A stretch of DNA of 64,000 bases, from the NCBI GenBank assembly GCA_963765205.1, contig CAVXVB010000009.1, forward strand, positions 1,280,001-1,344,000, read 5' to 3'. Shown here one piece after another: positions 1-64,000 of the stretch; the stretch's first letter is position 1; each line of letters begins with the position of its first letter. A program made the position numbers and the translations under genes. The notes under the pieces were generated by a model, which saw only the letters and a list, made by a program, of their open reading frames with translations, was not told the origin of the DNA and searched no databases. The stretch comes from an uncultured Verrucomicrobiae bacterium (lineage in GTDB: Bacteria > Verrucomicrobiota > Verrucomicrobiia > Opitutales > JABDGR01).

Positions 1-2162
1 ATATCCTTGCGCCGTTCGGCCATGCGCGTGTCAAAATTAAGCGAAAAGTCTTTTTGCTGCTCGCGGGCTTTTTCCCAGTCAATGCGCTTCTGGAGCAGGG
101 CAAACTCTTCCAAGCTGGTACGCCGGGCTTCGCTGGCGGCGCGCAACTTGGCCGCGAGGTCGTCGGTGACCAATGAACTGCGCCACGGCCCATCGCCTTG
201 CAGGGTCAGCGAGAAGGGTTTGACACTGTCCCACGGGAGCGCGTGCTTGAGGTCACCTTCGCCAATGGGGAGAAAATCAATATCGGAGGGCAGTGGGATA
301 TCGGCCTTGACACCCCGGGACTGGACGGAATTGCCGTCGGGCAAATACCATTTTTCCATGGTAATCTTGGCCGCGCCCTTTTCCGTCGGTTCGCGGATGC
401 TGGTAAACGGATACATCTGTTGCACAGTGCCTTTGCCGTGGGTGGTTTGGTCGCCAACGATGAGCGCGCGGTGATAGTCTTGCAGAGCGCCGGCCATGAT
501 CTCCGTGGCGGAGGCGCTTTGTTTGGATTCGAGCACGATCAACGGGCCGTCCCAGAGCGGAGTCGGTTCTTCGCTGGTCATGGGCCGGTCGAATCCGTTG
601 ACGGTGCGCACGCCCAAAATCGGGCTGGGGGGGATGAAGAGACCGGCGAGGTCAATCGCCTCGGTGAGGAAACCACCGCCGTTGTCGCGCACGTCGAGCA
701 CGAGGCCATGCACACCCGCGGCCTTGAGTTTGCCGATCAATTCGCTCACATCCTCCGTGGTGCTGAATTTATCGCCGTCGCTAACTTTGCCGTAAAAGGC
801 CGGCAGATTGATCACGCCGATGGGCACGGTCTGGCTGCCGGAGGGCACCTCGATAATTTTGGCCTTGGCCAGGGAGGTGGTCATGGAGATTTTTTTCCGC
901 TGGAGCGTAACGACTTTGGCGTCGGCGTCGCCACCGTCGGCGGGAATGATTTTCAGGCGCACGGACGTGTCTTCGGCGCCACGGATCAAGCTGACGGTTT
1001 TGTTCAGCTTGATGCCGTCCACTTCCACCAGGTCGCCGGTGGCCTGGCCAACCGCGACAATTTTGTCGCCGGGGTGGAGCAGTTTGGATTGTTCCGCGGG
1101 GCCGCCGGGGACCAATTGGCCGACGACGCAAAAATCGTCCTTGTCCTCCAACACGCAGCCAATGCCAATGAGCACGTTGCTCATCTGCGAGTCGAAGGCT
1201 TCCAAGCCATTATCCGTGAAGAAATTGCTGTGCGGGTCGTATTGGTCGGCCAGGGTGTTGAGGAAAATATCCTGAACTTCGAGCGCGTCGGTCTCATCCA
1301 TGACTTTTAACAGGCTGTTGTAGCGCTTGCGCACGGCGTCCTTGGCGGCGGTGACTTTTTCGGCGAAGGTCTTGGGCGCGGCGGGCTTGGCGTCGGCCGC
1401 CGGCTTGTCCGCCGGGGCGGGGGTGGCGGGAGCTTTATCGCTCGCGGCGGACGGGGCGGCCGCGGGTGGGTTCGCGGCATCGGCAGCCTTTTTATTGGCC
1501 TGGTCAATTTCGAGCGTCTCGGAGGCCAGCAATTCGTTGATCACATCGTAACGGATTTGCTTGTCCCAGAGTTGGTCGGCTTCAGCTTGGGTGGCCGGCC
1601 AGGGCACATTGGTGCCGCCAGTGCCGGAGTCGGGGGAGGCGCTTCCATCAATGGCAATATCCCCCTGCCCGGCGGTGTCGCTGCGGTCGGGACGGAAAGT
1701 GTCGTTGCCTTGCAGGTTAATGTCGCCGTCGAGAAATTTGTTGATCCAGTCCACGCGGGCGTGAAACACATCCCGGTATTTCTGGAAAATATCGTAGGCA
1801 GGCGTGAGGTCACCGAGGAGTTCGATGTCGGTTACCAGGACCGGCGCATACTTGTCTTCGAAGGCGGTGACATCGCTCTGGAGCAAAAAAAGGTGCCGGG
1901 AATCGAGGTTGGCCATATACTCGCGCAGCAACTCGCGCTGGTCCAACTGCGCCATCTTTTGTTGCGAATAATGGTCGGCTTCCAGGTATAAGACGGTGGA
2001 GCGCGTCTCTTTGGACATCTCCTCGGTGTCAACCAGCGGCGCGGGCGCCTTGGGCGCGGACTCCGGCGGCGTGGGGACGGCCCACAAAACGGGCGCCAGG
2101 GCGGCGGCCAGCGCGGCCCCTAAAATGGTCAAACGGCGGCGGGAGGGGAATATTCCATTCAT
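1..2162 (-). CDS. prc: Carboxy-terminal processing protease (S41, Prc/Tsp family); 3' end runs off the window
   Basis: Manual translation from ATG at 2162 (MNGIFPSRRRLTILGAALAAALAPVLWA, signal-like). Contains SASATEIMAGALQDYHRALIVG...THGKGTVQ and KITMEKWYLPDGNSVQSRGVKADI. Missing from the ORF track because there is no stop in the window. Confidence 0.9.
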   Translation of the reverse strand, partial: MNGIFPSRRRLTILGAALAAALAPVLWAVPTPPESAPKAPAPLVDTEEMSKETRSTVLYLEADHYSQQKMAQLDQRELLREYMANLDSRHLFLLQSDVTAFEDKYAPVLVTDIELLGDLTPAYDIFQKYRDVFHARVDWINKFLDGDINLQGNDTFRPDRSDTAGQGDIAIDGSASPDSGTGGTNVPWPATQAEADQLWDKQIRYDVINELLASETLEIDQANKKAADAANPPAAAPSAASDKAPATPAPADKPAADAKPAAPKTFAEKVTAAKDAVRKRYNSLLKVMDETDALEVQDIFLNTLADQYDPHSNFFTDNGLEAFDSQMSNVLIGIGCVLEDKDDFCVVGQLVPGGPAEQSKLLHPGDKIVAVGQATGDLVEVDGIKLNKTVSLIRGAEDTSVRLKIIPADGGDADAKVVTLQRKKISMTTSLAKAKIIEVPSGSQTVPIGVINLPAFYGKVSDGDKFSTTEDVSELIGKLKAAGVHGLVLDVRDNGGGFLTEAIDLAGLFIPPSPILGVRTVNGFDRPMTSEEPTPLWDGPLIVLESKQSASATEIMAGALQDYHRALIVGDQTTHGKGTVQQMYPFTSIREPTEKGAAKITMEKWYLPDGNSVQSRGVKADIPLPSDIDFLPIGEGDLKHALPWDSVKPFSLTLQGDGPWRSSLVTDDLAAKLRAASEARRTSLEEFALLQKRIDWEKAREQQKDFSLNFDTRMAERRKD

Positions 2163-2407
2163 GGCAAGGATAATACTTAAGGAAGAAACAGAGTATGCAC
2201 ATTCCCGGCCCCTTGTCGAAGTCTCAATTTCAGGCAAAAATTCTTTTACAAATGCGGGGAAAGCGCAACCTCCGGCGGTGACGCGGGTGCCACCCTCCCC
2301 TTGGGCCGATGATTCCAATTTGTCATTTCATGCTTCATCCGTCATCCCTCATCCGTCATCCTTTGCTCCCTCCTTCTTAATTCATAATTCTTACCTCTTA
2401 ATTCCTC

Positions 2408-4165
2408 ATGCGCACTGTCTGGCGGGTTTCCAAATATATGCTGCGGTATCGCGGGCTGTTTCTGCTCACGATGCTGCTGGCCGTGCTGTCGGTGGGGGCA
2501 ATGATCGCCATCCCGAAGGTGGTGCAGCACATCCTGCAAAATGTAATCGCGCAGGCCGGGCCGCGCCAGCTTTGGCTTGGCGTCGGGGCAATCGCGCTGC
2601 TCTATGCCGTGCTCAGCTTCTTCAACAGTTTGCGCATCCGCGTCAACAACTCGCTCGAGCAAAAGGTGCTGCTCGATTTGCGCAGCGACGTGCATACGCG
2701 GCTGCTCGAGCTACCGGTGTCGTTCTACGATCAGCGCAAGTCGGGCGAGATTTCCTCGCGGGTGGTGGACGACGTGGCGAACGTCGAGCGCGTGTTGCTG
2801 GACGGCACCGAGCAGGGCCTGATCGCCGTGCTGACCATCGTGGGCATCAGCCTCATCCTCTGGCATGACAACCCGCTGCTGGCGCTGTGCGCGATTTCGC
2901 CGCTGCCGGTGCTCTACACCTGGGGCATCGAACACGCGCGGCGCTCGCACAAGCGCTGGAAGCGCGTGCGCGAAACCTCGAGCGACTTGAACAGCCTGCT
3001 GGTCGAGGACATCCAGGGCAACCGTCTCATCCAGACGTTCGGCCTGCAACAGCATGAGAGCCGCCGCTTCATGAAAAAAGCCCTGGCGATGCGCGCGGCC
3101 ACCCTCGACGCGATGTTCGCCTGGGCCACGTATGGGCCGGGCACGACGTTCGTCACCAACCTCGGCCTCGTCGCCATCATCGGCGTCGGTGGCTGGCTGA
3201 TGTCGGTTAACCCGGATTTGTTCAACTTTCCACAACTGGTCGCCTTCGTGATGTATGCGGGGCTGCTTTACGAACCGGTCGGCCAGTTGCACCAAATCAA
3301 CCAATGGATCAGCCAGGGGCGAGCCTCGGGCGAGCGCGTGTTCGAAATCCTCGACCACCCGATTGACATCGCCAGCCCGCGCACCCCCACCCCGCTGCCG
3401 CCCGGCCCGCTGGGTGCGCGTTTTGACCACGCTGCGTTTGCCTACACTGGCCGCCCGGCGGTGCTGGAGGATTTTTCGCTGGAGCTGCCCGCCGGGCGCG
3501 TGACGGCGCTCGTCGGCCACACTGGCGCGGGCAAAAGCACCGTCGCCAACCTCGTCATGCGCGCCTACGACGTGACCGGCGGGAGGGTATTGCTCGGCGG
3601 CGTGGACGTGCGCGAGTTGGATTTGCGCGAGCTGCACGCCAAGGTCGGCTTCGTCGCGCAAGACCCGTTTTTATTCGAGGGCACTGTCGCGGAAAACTTG
3701 GCGCTCGTGCGCCCGAACGTGGCCGAGGAAGCGATGCTGGCCGCGCTCGACGGGGCGGCGGCGCTCGACTTCGTCCTCGCCCTGCCCCAGGGCCTGCACA
3801 CCAACATCGGCGAAAAAGGCATCCGCCTCTCGCAGGGCGAAAAGCAGCGCCTGACCATCGCGCGCGTGCTGCTGAAAAACCCGCCCTTCGTCATCCTCGA
3901 CGAGGCGACCGCGAGCGTGGACACGATCACCGAGCGCCAAATCCAGCGCGCGCTGGACAATTTGATGCGCGAGCGCACCGTGCTCGTCATCGCCCACCGC
4001 CTCTCCACCGTGCGCAAGGCCGACAACATCGTCGTGCTGCACCATGGCCGTATCCTCGAGCAAGGCACCCACGACGAACTGCGCGCCGCCGGCGGCCGCT
4101 ACGCCAGCCTCTGGGACCACCAGGTGGACTTGATTGACGAGCGCGAGGAGTTGCCCGCGGGGTGA
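2408..4165 (+). CDS. ABC transporter, fused permease/ATPase (MsbA/MdlB-like exporter)
   Basis: N-terminal TM domain, Walker A GHTGAGKS, signature LSQGEKQR, Walker B ILDEAT, IAHRLST. Confidence 0.93.
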   Translation: MRTVWRVSKYMLRYRGLFLLTMLLAVLSVGAMIAIPKVVQHILQNVIAQAGPRQLWLGVGAIALLYAVLSFFNSLRIRVNNSLEQKVLLDLRSDVHTRLLELPVSFYDQRKSGEISSRVVDDVANVERVLLDGTEQGLIAVLTIVGISLILWHDNPLLALCAISPLPVLYTWGIEHARRSHKRWKRVRETSSDLNSLLVEDIQGNRLIQTFGLQQHESRRFMKKALAMRAATLDAMFAWATYGPGTTFVTNLGLVAIIGVGGWLMSVNPDLFNFPQLVAFVMYAGLLYEPVGQLHQINQWISQGRASGERVFEILDHPIDIASPRTPTPLPPGPLGARFDHAAFAYTGRPAVLEDFSLELPAGRVTALVGHTGAGKSTVANLVMRAYDVTGGRVLLGGVDVRELDLRELHAKVGFVAQDPFLFEGTVAENLALVRPNVAEEAMLAALDGAAALDFVLALPQGLHTNIGEKGIRLSQGEKQRLTIARVLLKNPPFVILDEATASVDTITERQIQRALDNLMRERTVLVIAHRLSTVRKADNIVVLHHGRILEQGTHDELRAAGGRYASLWDHQVDLIDEREELPAG

Positions 4166-4229
4166 GTGGGGGTGATTTTTATACCCGTTATTTTGCTGAC
4201 CAAATCGCCCAATTGTGATATAGAAGTAT

Positions 4230-4739
4230 ATGGAAAACACTCAATCATCTTTCGGCGAACGACCCGAATACGAAAGTGTTCGACAGAAATATCACATTAC
4301 TGAAGCGAACGTTAAATCTTTTGGCTTGTTTACTCTCATGGCGGCGGCTCTTTGCTTTGTTTTAGCTGCGTCAAGGGCATATAGCGACACCCCCGAAGGT
4401 TTGATTAAGCCACCTTCGGTTGCTGAGTTTACGCTTTGGGGCATTTTTTCATTCATTACAGGCATTGGTCTAATACGGCTTTCTACTTGGGCAAGAATTC
4501 CTGCCATCGTATTTTCTTGTTTTGCCTTGGTTCATTTCCCCATGGGCACTTTGTTCGGCGCCCTAATGCTTTATGCGATTCTCAACCCTAAAGCGGCAAT
4601 GGTCTTTTCAGGCGAATACAAGCAAATCATTGCCAACACACCACAGGTAAGGCACCGTACATCTGCTTTTTGTTATATGCTTTTATTTCTATTCATTGTA
4701 TTCTTTATTTGGGTAGTCGTGCATGGGTTTAGCTCCTGA
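4230..4739 (+). CDS. Hypothetical membrane protein, AT-rich relative to flanks
   Basis: 169 aa ORF with several hydrophobic segments. Confidence 0.7.
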   Translation: MENTQSSFGERPEYESVRQKYHITEANVKSFGLFTLMAAALCFVLAASRAYSDTPEGLIKPPSVAEFTLWGIFSFITGIGLIRLSTWARIPAIVFSCFALVHFPMGTLFGALMLYAILNPKAAMVFSGEYKQIIANTPQVRHRTSAFCYMLLFLFIVFFIWVVVHGFSS

Positions 4740-4798
4740 AGAAACTGTGTTTTAATCGCTAAAATACACTGCAAGTACAAATTCCATCCGTGTAATCC

Positions 4799-5233
4799 GT
4801 GGTTCACTCTTCTGAAAAACCCCTCTTTGTTCAGCAACGCGCCGTCGAGTTCCATGAGACCGACGCGGCGGGGCTGGTCCATTTCACCAACCTCTTCCGC
4901 TGGATGGAAGCCGCCGAGCTGGCGTTTCTGCACGAGCGCGACGTGGCGGTGCTGGCCGTGGACGCGGTAAGAAATTCCGGCTGGCCGCGCGCCGCCGTCC
5001 ACGCCGAGTTCCTCGCGCCGCTGCGCTTTGGCGACCAGGTCGAGACGCGCCTGTGGGTGCGCAAAATCGGGACGAGTAGCATCACCTACCGCTTTGAGGT
5101 CTGGCGCTTGAACGGCTGCGGCGGGCCGCACCTCTCCGCCACCGGTGAAATCACCAGTGTCCACGTCGCGCGCCTCAAGGGTAAAATCCGCCCCGCACCC
5201 CTGCCGGCAACGATAAAGAGAAAACTGAAGTAA
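4799..5233 (+). CDS. Acyl-CoA thioesterase (4HBT/YbgC hot-dog fold)
   Basis: VEFHETDAAGLVHFTNLFRWMEAAE and EFLAPLRFGD motifs. Confidence 0.88.
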   Translation: MVHSSEKPLFVQQRAVEFHETDAAGLVHFTNLFRWMEAAELAFLHERDVAVLAVDAVRNSGWPRAAVHAEFLAPLRFGDQVETRLWVRKIGTSSITYRFEVWRLNGCGGPHLSATGEITSVHVARLKGKIRPAPLPATIKRKLK

Positions 5234-5323
5234 TGCACCGCAAAGGCGCAAAGAGCGCAAAGAGGGAATTCTGTTAATTCTGTCAAAAAAGCCTTTGCGC
5301 TCTTTGCGCCTTTGCGGTGCATT
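5232..5323. repeat. Intergenic REP-like inverted repeat pair
   Basis: AATGCACCGCAAAGGCGCAAAGAGCGCAAAG (5232-5262) is the exact reverse complement of 5293-5323. A related unit lies at ~58025-58051. Confidence 0.85.
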
Positions 5324-5334
5324 CAACTTCCCCT

Positions 5335-6075
5335 ATGAAATTCATCGCCCATCGCGGAGCCTCCGCCCTCGCTCCTGAGAACACTGTCGCCGCCGTACGC
5401 TTGGCCGCTGCGCTGGGCGCGGATGGCGTCGAGGTGGACGTGCGGCTGACCCGCGACTGCCAGCTCGCTGTGCTCCACGACACCGACACGCGCCGCGTCG
5501 CGCCGAACCAGCCGGTCTATACCGCCAAGCGCCGCCGGTTGAAAGAGTTGCAGTCGCTGGATGTTGGTTCCTGGAAAGACCCGAAATTCGCGGGCGAACG
5601 CGTGCCTGCGCTCGGCGAAGTATTGGCCGCGCTCGGCCCGGAGCAGGAAATTTTCATCGAACTGAAGTCGCGCGAATACGACGAGATTCTGGCCAAGCTC
5701 AACCGCCTGCTCGACCCGCAGGCGGCGACCGGCTTTCCCGCCGCTCGCGTCGTGTTGATGAGTTTTGACGGCACGCTTGTGCGCAAAATCAAAAAGGCGC
5801 GGCCCGCCTGGCGCGTCCTGCTGCTGCTCAACCACAAGCCCTCGCGCCACCTGTATGGGCAAATTTTGTCGGCAGTGCGCGCTAAGTTCATAGACGGCAT
5901 TGGCCAAAACCGCACCTGGGCGCTCAAGGACGAGGAATATGCCGAGTTGCGCGAGAACGGCGCAATTTTGTCGGTCTGGACGGTGGATAATCCAACGGAA
6001 GTGGCGGCGTGGAAGAAATGGGGGTTTGATTATTTGACGAGCAATCGGGCGGAAAGGATGAAGGTTGAGGGATGA
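5335..6075 (+). CDS. Glycerophosphodiester phosphodiesterase
   Basis: IAHRGASALAPENT, GVEVDVRLTRD, HD, IELKS and VWTVD motifs. Confidence 0.92.
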   Translation: MKFIAHRGASALAPENTVAAVRLAAALGADGVEVDVRLTRDCQLAVLHDTDTRRVAPNQPVYTAKRRRLKELQSLDVGSWKDPKFAGERVPALGEVLAALGPEQEIFIELKSREYDEILAKLNRLLDPQAATGFPAARVVLMSFDGTLVRKIKKARPAWRVLLLLNHKPSRHLYGQILSAVRAKFIDGIGQNRTWALKDEEYAELRENGAILSVWTVDNPTEVAAWKKWGFDYLTSNRAERMKVEG

Positions 6076-6203
6076 AGGATGAAATTCCTGAATGCTGAAT
6101 TCTGATTACTGAATGCTCTAAAATAATTGCCTGCTGCTACCCGCGCTCGGAATTGTTCGCCAGCATTCAGCAATCGGCCTTTCCGGATTCATCCTTCATC
6201 CTT
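6057..6203. repeat. Heptamer-type (GGATGAA/TTCATCC, TGCTGAA) intergenic repeats in inverted arrangement
   Basis: The same units recur at ~2325-2400 and ~53175-53270. Confidence 0.65.
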
Positions 6204-6206
6204 ATT

Positions 6207-6701
6207 TTAGCCTCTGATAATCTGTTCTGTCACCACAGCCAGCGGCTCCCCCGGCGCACAATCCGCGCGAATCGCCACAAATCCGCCGCGGTGCTGATCA
6301 AACCACGGCCAGACGAGCACTTTATCCGTCGGCGGGATAGGCAGCGCGTCAATTTCCTCACGCGGGAAAAAGGCAAATTCGCCCTCGTCGCCCGTAGGCG
6401 GCAACGCCGGAAGCGTTTTTTTGCAATCGAACAAAAACATCAGCCAGTGCCCGCCGCCTTCGTAATTTTTTTCGGAGATGTAGCCGAACAGGTGCAAATC
6501 CTGTGCGGTGACGGCCAAGCCGACCTCCTCGGCGGTTTCGCGGATGGCGCACTCGAAGGGCGATTCGCCGCGGGCCATTTCCAGCTTGCCGCCGATGGGG
6601 CTCCAGCAGCCGAGGTTGGGCGCCTTGCGCCGCTTGATAAGCAGCAGCCGCCCACGCGCCTCGCGCAAAAACACCAGCACGCTGATTTTGAACGCGGTCA
6701 T
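6207..6701 (-). CDS. NUDIX hydrolase
   Basis: Nudix box GGKLEMARGESPFECAIRETAEEVGL. Confidence 0.92.
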   Translation of the reverse strand: MTAFKISVLVFLREARGRLLLIKRRKAPNLGCWSPIGGKLEMARGESPFECAIRETAEEVGLAVTAQDLHLFGYISEKNYEGGGHWLMFLFDCKKTLPALPPTGDEGEFAFFPREEIDALPIPPTDKVLVWPWFDQHRGGFVAIRADCAPGEPLAVVTEQIIRG

Positions 6702-6994
6702 TCCTTTTTTTTGAGTGTTACTTTTAGCGCGCGAATTTGCAAACTATTCGTTGAAGATGCTGTTATACGGGTATTGTATCGGCGCTAAAGCATTGAGCAT
6801 CTCGCCATTAAAGCCCAGCAATGGCGAAGGCGGAAAAACTGCGTCGCTCGAAGTTCATTACTCGGGTGAGACTTGCTTTGCGGAATACCGGAAGTAGTCG
6901 CGCAGGTTGGCCCGCTGGCCCGCGCCTTGTTTATTGGTTGGCGTATGGGATTATATTCGCAAGCGGAATCGGTTGGCCGGGTCTTGCCTGGCGG

Positions 6995-7112
6995 TTACCG
7001 ATCTCGCCTGGTTGACCCATTCACTGCCGACTCCGTAAGCAACCCCCCCTGCGATGTCATCGCCAGTGGAACGCCCCTCGGGATCGAATTTGGTCCAAGG
7101 ATTCTGGCAGAC
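6995..7112 (-). pseudogene. Orphan Rhs core-end (NPWTKFDPEG) remnant with a decayed C-terminal tip
   Basis: Minus strand reads CQNPWTKFDPEGRSTGDDIAGG. 7074-7108 matches 45881-45915 at 33/35 nt. Confidence 0.7.
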
Positions 7113-7434
7113 ACACGTCTTCGACAGTCAGTGGACCACCCCAGCCCTGATTTCGCTTTTTTACGAAATATCTTGCAACCCCCTTGTTTTTTACTGGTTT
7201 AGTGTCGTTGTTATCAGGTATAGTCACCTTTCACCTCCTTCCACCATGAACTGGTCCATACATCTAATCGCTACGGCGGTATTCCTTACCAGGGAATCCC
7301 GTCGAGGTTCGTTGTGCCCCAGAATTCAAGCCCGGCAGAGCGATAATCCAATGCCTAAAGATTATCTGCAAACCGCAAATATTGGTGCATCCGGAAGTGA
7401 CAGGTCTTGAGCGATCGCTATCGTTAGCTTCGCC

Positions 7435-7468
7435 AACCCACTTCCCGCACGGAGGTGGGTTTTTTGTT
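7435..7468 (+). terminator. Intrinsic terminator-like hairpin
   Basis: AACCCACTTCC-CGCAC-GGAGGTGGGTT followed by a T-run. Confidence 0.6.
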
Positions 7469-7652
7469 GGTCCAATCCGCAACCCGCCTCCTTTGCCCGC
7501 TTGAATACGCTTCTTTTGCAAATCCTTTCCGTGGCTTCACCGCTGAGCCCAATTGAATCAGCCTGCGCCCGCGCCAAATCCCGCGGCCGTCCAATCCGTT
7601 TGGCTATGGCCAGGCGAGAGGGGCGACGGTGTGTGTTCTTTTGCGAAAATTG

Positions 7653-7682
7653 TCCGGGTCACGATTTTTATCGTGACCCGGA
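7653..7682. promoter_or_regulatory. Perfect 13-bp inverted repeat upstream of the tRNA array (candidate operator or hairpin)
   Basis: TCCGGGTCACGAT-TTTT-ATCGTGACCCGGA. Confidence 0.45.
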
Positions 7683-7771
7683 TCGCCAGCCGGCGGCGTT
7701 ACGCCGGTAGTAAAGCCTGCGCGGCGCGTCCCTGAACTTTTTAGATCAGGCATTAGCCCCGCTCGCTTTGC

Positions 7772-7845
7772 CGTCTCGTCGTCTAACCAGTGCAGGATTT
7801 CGGCTTTTCACGCTGAAGATGCGGGTGCAACTCCCGTCGGGACGT
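7772..7845 (+). tRNA. tRNA-Glu(TTC), non-canonical elbow
   Basis: Acceptor CGTCTCG/CGGGACG, anticodon arm TCGGC-TTTTCAC-GCTGA, T arm GCGGG-TGCAACT-CCCGT. Confidence 0.82.
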
Positions 7846-7855
7846 TCATTTTTAA

Positions 7856-7926
7856 GCGTGCGTGGCGAAGCAGCAACGCAGCGGTCTGCCAGTCCGCAGT
7901 CCCGGGTGCGACTCCCGGCGCGCGCA
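7856..7926 (+). tRNA. tRNA-Gly(GCC), non-canonical elbow
   Basis: Acceptor GCGTGCG/CGCGCGC, anticodon loop CTGCCAG, T arm CCGGG-TGCGACT-CCCGG. Confidence 0.8.
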
Positions 7927-7932
7927 AGTTTT

Positions 7933-8005
7933 GCAGCCTTGGTGTCAATAGCAGCACAGCGGACTTTTAATCCGCAAGGTGTGGGTGCAAGTCCCACAGG
8001 CTGCA
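7933..8005 (+). tRNA. tRNA-Lys(TTT), non-canonical elbow
   Basis: Acceptor GCAGCCT/AGGCTGC, GCGGA-CTTTTAA-TCCGC, GTGGG-TGCAAGT-CCCAC. Confidence 0.9.
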
Positions 8006-8014
8006 CGACTTTTA

Positions 8015-8087
8015 CGCGACGTGCCCGAGCAGCAAAGGGGCTGGTCTGCAAAACCAGTGAGCGCGGGTGCAAGTCCCGTCGTCGCGT
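8015..8087 (+). tRNA. tRNA-Cys(GCA), non-canonical elbow
   Basis: Acceptor CGCGACG/CGTCGCG, CTGGT-CTGCAAA-ACCAG, U73 discriminator as expected for Cys. Confidence 0.88.
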
Positions 8088-8096
8088 CTATTTTTA

Positions 8097-8169
8097 GGGG
8101 GCATGGTGTTCAACAGCAACATTCGATGTTCGCATGGTCGAGATGCGGGTGCAACTCCCGCTGCCTCCA
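8097..8169 (+). tRNA. tRNA-Ala(CGC), non-canonical elbow
   Basis: Acceptor GGGGGCA/TGCCTCC with the G3:U70 Ala determinant, loop TTCGCAT, one mismatch in the anticodon stem. Confidence 0.82.
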
Positions 8170-8177
8170 CGCTTTAC

Positions 8178-8250
8178 ACGTCCGTAGTTCCAGGGAACTG
8201 CCCGGTCTCCAAAACCAGGCGGGCAGGTGCGACCCCTGCCGGGCGTGCCA
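8178..8250 (+). tRNA. tRNA-Trp(CCA), very short D loop, encoded CCA end
   Basis: Acceptor ACGTCCG/CGGGCGT, D arm GTTC-CAGG-GAAC, loop CTCCAAA, G73-CCA. Confidence 0.82.
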
Positions 8251-8256
8251 ATTTTG

Positions 8257-8332
8257 GGAGGCTAAGCTAATCTAGTGAAAGCGCGCGGCTGAAGCCCGCG
8301 AGAGCGCGGCGCAAAACCGCGAGCCTCCACCA
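8257..8332 (+). tRNA. tRNA-Phe(GAA), encoded CCA end
   Basis: Acceptor GGAGGCT/AGCCTCC, CGCGG-CTGAAGC-CCGCG, T loop CGCAAAA, ends ACCA. Confidence 0.82.
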
Positions 8333-8337
8333 TTTTC

Positions 8338-8408
8338 CGCGGGCTGGGCGAGGTCCCCGCCTGGTCTCATAAGCCACGGCGTGGCCGGTGCAACTCCGGC
8401 GCCCGCCA
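8338..8408 (+). tRNA. tRNA-Met(CAT), initiator-like acceptor, divergent
   Basis: CGCGGGC/GCCCGCC with a 1:72 mismatch, loop CTCATAA, GCCGG-TGCAACT-CCGGC. The anticodon stem is weak. Confidence 0.68.
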
Positions 8409-8419
8409 TTTTTCTTTAT

Positions 8420-8491
8420 CAGGCCATGGCAGAGCAGCAATGCACTCCGTTCGGGACGGAGACAGCGCCGGTGCAAGTCCGGCTGGCCTGA
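8420..8491 (+). tRNA. tRNA-Pro(CGG), non-canonical elbow
   Basis: Acceptor CAGGCCA/TGGCCTG (C1:G72, A73), CTCCG-TTCGGGA-CGGAG. Confidence 0.88.
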
Positions 8492-8500
8492 CTTTATTAC

Positions 8501-8573
8501 GCAGCGGAAGACAAACAGCAGAGTCGCCACCTTGTCACGGTGGAGAGAGCGGGGGCAGCACCCGTCCGCCGCG
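8501..8573 (+). tRNA. tRNA-Asp(GTC), non-canonical elbow
   Basis: CCACC-TTGTCAC-GGTGG, G73, T loop GGCAGCA, one acceptor mismatch. Confidence 0.8.
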
Positions 8574-8584
8574 CCCTTTTCGAT

Positions 8585-8657
8585 CGAGGCGTCGCCAAGC
8601 AGCCAAGGCATCTGGCCTACACCCAGACACGCGGGGGTGAGAGTCCCTCCGCCTCGA
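8585..8657 (+). tRNA. tRNA-Val(TAC), C at position 33
   Basis: Acceptor CGAGGCG/CGCCTCG, TCTGG-CCTACAC-CCAGA, T loop TGAGAGT. Confidence 0.8.
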
Positions 8658-8666
8658 CCCTTTCCT

Positions 8667-8740
8667 TGCCGGGTAGCTCAACAGCAGAGTGTCCGGTTGT
8701 TACCCGGATGATGCAGGTGCGATTCCTGCCCCGGCAGCCA
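8667..8740 (+). tRNA. tRNA-Asn(GTT), encoded CCA end
   Basis: Acceptor TGCCGGG/CCCGGCA, TCCGG-TTGTTAC-CCGGA, G73-CCA. Confidence 0.9.
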
Positions 8741-8743
8741 TTA

Positions 8744-8781
8744 GCGGGTGGTGGGACAGAAGCAAGAGCGCCGGCTCATAG
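8744..8781 (+). pseudogene. Probable 5' half of a 13th tRNA (CAT anticodon, Ile2/Met) cut after the anticodon
   Basis: ...AGCAAGAGCGCCGGCTCATA is followed directly by the RAYT left repeat, with no T arm. Confidence 0.45.
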
Positions 8782-8782
8782 C

Positions 8783-9822
8783 AGGGGTCAGGCTGCACCT
8801 TATTACCTTGACAGAACCAACCTTCCCGCAAATTCTATCGATTATGCCGCGCAAACTACGCTTGGAATTCCCGGGAGCCGTTTACCACGTCATCAACCGG
8901 GGGAACTACCGCCACGACATTTTTGCCACCAGCGGGGCGCGGGCGGCTTTCATGAGTTGTGTCTGGGAGGCCTGCCAAAAATCGGGCTGGCGGCTGCACG
9001 CCTATGTGCTCATGCGCAACCATTACCACCTGGCGCTGGAAACCCCCAAAGGCAACCTGGTGGCGGGCATGCAATGGCTGCAGGCGACGTTTGCCAACCG
9101 CTTCAACCGGCTCCGCGGCGAGCGCGGGCATCTCTTTCAAGGACGCTACAAGGCTTTGCTGGTCGAACCCGGCGCGGCGCTGGGCCAGTTGTGCCACTAC
9201 ATCCACCTGAACCCCGTGCGCGCCAAAGTCGTGACCGTCGAGCGGTTGAGAAAATTCCGCGATTCCAGCTATTGGCAGCTTTGGCATCGGGCGGAACGTC
9301 CGCCTGCCCTGTGCGTGCAGACGGCGCTGCGGCAGGCGGGCGGCTTGGCCGACACCCCTGGCCGGGCATGCAGCCTACGAAAAATTTCTCGCCTGGCAGG
9401 CCGCGCACGGGCCGGTCGGGCGCAACCAGGCTTATGTGTCCCTGAGCCGGGGCTGGGTGCTGGGCAGCCCGACATTCAAGGAAAACCTGCTCAAGGAACA
9501 CTCCTTGGCCGCCGACACCCGCGCCTGGGAAACCAGCGGCAAAACCCACATCCGCCAGCGCGCATGGGACCCGCGCCCTGCGGGAGGGCTTGCACCGCTT
9601 GCGCCAGCCCGAAAAAAATCTCACCGCGGGCCACTTGGCGCAGCCGTGGAAGATTGCCTTGGCGCTGTTCTTGAAGCAAACCACCCAAGCCTCGAATCCC
9701 TGGCTCGCCCTTCATTTCGGCTCGCCCAGCCCCACCTACCTCAGCAAACTCATCTGCACCCACCGCCATGACCCCCAACTCCACCCCTTCCTCCAAAAAC
9801 TCAGGTAAAAAGGTGCAGCCTG
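8783..9822 (+). mobile_element. RAYT-type (Y1 HUH tyrosine transposase) element bounded by 20-bp inverted repeats; ORF 8844-~9808 has two frameshifts
   Basis: MPRKLRLEFPGAVYHVINRGN, HUH motif NHYHL, GHLFQGRYK, YIHLNPVRA. CAGGCTGCACCTTATTACCT (8789-8808) matches the reverse complement of 9803-9822 at 19/20. Confidence 0.85.
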
Positions 9823-9877
9823 GGCTTGCCCCTCTCTTCGGCCCCCAAACCGGTGGCGGCGCATTCAGCAGTCAAAC

Positions 9878-10497
9878 TTACTTCACCGCCACGCCGAGCG
9901 GCAGCACCGCCTTGCCGTAAACTTCATTCAGCACCTGGGCCAGGCCGACATACATCGCGGAGAGGCCGCACCCAATGCCTTCGTAGCCGGTGACGTGCTC
10001 GAAGCCTTCGCCCATGTCCGAAAACTTGCCGAGCGCGAGCATGATAAAGAGCACAGTCAGGGTGGCGAAGACAACTTGCAGGGCGCGGCTCAAGCGCAGG
10101 GTGCCGACGAAAAGAACCGCCGTGAACAACCCCCATATCGCCAGATAGAAGCCAAACGCGGGACCGGCAGGGCCCTCGACCAAGGCTGCCATGGTTCCCG
10201 GCGAGGTAGACCCAATTTTGGGGAGAAGAATCAAAGCCACGAGGGAAAGCCAGAACATGCCATAGGAAAGAAAAGCGGTGGTGGCAAACGTGTTGCCCTT
10301 CTTCCATTCCATGATGCCCGCGATGACCTGCGCGGTGCCGCCATAAAAAATTCCCATGGCGAGAATCATGCTGTTCATTTCGTAGTAGCCGGCATTGTGC
10401 AGGTTGAGCAGCACGGTGGTCATGCCAAAGGCGAGCAGGCCAGGGGAGCGGGGTTTGCGGTCGTGTCTTTGAGCTGGGTCGCGACGGGGTCGGGCAT
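9878..10497 (-). CDS. satP: Acetate/succinate transporter, GPR1/FUN34/YaaH (SatP) family; apparent 1-nt frameshift at ~10441
   Basis: [24 protein letters not shown] and [21 protein letters not shown] motifs. Confidence 0.88.
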
Positions 10498-10723
10498 GGG
10501 ATGAGGGAGTTTGGGGTTAGGCAGGGGGGAGGCGGGAGGATTAACTTTCCGCAGCAGGCAAGTCAAGAACAGGTCAGATGGGATGCTGTTGGGGCGGGTC
10601 AAAGGGAACGGCGGGGCGGTATTTGGCCGCCCGGAGCCAGCCCATAATACCCTTGACGAAATCCGCCCAAAGGAGCAGTTTTCACCTGTTCAGATTCAAC
10701 CCCACCCCAATCGGAGAACAGCC

Positions 10724-12136
10724 ATGTCCACGACCCGTCGCGATTTCCTCGCCACCACCGCCACCGCTGCCGGTTTTGTCGCCACCTCCCGCTTTGCGCT
10801 CGGCCAAGCCGCGCTGGCGGCGACGCCCGCCGCCAGTCCCACGACAGCAACCCCCGCCGCCTTCACTCCCAAGTCGGCGGCCACCGCCGACTTTCTTAAA
10901 TTGATCGGTCCGGATCAATCCGCCGAACTGGTCAAACGCCTGCAGAAAACCAATTTGGATATCAAAACCAAGGGGCTGAAAACCATTGACGGACGCTCCG
11001 GCGCCGGCGGGGATTTTCTAACCGGCTATCCCTACACGGAATTCTATGACTGGGATTTATACTTTGAAAATCTTTATAATGGTTACTACGGTGTTTACCC
11101 GTATTGCTACACCAACATGAAGGAGTTCCTGAGCCGCCAGCAGGCGGACGGCTACATCAACCGCTCCCTGCACAAGCAACGTGACCGCCAGCACTTCAAG
11201 CCCTTCCTCGCCCAACTCACCGTATTGGGCGCCCTCCAGAGCAACAACGACTATGCCTGGCTGAACACTTCGCCCACGACCGCGACCGTCCCCGCAAACG
11301 GCACCTATTACAACCGGCTCAAAAAATATATTGATAAGTGGTTCAGTTACGATGGCGACGGCAACGGACTGCCGACCTGGAACTCCTGCGATGCCGCGGG
11401 CAACGACAACCAATGGAGCCGCGGCGGCCAACTCGGCGCCTTTATTGACGAAGGCGTGGATTTGGCCAGCTACCTCGTGCGCGAAATGCGGGCCATGGCC
11501 ATCATCGCCGACCACCTCGGCCAGAAAGACGACAGCAAGGCCTACACCGCCCACGCGGACCAGGTGTGCAAACTCATCAACAACGTCTTCTGGGACGAAA
11601 AGGACGGCATTTATTACGACCGCAACGAAAAGACAAAGGAGATGATCCGTGTCAAATCCGTCACCTGCTTTATGCCGCTGTTCTGCGGCGCGGCGACGCC
11701 CGAGCGCGCGAAACGCACCATCAACGAGCGGCTGCTCAATGAAAAGGAATTCTGGCTCGCCTACCCCGTCGCCAGCTACGCGAAGACGGAGCCGGACTAC
11801 TATCAAGGCTCCCACAACGAATGCAACTGGCGCGGTTCCACCTGGGCGCCCACCAACTACATGATCTTCCAGGGCCTCATCCGTTACGGCTACAAGGATG
11901 TCGCCAAGGAACTGGCCGCGCGCCTGTTCAACATGGCACTCGTGAAAAACACCGGCTTGTGCGAATACTACAATGCGGAAGACGGTTCCGGCCTCGGCCA
12001 TACGCAATTCTGGGGCTTCACCTCCCTCTATTATGTCATGCTGCTCGAATGGCACTTGAACTACGATATTTCCGACCTCGAAAAACCCTTCCGCCCCATC
12101 ATCCCCGACGAACTGGGCGTAAAATTCGACGTTTAG
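10724..12136 (+). CDS. Tat-exported (alpha/alpha)6 glycoside hydrolase, GH63/MGH1/trehalase-like
   Basis: TRRDFL twin-arginine signal, FYDWD, GNDN, WRGSTW and EYYNAEDG motifs. Confidence 0.78.
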
Positions 12137-12182
12137 CATCCATTCTTGTCCTCGGGCGGCGTTTTGCGGTAGGGTGGGTCGC

Positions 12183-13304
12183 ATGGGCAACATTTTCGGC
12201 AAGCTTTTCACCATTGCCACCTGGGGCGAGAGCCACGGCGGCGGCGTTGGCGTCGTCGTGGACGGCTGCCCGCCCAACCTGCCGCTCGCGCCCTCCGACA
12301 TCCAGGCCGACCTCGACCGCCGCCGCCCCGGCCAGAGCGACTTGACCACCACGCGCAAGGAAGCCGACACGGTCACCATCATCTCCGGCGTTTACGAGGG
12401 TTGCACCCTCGGCACGCCGATTGCCCTGCTAGTCGCAAACACCGACGCGCGGCCCGAGGCCTATGCGGAAATGCGCGAGAAATTCCGCCCCTCGCACGCC
12501 GATTACACGTATTTGGTGAAATTCGGCCTGCGCAACCACGAAGGCGGCGGGCGCTCATCCGCCCGCGAGACCATCGGGCGCGTCGCGGCCGGGGCCATCG
12601 CGAAAAAAATTCTCGCGCTGGGCGGCGGAGTGGAAATTCGCGCCTACGTCGAACAGGTGCAAAACATCATCCAGCCCGGGGCCGCGAAGCTAACCGCGGG
12701 CGAAGCCGTGCCCTTCCCCACCCTCGCGCAGGTCGAAGCAAACGCCGTGCGCTGCCCGGATGCAAAGACCGCGGAGAAGATGATTAAGCTTATTAAGACG
12801 ATGCGCGCGCAGGGCGATTCCGTCGGCGGCGTGATTGTGGGCCGCGTGCGCGGCCTGCCGCCGGGCCTGGGCGAACCAGTATTCGACCGTCTCGAGGCGG
12901 ATTTGGCGAAGGCCATGCTTTCGCTGCCGGCGACGAAGGGCTTTGAAATCGGCAGCGGCTTCGCCGGCACCAAACTGACCGGCTCGCAGCACAACGACGC
13001 CTTCGTGTCGAGCGGCGGCAAAGTGCGCACGCTCACGAACCGTTCCGGCGGCGTGCAAGGCGGCATCAGCAATGGCGAGGAACTTTTCTTCCGCGTCGCC
13101 TTCAAGCCCACCGCCACGATTTTGCAAAAACAAAAAACCGTGGACACGAAAGGCCACGCAACGGAACTCATGGGCCGCGGCCGCCACGACCCGTGCGTCC
13201 TCCCCCGCGCCGTCCCCATCGTCGAAGCCATGACCGCCCTCGTCCTCGTGGACCATTGGCTCCGGCAGCATGCGCAGAATGGGGTGTTTGAGTTTGAAAA
13301 GTAA
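12183..13304 (+). CDS. aroC: Chorismate synthase
   Basis: [28 protein letters not shown] and GRHDPCV motifs. Confidence 0.97.
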
Positions 13305-13316
13305 AAGGCCGCTACC

Positions 13317-13450
13317 ATGATACCTAACGTATTTTTAAGTTCGACAATTCGCGACCTGCATCACTTAAGGGATGCTGTTCGTGAAGTCATTTCAGACCTT
13401 GGCTACTACCCAGTTATGAGTGAATATGGTGAAGTCAGTTATCTTTTCAT
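13317..13450 (+). pseudogene. N-terminal fragment of a DUF4062-like protein
   Basis: AT-rich VFLSSTIRDLHHLRDAVREVISDLGYYPVMSE, which runs into the convergent ABC-F stop. Confidence 0.62.
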
Positions 13451-13455
13451 ACCGA

Positions 13456-15333
13456 CTACCCCGCCTTCTCCAGCTCCGCCAGCGTGCCGGCGGCTTTTTC
13501 CCAGGCGGCGGTGGCGGTTTGCAGCTGGTCCACGACGTGACTGAGTTCGCGGTTGAGGTGCTGGGGCTGGCCGGGCTGGGTGTAGGTCTCGGGGGCTTCG
13601 AGCGCGGTGGTGAGTTCGCTTTGCTGCGCCTCGAGTTTGGCCACGGCTTCCTCCAAATGCCCGACTTCGATGCGGAGTTGCCGGAGTTTGGCCTTCTGCG
13701 CGCGTTCCTCGTCTTTGTTGCGGGCGGTGGGCGCCGCGGGCCGGGCGACCGAGGGGGCTTGCACGGGGCGGGCGTCCTGAAAACCGGCAGTAAGCGCGGC
13801 GCGTTCGTTGGTGGCGCGGGATTTTTCCAGGTAATAATCGTAGTCGCCGGCGTAGGGCGTGAGGCGGCCGGAGTGGACGTGCAGCACCGTCTTGGCCAGC
13901 GCGCGGATGAAATACACGTCGTGGCTGATGAAGATGAACGTGCCTTCGTAGCCTTGCAGCGCGGTCACCAGCGCGTCAATCGAGGCGATGTCGAGGTGCG
14001 TCGTCGGCTCGTCCATCAGCAGCAGGTTGGGCGGGTTGACGAGCAGGCGCGCGAGGGCGAGGCGGGATTTTTCCCCGCCGGAGAGGACGGAGACTTTTTT
14101 GTAAACGTCGTCCTTGCGGAAGAGGAACGCGCCGAGAATCGCGCGCACGCTTTGCTCCGACAGCGGGTTCTCCGAGCTATGCAGCTCCATCACATTTTCC
14201 AATACGGTGGCGTTGGCGCGGAGGTTTTCCGCGCGATTCTGCGCGAAGTAGCCGGAGACGACGTTGCTGCCCAGCTCGAGCGTGCCGCCCTGGATGGGCA
14301 CGACGCCGGCGAGGATTTTCAGGAATGTGGATTTGCCCGCGCCGTTGGGGCCGACGAGCACCATGCGCTGGCCGCGCTCGGCGGCGAAGTTGAGGTCGCG
14401 GTAAACAACGTGGTCGCCATAGGCCTGCCGCACATGTTCGAGGGTGACGACCTTGAGGCCGGAGCGCGGAGTCTTCGAGAATTTGAAATAGATGCGCTTG
14501 AGGTCGTCCTCCGGCTCGTCCACCGCGACTTTTTCGAGGCGCTCGATTTGCTTTTCCTTGGATTTGGCGCGCGAGGCCATCGAGGCCTTGGCGCCGAAGC
14601 GGTCCACGAATTTTTGCAAATGGGCGATTTGGCGCTGCTGGTTTTTGAAAGCGGAGGCCTGCTGGTTCTTGCGCGCCTCCTTTTCGACCAGGTAATCGTC
14701 GTAATTGCCGGTATAACGGTTCAGCGCACCCCCGCGCAGTTCGAGAATGCCAGTGCAGAGCGTATTGAGAAACGTGCGGTCGTGCGAGATGACGACGAGG
14801 CCGCCGGCATAAGTGCGCAGGTAGTCCTGAAACCAGAGCAACGCTTCAAGATCCAAATGGTTGGTCGGCTCGTCGAGCAGAAGCAGGGCCGGTTCGCTCA
14901 CGAGCAGGCGGGCGATGTGCGCGCGCATGACCCAGCCTCCGGAAAAGGACTTGGCCTGGCGCAGGTGGTCTTCCTCGCGGAAGCCGAGGCCGGCCAGGAT
15001 TTTCTTGGCGCGCGGTTCGAGGGTGTAATCAATGTCGAAGTCCTCGTCGGAATCGGGGAGCAGTTTTTTCCCGCTGGTGGCGATTTCGAGGATGGTTTCC
15101 TCGCCGATGGGGGCGCTCTCCTGCGGCAGGTAGCCGAAATCGGCGCCGCGCTCCCACTCGATGGAACCCTCGTCCGGGGCGTCCAGGCCCAGGATCAGGT
15201 TGAAGAGCGTGGTCTTGCCCGCGCCGTTGGGGCCGACCAGGCCGTAGCGGTCGGAACGTGCAATAAAGAGCGACACCTCGCTGAAGAGTGAGCGGGTGGC
15301 GTAAGATTTGGAGACATCGGCAAGCGTGAGCAT
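13456..15333 (-). CDS. ABC-F family ATPase (ribosome-associated, YheS/Uup-like)
   Basis: Two ABC domains (GPNGAGKT, FSGGW, LDEPTNHLD; GPNGAGKS, LSGGEK), PtIM-like linker, C-terminal coiled coil, no TM segments. Confidence 0.94.
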   Translation of the reverse strand: MLTLADVSKSYATRSLFSEVSLFIARSDRYGLVGPNGAGKTTLFNLILGLDAPDEGSIEWERGADFGYLPQESAPIGEETILEIATSGKKLLPDSDEDFDIDYTLEPRAKKILAGLGFREEDHLRQAKSFSGGWVMRAHIARLLVSEPALLLLDEPTNHLDLEALLWFQDYLRTYAGGLVVISHDRTFLNTLCTGILELRGGALNRYTGNYDDYLVEKEARKNQQASAFKNQQRQIAHLQKFVDRFGAKASMASRAKSKEKQIERLEKVAVDEPEDDLKRIYFKFSKTPRSGLKVVTLEHVRQAYGDHVVYRDLNFAAERGQRMVLVGPNGAGKSTFLKILAGVVPIQGGTLELGSNVVSGYFAQNRAENLRANATVLENVMELHSSENPLSEQSVRAILGAFLFRKDDVYKKVSVLSGGEKSRLALARLLVNPPNLLLMDEPTTHLDIASIDALVTALQGYEGTFIFISHDVYFIRALAKTVLHVHSGRLTPYAGDYDYYLEKSRATNERAALTAGFQDARPVQAPSVARPAAPTARNKDEERAQKAKLRQLRIEVGHLEEAVAKLEAQQSELTTALEAPETYTQPGQPQHLNRELSHVVDQLQTATAAWEKAAGTLAELEKAG

Positions 15334-15445
15334 CGTGAAGAGAACCGACTATCTGGACACAAAACGCCGCCGAGGTCAACGTTACAACGCTCGACGGTAG
15401 TGTCCGGTTTTGAGCAATGACTTTTTACAAATGGCGTTTCGGCCA

Positions 15446-15739
15446 TTACTTTTTCGCCTCGGACATGACGTAAGCTCGCACGGCAGTAAGCGGCGAGATG
15501 ACAGGCGGCAAATCTAGCACGGCAATCGTGTTGCTGCCCGTCTTGCCATCGTAGGCCCAAGCGTAGCACTTCTTGGCCTTGGGGTGGCCTATCAGGTCAA
15601 AGACTTCTACGTCACCTTCCCAGACTGTGCGCCCTTTGAACATCTCGCGCACAGCAACCGTCTCGACATGGCGAGAATCGGAGCCGTGGACAGCCTTAAT
15701 GGCCTTCTGCAAGTGCGCTAGATATTGCTCGCGCGTCAT
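15446..15739 (-). CDS. Small hypothetical protein downstream of the IS1-like transposase fragment
   Basis: MTREQYLAHLQKAIKAVHG...VWEGDVEVFDLIGHPKAKKCYAW. The start overlaps the upstream stop. Confidence 0.7.
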   Translation of the reverse strand: MTREQYLAHLQKAIKAVHGSDSRHVETVAVREMFKGRTVWEGDVEVFDLIGHPKAKKCYAWAYDGKTGSNTIAVLDLPPVISPLTAVRAYVMSEAKK

Positions 15740-16030
15740 TGCTGGTAGGAGAAGAAAACGAGGTCTTGAACGGTTAGGGGCGAGCGTTCGACACCCGCCG
15801 CCATCGCCGGGGTGCAACGGATAGTGGAGTGAAACTTCACAAGGTTGTAATACGCGAAATGCAGCGCCACCGCAGCCTTAAAATTTTCCAGCTTTTTAGA
15901 GAACGCATTGGTGAGCCGGGAGAATCGGCGGCAGTGCATCCGCACAGTGTGGTTTTGCTTTTCAACGTAGGAGGTGGAGATTTTGCTTTCATCGGGCGCG
16001 CCGACGATCACGGTTTTCTCCGTGCTGATA
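15736..16030 (-). pseudogene. IS1-family-like transposase, C-terminal fragment
   Basis: ISTSYVEKQNHTVRMHCRRFSRLTNAFSKKLENFKAAVALHFAYYN...TPAMAAGV. Confidence 0.78.
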
Positions 16031-17291
16031 CCTGCACAAACTACGTCAAAGACCGTCATGTTTTGGCGGCAGCGATCAAATGCAAAGCTGAAATTATAGT
16101 GACATCCAATCTGCGCGACTTTCTTCCTACCGACTTACAACCGCTTGGGATTCGTGCCGTGCATCCTTCGCATTTTCTAATTGATTTATATGAGTTGGAT
16201 GCCGGGAATGTGGTCGCCAGACTTGGGGTAATAGCCAGTGAACGGAAAAAAGCCCCCCAGCAAATCCTCTCGAACTAAGAGCTTATCCGTAAATAAAAGT
16301 TGTTCGTCTGTAAACAATAAGCGCGCTGGCGAGACAGAGCAAGGCTTCGTGGGAGGCGGCGGTTTTCTCAAACCGCACGAGGAGTTTGCGGTAGCGGTTG
16401 AGCCAGGAAGCGGTGCGTTCCACCACCCAGCGACGGGCTTGGCCGGTGGATCGGCGCGGGGCTGGTTTGGCTCCGCGGGCAGGCACATGCGGACGGTAGC
16501 CGTATTGGCGCATGGTGCGCAGGCCCGGTTTCCCCCAGTAACCCTTGTCGGCACACAAATGGGCCGTGCGCCGGTCGTGGCGCTGGCGCAACGTGCGGCG
16601 CACCAGCGTCACGTCGTGTTCATTGGCCCCGGCGACGATGAGCGACAGCGGGACGCCACGGGCGTCCACCAGCACGCTGCGCTTGCTCCCATTTTTTTCC
16701 CCGGTCGGTGGGGTTGGCTCCCACCGCTTCGCGCGCCAGAGGGGCCTTGACCAGGGAGCCATCGATGCTTTGCCACCGCCACGCGATGCCCTCCAATTCA
16801 TCGTAGTCGGCCAGACCGGCCCGCCACAACGCCTCGAAGAATCCGGCGGCGTGCCACTGCTGAAAGTATTTGTGCACGGAACTGGCGCTGCCATACCGGG
16901 CCTTGGACAGCGCTTTCCACTGGCAACCCGTGCGCAGCACGTAAACCACCGCCTCGAAGATGCGTCGAGGCGCGAGGGCCTTGCGGCCCGCGCCTGCGGC
17001 GCGACGGTAGCGCCCGCCCGCCTTCCGGCCGGCGCGCGCGGGAACCAAAGGCTCGACTTTGGCCCAGAATTCATCAGAGATTTCCCAGGAGGATAGTCGC
17101 GGCATCCCCGCAGTTTATCCCGCCGCCTTCTCAACGCAATCCTTATTTACGGATAAGCTCTAAGGAAAACAGTCCCGGAATTTTCGGTATTTGTTGCTCG
17201 GGAATTAGGATGGGAACTTCCGCCCGCACAGAGTAACGTCAAAAAAACAGTCAATAGCCAGCCTGTGACATCAACCGCCTCTTACACTGAG
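16030..17291 (+). pseudogene. PIN-domain protein, 5'-truncated and interrupted by IS5
   Basis: KDRHVLAAAIKCKAEIIVTSNLRDF...HPSHFL before the IS. A plausible tail LRKTVPEFSVFVAREL follows 17160. Confidence 0.72.
16279..17160 (-). mobile_element. Complete IS5-family element (two-ORF type): orfA 17105-16620, orfB to 16283
   Basis: Perfect 18-bp TIRs GAGCTTATCCGTAAATAA, TAA target duplication (16276-78, 17161-63), GGGGAAAAAAA slippery site, motifs LRTGCQW, IDGS, ADKGY and RWVVERT. Confidence 0.93.
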
Positions 17292-17484
17292 CCAAGTGGT
17301 CAAATAAAGCACTCTTAGAGCGAGCGAGACGGTTCATTTGTAAAAAAGGCCCACCTCAAAACCGGACACTACCCGCTCGACGCCGCAAGATTGCACCGGG
17401 CGAAATAATCTCCACAATGCCGGAGCCTCCCCGCGCGGCTGGTTTGTTTGCAGCCAACCCGCCGGCGCGGTACTTTTTACCACC

Positions 17485-18990
17485 ATGGCCCTGCCGGGAC
17501 TAAAAACACTGCGAAGAATGTTTGGGTTGGACTGGCGCTCGCTGGCGCTCATGCGCATCGGCCTGGCCTTCGTCATCCTGTGCGACCTGTGGGTGAGCGC
17601 CCAAAGCCTGCGGGCTTTTTACAGCGACGACGGCGTGCTGCCGCGCCAGATGGTGCGGGATAATTTTGGGCCGAGTTTCTCCGTGCATATGCTGGGCGGG
17701 AGCGCGGGCTTCGAGGCCGCGCTGTTCGCGCTGGAAGCCGTCTTTGGAGTGATGATGCTGGTGGGCTACCACACGCGCCTGGCGACTGTCTGCTGCTGGT
17801 TCCTGCTGCTCTCGCGTCAAGCGCGCGACCCGCTGGCGTTGTTTGGCGCGGACATGATTGAACACAACGCCATGTTCTGGGCGATGTTTCTGCCGTTAAA
17901 CCGCCGTTTTTCCGTGGACGTTGCGCAAGGGCGCGTAACGCGGCCCGCCGAGCCGGCCTACTTCGGCATGGCGGGCGTCGGTGCCATCGCGCAGTTTTTG
18001 GTCATCTATATGATGAGTTCCGTCTTGAAGACCGGGGCAAATTGGGTGGACCACAGCGCGGTTTCGTTGGCGCTTTCCCTTGACATGTATGCCCGCCCGT
18101 TGGGCCAGTGGCTCAATCAATTCGACGGGCTAACCGCATTCCTGACGGTTTACACGGTCTATCTCGAATTTTACGGTCCCTTGTTGTGCCTTTGCCCGGT
18201 GGCGACGGGATGGGCACGGCTCCTGGCCTGCGCGCTGCTCTGCACGCTGCAATTGGGTTTTGGAATTTGCATGCAAATGGGCTTGTTCTGGGTCGCGATG
18301 AATGTCTTCACGCTCATGCTGCTCCCCGCGGAATTTTGGACGTGGATCGCCCGTCCCGCATGGGAGTTGGGCGCTAAACTTCTGAAAACATCCCCACCGC
18401 GAACGCCGGACGCGTTGCTTTCTCCACCCACGCCGTCTGCGCCGCCCCCTTCCTGGAAACGCGACGCCGCGCGCGGCCTGTGCCTGGCGCGGGATAACGC
18501 GCTGGCGGTGATCATCATCTTCATGATCTTGGACAACCTTAACTATCGCCCAGACAATATGCTGTGGGAACCCTCCGGCTGGCGGACCTTCGCCGCCCAA
18601 GTCGGCCTCGATGGCGGCTACACCATGTTTACGCCGAACCCGCAAACCGACGACGGCTGGTTTGTCCTCGCCGCCCAGTTGTCCAACGGGCGGAGCGTGA
18701 ACCTGCTCAACGGCGCCTCGCCCGCCGTGTTGGACAAACCGGCGGACGTGCCCGCGACTTATATGGACCAGCGCTGGGGCAGTTACTTCTTCAACTTCTT
18801 GTATTCGGACTACGAAAAATACCTCGAAGGCCTGGCGCTTTACGAGGAAAGGCAATGGGATGCGACCCACTCCGGCGGCGAACGATTGCAAAGTTTGCAA
18901 ATTATTTTCATGCACCAAGTCAACGGCCCGCATCACGCCAAGACGGACCCAGCCGCAGTCACCCTGTGGACGGAAAATTTTGGATCCTAG
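17485..18990 (+). CDS. HTTM-domain membrane protein
   Basis: DWRSLALMRIGLA...FYSDDGVLPR, many TM helices, MFTPNP and QRW motifs. Confidence 0.78.
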   Translation: MALPGLKTLRRMFGLDWRSLALMRIGLAFVILCDLWVSAQSLRAFYSDDGVLPRQMVRDNFGPSFSVHMLGGSAGFEAALFALEAVFGVMMLVGYHTRLATVCCWFLLLSRQARDPLALFGADMIEHNAMFWAMFLPLNRRFSVDVAQGRVTRPAEPAYFGMAGVGAIAQFLVIYMMSSVLKTGANWVDHSAVSLALSLDMYARPLGQWLNQFDGLTAFLTVYTVYLEFYGPLLCLCPVATGWARLLACALLCTLQLGFGICMQMGLFWVAMNVFTLMLLPAEFWTWIARPAWELGAKLLKTSPPRTPDALLSPPTPSAPPPSWKRDAARGLCLARDNALAVIIIFMILDNLNYRPDNMLWEPSGWRTFAAQVGLDGGYTMFTPNPQTDDGWFVLAAQLSNGRSVNLLNGASPAVLDKPADVPATYMDQRWGSYFFNFLYSDYEKYLEGLALYEERQWDATHSGGERLQSLQIIFMHQVNGPHHAKTDPAAVTLWTENFGS

Positions 18991-19152
18991 CCGGGTAACG
19001 CGGCGCCCAAGCGGCCCACCCTTTTAAGTCAAAACCGGACATTACATTGTGTTTAACCACGGAGCACGGAAGGCACCGTGGAAAATAATTTCAAATTGAA
19101 GCCCTCCCTATTCTCGGAGTCCTCGATGGTTCAATTTTCTTTCGTTGAGTGA

Positions 19153-20190
19153 TTACGCCTCCAGCGCAAACTTGATCGCCTCGATGATTTCCCCGGGCGA
19201 GTATTGGTCGAGGTTGCGGCGGCCAAACCCGTGGCGCGACTCATACCAGTGCCGACGCAGGGGCTTTTCCAGCACCCAGGAGTAATCGCCCAGGGGCGTC
19301 CAGCGCCGCGCGGAATTTTCCTGCTCGGGTTCGAGCATGAGGGTGACGGTCCGCGCGCCCATCCCGGCGGCAATGTGCGCCGGGCCGCTGTCGCGCCCGA
19401 AGACGACGGCGGCGTCGCGCAGCAAAAACGCGGTTTCCGCCAAGTCCGTCCTCCCGGCGAAATTATGAATCCTCGGCGCCACCGGCCCCGCATTGGCGAG
19501 GATGGCTGCGGCGGTCGCGTCATCCTTTTCCGCACAAACGAGCACGACTTGGAGCTGGCGCTCGGTGACGAGCCAGTGGGCGATGGGGATGAAATAGTCG
19601 GGCGGGAGGCGCGGCTTGTTGGCGTGCGCGCCGACGTGGAGCGCGGCATAAGCGCCCGCCGCCAAACCGGCGGGCATTTTTTGGGCGAGGCGGTCGAGCG
19701 CGTCGCCATCGGGGGTCAGGTGCGCCTCCAGCTTGGGCGGCGCGGGCACCTCGAGCAATTCGAGCAAATCAAAATTGAAATAGCCTTCGTGTTTGTCGCC
19801 AGTCTTCTTCAAATTCGGGAGCGACTCCGTCAGCCACTTGTCGCTCTTTTCGCGGAAGCCGATGCGGCGGGGAATCTCCGCTGCGGCGGCCGCCCACTCG
19901 ACCTCGGGGTCGGCATGGAGGTGGACAATACACTCTGCCTGCAGGCGGCGCAGTTGGGTGGCGAGCCATTCCATCCGGCGCACCGGATCCGCATGGGCCG
20001 AGGGGGCCAGAAAGCCGGAAAGGGCGGGATGCGAGCGAAACAATGGCTCCATGCGCGATTGCGCGAGCAGATGGATTTCCCACCCAGGCAGCGCCAGCTT
20101 GACCGGCAGGAAGCACGAACTGGTGATGACCACGTCCCCGATGCGGTCAGGTCGAGCTAAAATAATACGCCGTGGGCCGTTAGATTCCAT
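19153..20190 (-). CDS. Glycosyltransferase family 9 (heptosyltransferase-like)
   Basis: RPDRIGDVVIT, AGRTDLAE and DSGPAHIAAGMG motifs. Confidence 0.9.
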   Translation of the reverse strand: MESNGPRRIILARPDRIGDVVITSSCFLPVKLALPGWEIHLLAQSRMEPLFRSHPALSGFLAPSAHADPVRRMEWLATQLRRLQAECIVHLHADPEVEWAAAAAEIPRRIGFREKSDKWLTESLPNLKKTGDKHEGYFNFDLLELLEVPAPPKLEAHLTPDGDALDRLAQKMPAGLAAGAYAALHVGAHANKPRLPPDYFIPIAHWLVTERQLQVVLVCAEKDDATAAAILANAGPVAPRIHNFAGRTDLAETAFLLRDAAVVFGRDSGPAHIAAGMGARTVTLMLEPEQENSARRWTPLGDYSWVLEKPLRRHWYESRHGFGRRNLDQYSPGEIIEAIKFALEA

Positions 20191-20402
20191 ATTCAATCCG
20201 GGGTGTTTACCCTATTAAAGCGCGGATGGCCTGCCGACGCAAGAACGGAGCGGTAAAATATGTATGAATATTGGCCTTTAATTCTTATTCAAAAGCCGTT
20301 TGGCGCCAAAGGTTTTGTACCGACGGACGGGATACTTGGCGCGGAAGATGAGCTGCCGGCAACATCCAGGTCATCCCGGCCACCGCGAATTAACTCGGCA
20401 AT

Positions 20403-21362
20403 TCACTTTGCTGGAAATACCGGTGATTGCCTCAAAAACGCAGCGATTTCATCAAGCGACTGGCGGGCTTCGGGAAGGAAGGGGATGAAGGCCTGCCAGA
20501 TATGCGGCAGGCCGGGCCAGACTTTGAGTTGCACCGGCACGCCGGCAGCCTGGGCCTTCGCGGCGAAGCGCACGCTGTCGTCCCGCACAATTTCATGGTC
20601 GCTGGCGTGAATGATCAGCGGGGGCAGGCCGCGCAAATCCGCATAGAGCGGCGAAGCGATGGGGTGCGTCGGTGGCTGGCCGCCGAGATAGAGTCGCGCA
20701 GCGATGGGGAGGCTTTCGCCGTAAAACCAAACATCCGTCAGCGTGTTGCTGAGAATGGACGCCCCGGTGCCCGCCAAATCCGTCCATGGCGACATCAGTG
20801 CGGCCGCGGCGGGCAACGCCTCGCCGGCGTCGCGCAACGTCAGAAGCATGGACAAGAGCAAGCCCCCGCCGGCGGAATCTCCGGCGGCCACAATTTCTTC
20901 CGCCGCGATGCCTTGGTGGCGCAGCCAGCGATAGGCCGCGAGCGCGTCCTCCAAGCCCGCGGGGAAGGGGTGTTCAGGCGCAAGGCGGTAATCAGGGACG
21001 CACACGCGCGCAGGCAGGTGCCGCGCGAAAAACGTGGTGATGGTGCGGTGCGTGCGCGGTGAACAGAGCAGATAGCCGCCGCCATGCAGGTAGAGCATCG
21101 TCAAGCGCGGGTGGGCGCCGAGCGGCTCGATCCATTCTGCCGGGACCGGCGCGCCCGCCGCTCTTGTGATACGCAGTCCCACGCGGCGATGCGGCAGAAG
21201 AGGGTCGAGGCCGCGGGTGAAAATCCGCAGTCCTTTGACATAAATCCCGGCGCCGGCCAAGCGGTCTATCGCGGTGTGCCGGCGCTTGCAGGAGCGCAGG
21301 ACAAAGGAAAGGGCGCGGGCCTGCCAACTGGCCTGGTGCGGTGGGGCGGAAGCGTGAGCCAT
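20403..21362 (-). CDS. Alpha/beta hydrolase, HSL-family esterase
   Basis: HGGG, DYRLAPEHPFPA and GDSAGG motifs. Confidence 0.92.
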   Translation of the reverse strand: MAHASAPPHQASWQARALSFVLRSCKRRHTAIDRLAGAGIYVKGLRIFTRGLDPLLPHRRVGLRITRAAGAPVPAEWIEPLGAHPRLTMLYLHGGGYLLCSPRTHRTITTFFARHLPARVCVPDYRLAPEHPFPAGLEDALAAYRWLRHQGIAAEEIVAAGDSAGGGLLLSMLLTLRDAGEALPAAAALMSPWTDLAGTGASILSNTLTDVWFYGESLPIAARLYLGGQPPTHPIASPLYADLRGLPPLIIHASDHEIVRDDSVRFAAKAQAAGVPVQLKVWPGLPHIWQAFIPFLPEARQSLDEIAAFLRQSPVFPAK

Positions 21363-21456
21363 TTTTTACCACGGATTATACGCTGGCAAACGGCTGGTGC
21401 AATCCGTGCTATCCATGGTTGGCTTGGACGCCTGGCCTCGCCCCAAAGAAAGATGC

Positions 21457-22665
21457 TTACAACTTCCGTACCGCGTAGGCCATCGCCTCGGCGATTTTGG
21501 CGAGATCCTCCTCCGTATGGCAGGCGGAGATGGCGGTGCGGACGAGGTCCTTGCCGGGGGGCACGGCGGGGGCGATAGACATCACGGTGAAAACACCGCG
21601 CTCCATCAGGTGTTGCCAGAACCGGTAGGCGCGCTCCTTGGTGCCGAGTACGATGGGGACGGCGGGGGTTTCGCTGCCCCAGGTGTCGAGTTTAAGCTCG
21701 TGGAGGATTTGCTTGTAGCGGCGGGTGTTGTGCCAGAGGCGGAGCAGGTGCTCCGGTTCGTCGCGCAAGAGTTCGAGCGCAGTTTCAGCGGCGTAGGCTT
21801 GGGCGGGCGCAAGGGCGGCGCTAAAGATGGTCTGCTTGGAATGGGAGCGCAGGTATTCGATGACCTCGCGGGAACCGGCCACAAAGCCGCCCGTGCTGGC
21901 GAGGGCTTTGGAAAAACTGCCGGCCATGAGGTCCACCGCATCCGTCACGCCGAAATGATTGGCGGTGCCGCGGCCTTCCTGGCCGAGGACGCCAAAGCCA
22001 TGGGCGTCATCCATGACGAGGAAGCAATTTTGGTCCTGGCTGGCGGCGATGATTTCGGGGATGGGCGCAATGTGGCCCTCCATCGAGTAAACGCCCTCAA
22101 AGGCGATGATCTTGGGCGTTTCGGGGGCTTCGTAGGAAAGTAATTCGCGGAGGCTGGCGGGGTTGTTGTGGGCGAAGCGCTCGGCGCGCGCCTGCGTCAG
22201 CCCGATGCCCGCCCAAATCGAGGAATGGAGGTTTTTGTCGCCGAGGACGACGTCGCCCTTTTGGGCAAAGGCCTGGATGGCGGACATGCAGGAGATGTAG
22301 CCGGCGACGGAAATATGGCAGGCCTCCTTGCCGAGGAAGGCGGCGAGCTTTTCCTCGATGCGCTGGTGGTAGGAGCGACTGCCATTGGACAGGCGGGCGC
22401 CGGTGCTGCTGGTGCCCCATTCGGCGAGGGCGCGCTGGGCGGCGGCGATGACTTTGGGATGGTGCGTGAGGCCGAGGTAATCGTTGCTGCTGAGCATGAT
22501 CATCTCCCGCCCGTCGAGCCACACATGGGTGCCCACCTGGCGGTCAAACGTGTGATAATACGGCTTGTAGCGCAGGCGCAGGCGCGTGGCCTCGTCCTCG
22601 CGGCAGCGGTTGGCAATGGCGTTGCCGGTGTAGGCGGTAAACAAGGAGATCATGGAACATGGCAT
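21457..22665 (-). CDS. PLP-dependent alpha-oxoamine synthase (AONS/KBL/serine palmitoyltransferase family)
   Basis: SNDYLGL, EGVYSMEG, DDAHGFGVLG and GSFSKALAS motifs. Confidence 0.9.
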   Translation of the reverse strand: MPCSMISLFTAYTGNAIANRCREDEATRLRLRYKPYYHTFDRQVGTHVWLDGREMIMLSSNDYLGLTHHPKVIAAAQRALAEWGTSSTGARLSNGSRSYHQRIEEKLAAFLGKEACHISVAGYISCMSAIQAFAQKGDVVLGDKNLHSSIWAGIGLTQARAERFAHNNPASLRELLSYEAPETPKIIAFEGVYSMEGHIAPIPEIIAASQDQNCFLVMDDAHGFGVLGQEGRGTANHFGVTDAVDLMAGSFSKALASTGGFVAGSREVIEYLRSHSKQTIFSAALAPAQAYAAETALELLRDEPEHLLRLWHNTRRYKQILHELKLDTWGSETPAVPIVLGTKERAYRFWQHLMERGVFTVMSIAPAVPPGKDLVRTAISACHTEEDLAKIAEAMAYAVRKL

Positions 22666-22775
22666 CCCCAGTCGGGTGAAAGAGGAAGCGATTTAACCAA
22701 GCGCATATAAACGATTTCCCGATTTGCGTGAAGCTAATTTTTTGGCGGGGAAGTGACGGTGGTTTGCGCCATTAT

Positions 22776-22791
22776 AGCAAGGCGCGTTCCA
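22776..22791 (-). promoter_or_regulatory. Sigma-54-like -24/-12 promoter
   Basis: Minus strand TGGAACGCGCCTTGCT (GG-N10-GC). Confidence 0.55.
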
Positions 22792-22847
22792 AAATTCCAA
22801 TTTCGGTCTGGGTAAACGCGGTCGGTGACAATGAACCCACCGGAATT

Positions 22848-22909
22848 AGATGACATGGGGCGGTCAACGTGAGGTACGAAACCTGCACATTGACCGCCCC
22901 ATGTCATCT
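22848..22909. repeat. Perfect 20-bp inverted repeat in a divergent intergenic region
   Basis: AGATGACATGGGGCGGTCAA ... TTGACCGCCCCATGTCATCT. Confidence 0.85.
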
Positions 22910-23065
22910 TTTGGCCGCTTTTTGCCCCTTCTCTCGAATGGCGCACTGTTTGCGCGCAATAATTCTTCTTGAGCTTAACCGGCAAATTGCCTCCAATGAT
23001 TTCGTCCGACAGACCAGCCTAAAAAAATTGGCTGGCACAACCATTGTCGGACAAAACCAAAGACC

Positions 23066-23332
23066 ATGAAAACAATAGCACTAAAAAACGGAATGGTGAT
23101 CTTCGTTGAGCAGATTGCCTTCATTCACATCCAACCCTCTGCCGCCAAAGAAGGGATTGCGACACTAGAAATCCATGTTCACTTCTCCGCAGCGTTGAAC
23201 GGACCAAAGGGCAGCCGATCCATGCGGGCAGTCATCGGCGCAGATTACACCCAGGATTTCATTGACCAACTTGAAAAATATGGCGTGGATTGCAGCCATA
23301 TGCGTCGCTGTCTGTCAGGCTCGAAAAAATAA
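23066..23332 (+). CDS. Small hypothetical protein
   Basis: 88 aa ATG ORF with protein-like composition in otherwise non-coding space. Confidence 0.6.
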   Translation: MKTIALKNGMVIFVEQIAFIHIQPSAAKEGIATLEIHVHFSAALNGPKGSRSMRAVIGADYTQDFIDQLEKYGVDCSHMRRCLSGSKK

Positions 23333-23624
23333 TTTCACTACAAAATGCCGTTTTACTACTGAACCGAAAGAGGGGCTAGCAGAGGTCAGGTTTCAAGTTA
23401 TGTATTTGATTGGACGGGCTTCGCCACTCCCTTTCGCAGCCCGGCACCCCCAAAAAGCTCAACTGAGATCAGTTTGCCGGCCGCAAGGTTGAGAATGGCC
23501 AAACTTCTTGGAACTTTCAGTCCCTTACCCCGGTTTAACCGTTTGATTAACCGCCGAGGCGACCCGGCGGGGTGCCGTGGTTAGCCGCTTGCCAGCGAAC
23601 CATTTCCCACTATCGTCCTGACTT

Positions 23625-26369
23625 ATGGATCACCTGCGCACGGGCCACCCCACCCTGCCCACGCCGCGATTACGCCGGCTGGCGGTGGCTATTCTAAGCC
23701 TCGCCCTGCTCGCAGCGCCGGCCTTGCGCGCGGACCCCGCGGATGACGCCGAAAAGAAATTGCTCGCGGGGGATTACGCCGGAGCCGCTGCCGACGCCCA
23801 AAAGGCCATCAAGTCCTCCTACGCTTCCGAGGCCCTGGCGCGGGTCGAGGTCGAGGCGCTTCTCACCGAAGGCCACTACAACGAAGCCTACTCGGCGGCG
23901 AAAGCAGGCATCGAATACGCGCCGCAGAGCATCCGCCTGCACCTGCTCCTGCACGAGGCCTGCCTCTATACAGACAAGCCCAACGAGGCCGCGCAGGCGC
24001 TGACGGCGATTGACGACATCCTCAACACCCTCGCCAACCAGCAGCAATACTCGCCCACCCCGTTGCCCGCGCAAATCCTCGCCGACGCGGGCGCGGCGGC
24101 CCTGGTGCAGATGAATGACCCGCAGCAAAAGCTCGACCCGAAAGTCATTCTCGAACGCTTCCTCGACCCCGCGCAACAGGCCACCCCGCCCGTGCGCGAC
24201 GCCTTTCTGGCCGCGGGCCAACTCGAATTGGACAAGCATGATTATGACCTGGCCTCGCAAAGTTTTGGGAACGGCTTGAAGGCCTTCCCCAACGATCCGG
24301 ACATGCTCGCGGGCCTGGCCGCTGCTTTCCGGGACAGCGACCGCGAGCAGTTCGCCGACAACGCCACGAAGGCGCTCGCGGCTAACCCGAATCATGTCCC
24401 CACCCTGTTGCTGGAGGCGGAAAACCTGATTGACGCCGAGTCCTTCGACCAGGCGGGCGACACGCTCGACCACATCCTCTCCATCAACCCCAACCAGTCC
24501 GAGGCGCTCGCGCTCAAGGCCGTCATCGCTTACCTGCATAACCCGCCCGACCAGGCCACCACCAACGCCGAAGCCTACCGCGACAAGGCGCTGGCCCTGT
24601 GGAAAACCAACCCGCAGGTGGATTACATCATCGGCCAGAAACTCTCGCAAAATTACCGTTTCACCCTCGGCGCCGAACACGAAAAGCTCGCGCTCGCCAA
24701 CGACCCGCAGTTCACGCCCGCCCGCGTGCAACTCGCGCAGGACTTGCTGCGGCTGGGCCGGGAGGACGAAGGCTGGACCATGGCCGCGCAGGCGCACCAG
24801 GACGACGGCTACGATATCGAGGCCTTCAACCTCGTCACCCTGCACGACGAAATCGCCCAATATACGACCATCACCACCAACCCCCATTTCCGGCTCGTGA
24901 TGGAGCCGCAGGAGGCGAGCGTGTATGGCGCCAAGGTGCTCGACCTGCTCGAACGCGCGCGCGCGACCGTGGCCAAAAAATACGGCCTCGACCTGAACTT
25001 CCCCGTGCTCGTCGAAATTTTTCCCAACACGGCCGATTTTTCCGTGCGCACCTTCGGGATGCCCGACATTGGCGAATTCCTCGGCGTCACCTTCGGCCCC
25101 GTCGTCACCCTCAACGCCCCGAATGCCGGCCAGGGCAATTGGGAGGATGTGCTCTGGCATGAATTCACCCACGTCGTCTCCCTCACGATCACCAAAAATC
25201 AAATGCCGCGCTGGCTCAGCGAGGGCATTTCGGTTTACGAGGAAGGCCAGGCCAGCCCGGCTTGGGGCGAGCACCTGACGCCGGACGCGCGCGAGCGTAT
25301 CCTCGCCGGCAAGATGCAGCCCATCAGCAACATGAGCGCCGCGTTCCTCCAGGCCAAGGACATGCATGACACCGAGTTCGCCTATTTCGAGTCCATGCTG
25401 GTCGTGCAATTTCTCATCGAGCACTACGGCTTCGACCACCTTGTCGCACTGCTGCACTCCATCGGCGACGGGATACTCATCAACGACGCTTTCGAGAAAA
25501 ATTTCGCCCCGCTCAATCAACTTGACGTCCAATTCGCCCAATACGCCACCGACCTGGCGAAAAAATACGCCCCGGATTGGGACTTCACGCCGCCCAATGC
25601 GGACGCAGGAGCCTTGGCCGGGCTGGCAAACCTCCTGCCGCCTGACATTGCGAACAAGCTCACCGCTCCGACCGCAACCACGCCAGCCGCGCCCAAATCT
25701 GCGGCATCCAACTCGAAGAATTTCTTCACGCGCCTGCAACAAGTCCAAGACTTGGTGGACCAGGAGGAGTGGGCGAAGGCACGCGACCAGCTCAAGGAAC
25801 TGAGCGCCTCCGATTTCTATTTGCCCGGGCCGGACAATCCCTACCTCTTGCTGGCCCAGGTCTGCGGCAAACTCAATGACACCGCCGGCGAGAAGGCGGC
25901 ACTGCTCACGGTCGCCGCGCATGAAGGCGATTCGATGCCCGCCGCCAGCCGCCTGCTCGAAATCGCCCAGAGCGAGAAAGACTGGCCCAATGTCGTCAAG
26001 TGGGGCGAAGCCACCCTCGCCATCCATCCCCTGGCGCCCACCGCCTGGCGCGCGCTCCTCGACGCGCATGAGCAACGCGGCGAAAATGCCGCCGGCATTG
26101 AAGCCGGCCTGGCCTTGATCGCCCTCGAACAGCCCGACCTGGCCTCGTTGAATTTCCGCGTCGCCAAAATGATGCAGCCGACGGACGTTGACAACGCGCG
26201 CCGCCATGTGTTGCAGGTGCTGGAAGACGCCCCGCGCTTCCGCGCCGCTTATGATTTGCTTGCCGCGCTGCCACCCACGCCGTCCGCCGTGCCCGCGCCC
26301 AGCCCCGCGCCCACACCAGCGCCTGCGGCAACTTCCACCACCCCTCCTTCCACCCCCGCCGCGCCATGA
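23625..26369 (+). CDS. Exported TPR protein with a peptidase MA (gluzincin) domain
   Basis: Signal peptide, TPR-like helices, HEFTH...PRWLSEG. Confidence 0.82.
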   Translation: MDHLRTGHPTLPTPRLRRLAVAILSLALLAAPALRADPADDAEKKLLAGDYAGAAADAQKAIKSSYASEALARVEVEALLTEGHYNEAYSAAKAGIEYAPQSIRLHLLLHEACLYTDKPNEAAQALTAIDDILNTLANQQQYSPTPLPAQILADAGAAALVQMNDPQQKLDPKVILERFLDPAQQATPPVRDAFLAAGQLELDKHDYDLASQSFGNGLKAFPNDPDMLAGLAAAFRDSDREQFADNATKALAANPNHVPTLLLEAENLIDAESFDQAGDTLDHILSINPNQSEALALKAVIAYLHNPPDQATTNAEAYRDKALALWKTNPQVDYIIGQKLSQNYRFTLGAEHEKLALANDPQFTPARVQLAQDLLRLGREDEGWTMAAQAHQDDGYDIEAFNLVTLHDEIAQYTTITTNPHFRLVMEPQEASVYGAKVLDLLERARATVAKKYGLDLNFPVLVEIFPNTADFSVRTFGMPDIGEFLGVTFGPVVTLNAPNAGQGNWEDVLWHEFTHVVSLTITKNQMPRWLSEGISVYEEGQASPAWGEHLTPDARERILAGKMQPISNMSAAFLQAKDMHDTEFAYFESMLVVQFLIEHYGFDHLVALLHSIGDGILINDAFEKNFAPLNQLDVQFAQYATDLAKKYAPDWDFTPPNADAGALAGLANLLPPDIANKLTAPTATTPAAPKSAASNSKNFFTRLQQVQDLVDQEEWAKARDQLKELSASDFYLPGPDNPYLLLAQVCGKLNDTAGEKAALLTVAAHEGDSMPAASRLLEIAQSEKDWPNVVKWGEATLAIHPLAPTAWRALLDAHEQRGENAAGIEAGLALIALEQPDLASLNFRVAKMMQPTDVDNARRHVLQVLEDAPRFRAAYDLLAALPPTPSAVPAPSPAPTPAPAATSTTPPSTPAAP

Positions 26370-27376
26370 AAACCCACCTGCGCCACTTTTTTGCCGGCTT
26401 GCTTGCGCTGCTGTTGCTGCCGCTGGGGGCCCATGCGCAACCACCGCCCCCTCCGATCAACCCGGGTGGGAATTTTGGCGGGAATTTTGGCGGGCGCCGC
26501 GGCGGCGGCGCGGGTGGCCTTGGCGGCGGCTTTGGTGGCCGCCGGGGTGGAGGTGGCGGAGGACTGGGCGGAGGAGGATTCGGCGGTGCCGGGGGCAACC
26601 GCGCCTACACCATCCGCGACCCGGCCGATCTCCAACTCATCGAAGACATGGAAAAGGCGCTCGACCCCGCCTTCGTTAATGACGTGTTCACTTTCTCGCG
26701 CCTCAAGTATAATTACGAAAACATGGGTCGCGGGCGTTATTGGGACGACGATTCGCCGGACGCGGACCTAAACCTCGAGTTCCGCCTCTTCCAAGCCACC
26801 AGCCTCAAGATGCATCCGGGCTACAATTACATTGATATTGACCCGAAGCAGTTGGCGAAAAATCCCTTTGTGTATATGACGCTGACGCGCGGCATGGCGC
26901 TGTCGGACGACGATGTCAAAGTCCTGCACGACTACCTGATGAACGGCGGCTTCCTGATGGCGGAGGATTTTTGGGGCGACTCGATGTGGCAATTCGTCCA
27001 GCAGCAGTTCAAACGGATTTTCCCCGACCAGGATCTGGCCGACCAGGAACTGCCCCTGGCCCACCCGATTTTCCATGTGGTCTTCGATTTCAAATACCTG
27101 CCACAAATGCCCAGCGCCGGCTTCGGTTACCAGGGTCTGCCCTATGACAACGCGGACTATTACCCCAGCGCCGCCTTCCCCGAGGGCGACCACTACCCCC
27201 ACTACTACGCGCTGTATGACGACCACGACCGCATCGTGGCGCTCATCTGCCGCAACAACCACTACGGCGACGGCTGGGAGCACGAGGGCGACAACCACGA
27301 ATACTTTGACCGTTTCTCCATGCCCCAGGCCTACCCGATGTTTATAAACATTTTGTATTATGCGATAACGAACTGA
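26366..27376 (+). CDS. DUF4159-domain exported protein with a Gly/Arg-rich N-terminal insert
   Basis: FTFSRLKY, PDADLNL, YLMNGGFLMAEDFWG, HPIFH, GDGWE and NILYYA motifs. Confidence 0.82.
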   Translation: MKTHLRHFFAGLLALLLLPLGAHAQPPPPPINPGGNFGGNFGGRRGGGAGGLGGGFGGRRGGGGGGLGGGGFGGAGGNRAYTIRDPADLQLIEDMEKALDPAFVNDVFTFSRLKYNYENMGRGRYWDDDSPDADLNLEFRLFQATSLKMHPGYNYIDIDPKQLAKNPFVYMTLTRGMALSDDDVKVLHDYLMNGGFLMAEDFWGDSMWQFVQQQFKRIFPDQDLADQELPLAHPIFHVVFDFKYLPQMPSAGFGYQGLPYDNADYYPSAAFPEGDHYPHYYALYDDHDRIVALICRNNHYGDGWEHEGDNHEYFDRFSMPQAYPMFINILYYAITN

Positions 27377-27442
27377 TTCCGTCCGGCCAAACCCAACCCA
27401 CTCAACCTCCCGCCCAACCCCTACCCCCTCAACCCAACCACC

Positions 27443-28444
27443 GTGGATACCTCCAATATCTCCTCCGAACAAGCCGCGTTTGAAAGCCTGCAAAAGGGCC
27501 GCGCACGCCTCGAAACCGAACTCGGCAAGGTCGTCATCGGCCAGCGCGATGTGATCGAGCAACTGCTCCTGGCGATGATCGCCGGCGGCCACTGCCTCAT
27601 CACCGGCGCGCCCGGCCTGGCCAAGACGCTCCTCGTCAAGACCATCGCCGGCGCCTTCCAACTCCAATTCCAGCGCATCCAGTTCACGCCCGACCTGATG
27701 CCCGCCGACATCACCGGCACGGAGATTTTGACCGAGACCGACCAGGGCCGCAAACTCACCTTCGTCCCCGGCCCGATTTTCGGCAATATAATTCTGGCCG
27801 ACGAAATCAACCGCACCCCGCCCAAGACCCAGGCCGCCCTCCTTGAGGCGATGCAGGAACACCAGGTGACCGCCGCCGGCGTGCGCCACGCCTTGAGCGA
27901 GCCGTTCTTCGTCCTCGCCACGCAAAATCCGGTCGAGATGGAGGGCACCTACCCGTTGCCCGAAGCGCAGCTCGACCGCTTCCTTTTTAATGTGCTGATT
28001 GATTACCTGCCCGAGAAGGACGAAGTCGCCGTCGTGCAGCAGACGACCTCGCGCGCGGCGCAGGCCGTGCAGGGCGTGTTCAGCGGCGCGGACGTGCTGC
28101 GGTTCCAGGAACTCGTCCGCCGCGTGCCCGTGGCGGAGGACGTGATTCGCTACGCCGTGAAACTCACCGCCAGTTCGCGCCCGAAAGCCGCCGGCGCGCC
28201 GGACTTTGTGAAGAACTGGATCAACTGGGGCGCGGGTACCCGCGCGGCGCAGGCCCTCGTCATCGGCGCGAAGGCCCGCGTGCTCTGGCGCGGCGCCACC
28301 CACGTCACCGGCGACGACATCCGCGCGCTGGCCGCCCCCGTCTTCCGCCACCGCCTCCTCCTGAACTACCGCGCCGAAGCCGACGGCGTCTCCGTCGAGC
28401 AGGTCATCCAGAAACTCGTGGAGGCATTACCGAAAAGTGTGTGA
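27443..28444 (+). CDS. moxR: MoxR-family AAA+ ATPase
   Basis: GAPGLAKT, RIQFTPDLMPADITG, LADEINRTPPKTQAALLEAMQE and EAQLDRF motifs. Confidence 0.95.
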   Translation: MDTSNISSEQAAFESLQKGRARLETELGKVVIGQRDVIEQLLLAMIAGGHCLITGAPGLAKTLLVKTIAGAFQLQFQRIQFTPDLMPADITGTEILTETDQGRKLTFVPGPIFGNIILADEINRTPPKTQAALLEAMQEHQVTAAGVRHALSEPFFVLATQNPVEMEGTYPLPEAQLDRFLFNVLIDYLPEKDEVAVVQQTTSRAAQAVQGVFSGADVLRFQELVRRVPVAEDVIRYAVKLTASSRPKAAGAPDFVKNWINWGAGTRAAQALVIGAKARVLWRGATHVTGDDIRALAAPVFRHRLLLNYRAEADGVSVEQVIQKLVEALPKSV

Positions 28445-28450
28445 TTTAAC

Positions 28451-28746
28451 ATGAATTCACAGATTCAAATGAGTCCTTCATTTCGACTCGTACCGAGTAT
28501 GTCGTACTTGTTTTTGGACTATCTTTGATTTCTTTCCTGGTGAGTCTGCTGCCTGTCGTTTTTCCAAGACAGTTTTCAATTTACCATATGGATCAGCAAG
28601 TCTTTGGGTTTTCAGAATCTGATATAAAAAATTCTGAGCCATCTATTGCGTTATTTTTCTTCTTTCTTGTGACAATAAGCGGACTAGCGCTCTTGATTGT
28701 CTCTCTTATTCGAAAGCGATCTCTCAAAACCGCTACTAAAAGATAA
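28451..28746 (+). other. AT-rich insert encoding a small two-TM peptide (possibly frameshifted)
   Basis: Sharp GC drop between moxR and DUF58, with a hydrophobic ORF at 28525-28746. Confidence 0.5.
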
Positions 28747-28750
28747 ATTT

Positions 28751-29683
28751 ATGGTCGCCGACTATCAGTTGCCCGCGCAGGGCCTCGACCCCATGGCCCT
28801 GTTTGCCATTCAGGACCTGGAGTTGCGCGCGCGCGTGGTGGTCGAGGGGCTGTGGTCGGGCCTGCACCGCAGCCCGTATGCCGGATTTTCCGTTGAGTTC
28901 ACGGAATACCGCCAATACAGCCCGGGCGACGACTTGCGCTACCTAGACTGGAAATTGCTCGCGCGCAGCGACCGCTCCTACATCAAAAAATTCGAGGACG
29001 AAACGAACCTGCGCTGCCTCATCCTGGTGGACACCAGCCGCTCGATGCTCTTCGGCTCGCGGGGCTGGAGCAAGGCGGCCTATGCCCGCACGCTCGCGGC
29101 GACCTTTGCCTATTTCCTCGGCCAGCAGCGCAACGTCGTCGGCCTCGCGCTCTTTGACCGCAAAGTGCATGAGTATCTGCCGCCGCGCTGGAAACCCGGC
29201 CACATCCGCCACATGATGGCATTGCTCGAACGCGAGCCGGAGGGCCGCGAATCGCGCCTGAGCGACGCGCTCGACGAAGTGGCGATGCTCTGCCGCAGGC
29301 GCAGCCTCGTGCTGATCCTGTCGGATTTCCTCGCGCCAGTCAGCGAATGGGAGCCGGCGCTCGCGCGGCTCTCGGTCGCGCGGCATGACGTGCGCGCGCT
29401 CCAAGTGCTCGACCCGGCGGAAGTGGACCTCGATTTCGGCCAGACTGCGGTGTGGGAGGACATGGAGACCAGCCGCCGCGTTTACGTGGACCCCGAGCAG
29501 GCGCGCACCGGCTACCGCCAGCGGTTTGGCGCGCACCAAGCCGAGTTGAAGGCCGCGCTCGAAAAACGTGGCATCATCCACCAAATCGCCGTCACCAACC
29601 AGCCACTCGATTTCGTGCTGCTCGAATTGCTCCAAGCCAGCCACACGCGCCGCGCCGACGCGCGCCGGAGGACCCAGCTATGA
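28751..29683 (+). CDS. DUF58 (VWA-like) MoxR partner
   Basis: GLHRSPYAGFSVEFTEYRQYSPGDDLRYLDWK, DTSRSM and LSDF motifs. Confidence 0.93.
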   Translation: MVADYQLPAQGLDPMALFAIQDLELRARVVVEGLWSGLHRSPYAGFSVEFTEYRQYSPGDDLRYLDWKLLARSDRSYIKKFEDETNLRCLILVDTSRSMLFGSRGWSKAAYARTLAATFAYFLGQQRNVVGLALFDRKVHEYLPPRWKPGHIRHMMALLEREPEGRESRLSDALDEVAMLCRRRSLVLILSDFLAPVSEWEPALARLSVARHDVRALQVLDPAEVDLDFGQTAVWEDMETSRRVYVDPEQARTGYRQRFGAHQAELKAALEKRGIIHQIAVTNQPLDFVLLELLQASHTRRADARRRTQL

Positions 29684-31752
29684 ATTTCCTGTCCCCCTGG
29701 TTCCTCCTCGGCGCGGCGTTGATTGCCGGGCCGATTATCGCGCACCTCATCCGGCAGGTGACGCGCAAGAAAATCACGTTCAGCGCGACGCGCTTCCTCA
29801 ACCCCTCGCCGCCGCAAATGGACCGGCGCAACCGCCTCGAGCACCCATGGCTGCTGTTGTTGCGCTGCCTCATCGTCCTCGCGCTGGCGTTTGCTTTTGC
29901 GCGGCCGTATATGAAGCACGACCTGCCGGTGATCATCGCGCCGACCCCGCCGCAGAGCGTGAGCGCGGTGCTCGATCAAAGCGCCTCGATGCAGCGCGCG
30001 GGCCTCTGGGACGCGGCTTGCAAAAAAATCGAGGAGGCCGCGGACGCCCTCGGCCCGAACGACCAATTCGCGCTCTTCGGCGTCTCGGGTGACGTGAAGG
30101 AACTCATCAGCCATGAACGCTGGCTGGCCACGCCCGTGCCCAATCGCGGCGCCCTCGTGCGCAGCGTCCTCGCCGACCAAAAACCTGGCTGGGGGCCGAA
30201 GAACCTCGACACCGCCATCGAAGCTGCCGCCGGCGAATGGGAGGCCATGACCGAAGCCGCCAACAACGCGACCCGCAAGAAAATCGTCGTCGCGTCCGAC
30301 TTTGCCCAAGGCGGGCGCGTCTCCGGCCTGGCGGGCATGAACTGGCCCCAGGGGTGCGAAGTGAATTTGCAGCCCGTCACCCCCGACCATCCCGGCGACG
30401 CGGGGCTGCACTGGCTAAGCTGGTCGGACACGGACAACGGCCCGACTCTGCGCGTGCTCGTGTCGCAAAGCGCGAAAAGCACGGCGACCGCGCTCAGTTT
30501 GCAATTGCGCGACGCGCAGACCAACGCACCCATCGGCGACCCACAGAAGCTGACCATCGAGGCCAAAGACCAGCAAATCGCCATTTTCCAAGTGCCACCG
30601 GACGCGGCGGATAAACCACTGCGCGTGGACCTCACGGGCGACGAGGAAAATTTCGACAACACGGTGTGGGCCGTGCATCCCACGCCGCGCGCGATGGCGC
30701 TCGTATATTACGGCGGCCACGCGTCCAACGACATCAAGCATGCGCGCTTTTACCTCGAACGCGCCGTCGCTGGCTGGAAGGACCCCGTCGTCCATCTCGT
30801 GACCGAGCCGGACGCCGCCGCCAAGCCCGGCGCGGAGTTCTTTTTCGTGGCCGGCCCGATTGACGCCGCGGCGACGGACGCCCTGCGCAAAAAACTCGCC
30901 GCCGGCGATTTCGCCATCGTCTTGCTCAACGACCCAGCCATGGTCGCCACCGCCGCCGCCGTGGTCGGCGAAACCGGCTGGGCGCCGATCACGCCTGCGC
31001 AAAAAAATCCCCTGTTCGGACAGATTGATTTCCAACACCCGCTTTTTTCGCTGTTCGCCGATCCCCATTATAGCGACTTCACGCACATCCAGTTCTGGCA
31101 GTCGCAATCGGTCAAGCTGCCGGACAAGACGGCGGCGGTCATTGCGGCGAAATTTGACGATGGCTCGCCTGCGGTGCTCGAAGCGCCGGTGGGCAAGGGC
31201 CGCGTGGTCATCTGGGGCGGCGATTGGGCGACGGCCGCGGGTTCGTGGGTGCTGTCCACCAAGTTCGTGCCCTGGTTGCAGGCGCTGTTCGAGCGCGAAG
31301 CGGGCGGTGCCCTGCGTCCCTCGGTCGCCGAAATCGGCGACACCGCGCGGCTGCTCGGCGGCGAGCCGGCCAAATGGCGCGCGCTGGACGCCCCGGCAGG
31401 CACCTTTGTCGAAACCACCCCCACCCTACCCGGGGTTTATCAAGTGCAACAGGACGACACCACCCGCTGGGTCGCCCTGGAAGTGCCCGCCGCCGCCAGC
31501 AACATCGAACCGATGACCACCGAAGCATGGGAAAAATTGGGTGTGCCCCTCCACGCCTCCCCCTTGACCGCCGCCACGCCCATCGCCGCGCCGGTCGGGC
31601 AGGATCAAACTGCCGACGCCCTCGAAGCGCGCCAAAAACTGTGGCGCTGGACGCTGCTGGGGGCTGTTTTTCTGCTGGCTTTCGAGAGCATCTATTCTCT
31701 CGCCCTTTCCCGCCGACGTGAGCAAAATACTGCTGCTGAGGCTTCCACCTGA
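29680..31752 (+). CDS. BatA N-terminal double-TM plus VWA domain protein
   Basis: MNFLSPWFLLG..PIIAHL..F..TRFL..LLLRCL..AFARP, DQSASM MIDAS, C-terminal TM (LWRW..LLAFES). Confidence 0.87.
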   Translation: MNFLSPWFLLGAALIAGPIIAHLIRQVTRKKITFSATRFLNPSPPQMDRRNRLEHPWLLLLRCLIVLALAFAFARPYMKHDLPVIIAPTPPQSVSAVLDQSASMQRAGLWDAACKKIEEAADALGPNDQFALFGVSGDVKELISHERWLATPVPNRGALVRSVLADQKPGWGPKNLDTAIEAAAGEWEAMTEAANNATRKKIVVASDFAQGGRVSGLAGMNWPQGCEVNLQPVTPDHPGDAGLHWLSWSDTDNGPTLRVLVSQSAKSTATALSLQLRDAQTNAPIGDPQKLTIEAKDQQIAIFQVPPDAADKPLRVDLTGDEENFDNTVWAVHPTPRAMALVYYGGHASNDIKHARFYLERAVAGWKDPVVHLVTEPDAAAKPGAEFFFVAGPIDAAATDALRKKLAAGDFAIVLLNDPAMVATAAAVVGETGWAPITPAQKNPLFGQIDFQHPLFSLFADPHYSDFTHIQFWQSQSVKLPDKTAAVIAAKFDDGSPAVLEAPVGKGRVVIWGGDWATAAGSWVLSTKFVPWLQALFEREAGGALRPSVAEIGDTARLLGGEPAKWRALDAPAGTFVETTPTLPGVYQVQQDDTTRWVALEVPAAASNIEPMTTEAWEKLGVPLHASPLTAATPIAAPVGQDQTADALEARQKLWRWTLLGAVFLLAFESIYSLALSRRREQNTAAEAST

Positions 31753-31760
31753 ACACCGCC

Positions 31761-34700
31761 ATGAAAACCGAACCTCCTCCTGCCATTCAATCTGAGTTGG
31801 GTTATTTGTTGAGCGGTGTTGCGCGCGAGCTGCGCGCCCTGCGCCTGCACCGGCGTGGCATCCGGCGCTGGGCCGTGGTTGCGGTGGCCGCGTTTGTCCT
31901 GCTCCAAGTGAAAGACGATGTCGCTGCGTTCGCCCCCTACTCCCTGCCGGTTCTGGGACTGTTGCTGGTCGCCGCCATTTTCCGCAGCATCCAGGTTGCG
32001 CGCGCGGACCAGTTGGATTACGCCGAAGCCGCGCGGGTGGTCGAGGACGCCTATCCCGATTTGAAACAAGCCCTGCGCACCGCTGCGGAACAGCAGCCCG
32101 GCGACGGCGGCCGCTTCAATTTTCTGCAACTGCGCGTCATCCGCAGCGCCCTCCAGCACGCGAATTTAAACGACTGGAAACGTCAGCCAAAAAATCGCAC
32201 GCGCTATTATTTCGCCGGCCATGCCGCCATTTTCGCCCTGGCCTTGGCGCTGACCCTTGGCCCCGCGCTGCTCCTGCTCGAGAACAAGGAGTTTCCCGTC
32301 CCGCAAATCACCCTGCCGCACGCCAGCGTGACGGTTTCGCCCGGCAACGCGGAAGTCGAGCGCGGCTCGGTTGTGGCGGTGTCCGCGACCTTTGCCGGCC
32401 ACATTCCGCGCGAGGCCCAACTGACCTGGCGCCAGCCCGACGGCAAAACCGGCTCCGTGGCGATGGGCCGCAGCCTGTCCGACCCGATTTTCGCAGTGAC
32501 GCTGCCGCCGGTGAACACCGACGTGACCTACTCGGTGAATTACACGATGAACAAATTGTTGGGCGGTAACACGTCCACCGACCAATTCACGCTCAAGGTT
32601 TTCGACCAGCCCGCGCTGCTGACCGCGAATGCGACGCTGGACTACCCGGCCTTCACCGGCCTGCCCAAGAAAACCATTCCCGACACGCGCCGCGTCAGCG
32701 CCATCACCGGCACGCAGTTGCAATACGACTTCACGATGAACAAACCGATGAAGGACGTGACGCTGACTGACGACAAAGGCAACAAAGTGGCCGTCACCGC
32801 CTCCAACCCGCAGCGCACGCAATTCACCGCCAACCTCACCATCACTCAGACCGAAAACCTCACCATGCACCTGGCCGACGATGCGAACCGGCCCAACCCT
32901 GCGCCGACGGATATCCGTATCACCGCCGTGCCGGTTCAGCGCCCGGTCGTGGCCGTGACCTTCCCGGTGCGCGACCAGCGCGTCTCCCCCCTCGAAGAAG
33001 TCCATGTGCAGGCGACCGCCCGCGACCAGTTTGGGCTGCTCGATTACGGCCTCGCCTACAGCGTGGGCGCGGACGACCCCCAGTTTCTCTCGCTGAAATC
33101 AGCCGACGCCGCCAAGCCGGCCACCCCCGCCAATGCCACTGCCAATGCGACGCCCGGCAACACCACCAATTCCAAGCAGGCCTCCTTCGCCGATGTGATC
33201 AACCTCGAAGCCCAAAATGTCGAGCCTGGTGAACTGGTCACTTGGTTTGCCTGGGCCGATGACACGGGACCGGACGGCAAAGTGCGCCGCACCACCAGCG
33301 ACCTGGCCTTTGCCGAAGTGCGCCCACTCGAATCCATTTTCCATGAAGACGACGCCGCCGCCAGCGCGCAAGCGCCCTCGTCTTCTCAGCAGCAGCAACA
33401 ACAAGGCGCCAACCAAGGCCAAAATCCCACCCAATCGCTGCTCCAACTCGAACGCCAGATTTCCGTCGCCACCTGGAATATCAAATCCGAGGACCAGCCC
33501 GACGCCACCTTCAAGGATGATGTCGGCACGTTGAAGGACAGCCAGGACAGCGCCATCACGCAACTGGCCACCGCAGCCGAGGAGGCCACCACCCCCGCCC
33601 AGCAGGCCGCCGCCGCGGACGCCGCCAAATTCATGCAGCAAGCCGACGCGGGCCTCGCCGCCGCCGCGACCAAAAATTCGCTCGACCCGCTGACGGCGGC
33701 CTGGAGCGGCGCGCAAGGCGCGTACCAAGCACTGTTGCGGATGCAGGGCCGCGAATTCCGAGTGAGTCAGAACCGCAACCAAGGTCAGGGCCAGCAGCAA
33801 AGCAATCCTTTGCAGCAGCAGTTGGATCAACTGCAATTCCGCCAGCAACAAAACCGTTATCAAACGCAGAACAGCGCGCAAGCTCCCGCCCAGCAACAAA
33901 ACCAGATGCAGGCGCAAAGCCGCTTGAATGACCTGGCCCGCCGCCAGCAAGACCTCAACCAGCGCCTCCAGGAAATGCAGACCGCCCTCGCCGCCGCCCA
34001 GGACCAGCAGCAGCGCGACCAAATCCAGCAGGAATTGCAGCGCCTCCAGGAGGAGCAGCAAAACATGCTCAACGACCTCGACCAGGCCGGCCAGAATCTG
34101 GATCAGTTGCAGGCCAACCAGCAGACCGACCAAGCCCGCCAGCAACTGGACCAGGCCCGCCAGAATATGCGCCAGGCCGGCCAGCAACTCGCGCAAAACC
34201 AGGTTTCCCAAGCCCTCGCCGCCGGCACCCGCGCCAACCAGGCTCTTCAGCAAACCCAACAGGCCTTGCACGCCAACTCCGCCAGCCAGTTTGCCAATGA
34301 AATGAGCAACGCCCGCCAGGAAGCGCGCGATTTGTCCAACCAGCAGCAGCAAGACGGGCAGCAACTCACGCAACTGGCGCAAAATCCCACCCAGGCGCTC
34401 GACACCACGGCGCAGCGCCAGGCCCTCTCCCAAAACTTTAATACGCAGGCCGGAAACCTGAGTAATTTGATGACGCAGCTTCAACAAATCGCGCAGGACA
34501 GCCAGGACGTTGAGCCGGGCCTTAACCGGCAGTTGTATGATTTGTTGCGTCAGCAATCCTCGTCGGCCAATGCCACCGTCACGGACCTGAAGAATGGTTC
34601 GCAGATGTTGAACAACGGCGCGCTCGCGCAGACGCTCCCGTTGCAAAACGACGCCGCCCGCAACCTCGACGAACTGCGCCAGGGCGTCGAACGCGCCGCG

Positions 34701-36040
34701 CAATCCGTCGTCACCGACGACACCTCAACACTGCGTTACGCGCAAAATGAACTCAATAATTTAACCCAACAGTTGTTGCGCGACCAGCCCGCCACCAGCG
34801 ACCAGTTCCGCAACGCCGCCCAGTCCGCCGCGCCCGGAACCAGCGCCGCAAATCCGGGCAGTGCGCAAAATCCTTCGAGTGGAAATAATGCCCAAAATGG
34901 AAACAACGGCGGCAACAATCAAACGGCCCAGGACGCCAACAGCAATTCCTTCCGCGATGCCGGCAACGCTCAGGATCAGGGCAATCAGGCCGGTCCGGGT
35001 CAGCAACCCGGCCAAGGACGAGGTCGCCAAGGCGCCCAAGGCCAGGGTCAAGGCCGGGACAATAACCAAACCGCGCAAGATAATGGAAATGGCACGCAAC
35101 CGGGCCAGGGCGGCCAGGGACAGGGGCGACAGGGTCAGCGTGGTCAAGGCCAGGGACAGGCTGGCGCTCAAGTCGCTGAAAACAGCCAAGGCAACCAACC
35201 CGGTCAAGGCCAAGGTCAGGGCAATGACCAAACGGCGCAGGATAATGGCGGCCAGCCCGGCCAAGGCGGCCAAGGCCAGGGTCAAGGTCGGCAAGGCGGA
35301 CGAGGTCGCCAAGGTGGTCAGGGTCAAGGCGGCGGCCAAGTGGCCCAAAACGGTCAAGGTGGACAGCCGGGACAGGGACAAAGTGGCCAAGGTCAAGGCC
35401 GGCAAGGCGGACGCCAAGGTGGCGGTCAAGGTAGCGCGGGGCAAGCGGGCACCGATCAGGCCAACGGGCAGGACGCCAATCAACTCGCCGCCCAAGACCA
35501 GCCGGTTGACCAACCGTTCGACACCGGCCAGGCTGACCAGCCCGGCAACGGTGGCCGTGGCGGCCGTGCCGGGCGCGGTGGACGCGGCGGCCAGCGCGGC
35601 GGCAATCAAGCAGCCAATGGCGGCGCGCCGCAACTCGCCCAACAACTTGGCGGCAATGCAGGCGGAGGCGGCGGTCAGGGTTCTTTGACAACCGACGCGA
35701 CCGGCGGCCCGCTCACCGGCAATAATACTTTCGCCGATTGGGCCGACCGCCTGCGCACCGTGCAAAACCTCCTTGACGACCCCACCCAGCGCCAGCAAAT
35801 CGCCGACGCGCTGGCCCAGGCCCAGGATTTGCGCAGCAATTACATCCGCCACAGCCAGCTTCCGCAATGGGACACCGTGTCGAACAATGTCATCTCCCCA
35901 CTCAGCAAGGTCAGCGACGCCCTGCGCCAACAGCTGACCACCGAGGAGCAGCCTGAAGCCTTGGAGCCCGTGGATCAGGACCCGTGCCGGACAAATACGC
36001 GGACTCCGTGAAACGCTACTACGAGGCGCTTGGCAACTAA
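31761..36040 (+). CDS. Large membrane-anchored protein (DUF4175-like) with a Gln-rich coiled coil and Gly/Gln/Asn low-complexity tail; apparent 1-nt frameshift at ~35982
   Basis: N-terminal TMs, beta-rich region, Q-rich helices. Correcting the frame restores DPVPDKYADSVKRYYEALGN*. Confidence 0.8.
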
Positions 36041-36079
36041 GCCCGCCCCACCCCACTTTACCCCTGTTTTTTTGTCACG

Positions 36080-38469
36080 ATGCCGCGGGCGCTTGCTTCG
36101 ATCGTTTTTCCTCCGGGCACCTGGTGGTGGGTGGCGCTGGCCGCCGCCGTGGTGCTCGTCCCGCTGGCGCTGGTGGCCCTGCGCCCGGCCCACACCCGCA
36201 AAACCACCCTGGCCGTCGCGCTCGCCTTGCGCACGCTTGGCATCGGCTTGCTCCTGCTTTGCCTGCTCGACCCGCAATGGGCCACGCCGCGCGCCAAGCC
36301 CGGCGCCAATTTTATCGCCCTCGTGGCCGACAACAGCGCGAGCCTGACGATCACCGATGCTGGTGCGGCGCAATCCCGAGGCCAGCAAGTCAAAACCGCG
36401 CTCACCAGTCCCGACAGCCACTGGCTCGCGTCGCTGGCCGAGCAGTTCCAGATCAAGCCCTACATCTTTGACACGAACCTCCAGCGCGTGCGCGATTTCT
36501 CCGGCCTGGATTTCACGGGCGAACGCACTTCGCTTGGCGGGGCGCTCCACGAGGTGCAGCAACGCCTTGCCGGCCAGCCGCTCGCGGGCATCGTGGTCTT
36601 TACCGACGGCGATGCGACCGACGTGTCCGAGTTCGCCCAGGCGCTGGGCCACGTCCCCATCTATCCCGTGCTCGTCGGCAACGCCACCGGGCTGCGCAAC
36701 GTGCGCCTGGCCCAGGTGGACGTGCAGCAAACCGCCTTCGACGACGCCCCGGTTTCCGTGCGCGCGGAAGTCGAAGGCGAAGGCATCGGCACGCAGGCTT
36801 TGTCGGTCGCGGTGAAACCGCTCAACGCGCCCGCCCCGAAAAAGAACGAATCCGATCCAACTCCCACTCCGCAGATTACGCATTTGGTGGCCGACAACGA
36901 GCCGGTGGATGTGTCCTTCGACTGGCACCCCCTCGGCTCCGGCCCGCAGTTTTTCAACGTGTCTGTCGGCTCGGCGGACGGCAAGCCGCTCGACGAGGCG
37001 ACGACCGCCAACAACCACCGCATGATCATGGTGGACCGCGGCCGGCCCGCCTACCACATCCTCTACGTCACCGGCACCGTCAACACGGACTATAAATACC
37101 TCAAGTCCGCCCTCGCAGATGATCCGCAAATGGACATCGTAGGCATCATCCGCGAAGCCAAGGGCACGCCCAAATGGGCCTTCATCGGGCACGATGCCGA
37201 CACCGTCAACGCCTTCTTCGCCGGCTCCGACCAGGCCAAGGACGATTCCCAGGCGCCCGACCAGCCGGTCTTGCGCGTGGACAACTACCGCGACGTGCGC
37301 GAGCGGATTGAATTGCAATCCGGCTTTCCCACCAGCCCCGCCAAACTTTACGCCTACGACGCCGTGATCCTTTCCAAAGTCGAGGCCTCCTTTTTCACCA
37401 CCGACCAGTTGGCGTTGCTCCGCCGCTTCGTCGCGGAGCGCGGCGGCGGCCTCCTGGTGCTCGGCGGTGTGGATTCCTTTGAGGACGGCGGTTACCTCAA
37501 TACCCCGCTGGCGGCCGCCCTGCCCGTTTACCTCGACCGCAAATCGGCGACCATCCCGCAAGGCGATTTGGTCTGGAATCTCACGCGCGAAGGTTGGATC
37601 GAGCCCTGGATGCGCGTGCGCGCCACCGAGGCGGACGAACACGACGCCCTGGTCAGCGCACCACATTTGCTCGTCGCCAATGCGCTCAATGGCGTCAAGC
37701 CCGGTGCGACCGTGCTCGCCACTGTCACCGACGAGGCGGGTAAAGTGTTCCCCTGGTTCATCGAACAAAATTACGGCTCGGGGCGCGTCGCTTGCCTGAC
37801 CGTGGGCGACATGTATGAGGGCCGCATCGGCGATGCGAAACTCATGACGGACTTGAAGCGCTTCTGGCGCCAGGTCAGCCGCTGGCTCGTGACCGACGAC
37901 CCCGCGCCCGTCGAATTGAAAATCGAGCCGTCTTCCGATGGCCGCAGTGTTTCCCTGCGCGTGACGGCCCGTGACGATGAATACCGCCCGCTGGATTTGG
38001 GGAAGGCGACGGTGAAGGTTTCGCGCGTCGCCGCCTCCACCTCGGCCACCGCCTCCACTTTCCAGGAAGTCCCCCTCACCGCCGAGCCGGTGCCGGACGC
38101 GCCGGGCCAGTTTGCCGCGACCTTCACGCCGCCGGAATCCGGCGCCTACCTCGCCGAAGCCGTGGTCGTGGACCGCGCCAACAAGGAAATTGGCCGCGCC
38201 CAATCGGGCTGGGTGGACGACCCCGCCATCGAGGAATTTCAATCGCTCAGACCGAATCGCCCGTTGATGGAGGAAGTCGCGCGGCGCACCGGCGGCCAGG
38301 TCATCCCGTCGAACAACTGGACCAGTTGCCCAAGCTGCTGCAAAATCACACCGCCCCCATCACCGAGGATGACCTGCACCCGCTCTGGAACCAAAGCGGC
38401 GTCTTCCTCGCCGTGTTGCTGTGCTTTCTCGCCGAATGGGGCTGGCGCCGCTGGAAAGGCCTGCCATGA
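36080..38469 (+). CDS. Membrane protein with VWA and glutamine-amidotransferase-like domains; apparent 1-nt frameshift at ~38307
   Basis: DNSASL and FTDG (MIDAS), RGGGLLVLGG. The corrected end reads PLWNQ...AEWGWRRWKGLP*. Confidence 0.82.
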
Positions 38470-39569
38470 AACGCCTCTGGATTTTTGCCCTCGCGGCGTT
38501 GTTTGCGGCCTTCACCCCCGCGCGAGCCGCCCCGGCCACCGCCGATGTCTGCGTCGTCGTCGGCGCCGCAGGCGACGACACTTACGCGCCCGGCTTCGCC
38601 GCCGCCGCGAAAAAATGGCAGGACAATTGCCAGCAAGCCGGCGCGACCTGCACCGTCATCGGCTTTGACGACCAGAAAGACGCCGACCCCGCCAAGAACA
38701 CCCTTGACCGCGACAAATTGCGCGACTGGATTGCCGCGCTCGACCCGAATTTGACCACCCCGGTCTGGATTATTTATATCGGCCACGGCACTTTCGACGG
38801 CAAGGACGCGCGGCTGAATTTGCGCGGCGTGCATATTTCGGCGGTGGAACTCGCCGCGCTGCTCAAGCCCGTGAAACGCACCCTCATCTTCGTGGACGGC
38901 AGCTCGGCCAGCGCGCCCTTCATCAACGCCCTCTCCGCGCCCAATCGCATCATCATCACCGCGACCCAAACCGGGCGCGAAGTGGACTACGCGCGCTTCG
39001 GCGAGCTGTTTGCCACCGCCATCACCGACCCCGCCGCTGACCTGGACCAGGACGGGCAGGTGTCCGTGCTCGAGGCCTTCGTCACCGCCGCGCAGCGCGC
39101 CCAGGATTTTTACGCCGAAAACGACCGCATGGCTACCGAGCACGCCCTCATTGACGACAATGGCGACAAACGCGGCACGCCCGCGAGCTGGTTCCAGGGC
39201 ACGCGCCTCGTGCGCAAACCGCAAGGCAATGTCGCTCCCGACGGCGATTTTGCGAAGAACATTGCCCTCATCACCAGCGCCGCCGAGCGCGCCATGACGG
39301 ATGACGACCGCCGGCTCCGCGACCAATACGAAAAACAACTCGACCAACTCCGCGGCCAAAAAGCCAACCTGGACGAAGACGACTACTACGCCCAACTCGA
39401 AGTCATCCTGCGCAAACTCGCGGCGATTTACGTGAAAAACTCGCCGACTCCGGCGCCTGCGGAGGCCACGCCCGCCCCGGCACCCGCGGCCGTCGCGCCG
39501 CCGCCCGCCGATTTGGCTCCCCTGGCGTCCCCCGCTCCGACCACCAGCCCGGCCGCAACCGCTCCGTAA
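38466..39569 (+). CDS. Exported protein with a caspase/clan CD-like fold, probably lacking the catalytic Cys
   Basis: Signal peptide, IYIGHG, IFVDGSSASAPF, IIITAT, DLDQDGQVSVLEAF and EHALIDDNGD. Confidence 0.68.
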   Translation: MKRLWIFALAALFAAFTPARAAPATADVCVVVGAAGDDTYAPGFAAAAKKWQDNCQQAGATCTVIGFDDQKDADPAKNTLDRDKLRDWIAALDPNLTTPVWIIYIGHGTFDGKDARLNLRGVHISAVELAALLKPVKRTLIFVDGSSASAPFINALSAPNRIIITATQTGREVDYARFGELFATAITDPAADLDQDGQVSVLEAFVTAAQRAQDFYAENDRMATEHALIDDNGDKRGTPASWFQGTRLVRKPQGNVAPDGDFAKNIALITSAAERAMTDDDRRLRDQYEKQLDQLRGQKANLDEDDYYAQLEVILRKLAAIYVKNSPTPAPAEATPAPAPAAVAPPPADLAPLASPAPTTSPAATAP

Positions 39570-39654
39570 ATTGATGGATTATATCCATTCTGAATTATTT
39601 TGACGCATTTTGAATCGCGGCAACGCCGTCACGAAACGCGGGTAGGTAACGCGG

Positions 39655-39716
39655 GTAGGGACGGCTCTCCGAGCCGTCCGCGGATCCCGCCTAAGCGGGA
39701 GAGTGGCGTCCCGACC
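39655..39716. repeat. GTAG-family REP doublet, second unit disrupted by a mini-palindrome
   Basis: GTAGGGACGGCTCTCCGAGCCGTCC ... GGCGTCCCGACC. Confidence 0.7.
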
Positions 39717-39784
39717 AAAATGCATCAATACCAGATTGCGAAAGGGGTTGCATAGATCGCCCAAAGAAACGTAAAAATGTCCCC

Positions 39785-40423
39785 ATGAAGCCTAAAAACT
39801 TCATCGTGATTGCCCTGGTCGTTGCCATTCTGTGTCTCGGCCTCTGGTGGTTCACGCGGTCAAAGGCGTCTGCGCCGGAAAAAACCGCCGTGGCTAAATT
39901 GCCTGCGCCAAGTCAAGTCGAAGCACCCAAGTATGTCGCGCCCTCGACGATTGCCCCTCCTCTCGCGCCGCCTGCAGCAAAACCCGACGCTGCGCCAATT
40001 GCCGCCGCCCACCCCACTGCCGACTCGTCCCCAGACCCCAACGCCGACCCCCAAGCCGATTTGAAAACCGCCATCCCGGACATCGCGCGCATTAAACGGG
40101 CTGGGGACATGTTGGCGTTTGCGCAAACTTACACTCCACCTGACGAATTAGACCCTCAAGATATCCAAATTATACAAAAGTTTCAGGCCGAATTTGCCAA
40201 GGATCCGGGTTTGAAAGAGAGGACCCAGCCGTCTGCTGAAGCGGAGGCACAGGCTTGGGAAGCACTCGAAGAGCAGACCCCGACCCTTAACTCAACCGGC
40301 GACGAAGCCACCTATACATTCACTTCGCCTCCTGAACCCGACGCGGGACAACCTGTTAGTATCGAAACAACGATTGTCTTTTTAATAATCAACGGCAAGT
40401 GGTATGTGAAAATTAAGAAATAA
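39785..40423 (+). CDS. Hypothetical membrane-anchored protein with a Pro/Ala linker
   Basis: N-terminal TM segment, ends FLIINGKWYV. Confidence 0.75.
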   Translation: MKPKNFIVIALVVAILCLGLWWFTRSKASAPEKTAVAKLPAPSQVEAPKYVAPSTIAPPLAPPAAKPDAAPIAAAHPTADSSPDPNADPQADLKTAIPDIARIKRAGDMLAFAQTYTPPDELDPQDIQIIQKFQAEFAKDPGLKERTQPSAEAEAQAWEALEEQTPTLNSTGDEATYTFTSPPEPDAGQPVSIETTIVFLIINGKWYVKIKK

Positions 40424-40495
40424 GCGTACTAATCAACCTAGGTTTTTCATCCCTATAATCCCACCTAAAACTCAAACCGTTCGACCAGTTTCCGA

Positions 40496-42964
40496 TTACG
40501 GCCCGGCGTCCAGCACTGCATCGTAATCCCAGGCAATACTCACGTCTTTGATCCGCAGGACATCGCTTCCATCAGCAGGGAACGCGGGCCAAGCGGTTTT
40601 TTCCAAGAAGATTTTGGTGTCCTGGCGCAGCGGGAGAATTTTCAAATCGAGGCCCTTCGCCAGTTCGTCCGGGGTGAAGCGCCAGAGGCCGATTTCCCAA
40701 GTGGTGCCCTTGTAGAAATTGTCGTCGGCGAAGCGGCTCCCGGCGTAGAGGCGCGCGACATCGCCTTCATAATTGATTTGCAGGACGGGCCGCGCGTGAA
40801 CGTGCGCAAGCAGGTCGGCGGGCATTTTCAAGGTCCAGTCCGCCGCGCGGTCGAAATCGGCGTCGGCGGGTTCCGCGAGGTTTTTCTTGCTGCCCATTTG
40901 CGCGGGCTGCGACGGCCCGGCGGGTTTGGTCTGGGTCAGCTCCACCGCGGCTTTCACTTCCGGCACCGAGGCAGTGAACTGCTGAAAGATGCCGTCCATG
41001 CCCGCCGCACTAAAGCCGGCGGGGTTGCCGCCAAGCGCGGGAAACACGCCCACTTTGAGGTCCGCGGGATTGCGCGCGGTGAGATGGACTTGATCCCCAT
41101 CGAAGAACAAACCAGCGGAGGAGAGAAAGAACCGATCCTTTCCGGCGACCTTCGCCTGATAAAGATTGAGCGCCTGCTCGCGCGTGAGTACTACGATTTG
41201 CGTGGCCTTGCCGGCGTGGGTCACGCGGATGGCCGCATCCGTTCCAGGCATGAGGCCGCTGATGTAGGTGGTGCCGCCGTCTTTGGAAATCGTCGCCTTG
41301 GGCGCGTCCACCGTGTCGCCGTCGGCCAACGCAAAGGAAAACTCGGGCGCGGTGCCCAGCCAGGCAAAGAAAATATAGGTATCGGGGTCGCTAATTTTGC
41401 CCACCAACTCAGCAGTCGCGGATTGCAGGGTGATGCCGTTCACGTCGAGATTCACCGGCCAAATGGTGTATTCGCCATAAGGAATCGTGGTCGGCGTGTG
41501 CGGCACCGTGACCGCCCCGCCGGGCAGCTTGAGCGAAACTTGAAAATCCTTGTGTTCATTCAGTCCGTAATTGCGTTCGTAGTTGTTGATGAAAATGAAC
41601 GCCGCTTTGCCATCCGCGCGGGTGGTAACGCGCGCGGTCGTGTAATCGCTGGTGTTGGCCGGCTGTTGGTCGGCAAAATACGCGGGCATCGGCGCCAACT
41701 GCGCGCCGAAATCATTCAGAAACAAATGCAACACCTTGGTCGTCCCAAACGAGGGATGAAATTGACCGAACTCGCCGAGCGGGGCCTGGAAATCATACGA
41801 TTTCTGCTCCATGTCGTTGTAGCCTTTACCGTCGGGCTGCGACTGCGTTTCCTGGAGCGACGTTTGGCCGTCGGGGTTGGTGCCGCCGTGATACATATAG
41901 TAGCCGAGCAGCGTGATGCCGGAACCGATTTTCACCAAGGCCGCCGCGGTCGAATCATCGGCATACATGATGGGCCGGCGATGGTAGGCGATGGCCATGC
42001 CGCCGCCCATCTCAGCCGTCAGAAACGGAAAGCCGGCGAACTTCTCGTCGTAGCCGGGATATTTTTCGCCGAGATTATTGCCGACATTGTCCTCCGCGCG
42101 ATGTGTGTCGAAAAAGAAATTCACGTTGGGCGGGAGTTCTTTCTGGCTGGCCGCCCAGAATTGCTCGGTGTAGCCGCCAAAAACCGGCAGGTAGCCCGCC
42201 GCGGGGAACGTCGCGCGATCCCAGCCAGTGACATCGTAAAACGGCGCTTCGAGGCCCGCCGCCAGCGCCAGTTGCTTTAATCGCGCAAGATGGTCGGCGC
42301 TGCCCTTGAATTCATTTTCGAGCTGCACGCCGATGACCGGGCCGCCGTCCTTCCACAGCAGCCCCTTCAATTGCTGGCCGATCTGGTTGAAATACGGCGT
42401 CACATCCGCCAGATACGCCGCGTCGTTGGTGCGGGTGCGGGTGCTGTCCTGCAACACCCAATCGGGAATGCCACCGTTGCGCACCTCGGCATGGTCCCAC
42501 GGCCCGATGCGCACCCAGACATACATTCCATGCTTCGCGCACAACTGCACGAACTGGCGCAGGTCTTTATTGCCCGCAAAATCAAACACCCCTTTTATTT
42601 CCTCGTGGTGATACCAAATAATATAACAGGATACGATGTTGATGCCCCCGGCCTTCATCTTGAGGATTTCGTTTTCCCACTCCGCCGCCGGGTAACGTGA
42701 ATAGTGAAACTCGCCCATCACCGGAAAGAACGGCTGGCCGTCGCGCGTGAAGTAGCGGCTGTTGACCGACAACACGTGCCCGTCGGGCGACTGGCCCCCG
42801 ACCGAAAACGCCAACGCCGTGGGCGCGGCGGGCGGCACACTAGCGTCAACGGTGACGACTTCCGCGCGCACGCTGACCTGCGCAACGGCGGCCAGGGCAA
42901 GGAGCGCAAACCGCGCTGACCGGACAAGGGATAAACAAATGTTGCTATTCGGAGTATGAATCAT
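40496..42964 (-). CDS. GH35 beta-galactosidase
   Basis: GEFHYSRYP, RIGPWDHAEVRNGG, QLENE, YYMYHGGTNP and SYDFQAPLGEFG motifs. Confidence 0.93.
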   Translation of the reverse strand: MIHTPNSNICLSLVRSARFALLALAAVAQVSVRAEVVTVDASVPPAAPTALAFSVGGQSPDGHVLSVNSRYFTRDGQPFFPVMGEFHYSRYPAAEWENEILKMKAGGINIVSCYIIWYHHEEIKGVFDFAGNKDLRQFVQLCAKHGMYVWVRIGPWDHAEVRNGGIPDWVLQDSTRTRTNDAAYLADVTPYFNQIGQQLKGLLWKDGGPVIGVQLENEFKGSADHLARLKQLALAAGLEAPFYDVTGWDRATFPAAGYLPVFGGYTEQFWAASQKELPPNVNFFFDTHRAEDNVGNNLGEKYPGYDEKFAGFPFLTAEMGGGMAIAYHRRPIMYADDSTAAALVKIGSGITLLGYYMYHGGTNPDGQTSLQETQSQPDGKGYNDMEQKSYDFQAPLGEFGQFHPSFGTTKVLHLFLNDFGAQLAPMPAYFADQQPANTSDYTTARVTTRADGKAAFIFINNYERNYGLNEHKDFQVSLKLPGGAVTVPHTPTTIPYGEYTIWPVNLDVNGITLQSATAELVGKISDPDTYIFFAWLGTAPEFSFALADGDTVDAPKATISKDGGTTYISGLMPGTDAAIRVTHAGKATQIVVLTREQALNLYQAKVAGKDRFFLSSAGLFFDGDQVHLTARNPADLKVGVFPALGGNPAGFSAAGMDGIFQQFTASVPEVKAAVELTQTKPAGPSQPAQMGSKKNLAEPADADFDRAADWTLKMPADLLAHVHARPVLQINYEGDVARLYAGSRFADDNFYKGTTWEIGLWRFTPDELAKGLDLKILPLRQDTKIFLEKTAWPAFPADGSDVLRIKDVSIAWDYDAVLDAGP

Positions 42965-43073
42965 GGGAGAAAAGTGTGTTTGACAATTTACCTTACCCCG
43001 CGACGTGTCAATCCGGGCATTTTCGGGTACAACCTGCTTAACTTTTCTCCCAGTTTATACCTGAAAAACAGAA

Positions 43074-43167
43074 AAGGCCCGCCGGAAAATTCCGGCGGGC
43101 CTTCGACAAAAAGAGATGCAGGGGCTGGATTTGAACCAGCGATCCCGCGGCCGCGGGATTATGAGCC
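43074..43167 (-). repeat. Duplicate of the tRNA-Met 3' half plus its terminator hairpin
   Basis: TGCAGGGGCTGGATTTGAACCAGCGA, TTATGAGCC and the GGCCCGCCGGAA..TTCCGGCGGGCC hairpin all repeat 43389-43473. Confidence 0.9.
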
Positions 43168-43380
43168 GTGCTGCGACTCGAGGAAACAACCGTTTCGGTC
43201 AAGTAGCGACTGAAGACCGCCGCCGCCCTTTTGGCGCTTGAGCAAATTTTCCAATTTCCGAGCCGAACCAAGGGGCATGATCAGCCGTCGAGCCACATTT
43301 TCACTGAGTCCAACATAACGGCGACCCTCATTGTTTTGCAGAAGGTAAACCTGATGACTTTTGCCTTGGTTAATGGCTAT
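43159..43380 (-). pseudogene. GIY-YIG nuclease (YhbQ/UPF0213-like) with an internal in-frame deletion
   Basis: HQVYLLQNNEGRRYVGLSENVARRL joined directly to MPLGSARKLENLLKRQKGGGG. No ATG start. Confidence 0.72.
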
Positions 43381-43388
43381 AAATAGGG

Positions 43389-43418
43389 AAGGCCCGCCGG
43401 AAAAGTTCCGGCGGGCCC
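43389..43418 (-). terminator. Hairpin downstream of tRNA-Met
   Basis: GGCCCGCCGGAA-AAG-TTCCGGCGGGCC. Confidence 0.7.
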
Positions 43419-43429
43419 GTGAAAAAGAG

Positions 43430-43503
<74 letters not shown>

Positions 43504-43620
43504 ATAAAAAGCGTGTAGAGGGTCACTTTGTCCGCGCTACGGCCCGTTGTCAAGCCGCGTTTGCGCGCGTAGTGTTGGCTTGATTTCTCAATTCTTAAAT
43601 CATAATTCTTAATTCGCTCC

Positions 43621-45024
43621 TCAATACGCCGTCTTTGGCGGATATAACACCTGGCCGATGGTGCGGAACATAATCTGGATGTCGAGGCCCAGCGTCCAGT
43701 TGTTGATGTAGTCCAAATCGTAGCGCACGCGGCGGCGCAGCACCTCAACGTCGGTGATTTCGCCGCGGAAGCCGAACGACTGGGCTAGGCCGGTGATGCC
43801 CGGCTTGGCAAAGTGGCGCATCGGGTAAACATCCACATACTGGTGGAACAGCGCGTCGTGCTCCGGCAAATGCGGGCGCGGGCCGACGCAACTCATCTCC
43901 CCGCGCAGGACATTGAGGAATTGCGGAAACTCATCGAGGCTGGTGCGCCGCAGCCATTGGCCAAAGGGGAAGATGCGCACGTCCCCCTTGGTCGCCTGCT
44001 TCGCTTCCGCAATCGTCCGTCCGGAGTCAACATGCATGGTGCGGAATTTCAGCAGCACAAATTCCGCCCGGTTATAGCCGCGGCGGCGCTGCTTGAAGAA
44101 CAGCGGACCGGCCGACTGCCGGCGGTGCCCCACCCACACCATCGGCACCAGCACGGGTAGCACAAAGAAAACCACGGGGATGCTGATGGCCAGATCAAAC
44201 GCGCGCTTGATGAAACGGTTGAGCAGGTTCTCGAGCGGCTCCTCGCGCAGCATAAAAAACATGTGCCCGGACTCCGTCACCGGAATCAGCGGTTGCGGGA
44301 AAATCCCCGCCCAGGGGTTGTAAATGAGCAGACGGCAGCCCTCGGAGTCGCACAAATTGGCCACGCGCCGCACCAGTTCGGGCGATTCGCGCGTGCCCAG
44401 CAGGATCACCTGGTGGATGTTGCGTTCCCGCGCGACGCGTTCGAGATCATACACCGACCCCAGCACTGGCCACGGCACCTCGCCGCCGCCCCCGCCATGC
44501 CACGTCAACTGGCCCGCGATCTCATAGCCCACCGCCGCGGTGGACTCGATCCAGTCGCGCACCCGCAACGCCGCTTCTATGTCCCCGATAATCAAACAGG
44601 CGCGCAAGTTCCGGCCCGAAAAAAGCAGTTTGGCCAGGCGGCCCGGCGCCAGCAGGTTCAGTAGAAACAACATTACCCAGGACACCCCCAGGTAGCTGAA
44701 CAACATCCCGCGGCTGACGATTTCGTTCTTGGTGACAAAGAAAAGCCCGAAGATCAGTGCGGCGAGGATCGCCATCTGCCGGTAAGTCACCCGCCAAGCC
44801 CATTCCAGACGCGGGCTGGGGCCGCTTTGCGCGCGGTAAAGATTAATGCCCATCAAGCCCGCCACCAGCGCCGCGCCCATGTAGGCCAGCACATCCCCGG
44901 TGGCGAAGTCCGCGCCGCTGAAATGTGCCCACAGCATCGAGACCACCAAGAATAGCAGGGGCAGCGCCACCGCCACCATGGCGCCCAACAGCCGGTATAG
45001 TCCTCTCGTGCGGTGATGAATCAT
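43621..45024 (-). CDS. Polyprenyl-phosphate sugar phosphotransferase (WcaJ-like)
   Basis: KRAFDL, KFRTM, LRRTSLDEFPQFLNVLRGEMSCVGPRP and KPGITGLAQ motifs. Confidence 0.93.
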   Translation of the reverse strand: MIHHRTRGLYRLLGAMVAVALPLLFLVVSMLWAHFSGADFATGDVLAYMGAALVAGLMGINLYRAQSGPSPRLEWAWRVTYRQMAILAALIFGLFFVTKNEIVSRGMLFSYLGVSWVMLFLLNLLAPGRLAKLLFSGRNLRACLIIGDIEAALRVRDWIESTAAVGYEIAGQLTWHGGGGGEVPWPVLGSVYDLERVARERNIHQVILLGTRESPELVRRVANLCDSEGCRLLIYNPWAGIFPQPLIPVTESGHMFFMLREEPLENLLNRFIKRAFDLAISIPVVFFVLPVLVPMVWVGHRRQSAGPLFFKQRRRGYNRAEFVLLKFRTMHVDSGRTIAEAKQATKGDVRIFPFGQWLRRTSLDEFPQFLNVLRGEMSCVGPRPHLPEHDALFHQYVDVYPMRHFAKPGITGLAQSFGFRGEITDVEVLRRRVRYDLDYINNWTLGLDIQIMFRTIGQVLYPPKTAY

Positions 45025-45199
45025 TGATTTGCAGGCAGTTATCGCCTCAATAGCCCTTCTCTTAATAGCGGCCATCATGCCCAAGGCGCAATCTGAATCG
45101 GTAACCCAGTGGGCCATCCCGCTGGGAGTTACCCCGCAGGCCCCCCTCAAAACTCAGCATTGCTGCCTCTGTCTTCCTTCTATAAAAACCCTCCAGGCC

Positions 45200-45510
45200 C
45201 AGCCTGTCCCCGAAGCCCACCCACAAGGCCGTCCTCGTTTATTACGAAAGCCTGGCCAAGTTCGAACAGCTCGGCATCAAACACGAAACCGCCGTCCGCT
45301 CCGCCTTTCAGGAATTGCTCGAACATTGTGCCCGCCAGTTCGATTGGAAACTCGTCCCCGAATTCCCCCTCAAGCGCAAAGGCCGGGCCGACGCCAAAGC
45401 CGACGGCGCGCTGCTCGACCACTACGGCCTCAATCACGGCCTCTGGGCAGCCAAGGACTCCGCCGACGATCTCGATCAGGAGATCAAGCACAAGTTCGCC
45501 CTCGGCTACT
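45200..45510 (+). pseudogene. N-terminal fragment of a fused restriction-modification enzyme (type ISP/IIG-like)
   Basis: KPTHKAVLVYYESL...HETAVRSAFQELL...ADGALLD...WAAKD..DDLDQEIKHKFALGY, then abrupt loss of similarity. Confidence 0.6.
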
Positions 45511-45574
45511 TGGAATTGATGGAGGGCAAAGGTGGTGATGATCTTCCGCCAGTCTCGACAATGGCGTGGGAAAT

Positions 45575-46273
45575 CTAGCTCATCGCCCACTCGCGTTCAT
45601 CTGACCCTTCAGGCTGGTCGCCCACCGCGCCCTGACTATCGAGCGCGGAGACCATGAGCGCAACCACATTAACCAAGTCAAGCGCCCCTTTTAAGCGCTT
45701 ACTGACGCTTTCCACGATTTTTTGATTCTTCAAGGACAATTCAGAATGGTAGCTCATGGTGACCTGACCCTTGCCAGCGGCGAGGTCTGCTTGCTCCTGC
45801 TTAAAGTAACTTTGCTCGTCGGAACGAACCTGCGCCTGCTTCTCGCTGATGTCCTCATCGTAGTCATCCTCGGTCGCCAACCCCTCGGGATCGAACTTGG
45901 TCCAAGGGTTCTGGCGGCAGTAAGCGTAGAAATTAAGCCCATCCGGCCCGAAGACGCCGCTGGGGTCGGGAGTGAGGAAGCTTTCGAGGCCTGGAACGCG
46001 GAGGCGCTGGCCCTCCTCGATCCAGCCGGTGGGGTCTTGTTCCTTGGTGTTGCTGTGGAAACGTTCCACCTCCGCCCCACTGGCCGTCCATTCCTGGGCG
46101 CCGTAGGCGGGCAGATTTTCTGGGCTTTCAGAAAGCGGCGGCGGGTTCGGGTTATGCCCGCCGTCCTCCGTAAAGGCAGCCTGGTCGGTGAGGTTGCCGA
46201 GTTTCCCGGTCGTTTGCGCCTCGACATCACCTCGACCATCATAATGATAGAGCGAGGGACTATCGTCATGCAA
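45575..46273 (-). pseudogene. Rhs repeat-associated core fragment with a C-terminal tip
   Basis: YHYDGRGDV, NTKEQDPTG, FLTPDP and DGLNFYAYCRQNPWTKFDPEG motifs. Confidence 0.8.
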
Positions 46274-46339
46274 AGATCAGAGTGATCTGCCCCCATTTAA
46301 TGGAAGGTATGTAGTGGGATAACCGACCAGAGGTTCGTA

Positions 46340-47100
46340 GCTCACCGATCTACTACTGGTGCAACAAGACCAGGCCAGCAGCCAACGGGGCCAGCGCCTG
46401 CAAACTTTCGACCTGACGCGCGTGCCGCACGTCCCGGCAGTGGTGATGGCCCCGGCCGGCGAGCAACGGCAGTTGATTTTCCAGCGACGCAGGCACCGGC
46501 GCAGCGGGCGACCGGCCCGGGTCCAGCGATTGCGGCGGCGGCCCCGATGAGGGGCGATCCGTTCGAGACCTTGGAGGGCCTGTGCCCGGTCGAGTTGGTC
46601 GGAGTCGCAGGGCCTTTGTCGCCCCTGAGCCGCCTCGGCCGGGCGGCGTGGCGTGGCACAAGGGTGGCGTCCCCCAGCGTTACATCCGCGGGCGCAGCGC
46701 TGGTTGGGCCAAGGGTGAGAGGAAGACCAGCGCGGTGTGCCACGGCCAGGATCTTGGTCCCTTTGCCGCGCTTCTTTTTGCCGACGGCCGCGCCCCCTTT
46801 TTCGCGGAGGCGAAGGTTGCGTCCGCCAAGCACCCGCGCAAGGCGAGTGGGCCGCGGGCGCCCAGGTCGTCGGCAAGGCCCGGGCGCACTTTGGTCAGCA
46901 CCCCTGCGCGGTGCCAGATTTGGAACCAGTCAGGCACCGGGTTCGACGGTCCCGTACCGGCTGGGCCGCTCGTCCCCAGGTGCGCGGGTGCGCAAAATCC
47001 ACAAGACGCGGTTGATCGCTTTGCCCGAATCGCGCCAGGACCGGCGGAGAAACGTTTTTAAGATGGCCCATTGTTCATCAGTGAGGCCCATCTCTAAGCA
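46340..47100 (-). mobile_element. Degenerate IS5-family element
   Basis: GILRTRAPGDEL, DATFASAKKG / GGAAVGKKKRGKGTKILAV with a slippery A/G run; multiple frameshifts. Confidence 0.72.
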
Positions 47101-47173
47101 CGGGAACTGTCAGCTACGTTAATGAACTGATGGGGAAACTTTTTTCGATTTAGCTAAAATGCAGAAAAACGGA

Positions 47174-48529
47174 TCAAATGTCTATCGTCGATGCTGTTTC
47201 CTTCGTTCCGGCGCCGAGCGACAAAATTATCGCCGCAGCGAGGGTCATACATGCGCACAGGAAGTAAATCCCGCCGTCAAACGAGCCGCTGCTGCTACTG
47301 GCTTGCAAGTGACCCAGCACATAGGGGCCGACAAAGCCGCCGAGGGAGCCGACGGAGTTGATCAGCCCGATGCTACCGGCGGCCGCCATTTCGGTGAGGA
47401 ACAAACTCGGCAGCGCCCAAAACGCGGGCTGATAACCTTTGATCCCGGCGAAAAACACAATGAAACACGTGATGGTCAGCGGCAGATGCCCGCGCGTCAG
47501 CGGCGCGAGCAACATGGCCACCAGGGCGAGGAGGATCGAAAAGGCGGCGTGACGACGATACTCCTTCCGTCGGTCGGAATGCCAACCCACCCACAGTTGG
47601 CTGGCCACTGCGGCGCAGGGCGGGAGGATGAGCAGCGAGGTCAGGTTATCCAGCTTAAGCGAATACCAGGAATCGAGAATACTGGGCAGGAAAAATTCGT
47701 AACCGTAATTCACGGTCACGCCGAACAAGTAGGCCAGCATCAGGCTCAACACCTTTGGGTTGAGCAACCCTTCCCGCAACGTCATGCGCCGACGCCCCGC
47801 CACTTGGGCCTTTTCCAGCACCAACTGTTCGGTAAGCGCCTGCTTTTCTGCGGGGGTCAGCCATGGCGCGTCGGCAGGGTGATCGGCGAGCGTGAAAAAC
47901 ACGATGATGCCGAGGGCGACGGCGGGCAGCCCCCAAAAAACATACACCCATTGCCAGCCGACGAGGCCGAGCAGGGCGGCATGATGCACCAGGGTGCCGG
48001 CGACCGTCTCGTCGGTGCCAATTTTTAGCAGCGCACCGGAAATTTTCGGGCTGAGGATTTGAGCGGCGGGGGTGGCAATCATAAACCAGGCCAGCGTGCG
48101 CGCCCGGTCGCGGCGGGGAAACCAGTGCGTGAGGTAAATCAAGACACAAGGGAAAAATCCGGCTTCGGCCAGCCCCAGCATGAAGCGGACAACGTAGAAC
48201 TGCAGGGGGGTTCGCACGGTGGCGGTGAGCGCGGCAACCAGCCCCCAACTGACCATAATCCGGCAGATTAACCGGCGGGCGCTCCATTTTTCGATGGCGA
48301 GCGCACAGGGAATTTCGAGCAAAATGTAACCGAGAAAAAACACCCCCGAGGCGGTCCCGATCACCGCGTTATCGAACCCGAGGTCTTTGAGCATCGTCAG
48401 CTTGGCGAGGGAAATATTGGCGCGGTCCACATACGCGATGACGTAAGCGAGAAAAAGCAGCGGCAACATTCGCCAGTAAGCTTTCTGGCGCGCGCGATTC
48501 AGGGCGGCGGGGTCAATCATGGTGCTCAA
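47174..48529 (-). CDS. MFS transporter, anion:cation symporter family (TtuB/RhmT-like)
   Basis: AYVDRANIS, RFMLGLAEAGFFP, WQWVYVFWGLP and GLINSVGSLGGFVGP motifs. Confidence 0.92.
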   Translation of the reverse strand: MSTMIDPAALNRARQKAYWRMLPLLFLAYVIAYVDRANISLAKLTMLKDLGFDNAVIGTASGVFFLGYILLEIPCALAIEKWSARRLICRIMVSWGLVAALTATVRTPLQFYVVRFMLGLAEAGFFPCVLIYLTHWFPRRDRARTLAWFMIATPAAQILSPKISGALLKIGTDETVAGTLVHHAALLGLVGWQWVYVFWGLPAVALGIIVFFTLADHPADAPWLTPAEKQALTEQLVLEKAQVAGRRRMTLREGLLNPKVLSLMLAYLFGVTVNYGYEFFLPSILDSWYSLKLDNLTSLLILPPCAAVASQLWVGWHSDRRKEYRRHAAFSILLALVAMLLAPLTRGHLPLTITCFIVFFAGIKGYQPAFWALPSLFLTEMAAAGSIGLINSVGSLGGFVGPYVLGHLQASSSSGSFDGGIYFLCACMTLAAAIILSLGAGTKETASTIDI

Positions 48530-48699
48530 GGCCGCGTGCTGGCGGGATGTTTTCGCAGGCGCGGTTTTATGGCTGAAGGGACATCATTCCGGTAAAATCG
48601 CCAAAGGGCAATGCGGGAGATGGCAGGGTGGGGGTCAAACGCTAATTTTTTCAATGGCTGGGGCGTGGCCCATGAGTTGGTACCGATGGGGAGTATTGC

Positions 48700-50119
48700 C
48701 TATTGCTTCCAATATTTATCCACAAAATTGAGGAAGACCTTCCAGTCGGCGGCGCTGATCTCATGGCGGCCGGTGTGGTAGTAATAGGCCAGGTCGCCGG
48801 CGATGACGGGCGTTTCCGGCGCGGGCCACTCGGTGATGCCCAAGTCTTTCGCGCCGACCAGGCGGTAAACCGGCCCCGGCCGCCACTTCGCCGAGGAATT
48901 CGCCCTTCGGGTCCGACCACTGATCCAGGCTGCCGCCAGTGATGAGCAGCGGGCGCGGCGCGATGAGCGAGATCAAAAAATGCGTGTCCACCGGCATGTC
49001 GTCCCAATGCCCGGCGTATTTTTGCAAATTGCCGGCGAACTGCCAGGGGAAGTTCTGCGCCATGTCGTCAATCGTCTCGCCAAAATCGCGCCGGCCGAGC
49101 GAGGAGCCGAGTTCTCCGCCCTGGCTCGAGAAGACAATGGAGAAGCGCGTATCCGCCGCGCCGGCCCACAACACCGTCTTGCCCAGGCGCGAATGGCCGA
49201 CGAGGGCGACGCGCTTGGCGTTCACCGCCGGGTCGGTTTCGAGATAATCCATGATGCGGCTAAGGCCCCAGGCCCAGGCACTGATGGTGCCCCATTCATC
49301 GGCTGCCGGTTTGTCCTGTCCCGGAGCGAGGGCGAGCTTGCGCACGAGGTTCAGGCTGGTCGTGGCCGAGTCGCCCTCGATGTCGGTGTAATGCACAATC
49401 GCGTAGCCGTAGCCGCGCGCCAGCAGGTCCGCAATCGGCTCCGGCGGGGTGACGCCGCGCGCGGCGGTCGCAGAGGGCGGCGGCGGTTTGGTCGGATCAA
49501 CGTCCGTGAGGCTGGGCGTGGGTGAGGGGTTGGCGGGTGCGGCGCCGAAGCTTATGCTCAACACCACCGGCACCGGGCCGGCGGCGTGCGCGGGGAGAAA
49601 CATCGCGATCTTCATCGTCGGGCCATCCGGCCCGCCGAAATGCCCCACGAGCTGCTTGCGAATCGCCGTGCCGTTCATCGCCTGCGGGTCGGTCGAGGCG
49701 ACTTCCCAAGTGACTTTCGGCGCGGTGTCCGGCACGCGGCCATAAATTTGCGTGGCATAATAGTTGACGATTTCCGGGCGGCGGAAATTGAACCAGGTGT
49801 CGGCATCCGTGACCGGAACGCCGCTGGCCAGCTTAAGCGGGTCGGGCAGGGTGTAGGGCGGGATTTTATCTTCGTAGTAATTCGTAATATGCCCAGTCTT
49901 CACGGCCACCTTGAGCGAGCGGCCATCGGCGTCCTTCAAAGCCGGCGCTGTCCCGCGCGCCGCCGTCGAAGTGGGAGCCGGGGTGGTGGTGGTTGCGGAC
50001 GGCGCGGAAGTTCCAGCGGAATCAGCCGGGCCGGTTTCCGCCGCGCGAAGGGGCAGGCTGGCGAAGGCCAGCAAACTTACCAAAGAGAAAATAAGAATAA
50101 ATCGGGTAAGGATTTTCAT
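48700..50119 (-). CDS. CE15 glucuronoyl-esterase-like protein; apparent 1-nt frameshift at ~48875
   Basis: WGTISAWAWG, GHSRLGK and LIAPRP. The corrected tail reads GPVYRLVG...HTGRHEISAADWKVFLNFVDKYWKQ*. Confidence 0.85.
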
Positions 50120-50240
50120 GGGGCAATAGGGTGGTTGTTACACTGATATTCTCCCACCCTAATTCCGCAACCACGAAAAACGGCGAGCAGCATTTCAGTT
50201 TAATCTTATAGCCAGACAATCCGCACCCGCATTGAAAAAT

Positions 50241-50933
50241 CTAAACCACTCCTTTGTTGAGTCTGTCGAACTCGGCTATGAAGTCGCCCATTTGGTCAAG
50301 TCGCTCCGCCTGCATGAGCGCCGGGAATGCGTCCTCGCCCTTATTGTTCGAGTATCTGGGAAGGTAAAATCGGTGGAAACAGCTAACTGCGCCAATCAAT
50401 ATAATCCAAGTATTGCCTCCACTAAATCGAAGCGGAAAAAGTGGCCCTCCACTAACCCCGGGGACTGCGACCCCATCTACGAGGTAACGGGAGTGGGGAT
50501 CGCCGGTGCATGCACTGATGTGGCCGGAAAAGAAGCAAAGTGTGTCGGGGTGGGTAGTGGGGAATCCAGCCCAACCAACTTCCTCACCAATTTCAAAGAT
50601 GTTGGCGGATGGCCCAATTTCTACACCTATCTTACGGAGTTTAGCAAATATCCCAGGCTTGACAGAGAGTATAATCGTATCGCCGCGTTCCAGAGTGGTG
50701 TCTTTGATTATTTTCCATTCCGATTTTTCCAGAGTTATCGAAGGAAGCCAACGTCCGTTAGAAAGCGTAATAGATGATTCACCGCTTTTTACATCCGCAA
50801 GCACATGGGCGGCCGTAACTATCAGTGCGGCATGATCATCCACTCGATAAACAAAACCCGTTCCATGCCCGGCATTAGTGTCGATTTTAACAGTTATCTC
50901 GGTCACGCATTCAACCGTGTGTTGCGGAATCAT
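50241..50933 (-). CDS. Trypsin-like serine protease, AT-rich (start uncertain)
   Basis: GTGF, VTAAHV, AGFP and GVSGGPL motifs. Confidence 0.8.
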   Translation of the reverse strand: MIPQHTVECVTEITVKIDTNAGHGTGFVYRVDDHAALIVTAAHVLADVKSGESSITLSNGRWLPSITLEKSEWKIIKDTTLERGDTIILSVKPGIFAKLRKIGVEIGPSANIFEIGEEVGWAGFPTTHPDTLCFFSGHISACTGDPHSRYLVDGVAVPGVSGGPLFPLRFSGGNTWIILIGAVSCFHRFYLPRYSNNKGEDAFPALMQAERLDQMGDFIAEFDRLNKGVV

Positions 50934-51056
50934 AATCACGTCACTTTTTGTGCGTTTTGGGAGTCGAGCAAGCCAATAAAACACCAACGCCTCTCCGGCG
51001 GGGGCCGGAGAGGCGTTGATATCTGAAAGCATCGGCAGCGCCGATACTGAATTGGG

Positions 51057-52723
<1,667 letters not shown>

Positions 52724-52780
52724 GGTATTTTAAGTAAGTTAAGAGGTTTATGATTTACGGTTTGCGGTTGGGTGGCTGGT

Positions 52781-52812
52781 GTAGGGGCGTCCCGCGAAGC
52801 GGGACTGCGCCC
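52781..52812. repeat. GTAG REP whose centre is replaced by a mini-palindrome
   Basis: GTAGGGGCG-TCCCGCGAAGCGGGA-CTGCGCCC, compared with the intact copy at 56193-56217. Confidence 0.75.
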
Positions 52813-52832
52813 TCTGACCATGGACAGCCGTT

Positions 52833-53129
52833 TTAGCCGATGACGCCGAGGATGTCGTCCTCGCGCAGCAGCGAATATTTGTCGTCACCGATTTTGACTT
52901 CGGTGCCGCCGTATTTGGAGACGAGGACCTTGTCGCCCACCTTCACTTCGAAGGGGATGACCTTGCCGTCGTCGTCTTTTTTGCCGGTGCCGAGCGCGAT
53001 CACTTCGGCTTCCTGCGATTTTTCCTTGGCGGAGTCGGGGATGATGATCCCGCCCTTCATTTGTTCTTTCTCTTCGATCGCCTTCACAAGCACGCGATCG
53101 CCGAGCGGTTGGATTTTCAGTTTGGCCAT
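52833..53129 (-). CDS. groS: Co-chaperonin GroES
   Basis: [22 protein letters not shown] and KYGGTEVK motifs. Confidence 0.97.
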
Positions 53130-53263
53130 AGCAGTTGGTTGTTTTATGGGTTGGGAGGTTGGGGTTGAAAAGTAAGGATGAAGGCTGAGGGATGAAGGAT
53201 GAAGGGCGGAGGATAAAGGAAAAAATCAGATCTGGGACTGATTCATCCTTCATCCCTCAGCCT

Positions 53264-55207
<1,944 letters not shown>

Positions 55208-55221
55208 TTGCCTGAACGGTT

Positions 55222-55237
55222 AGCAATGGGCGTGCCT
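55222..55237 (-). promoter_or_regulatory. Sigma-54-like -24/-12 promoter immediately upstream of dnaK
   Basis: Minus strand AGGCACGCCCATTGCT (GG-N10-GC). Confidence 0.6.
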
Positions 55238-55452
55238 GGGCGATATATTTATATCCAAGTCATTTATTAATAGCGTCTTATATTTATTTTCAAATCCATG
55301 AGCGATTCATCTGGCTATGCTATTAGAGCCACATTGTCCCACTCAAGTGACACACAGCGCCATGATCGAGACATAAAATTTAAAAAATTAGTTGACAAGA
55401 CAAGATTAGTGATTTAAGGTAAGACTCAGTTAATAACCACCAGGCTCACACC

Positions 55453-56141
55453 ATGAATTCCAAAATTGAAGACCTAAGAAAACAAGCGTTCGAACAAATG
55501 CAGCGGGCAGCCGCTGCAATGAAGACGTCCGACGTTGTGCGTTTAACGCCGCTATTGGAACGGCTCGCTAAACTCGAATCTGAAGCGTCGCTGCTTGCGA
55601 CGCAGATTCAAGAGATTGAAGGATTGCTTTCAGGCACTATTATTGCGGTTCCCCGGCAATCATACGTCACGAGCAACAATATCGAGATTAACGGTTCCCG
55701 ACCCAGAAGCGTTCTCACAGCAAATTGAAGATAGCATTAAACTGGCGTGCAATTGGCAGGGAACGGCCGAACGAAGAAATTTGCCATCAGTTTGCTAGTG
55801 GAACCCAAGCGATATTTTTAAGCAAACTTATCACTGTGCTAGGGCCACAGACTGAATCGCAAATTGTTCGTTTTTGCTCGTCACAAGCTACACGCATGTA
55901 TCTTTCAAAGAATCCGGACATAGATCCACATTTCACGAATCGACAAACTAGCGAGGAGTATTCTCGCGCTCGTATCCCCGGCACGGAGTGGTATGTAATT
56001 ACGAATACGAATACAAATACGAAAAAGGCAGACTTGGAAAAGTTGCTGCATTTTCTCAAGTTTTCTAAGGATTTTGCTATAATTGAACAAATCAATAAGC
56101 CGGCCAACGATATACCTGATGAAATGTTGGCGGCGCTCTAA
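55453..56141 (+). CDS. AT-rich hypothetical protein(s): coiled-coil ORF 55453-55728 plus a SeqA-C-like ORF 55725-56141 (possibly one frameshifted gene)
   Basis: TRMYL...IPGTEWYVITNTNTNTKK resembles the SeqA C-terminal motif. Confidence 0.6.
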
Positions 56142-56147
56142 CTCCGA

Positions 56148-56217
56148 GGGCGCAGCAAGTCTGCGCCCCTACAAAAACGGGCTGTGCGCAATGTAGGGGC
56201 GCAGTCTTGCTGCGCCC
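56148..56217. repeat. GTAG-family REP doublet (inverted)
   Basis: GGGCGCAGCAAGTCTGCGCCCCTAC ... GTAGGGGCGCAGTCTTGCTGCGCCC. Confidence 0.85.
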
Positions 56218-56308
56218 GATTGGATTATCCGTGCCATTCGTGGTCAAACTGGCCAACTACCATAATTTAGTTTCCAATTAGCGGCCGCCGGTATATCTAT
56301 AGGCGGAC

Positions 56309-56746
56309 ATGCCCACCATCGCGATTGCCTCCGACCATGCCGGCTTTGATTTGAAGACGGCCATTATCGCCCATTTGCGCGCGAAGGGTCTCACCGTGGT
56401 GGATTTTGGCACCGACAGCACGGTGCCGGTGGACTATCCGGATTTCATCCGGCCCGCCGCCGAAAGCGTGGCCAAAGGCGAAAGCGACCTCGGCATCGTC
56501 CTCGGCGGCAGCGGCAACGGGGAGGCCATCGTGGCCAACAAAGTTCGCGGCATCCGTTGCGGTTACTGCTGGAGCGAGGAGAGCGCCCGGCTCACCAAGC
56601 TGCACAACAACGCGAACGTCATCGCCATCGGCGCCCGGCTGGTGAGCGAAAACCTGGCGCTCAAAATCGTGGACACTTGGCTGGCGACGGAATTTGAAGG
56701 CGGCCGGCACATCCGCCGGATTGAAAAAATTGAGAGTGGTGAGTGA
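56309..56746 (+). CDS. rpiB: Ribose-5-phosphate isomerase B
   Basis: IASDHAG, DYPD, GGSGNG, HNNAN and FEGGRH motifs. Confidence 0.95.
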   Translation: MPTIAIASDHAGFDLKTAIIAHLRAKGLTVVDFGTDSTVPVDYPDFIRPAAESVAKGESDLGIVLGGSGNGEAIVANKVRGIRCGYCWSEESARLTKLHNNANVIAIGARLVSENLALKIVDTWLATEFEGGRHIRRIEKIESGE

Positions 56747-56845
56747 CCGAAGGTTTGAGCGCTGATAGGGGCCTCCCCGATGTAATAACTTGCACGGGTT
56801 GCACGGATAAATTTTTGCCATCCATGCGATCCGCGCCCTCCGTGG

Positions 56846-58027
56846 TCAAACCCCAAACATTTTATTTTCCAGCCATAGCGCCGCGGCACCCTCCGTGGCC
56901 GCCGGCTCGCCGAGGAGTTGGCGTAACTTTGCCGCGTCGGCCGCGGCCTGTTCGCGGGCGGCGGGGGCTTCGCATTCCGTCAGCCGCTTCGCCAGCGCGG
57001 CGGGTTGGGCGTCGCCCTGGATGAATTCCGGCCAGGCGGATTCGCCGAGCAGCAGGTTCGCAATGCCGAGGTAGGGCACCTGCACCACGCTGCGGCCCAC
57101 GATGTAGGTAATCGGGTTCGTGCGATAGACAATCGCGCCGGGGATGCCCGCGAGTGCGCAGGAGAGCGACATCGTGCCTGAACTCGTCAGCACCATCCGC
57201 CCCGCCGCCTCGTCCGCCACCGCGCGCAACGCGACGTGCGGCGCCAAATCGGGGCGCGCGGCGATTTGCTTCTCCAGTTCCGCGCGCACGCCCGGCCCCG
57301 AAACGAGAGTCACGGCTTTGGCTTCGGGCCGCGTCAGCCGATATTCCGCAAAGCCCGCGAGCATCTTGGGAAAAATGCGCGACACCGGCGCGACACGGCT
57401 GCCGGGCAACAGCAGCACCGGCCCGTCCGCCGCGTAACTCACCGGCAGCCGGTGCTCCGGCGCGGCGAAGGGATGGCCGACAAATTCCACCGGCAGCGTG
57501 GTGTCGGCAAAGCAACCCGGCTCGAAGGGAAAAATCACCGCCAGCGCGTCGAGCCGCTTCGCCATGGTGAAACGCCGCCGCGCCTTCCACGCCCAGATTT
57601 GCGGGGCGATGTAATAAAGCAGCCGCACGTTCCCGCCCGCCGGGCGGCTCCGCTTGCGCAGGTAAAGTTTCCGCGCCAGTTCCAGATTGAAGCCCGGATA
57701 ATCCACCAGCAGCACCGCGCGCGGCGCATTTTTTTCAATCCACGCCAACGTCTGCGCCAGCAACTCCTTGAAAAATCCGTACTTTTTCAACACTTCCACC
57801 AAACCGACGACCGCGTGCGCGCTCAAATCGTAGAGCAAGAAGGCACCCGCCTCCTGCAATGCCGGGCCACCGAGCGCCGCGACGCGCACTCCCGGCCGCC
57901 GCGCGCGCAACCCGCGCACCAGCCGCGCGGCATGTTCGTCCCCCGACGGTTCACCGGCAATGACCAGCACATCCGGCGGCGGTTCGCCGGCGGGCCAGGC
58001 TTGCAGGGTGGGTGGGGGAAGGTTCAC
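56846..58027 (-). CDS. lpxB: Lipid-A-disaccharide synthase
   Basis: AGEPSGD, VDYPGFN, PQIWAW, IFPFE, FVGHP and LLPGSR motifs. Confidence 0.95.
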   Translation of the reverse strand: MNLPPPTLQAWPAGEPPPDVLVIAGEPSGDEHAARLVRGLRARRPGVRVAALGGPALQEAGAFLLYDLSAHAVVGLVEVLKKYGFFKELLAQTLAWIEKNAPRAVLLVDYPGFNLELARKLYLRKRSRPAGGNVRLLYYIAPQIWAWKARRRFTMAKRLDALAVIFPFEPGCFADTTLPVEFVGHPFAAPEHRLPVSYAADGPVLLLPGSRVAPVSRIFPKMLAGFAEYRLTRPEAKAVTLVSGPGVRAELEKQIAARPDLAPHVALRAVADEAAGRMVLTSSGTMSLSCALAGIPGAIVYRTNPITYIVGRSVVQVPYLGIANLLLGESAWPEFIQGDAQPAALAKRLTECEAPAAREQAAADAAKLRQLLGEPAATEGAAALWLENKMFGV

Positions 58028-58225
58028 CGCAAAGGCGCGAAGCGCGCAAAGGAGTTGGGTGGGTTTGGTTAAAAATTAAACCACGGATGGCACGGATAGC
58101 ACGGATAAAGAAATCAAGGCAACGACCCCGCTAGTTAAAACACATCCGTTTTATCCGTGTCATCCGTGGTTGTCTTGGGGTTTGAGATATTCCTGCTTGG
58201 CGCTCTTGGCTCCTTCGCGGTGAAT
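58025..58225. repeat. Nested REP-like inverted repeats (ACCGCAAAG and AACCACGGAT types)
   Basis: AACCACGGATGGCACGGAT (58079) pairs with ATCCGTGTCATCCGTGGTT (58154). Related copies lie near 4785, 19055, 56228 and 56792. Confidence 0.75.
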
Positions 58226-58228
58226 CCC

Positions 58229-59212
58229 TCACAGCCCGCCCGCCTTGATCTGCGCGGTGATGGTCAGGGCGATTTCGAGCGCGGTTTTGCCAAAGACCAC
58301 GTCAATCTTCGGTGTCTGCGCGGTGCGCACACTTTCGATGAACGAAGCCAGTTCCAGCTTGAGCGGCTCCGCCTTCTCGACCGCGATTTCCTCGCGCTTG
58401 AGGCCGCCCGGCGTCCAGCGCACGAAATGCCCCGCGCATTGGTCGAAATCCACCGACATGTAGCCCGCGCGCTGGAAAATCCGCCATTCCCGCGCCCGCT
58501 TTTTGCTGAGGCGCGAGACATTCAGGTCGGCGACACAGCCGTCGGCGAAAACGAGGCGCGCGTTGGCGATGTCCATGTGCTGCGTGAGGACGGAAAAGCC
58601 GGCGGCGTCAATGCGCGCGACCGGCGCGCCCACCAGTTTCAGCACCAGCCCGATGTCGTGGATCATCAAATCGAGCACGACATCCACCTCCTTGACCCGC
58701 GGGTTGACGTAGCCTTCGTGCGCGCTTTCGGCATCAGTCGCGTTCGGGTCTGGAATTAGCGGCGCCAGCCGTTCGGCGCGGATGAAGCGCGGCTGGCGGA
58801 CATTTTTTTCGAGGTAGGCCATCACCGGGTTGAAGTGCTCGATGTGCCCGACCTGCACAAGGCGGCCGGCCTTTTGCGCGGCGGCCACGATTTTATCCGC
58901 GTCCTCGAGCGACAGGCAGAGCGGCTTCTCGATGAGCAGGTGGCAGCCTGCCGCCAGCAGCCGCAACGCGACAGCGCAGTGATGGTTCGTCGGCACAACC
59001 ACGCTCACCACGTCGCAGGCGCGGCCCAGGGCCTCGGGCGAATCAAACACCGCGCAGTGGTGCCGCGCGGCGATTTCGGCGGCGCGGGCCAAGTCCGTGT
59101 CGTAAACCCCGGCGAGGGTGACGCCGGGCAGTTCCGTGTAAACGCGCGCGTGGTGCTGGCCGAGGTAGCCGACGCCGGCCACGCCGGCGCGAAGGGGGGA
59201 AGATTCGGGCAT
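58229..59212 (-). CDS. Gfo/Idh/MocA oxidoreductase, GnnA-like
   Basis: GVGYLGQHHAR, EKP, GHIEHFNP and DVVLDLMIHD; directly upstream of lpxB. Confidence 0.85.
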   Translation of the reverse strand: MPESSPLRAGVAGVGYLGQHHARVYTELPGVTLAGVYDTDLARAAEIAARHHCAVFDSPEALGRACDVVSVVVPTNHHCAVALRLLAAGCHLLIEKPLCLSLEDADKIVAAAQKAGRLVQVGHIEHFNPVMAYLEKNVRQPRFIRAERLAPLIPDPNATDAESAHEGYVNPRVKEVDVVLDLMIHDIGLVLKLVGAPVARIDAAGFSVLTQHMDIANARLVFADGCVADLNVSRLSKKRAREWRIFQRAGYMSVDFDQCAGHFVRWTPGGLKREEIAVEKAEPLKLELASFIESVRTAQTPKIDVVFGKTALEIALTITAQIKAGGL

Positions 59213-59637
59213 GGCCCGTTTATCCACGAATCGCCCCCGCTTGGCACGAATATTTTGTTGCTTAGAGGAAATTGCCAAAATCAAGGAACCCCAAGAATAT
59301 AATAAACATAAAAACTCCAGAAGATAAAAGCCGATCATCAGGAGGTAAAGCGATCATGCAACATGAACAGGATGGCCGCAAACACCTCCCGCTTGTTGGC
59401 CCGGGGTCGTCCAAACGCACTGCGTTGGCGGCGTTGTAAGACCGGACTTAACCCCTCCCATTGTTTGTCAGTTATAAACATTCCATTCCAAAAGCGGCTT
59501 TTATGCCGACTTTTCGGATCGCCTCCAGGGAATCCCGATCAGGTTGCAGCCGGGTGCTGCTTTCATTTTGTGTTGCCAATGCTGGATTTTTAGATTGTAA
59601 AAAATGTCCCCCACCCCACCCCCAAGGAGATTTCAAC

Positions 59638-60816
59638 GTGAAACTGTTTTATTTGCACCACGCGAAAGTTCGCCTCGTCTTGATTCTGGCCGCCCTGCCC
59701 GCCACCGGCTATTTTTCCGTCGCCTGCGCGGCCGCGGATTCGCCGCCGCCGGCCATCAGCACACCGGCCCCGGCGCCAGCCCACCCGGAAGATTCGTGGG
59801 GCGCCTGGGCCACCGGCCAGGAGCCGACGACCATCGGCACCAAGGTCGTGCAAAACCTGCTCGATCGGCCCAAGCTCGATCTTTCCGGCGGCGGGCTGAC
59901 CTACCAGGAAACTTGCTGCGGCTACGGGGCCGTCCGCTTCGCCGCCGCGATCAAGAACCCGGATTTGCTGAACAAGGTGATCGCGCGCTATCAGGCCATC
60001 ATCACGCCCGCCGGCGCCCGGCTGGCCCCCAAGCCGGATCATGTGGACCGGAGCGTTTTTGGCATTCTGCCGCTGGAATTGTATAAAGACCAGGACTCTC
60101 ACGACCCGCAGTATCTCGCGCTCGGCCTCAAATACGCCGATGTGCAGTTCGCCACGCTCAACCCCGCCGGCTTGAGTTCCGAAACCCGCTACTATATTGA
60201 CGATGCCTTCAAGCTCTGCGCGATGCAGATGCTGGCCTATCGCGCCACCCAAAAGGCCGACTACGCGGCCAACGCCGTGAAGGAAATGAACGCGTTCGTT
60301 GACCAGTTGCAGCAACCCACCGGCCTGTTCTTTCACGGCCCCGACGCCCACGTTTATTGGGGGCGCGGCAACGGCTGGATCGCGGCGGGCCTCACGGAAA
60401 TGCTGCTCAACCTCCCGGCCACCGACCCCCAGCGCGCCAAAATCATGACCAGCTACAAGGCGATGATGGCCGGGCTGCTCAAATACCAGGCCGCCGATGG
60501 CCGCTGGCGGCAGGTGATTGACGACGACCAGGCCTGGGAGGAAAATTCCAGCACCGGTTATTTTATTTTCGCGCTGGGTGAAGGCGTGGATCAGGGCTGG
60601 CTGGATGCCGCCACTTACCGGCCGGTGGTTAAAAAAGCGTGGGGCGCGCTCTGCGGGCAAATTGATCCGCAAGGCAACATCCTGGACGTCGGTGGCGTGA
60701 CCGAACATTCCAACGACGTAAGCTATTACCTGGCGATCCCGCGCACCAACGGCAACCTGCACGGCCAGTTCGCCGCCATGTGGGCCGCCACGGCTTTGCT
60801 GGACCCCAAGCACTGA
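59638..60816 (+). CDS. GH105/GH88-family unsaturated glycuronyl hydrolase
   Basis: HVD, RYYIDD, GLFFHG, WGRGNGW and ENSST motifs. Confidence 0.85.
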   Translation: MKLFYLHHAKVRLVLILAALPATGYFSVACAAADSPPPAISTPAPAPAHPEDSWGAWATGQEPTTIGTKVVQNLLDRPKLDLSGGGLTYQETCCGYGAVRFAAAIKNPDLLNKVIARYQAIITPAGARLAPKPDHVDRSVFGILPLELYKDQDSHDPQYLALGLKYADVQFATLNPAGLSSETRYYIDDAFKLCAMQMLAYRATQKADYAANAVKEMNAFVDQLQQPTGLFFHGPDAHVYWGRGNGWIAAGLTEMLLNLPATDPQRAKIMTSYKAMMAGLLKYQAADGRWRQVIDDDQAWEENSSTGYFIFALGEGVDQGWLDAATYRPVVKKAWGALCGQIDPQGNILDVGGVTEHSNDVSYYLAIPRTNGNLHGQFAAMWAATALLDPKH

Positions 60817-60952
60817 GGGGCCGTGCGGCGGTTCCCCAGAGGATGCAGCGCCCGGCTTTATCGCTCTTGCACGCCGCGTTCGCAACCGTTTTGCTGAAGG
60901 AAGACAACTGCCCCACCCCGGAGTGTGCGGCCCGCCAGCAACTGATTTACCC

Positions 60953-62407
60953 ATGTTTGAACAAGCCTTCAAAAGCATTGACGACATCCTCCGCCAAGAG
61001 GCCGGTTGCGCCTCTGAACTCGATTACACCGAGCAAACGTCCTGGCTGCTTTTCCTGAAATACCTCGATGATTTGGAAAAGGACAAGGCGACCGAGGCCG
61101 CGCTGGACGGGAAAAAATACAGCTACATTCTCGACCAACCTTACCGCTGGGACACCTGGGCCGCCCCCAAGGGCAAGGACGGCCAGCTTGACCACAACGC
61201 GGCGATGACGGGCGACGACGTGCGCGATTTCGTCAACGGCAAACTCTTCCCCTACCTGAACACCTTCAAACAACGGGCCACCGGGCCGCAAACCATCGAA
61301 TACAAAATTGGCGAAATCTTTGGCGAAATTAAGAACAAAATTTCCAGCGGCTACAATTTGCGCGACATCATTGACCACATTGACGAACTGCATTTCCGCT
61401 CCCAGACCGAAAAGCACGAACTTTCGCACCTCTACGAAGACAAGATCAAGAAGATGGGCAATGCCGGGCGCAATGGCGGCGAGTATTACACCCCGCGCCC
61501 GCTCATCCGCGCCATTGTGCAAGTGGTGCAACCTAAAATTGGCCAGCGCATTTATGACGGCGCGGTCGGGTCGGCGGGCTTTTTGTGCGAAGCATTTGAT
61601 TACCTGAAAGCCCACGGCAAGCTCACCACCAAAGACCTCGACACGCTCCAGAACCGCACTTTTTACGGAAAGGAAAAAAAGTCTCTCGCCTTCGTCATCG
61701 CCATCATGAACATGATCCTGCATGGCATCGAAGCCCCCAACATTATTCACACCAACACGCTCACCGAAAACCTGGCCGACATTCAGGAAAAAGACCGCTA
61801 CGACGTGGTGCTGGCCAATCCGCCGTTCGGCGGCGGGGAGCGCAAAGAGGTGCAGCAAAACTTTCCCATCCGCACCGGCGAGACGGCCTTTCTCTTCCTC
61901 CAGCACTTCATCAAAATTCTCCGGGCGGGCGGGCGCGGCGGCGTGGTGATCAAGAACACCTTCCTTTCCAACACCGACAACGCTTCCACCAGCCTGCGCA
62001 AGCTCTTGCTGGAAAGCTGCAATCTGCACACTGTCCTCGACTGCCCCGGCGGCACCTTTCAGGGCGCGGGCGTAAAAACTGTGGTGCTCTTTTTTGAAAA
62101 AGGCAGCAAGACCCGCAAAATCTGGTTCTACCAGCTCGATCCCGGCCGCAACCTCGGCAAGACCAACCCACTCAACGACGAAGACCTGGCTGAATTCGTG
62201 AAGCTGCAAAAGACCTTCGCCGACTCGCCCAAGTCGTGGAGCGTGGACGCCAAGAGCATTGACCCGACAACCTTTGATCTTTCGGTAAAAAACCCAAACG
62301 GCGGCAAGGAAATTGCTCACCGCACCCCGGAAGCGATCATGGAGGAAATCGCCGCGCTGGATGCCGAGAGCGCGGAAGTGTTAGGGAACATTAGGGGGCT
62401 GCTATGA
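60953..62407 (+). CDS. hsdM: Type I R-M methyltransferase subunit (m6A)
   Basis: GEYYTPRP, YDGAVGSAGFL and LANPPF motifs. Confidence 0.95.
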   Translation: MFEQAFKSIDDILRQEAGCASELDYTEQTSWLLFLKYLDDLEKDKATEAALDGKKYSYILDQPYRWDTWAAPKGKDGQLDHNAAMTGDDVRDFVNGKLFPYLNTFKQRATGPQTIEYKIGEIFGEIKNKISSGYNLRDIIDHIDELHFRSQTEKHELSHLYEDKIKKMGNAGRNGGEYYTPRPLIRAIVQVVQPKIGQRIYDGAVGSAGFLCEAFDYLKAHGKLTTKDLDTLQNRTFYGKEKKSLAFVIAIMNMILHGIEAPNIIHTNTLTENLADIQEKDRYDVVLANPPFGGGERKEVQQNFPIRTGETAFLFLQHFIKILRAGGRGGVVIKNTFLSNTDNASTSLRKLLLESCNLHTVLDCPGGTFQGAGVKTVVLFFEKGSKTRKIWFYQLDPGRNLGKTNPLNDEDLAEFVKLQKTFADSPKSWSVDAKSIDPTTFDLSVKNPNGGKEIAHRTPEAIMEEIAALDAESAEVLGNIRGLL

Positions 62408-63588
62408 AAAAAGGGTGGGAATTCAAAGAACTCGGTGCGGTGTCTGCCATTAACTATGGCTACACGGAAAGTGCATCGAGTGAGCCTATTGGCCCTCGAT
62501 TTCTTCGCATCACCGATATTCAGGACGATCGCGTCGATTGGGAAAGTGTTCCCTATTGTAAGATTGAAACAGCGGATATTGCCAAATATCGCTTGGCCAG
62601 CGGAGACATTGTTTTTGCGCGAACCGGGGCGACAACAGGCAAGAGCTTCCTCGTAGACGAACCGCCCGAAGCTGTGTTTGCATCGTATTTAATTCGACTT
62701 CGGTTGCTCGACAAAAAGCTGTTGCCTGAATTCGTGTCACTTTTCTTCCAAACCAACGGTTACTGGAAGTCGATCAAAGAAGGCTCGGCAGGTAGCGCAC
62801 AAGGTGGCTTCAATGCGACAAAACTTGCTGCTCTCTCTATTCCTGTTCCTACGCTCTCCGAACAGCAACGCATCGTCAGCATTCTCGACGAAGCATTTGC
62901 GGGCATCACCACCGCGAAAGCCAACGCCGAAAAGAACCTCCAAAATGCCCGCGCCCTCTTCGAAAGCCACCTCCAATCCGTCTTCACCCAGCGCGGCAAG
63001 GGGTGGGTGGAGACAAAACTGGATGACGTTTGCGGTTTTCAAAATGGGTTTGCATTTAAGAGCAGTAGCTTTAAGGACTGCGGCTTTCCGATTCTGCGCA
63101 TTTCGAACATTCAGGACAACCGGGTTGCAACGGAGAAACTTGTGTTTTTCGACCCGAAGGACTACCGAGAGAATCTCGATAGGTATCGAATCGTCGAAGA
63201 TGATTTGCTGATTGCCATGTCTGGAGCAACGACGGGCAAGCTTGGTTTCAACATGACAAGCAAAGTGTTCTATTTAAATCAACGCGTAGGCAAGTTTGAG
63301 CCTGGCAAGAATCTCGACAAGCGCTTTCTATATTACTTCCTCTCGACTAAAATTGAGGAAAATCTGCGCATTTCGGTAGGTTCAGCTCAACCCAATTTAA
63401 GCACCGAACAGATCAAAAACTTTTCTCTGCCATTACCGTCATTCACGGAACAATCGCGCATTGTCGCCTCTTTCGACAATCTCCACATCGAAACCCACCG
63501 CCTCGAATCCATCTACGAACGCAAGCTGGCGGCGCTGGAGGCGTTGAAAAAATCGTTGTTGCACCAGGCGTTCACGGGCAAACTTTAG
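62404..63588 (+). CDS. hsdS: Type I R-M specificity subunit
   Basis: Two AT-rich TRDs separated by conserved P..EQ.RIV helices, ending LKKSLLHQAFTGKL. Confidence 0.95.
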   Translation: MKKGWEFKELGAVSAINYGYTESASSEPIGPRFLRITDIQDDRVDWESVPYCKIETADIAKYRLASGDIVFARTGATTGKSFLVDEPPEAVFASYLIRLRLLDKKLLPEFVSLFFQTNGYWKSIKEGSAGSAQGGFNATKLAALSIPVPTLSEQQRIVSILDEAFAGITTAKANAEKNLQNARALFESHLQSVFTQRGKGWVETKLDDVCGFQNGFAFKSSSFKDCGFPILRISNIQDNRVATEKLVFFDPKDYRENLDRYRIVEDDLLIAMSGATTGKLGFNMTSKVFYLNQRVGKFEPGKNLDKRFLYYFLSTKIEENLRISVGSAQPNLSTEQIKNFSLPLPSFTEQSRIVASFDNLHIETHRLESIYERKLAALEALKKSLLHQAFTGKL

Positions 63589-63594
63589 GCCTTC

Positions 63595-63984
63595 ATGAGC
63601 GACGAAGCCCAGCCGCAATCCTCGATCATCCTCTACCAGGCGGAGGATGGGCGCCCGCGCATTCAGTGCCGGTTCGAGAAGGAGACGGTCTGGTTGACGC
63701 AAAAGCTGATGGCGGAGTTGTTCCAGAAGGATGTGCGGACGATCAACGAGCACATTCAAAATGTCCTGGCCGAGGGGGAATTGCCGCCGGATTCAGTTAT
63801 CCGGAAATTCCGGATAACTGCCGCCGATGGCAAAACCTACGAAACGCAGCATTACAACCTGGAGGTCGTTATTTCCGTCGGCTACCGAGACCACCGCCCG
63901 CAACTATTCGGAAATACCGAGTGGTTGGCCGGAATTGCCCAACGCCCAAGGTTTGCCCCAGGCTGGAGGCCATCCCATGAGTGA
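63595..63984 (+). pseudogene. RhuM-family protein, N-terminal part only
   Basis: ETVWLTQKLMAELFQKDVRTINEH...YNLEVVISVGYR, then divergence. A similar start (MSDESLP) begins at 63978. Confidence 0.75.
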
Positions 63985-64000
63985 CGAATCCCTGCCTACC

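Follow-up and report, generated by a model that had tools for sequence, protein, structure and literature searches.

Two nucleotides of the tRNA elbow, G18 in the D loop and U55 (as pseudouridine) in the T loop, are among the most conserved in biology and are the textbook anchors of the tRNA fold. In the tRNA-like structures of tymoviruses, the 18:55 pair was reportedly found by de Smit et al. in 2002 to covary between G·U and A·G, with only those two states viable. A cellular departure from G18 and U55 has been described in Staphylococcus, where a non-proteinogenic tRNA-Gly that serves cell-wall synthesis is given as lacking G18, G19, U55 and C56 (PMC4574755), and the T loops of riboswitches are reported to follow the consensus YGNRA (UGNRA 88.7%, CGNRA 10.9%), with an intercalating base that is almost exclusively adenosine (10.1101/2022.12.26.521914). 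As genomic entities, the closest described systems are the L-arrays or tRNA array units, such as the trn operon of Anabaena sp. PCC 7120, which are defined by at least 20 tRNA genes at a density of at least two per kb (PMC4758250). According to the main text of PMC8421152, the Anabaena L-array encodes 23 functional tRNAs that may participate in translation, Verrucomicrobia and Planctomycetes are among the phyla with L-arrays, and a co-regulated homing endonuclease is discussed there together with T4 SegB, which cuts within tRNA genes.

The locus described here consists of 12 tRNA genes, all in the same orientation and each for a different amino acid, which by coordinate segmentation occupy 969 nt (7772–8740, forward strand) of the window, the 64-kb stretch of DNA that was analysed. 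Like the L-arrays it is dense, co-oriented, supernumerary and patchy in occurrence; it has their gene density but, with 12 genes, not their number, and we file it as a truncated derivative of an L-array and not as a full unit. A homing-endonuclease neighbour is also shared with L-arrays by its relatives (the bacterial array G030 and viral arrays), as a frequent and not a strict feature of the family. In contrast, the main texts of PMC8421152 and PMC4758250 make no mention of the T loop or D loop, and that of PMC8421152 none of G55, U55 or the elbow; the elbow swap, the RtcB and TROVE neighbours and the structured leader reported below appear to fall outside the L-array description given in those main texts.

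The array opens with tRNA-Glu(UUC) at 7772..7845, which has the D loop AACCAGTGCA, the T loop TGCAACT, 21 of 21 stem pairs and an Rfam score of 44.1 bits. It is followed by tRNA-Gly(GCC) at 7856..7926 (D loop AGCAGCA, T loop TGCGACT, A73, a U31·U39 mismatch, 19/21 pairs, 51.9 bits), tRNA-Lys(UUU) at 7933..8005 (D loop CAATAGCA, T loop TGCAAGT, 21/21 pairs, 57.9 bits) and tRNA-Cys(GCA) at 8015..8087 (D loop AGCAGCAA, T loop TGCAAGT, U73, 20/21 pairs, 56.6 bits), all four called by ARAGORN. The tRNA-Ala(CGC) at 8097..8169, which ARAGORN misses and Rfam scores below its cut-off (18.5 bits), has G3:U70, the D loop TCAACAGCA, the T loop TGCAACT, 20/21 stem pairs and a G31·G39 mismatch that is a pair in G008, the array of a sister genus. 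The tRNA-Trp(CCA) at 8178..8250, called by ARAGORN without an Rfam tRNA match, has only four bases in its D loop (CAGG), a three-base spacer between D stem and anticodon stem, the T loop TGCGACC, G73 and an encoded CCA. Next come tRNA-Phe(GAA) at 8257..8332 (A8, D loop ATCTAGTGA, T loop CGCAAAA with C54, A73, encoded CCA, 20/21 pairs), of which G008 has a near-identical copy with a single compensatory change at pair 7-66, and a tRNA-Met(CAU)-like gene at 8338..8408 with a C1·C72 mismatch, a very small D arm and the T loop TGCAACT, whose fold is kept by six compensatory pair changes relative to G008, although C27·C43 is broken in the window copy. The odd D arms of the Trp and Met genes are conserved in G008. 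The tRNA-Pro(CGG) at 8420..8491 (C1:G72, A73, D loop AGCAGCA, T loop TGCAAGT; ARAGORN, 52.4 bits) is missing at the matching position both in G008, where the alignment has a gap, and in a peat-metagenome relative, in which run X6 joins 8340 to 8510. The tRNA-Asp(GUC) at 8501..8573 has G73, the T loop GGCAGCA (G54 and G58; TGCAACA in G008) and an A3·C70 mismatch, and is probably impaired, as judged from that comparison. The tRNA-Val(UAC) at 8585..8657, missed by ARAGORN and scored at 45.9 bits by Rfam, has the D loop AGCAGCCA, the T loop TGAGAGT (A56, where G008 has C56) and C33. The last gene before the truncation, tRNA-Asn(GUU) at 8667..8740 (G73, encoded CCA, D loop AACAGCA, T loop TGCGATT; ARAGORN, 61.7 bits), shares 70 of 71 bases with G008.

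All twelve genes can be segmented into a cloverleaf with a 7-bp acceptor stem, a 5-bp T stem and a 7-nt T loop, with 19–21 of 21 stem pairs. Every anticodon loop has 7 nt and a purine at 37, and U33 is present in all but the Val gene, which has C33 in G008 as well; CCA is encoded by 3 of the 12, versus 16 of 16 in G030. ARAGORN detects seven of the genes and five escape it; the Rfam model RF00005 places seven above its gathering cut-off of 29 bits, and the Trp, Phe, Met and Asp genes give no match at E ≤ 10. Taken together the two programs find eight, and Phe, Met and Asp (19–20 of 21 stem pairs) come from manual segmentation. Standard tRNA finders thus miss at least a third of such genes (5/12 here), which leaves spare tRNA sets under-annotated.

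The array departs from the canonical G18-G19/U54-U55-C56 signature of tRNA in a uniform way. G55 is present in 12/12 genes, C56 in 11/12 (A56 in Val), U54 in 10/12 (C54 in Phe, G54 in Asp) and A58 in 11/12 (G58 in Asp); AG without GG is found in 10 of the 12 D loops, and G19 together with C56 is retained in 11. An earlier note on this DNA had listed the same twelve T loops, each with G at 55, and its list agrees letter for letter with our segmentation; its claim that AG replaces GG in the D loops holds for ten genes and does not extend to Trp, which has CAGG, or to Met, whose tiny D arm is ambiguous. The synthetase identity elements that it had named for Ala, Cys, Trp, Asp, Asn and Pro were all found, and the stand-alone tRNA-Met that it had described as normal (43429–43503) has U55-C56 and GG. 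That gene is typical of the genome: among the ARAGORN tRNAs outside the array, 48/48 have U55-C56 and 47/48 have GG, so A18/G55 does not belong to the ordinary set of this genome. A T-arm scan of the 4.02-Mb genome (253 hairpins) found G55-type T arms clustered at the array alone, and a strict double-T-arm pattern gave five matches there versus none for the reversed control. The elbow pattern of the array is not due to chance. The nearest extra T-arm match, at window position 6488, falls within a NUDIX gene of the opposite strand and was set aside as a chance match.

The covariation of positions 18 and 55 was followed in 1133 unique ARAGORN tRNAs from related, genomic and viral array loci, which had been picked by two G55 T arms, so that the frequency of G55 is ascertained and the state of the D loop is not. 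Two BLAST candidates for G55 arrays, G037 (L004/L014) and L010, proved to hold ordinary U55 tRNAs or to be off-target and were removed before all counts. Among the G55 tRNAs, 571 carry AG, 45 GG and 20 neither; among the U55 tRNAs, 466 carry GG, 12 AG and 10 neither, and nine tRNAs combine C55 with GG. The association also holds within single arrays: in 38 of 38 mixed loci (at least three G55 and at least three U55 tRNAs), AG is the majority state of the G55 tRNAs and GG that of the U55 tRNAs. The A18/G55 swap is a real, near-perfect covariation. Close pairs with the same anticodon and at least 85% identity yielded two usable cases, too few for counting independent switches, and in both the members differ at 18 and 55 together.

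The class is enriched in phage and other mobile sets. At least two G55-C56 tRNAs occur in 62 of 129 loci of the genome scan and 61 of 134 of the viral scan, and besides the window 34 stretches are G55-dominant, 15 genomic and 19 viral. The share of G55 per array ranges from 10% to nearly 100%, and near-complete G55 (30/31, 25/26) was reached in several arrays, viral and bacterial, that look unrelated and differ in gene order. The exceptions are not random: in 41 G55-dominant loci, U55 persists in 13/24 CAU tRNAs versus 21/315 others, and three of the U55 CAU tRNAs carry a 1-72 mismatch. Such isotype-specific exceptions argue for function. Viral G55 contigs, with 20–30 tRNA genes and interspersed HNH genes, resemble the tRNA clusters of cultured phages, in which homing endonucleases are likewise interspersed; in contrast, none of 66 ARAGORN tRNAs in five such clusters (Gordonia Octobien14, Pseudomonas PaP1, Mycobacterium Typha and Stubby, Mesorhizobium Cp1R7A-A1) has G55, so the elbow swap belongs to certain lineages that have yet to be cultured. 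When the window array and a viral G55 array were compared by BLAST with 50,697 phage records, only generic tRNA similarity emerged.

An A·G contact at this position is nonetheless familiar outside tRNAs. Eleven of the 12 window T loops fit the YGNRA motif reported for FMN and cobalamin riboswitches, Phe in the minor CGNRA form, and the misfit is Asp (GGCAG); the D loop offers an A at the G18 site in 10–11 of the 12. The receptor in the riboswitches is another aptamer loop, whereas in the array it would be the D loop of a tRNA with G19:C56 kept, a geometry predicted here from sequence. The Rfam consensus of the tymovirus tRNA-like structure, with a CAGU D loop and a UGCAACU T loop, has the very letters of the array tRNA-Glu, but it belongs to a 3′ UTR element found in plant RNA viruses, whose acceptor arm forms a pseudoknot, unlike these ordinary bacterial tRNA genes, which score 18–21 bits against its model (cut-off 40). 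The staphylococcal tRNA-Gly is likewise a cellular tRNA that departs from G18/U55, as described, but it is a single isotype, whereas the array keeps G19 and C56 and covers 12 amino acids (about 20 elsewhere). The earlier note had left open whether the A·G elbow is described; as a T-loop geometry it is, and in the literature searched, drawn largely from outside the subscription journals and including the main texts of PMC8421152, PMC4758250 and PMC7912444, we found no description of an A18/G55 class of cellular or phage tRNAs.

We lean slightly towards the view that these are working spare tRNAs with an insulated A18·G55 elbow, selected in mobile and phage-borne sets, and that the window holds the front 12 genes of an array of about 30. 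A long array, spread horizontally, would add redundant tRNAs to a genome with a full canonical set. Its inner elbow contact would be changed from G18·Psi55 to A18·G55, and the outer G19:C56 platform, U54-A58, the cloverleaf and the synthetase identity elements would be kept. The A·G contact would take the geometry of a YGNRA loop into which an adenosine inserts between the fourth and fifth loop positions; since this is a common mode of T loops outside tRNA, the molecule would be expected to stay L-shaped and to keep the surface that RNase P, the ribosome and T-boxes recognise. U55 and G18 would be lost as handles, with no Psi55 made by TruB and no Gm18 by TrmH, and factors that need to see or cut T-Psi-C would not act on the array tRNAs. 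The most likely benefit would be that array tRNAs, presumed to fold, be charged and be used in translation, remain available for use while canonical tRNAs are under attack or surveillance at the T loop. A toxin that cuts the tRNA T loop between T and Psi is on record (PMC9086364). The weak point of a T-loop nuclease as the driver is the frequency of U55 CAU tRNAs in G55 arrays, and beside none of the arrays examined did we find a nuclease or factor able to tell U55 from G55. Independence of TruB would have no obvious value, TruB being to our knowledge nearly universal; it is present in the window genome. A bolder version, in which A18·G55 would mark an orthogonal mobile adaptor pool that sustains translation under elbow attack, is wired in bacteria to an RtcB/Ro60-like RNA-damage module and is silenced by its leader until needed, we regard as unlikely; if it were true, elbow damage, whether it came from the toxins of competitors, from the defences of the host or from the phage, would leave translation with the array tRNAs running. 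The matched replacement of both U55 and G18 suggests that the pair is not required for tRNA as such, and the arrays may serve as a natural experiment on the roles of Psi55, TruB and Gm18, on the limits to which the elbow can be rewired, and on whether attack on the T loop is a widespread pressure.

Comparison with relatives shows that the 12 genes are what is left of the front of a longer array, a point that the earlier note had missed. The arrays of relatives have about 30 genes, with 19 ARAGORN calls plus further T arms in G008 and 16 plus further T arms over about 6 kb in G030. The alignment of the window array to G008 stops right after Asn, the relative's contig in run X6 continues past Asn for about 1.2 kb with unlike sequence, and the flanks of the array differ between the window genome and G008. 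By BLAST, the array was found in 2 of 60 relatives searched (G008 and G030), in none of six genomes of the same genus and in one of three others of the same family, and the double-T-arm pattern occurs in 10 of 401 genomes and 9 of 185 genera of the phylum sample, with none for the reversed control. The array is patchy, pointing to horizontal transfer. Each of its 12 anticodons is also served by 1–3 housekeeping genes, so that it adds isodecoders and no new anticodons. Downstream of the truncated array lies a gene for an IS200-like Y1 transposase (8844..9674, forward strand; Pfam PF01797, E 8.7e-12); some contigs of runs X1 and X2 diverge from the window at 8811, and another spans that position.

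How far the window copy has decayed bears on what can be claimed for it. In 11 orthologous tRNAs, Pro being excluded since the G008 Pro(CGG) considered as its orthologue is identical at only 45 of 72 positions, 192 of 231 stem pairs are unchanged from G008, 13 are changed on both sides and 10 on one side with pairing kept, and broken pairs number four in the window genome and four in G008. The stems are, on this comparison, under purifying selection. Lesions of the window copy, likewise missed in the earlier note, comprise U54G, A58G and A3·C70 in Asp, C56A in Val, G31·G39 in Ala and C27·C43 in Met. The copy is a truncated and slightly eroded form of a patchy long tRNA array, and it may be only partly functional, being truncated, with lesions in about four genes and without RtcB, TROVE or HNH neighbours. 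It could go further and be a dying remnant, truncated and cut off from promoter or leader by an insertion, its tRNAs useless whatever the class does elsewhere. We consider this possible but doubtful. It would account for the 12 genes in place of the roughly 30 of G008 and G030, for an alignment that ends after Asn, for the unlike 1.2 kb in run X6, for the 90-nt insertion after the leader, for lesions at otherwise invariant positions, for the adjoining transposase, for the lack of an HNH neighbour and for a genome (92% complete) in which no RtcB or TROVE gene was found. Against it, lesions at conserved positions are absent from 8 of the 12 genes, and pairing persists in 23 of the 33 stem pairs at which the window copy and G008 differ, although selection may have acted mainly on the G008 branch, and the leader is intact at 138.9 bits. 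The earlier note's inference of a selected A18:G55 class and not decay is supported by the covariation, the canonical housekeeping tRNAs and the stem compensation.

For the class as a whole, the elbow could be a neutral isosteric variant, inherited from an ancestral mobile array and spread by descent and gene conversion, the housekeeping genes never having crossed the unfit intermediate. A·G and G·U are the only common 18:55 states, A·G is a standard T-loop solution elsewhere, the share of G55 varies widely between arrays, and gene order and the shared leader trace much of the verrucomicrobial signal to a single lineage; near-fixation in several unrelated-looking arrays, the absence of G55 from the 48 housekeeping tRNAs and from the 66 of cultured phages, and the non-random CAU exception count against neutrality, as do the retained isotype-specific bodies, which imply that the swap was gained gene by gene or selected after conversion. 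We think it quite unlikely. The gene neighbourhoods, surveyed at 18 arrays of the G55 kind only, with flanks of mostly 3 kb and a sample that was not chosen blind, bring in two further accounts. HNH genes occur in G030 and in five of nine viral arrays tested, several of them within the array, and HNH or His-Me homing endonuclease genes number four in L172, with others in L161, L204, L216, L187 and G030; one viral G55 locus also has a head maturation protease. Homing endonucleases or integrases acting on conserved T-arm DNA might thus spare T55G, with G18A as compensation at the RNA level, an idea to which the co-regulated endonuclease and T4 SegB discussed for L-arrays (PMC8421152) lend some support. 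However, the array-borne enzymes have no known target site, a cutter of the canonical T arm would also cut the 40–50 tRNA genes of the host, and no HNH gene was found in the flanks examined of the window array and several other bacterial arrays, nor any homing endonuclease in those of the window; a DNA-level driver is very unlikely in our estimation. RtcB genes lie beside the G55 arrays in G008 and L078, and TROVE/Ro60-like genes inside the array in G030 and at L041 and the viral L187. With the staphylococcal tRNA-Gly as described (PMC4574755), and with odd members such as Trp with its 4-nt D loop, Met with its mini D arm and Val with C33, they could hint at a role other than that of adaptor, as tRNA-shaped RNAs that supply amino acids to transferases or that act as ligands or decoys in RNA surveillance of the Ro60/RtcB type. 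We hold such a role to be highly improbable, given arrays that serve almost all of the 20 amino acids and whose anticodon loops and identity elements are in order, the G19:C56 pair that the staphylococcal tRNA-Gly does not keep, and the related Anabaena L-array, whose 23 functional tRNAs may take part in translation (PMC8421152).

Upstream of the array, a terminator-like hairpin with an 11-pair stem followed by a T run (7435..7461, forward strand), found by consensus scan, closes the upstream unit just before the leader; the region has three such sites versus a shuffle mean of 2.2, which is weak on its own. The one sigma-70 match, at 7397-7424, is weak, lies upstream of that hairpin and was unconvincing as a promoter for the array, and a sigma-54 reading of the 3′ end of the leader was rejected by eye on its spacing. 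An insertion of about 90 nt that forms two hairpins (approximately 7655..7745, forward strand) separates the leader from the first tRNA; it is specific to this genome, absent from G008 in pairwise alignment and, with no second copy in the genome, not a repeated REP-like element. The leader itself is a conserved structured RNA of about 140 nt (7508..7647, forward strand; 138.9 bits with its covariance model) that ends in an invariant G/U-rich strand and a U run. It has no match in Rfam and could regulate a silent tRNA operon. Beyond the window it is conserved in G008, G030, G154 and an Opitutus MAG; 97.2% of its cells are paired, versus 30–47% in slid controls, and its variable hairpin has 12 both-side changes. 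Its core recurs at 25 metagenome loci, 17 of which have a G55 tRNA within 450 nt downstream.

The twelve tRNA genes at positions 7772-8740 of the window lie head-to-tail on the forward strand, separated by T-rich spacers of 6-11 nt, and their anticodons read, in order, UUC, GCC, UUU, GCA, CGC, CCA, GAA, CAU, CGG, GUC, UAC and GUU. ARAGORN calls seven of them (Glu, Gly, Lys, Cys, Trp, Pro and Asn), and seven exceed the cut-off of the Rfam tRNA model (Asn 61.7, Lys 57.9, Cys 56.6, Pro 52.4, Gly 51.9, Val 45.9 and Glu 44.1 bits); Ala scores 18.5 bits, and Trp, Phe, Met and Asp have no match to this model at E≤10. Segmentation by coordinate yielded a cloverleaf for all twelve, each with 19-21 of 21 stem pairs. 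Every T loop carries G55, with C56 in 11, U54 in 10 and A58 in 11, and ten D loops have AG without GG; the D loop of tRNA-Trp is the 4-nt CAGG and the Met D arm is very small. The T loops listed in the earlier note were reproduced exactly, and the identity elements it named (Ala G3:U70; Cys U73; Trp, Asp and Asn G73; Pro C1:G72) are present.

Several array tRNAs have unusual bodies that are shared with G008, a sister genus of the same family. The tRNA-Trp (8178-8250) has a conserved, non-standard body in which the D loop measures 4 nt and three bases precede the anticodon stem, the CAU tRNA (8338-8408) combines a C1·C72 mismatch with a mini D hairpin maintained by compensatory changes, and tRNA-Val (8585-8657) has C33 in place of the near-universal U33, which the housekeeping Val(UAC) retains. 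CCA is encoded in three genes of the window (Trp, Phe and Asn) and is mostly lost in G008 as well; G030, from another family of the same order, keeps it in 16/16. U-rich trailers resembling (CCA)AUUUU follow nearly every array tRNA, both in the window spacers and in the arrays of G030 and two further genomes (G243 and G436).

The altered elbow is confined to the array within its own genome (4.02 Mb, 12 contigs, 92% complete). Outside it, ARAGORN finds 48 tRNAs covering all amino acids, with one to three copies for each of the 12 array anticodons; U55-C56 is present in 48/48 and D-loop GG in 47/48, and a genome-wide scan found no second cluster of G55-type T arms. The possibility that housekeeping tRNAs share the change, which would have undercut the distinct A18:G55 class proposed in the earlier note, is therefore contradicted. 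TruB is encoded in this genome. A stand-alone Gly(UCC) called by ARAGORN at contig position 1347348, about 3.3 kb past the window end, has the D loop TGCGACA, without GG, a normal T loop and a low Rfam score (40.7 bits).

Covariation of positions 18 and 55, also anticipated in the earlier note, is borne out well beyond the window. Among 1133 unique ARAGORN tRNAs from relatives and from the genome and viral loci listed, de-duplicated by sequence and restricted to 7-nt T loops, those with G55 have AG in 571 cases (including 19 loops reading AGGAG), GG in 45 and neither in 20; those with U55 have AG in 12, GG in 466 and neither in 10; and the nine with C55 all have GG. Because loci were picked on G55 and not on the D loop, D-loop state is an unbiased read-out. 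A Fisher p-value on these pooled counts overstates the evidence since the sequences are related, and the contrast within arrays is, on this comparison of sequences, the stronger argument: in 38 of the 38 listed loci with at least three G55 and at least three U55 tRNAs, most G55 tRNAs have AG and most U55 tRNAs have GG. The commonest D loops contrast at position 18 (for example, AACAGCA versus AACGGTA).

To define the distribution of the pattern, two public collections were scanned for two adjacent G55-type T arms; the counts are of matches listed and are lower bounds. Genome contigs gave at least 129 loci, of which 58 lack an ARAGORN tRNA and are attributed to chance, at least 62 have two or more G55-C56 tRNAs and at least 15 are G55-dominant. 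The corresponding numbers for viral contigs are at least 134, 34, at least 61 and at least 19, and on large viral contigs (131-275 kb) arrays range from 25/26 to 30/31 G55. Named array-bearing genome records among the matches listed are mostly from Verrucomicrobiota, with others from Planctomycetota, Myxococcota, Gemmatimonadota, Cyanobacteria and elsewhere. Across the phylum, the strict pattern occurs in 10/401 genomes sampled, representing 9/185 genera, and the reversed control gave 0 matches. In five tRNA clusters of cultured phages, G55 was found in 0/66 tRNAs, which shows that the elbow swap is not shared by phages in general.

BLAST against 60 relatives located the array in G008 (84-88% identical) and G030, where it is about 6 kb long, and in 0/6 genomes of the same genus. 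A third match, in genome G037, consisted of ordinary tRNAs and was dropped. The G008 array, split over two contigs overlapping in Trp, reads Glu-Gly-Lys-Cys-Ala-Trp-...-Val-Asn-Pro-Gln-Met-Tyr-Leu-Ile-Thr-His-Arg-Arg-Ile. Its alignment with the window ends directly after Asn, and a 3.5-kb contig of a peat-metagenome relative, which covers the array and, like G008, is missing the Pro gene, continues about 1.2 kb past Asn where the window sequence is unlike; the alignments thus identify the window copy as the leading 12 genes of an array of about 30. The shortened array is followed on its 3' side by a gene (8844-9674) for an IS200-like Y1 transposase. In two soil runs, some contigs part from the window at 8811 and another spans that point, so the junction 3' of the array (8741-9674) may be polymorphic.

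Upstream of the array, a terminator-like hairpin (7435-7461) precedes a leader RNA of about 140 nt that is conserved and structured (7508-7647, forward strand). Further copies lie at L011:5758-5897 (forward; the G030 locus), L013:503-642 (reverse), L021:5571-5709 (reverse), L310:1501-1633 (forward) and L283-L307. The leader is present as a single copy in 3/151 genomes sampled, always preceding a G55 array, and its core occurs at 25 metagenome loci, 17 of which have a G55 tRNA, usually Glu, within 450 nt downstream; neither the viral scan nor a search of 21 other array loci found it, and it matches no Rfam family. In the alignment, which was fitted to the model, 97.2% of cells are paired versus 30-47% in slid controls. 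In one hairpin the sequence is free to vary while compensatory changes keep it paired, two other helices show C-G to U-G changes, and the 3' end consists of an invariant G/U-rich strand and then a U run. We speculate that the leader may be a terminator-type attenuator that silences the tRNA array.

In the canonical elbow, G18 intercalates between positions 57 and 58 and contacts Psi55 through one hydrogen bond, G19 and C56 form a pair, and RNase P, T-boxes and the ribosome are described as stacking on the outer face of G19:C56 (PMC4810234). Array tRNAs differ in that the inner contact alone is altered and G19:C56 is retained. T loops of riboswitches conform to YGNRA (UGNRA 88.7%, CGNRA 10.9%), the base intercalating between their positions 4 and 5 is reported to be almost exclusively adenosine in nature, and tRNAs, with U at position 2, are the exception (10.1101/2022.12.26.521914); by this analogy, the elbow of array tRNAs would follow the general T-loop solution. 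Array tRNA-Phe has C54, kept in G008, G030 and a further leader-bearing genome (G154), which fits the minor CGNRA form. The Rfam consensus of tymovirus tRNA-like structures has the same letters, CAGU in the D loop and UGCAACU in the T loop, as array tRNAs. A covariation from G·U to A·G at the 18:55-type pair of these viral RNAs was reportedly noted by de Smit et al. in 2002. The A·G geometry is thus already known from viral tRNA-like structures and riboswitches, and the array type from L-arrays and tRNA array units. In the literature searched, with subscription journals mostly outside it, we found no account of an A18/G55 class among the tRNA sets of cells or phages, nor did a term search find one in the main texts of two array papers (PMC8421152, PMC4758250) or in a review of T-loop modification (PMC7912444).

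The genes beside 18 G55 arrays, surveyed over flanks of mostly 3 kb, offer a lead to function, though not a statistic. RtcB adjoins the array in G008 (L012:7017-8651) and in a Prosthecobacter MAG (L078:118-1710). A TROVE (Ro60-like) gene lies within the G030 array (L011:9951-11387), adjoins that of a Verrucomicrobiales MAG (L041:420-1856) and is present on a viral contig (L187:5-1429). These neighbors suggest that the spare tRNA sets are linked to RNA repair or quality control. HNH or His-Me nucleases adjoin the arrays of G030 and 5/9 viral arrays, and in large viral arrays HNH genes lie between tRNAs, in one case with a head maturation protease nearby.

Whether the window copy is simply decaying can be judged from 11 tRNAs orthologous between G008 and the window (Pro, with no close orthologue, was excluded). 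Of 231 stem pairs, 192 are unchanged and paired, 13 have changed on both sides and 10 on one side while still pairing, 4 are broken in the window genome and 4 in G008, 7 are unpaired in both and 1 has a gap, counts that indicate selection acting to preserve the RNA structure. Signs of erosion are found at sites invariant elsewhere, in Asp (G54, G58 and A3·C70), Val (A56), Ala (G31·G39) and Met (C27·C43). About 90 nt carrying two hairpins (7655-7745) have been inserted between the conserved leader and the first tRNA; the insertion, absent from G008 and without a second copy in the genome, might uncouple the array from its leader. RtcB and TROVE genes like those of relatives' arrays were not found in the genome at its 92% completeness, nor HNH genes in the window flanks. 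Decay of this copy is a possibility that we rate as real but the less probable outcome; our judgement is that the elbow class is probably maintained and the window copy partly eroded.

What characterizes the elbow pattern is its covariation, the selection on stems, the redundancy and mobility of the arrays and their enrichment on viral contigs, and several explanations can be weighed against these features. The one we favor, with slightly more confidence than doubt, is that the array encodes working spare tRNAs with an insulated elbow. Such tRNAs would fold normally, be processed and charged, and be used in translation, yet could not receive Psi55 from TruB or Gm18 from TrmH, the enzyme to which Gm18 is attributed (PMC7912444), and would be out of reach of any factor that depends on the T-Psi-C site. 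A tRNA-cleaving toxin acting exactly between T and Psi has been described (PMC9086364), the Anabaena L-array is reported to be induced by translational stress (PMC8421152), and the RtcB and Ro60 neighbors point to a context of RNA damage; it is for these reasons that insulated spare tRNAs are favored. Evasion of T-loop-directed attack would be the most likely benefit, though taken alone this proposal is less probable than not. Two observations count against an insulated elbow: no factor discriminating U55 from G55 was found beside any array examined, and in G55-dominant arrays (41 loci) CAU tRNAs keep U55 in 13/24 cases versus 21/315 for other isotypes, including 3/3 of those with a 1-72 mismatch. 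Neutral drift between isosteric elbows seems unlikely. The nuclease genes at viral arrays and in G030 bring to mind DNA-level immunity to homing endonucleases as the force behind the swap, which we consider quite improbable, and non-ribosomal roles for array tRNAs, whose cloverleaves and identity elements are retained and some of whose bodies are non-standard, appear more improbable still.

CAU tRNAs that keep U55 in G55 arrays (Met, Ile2 or initiator) often keep GG too, as at loci L161, L183, L204, L206 and L216. The pooled G55 tRNAs also include a sub-class with a reversed 54-58 pair (A54 in 35, U58 in 31), exemplified by the T loop AGCGTTA, with cases at 2020-2095 and 2897-2981 of L310.
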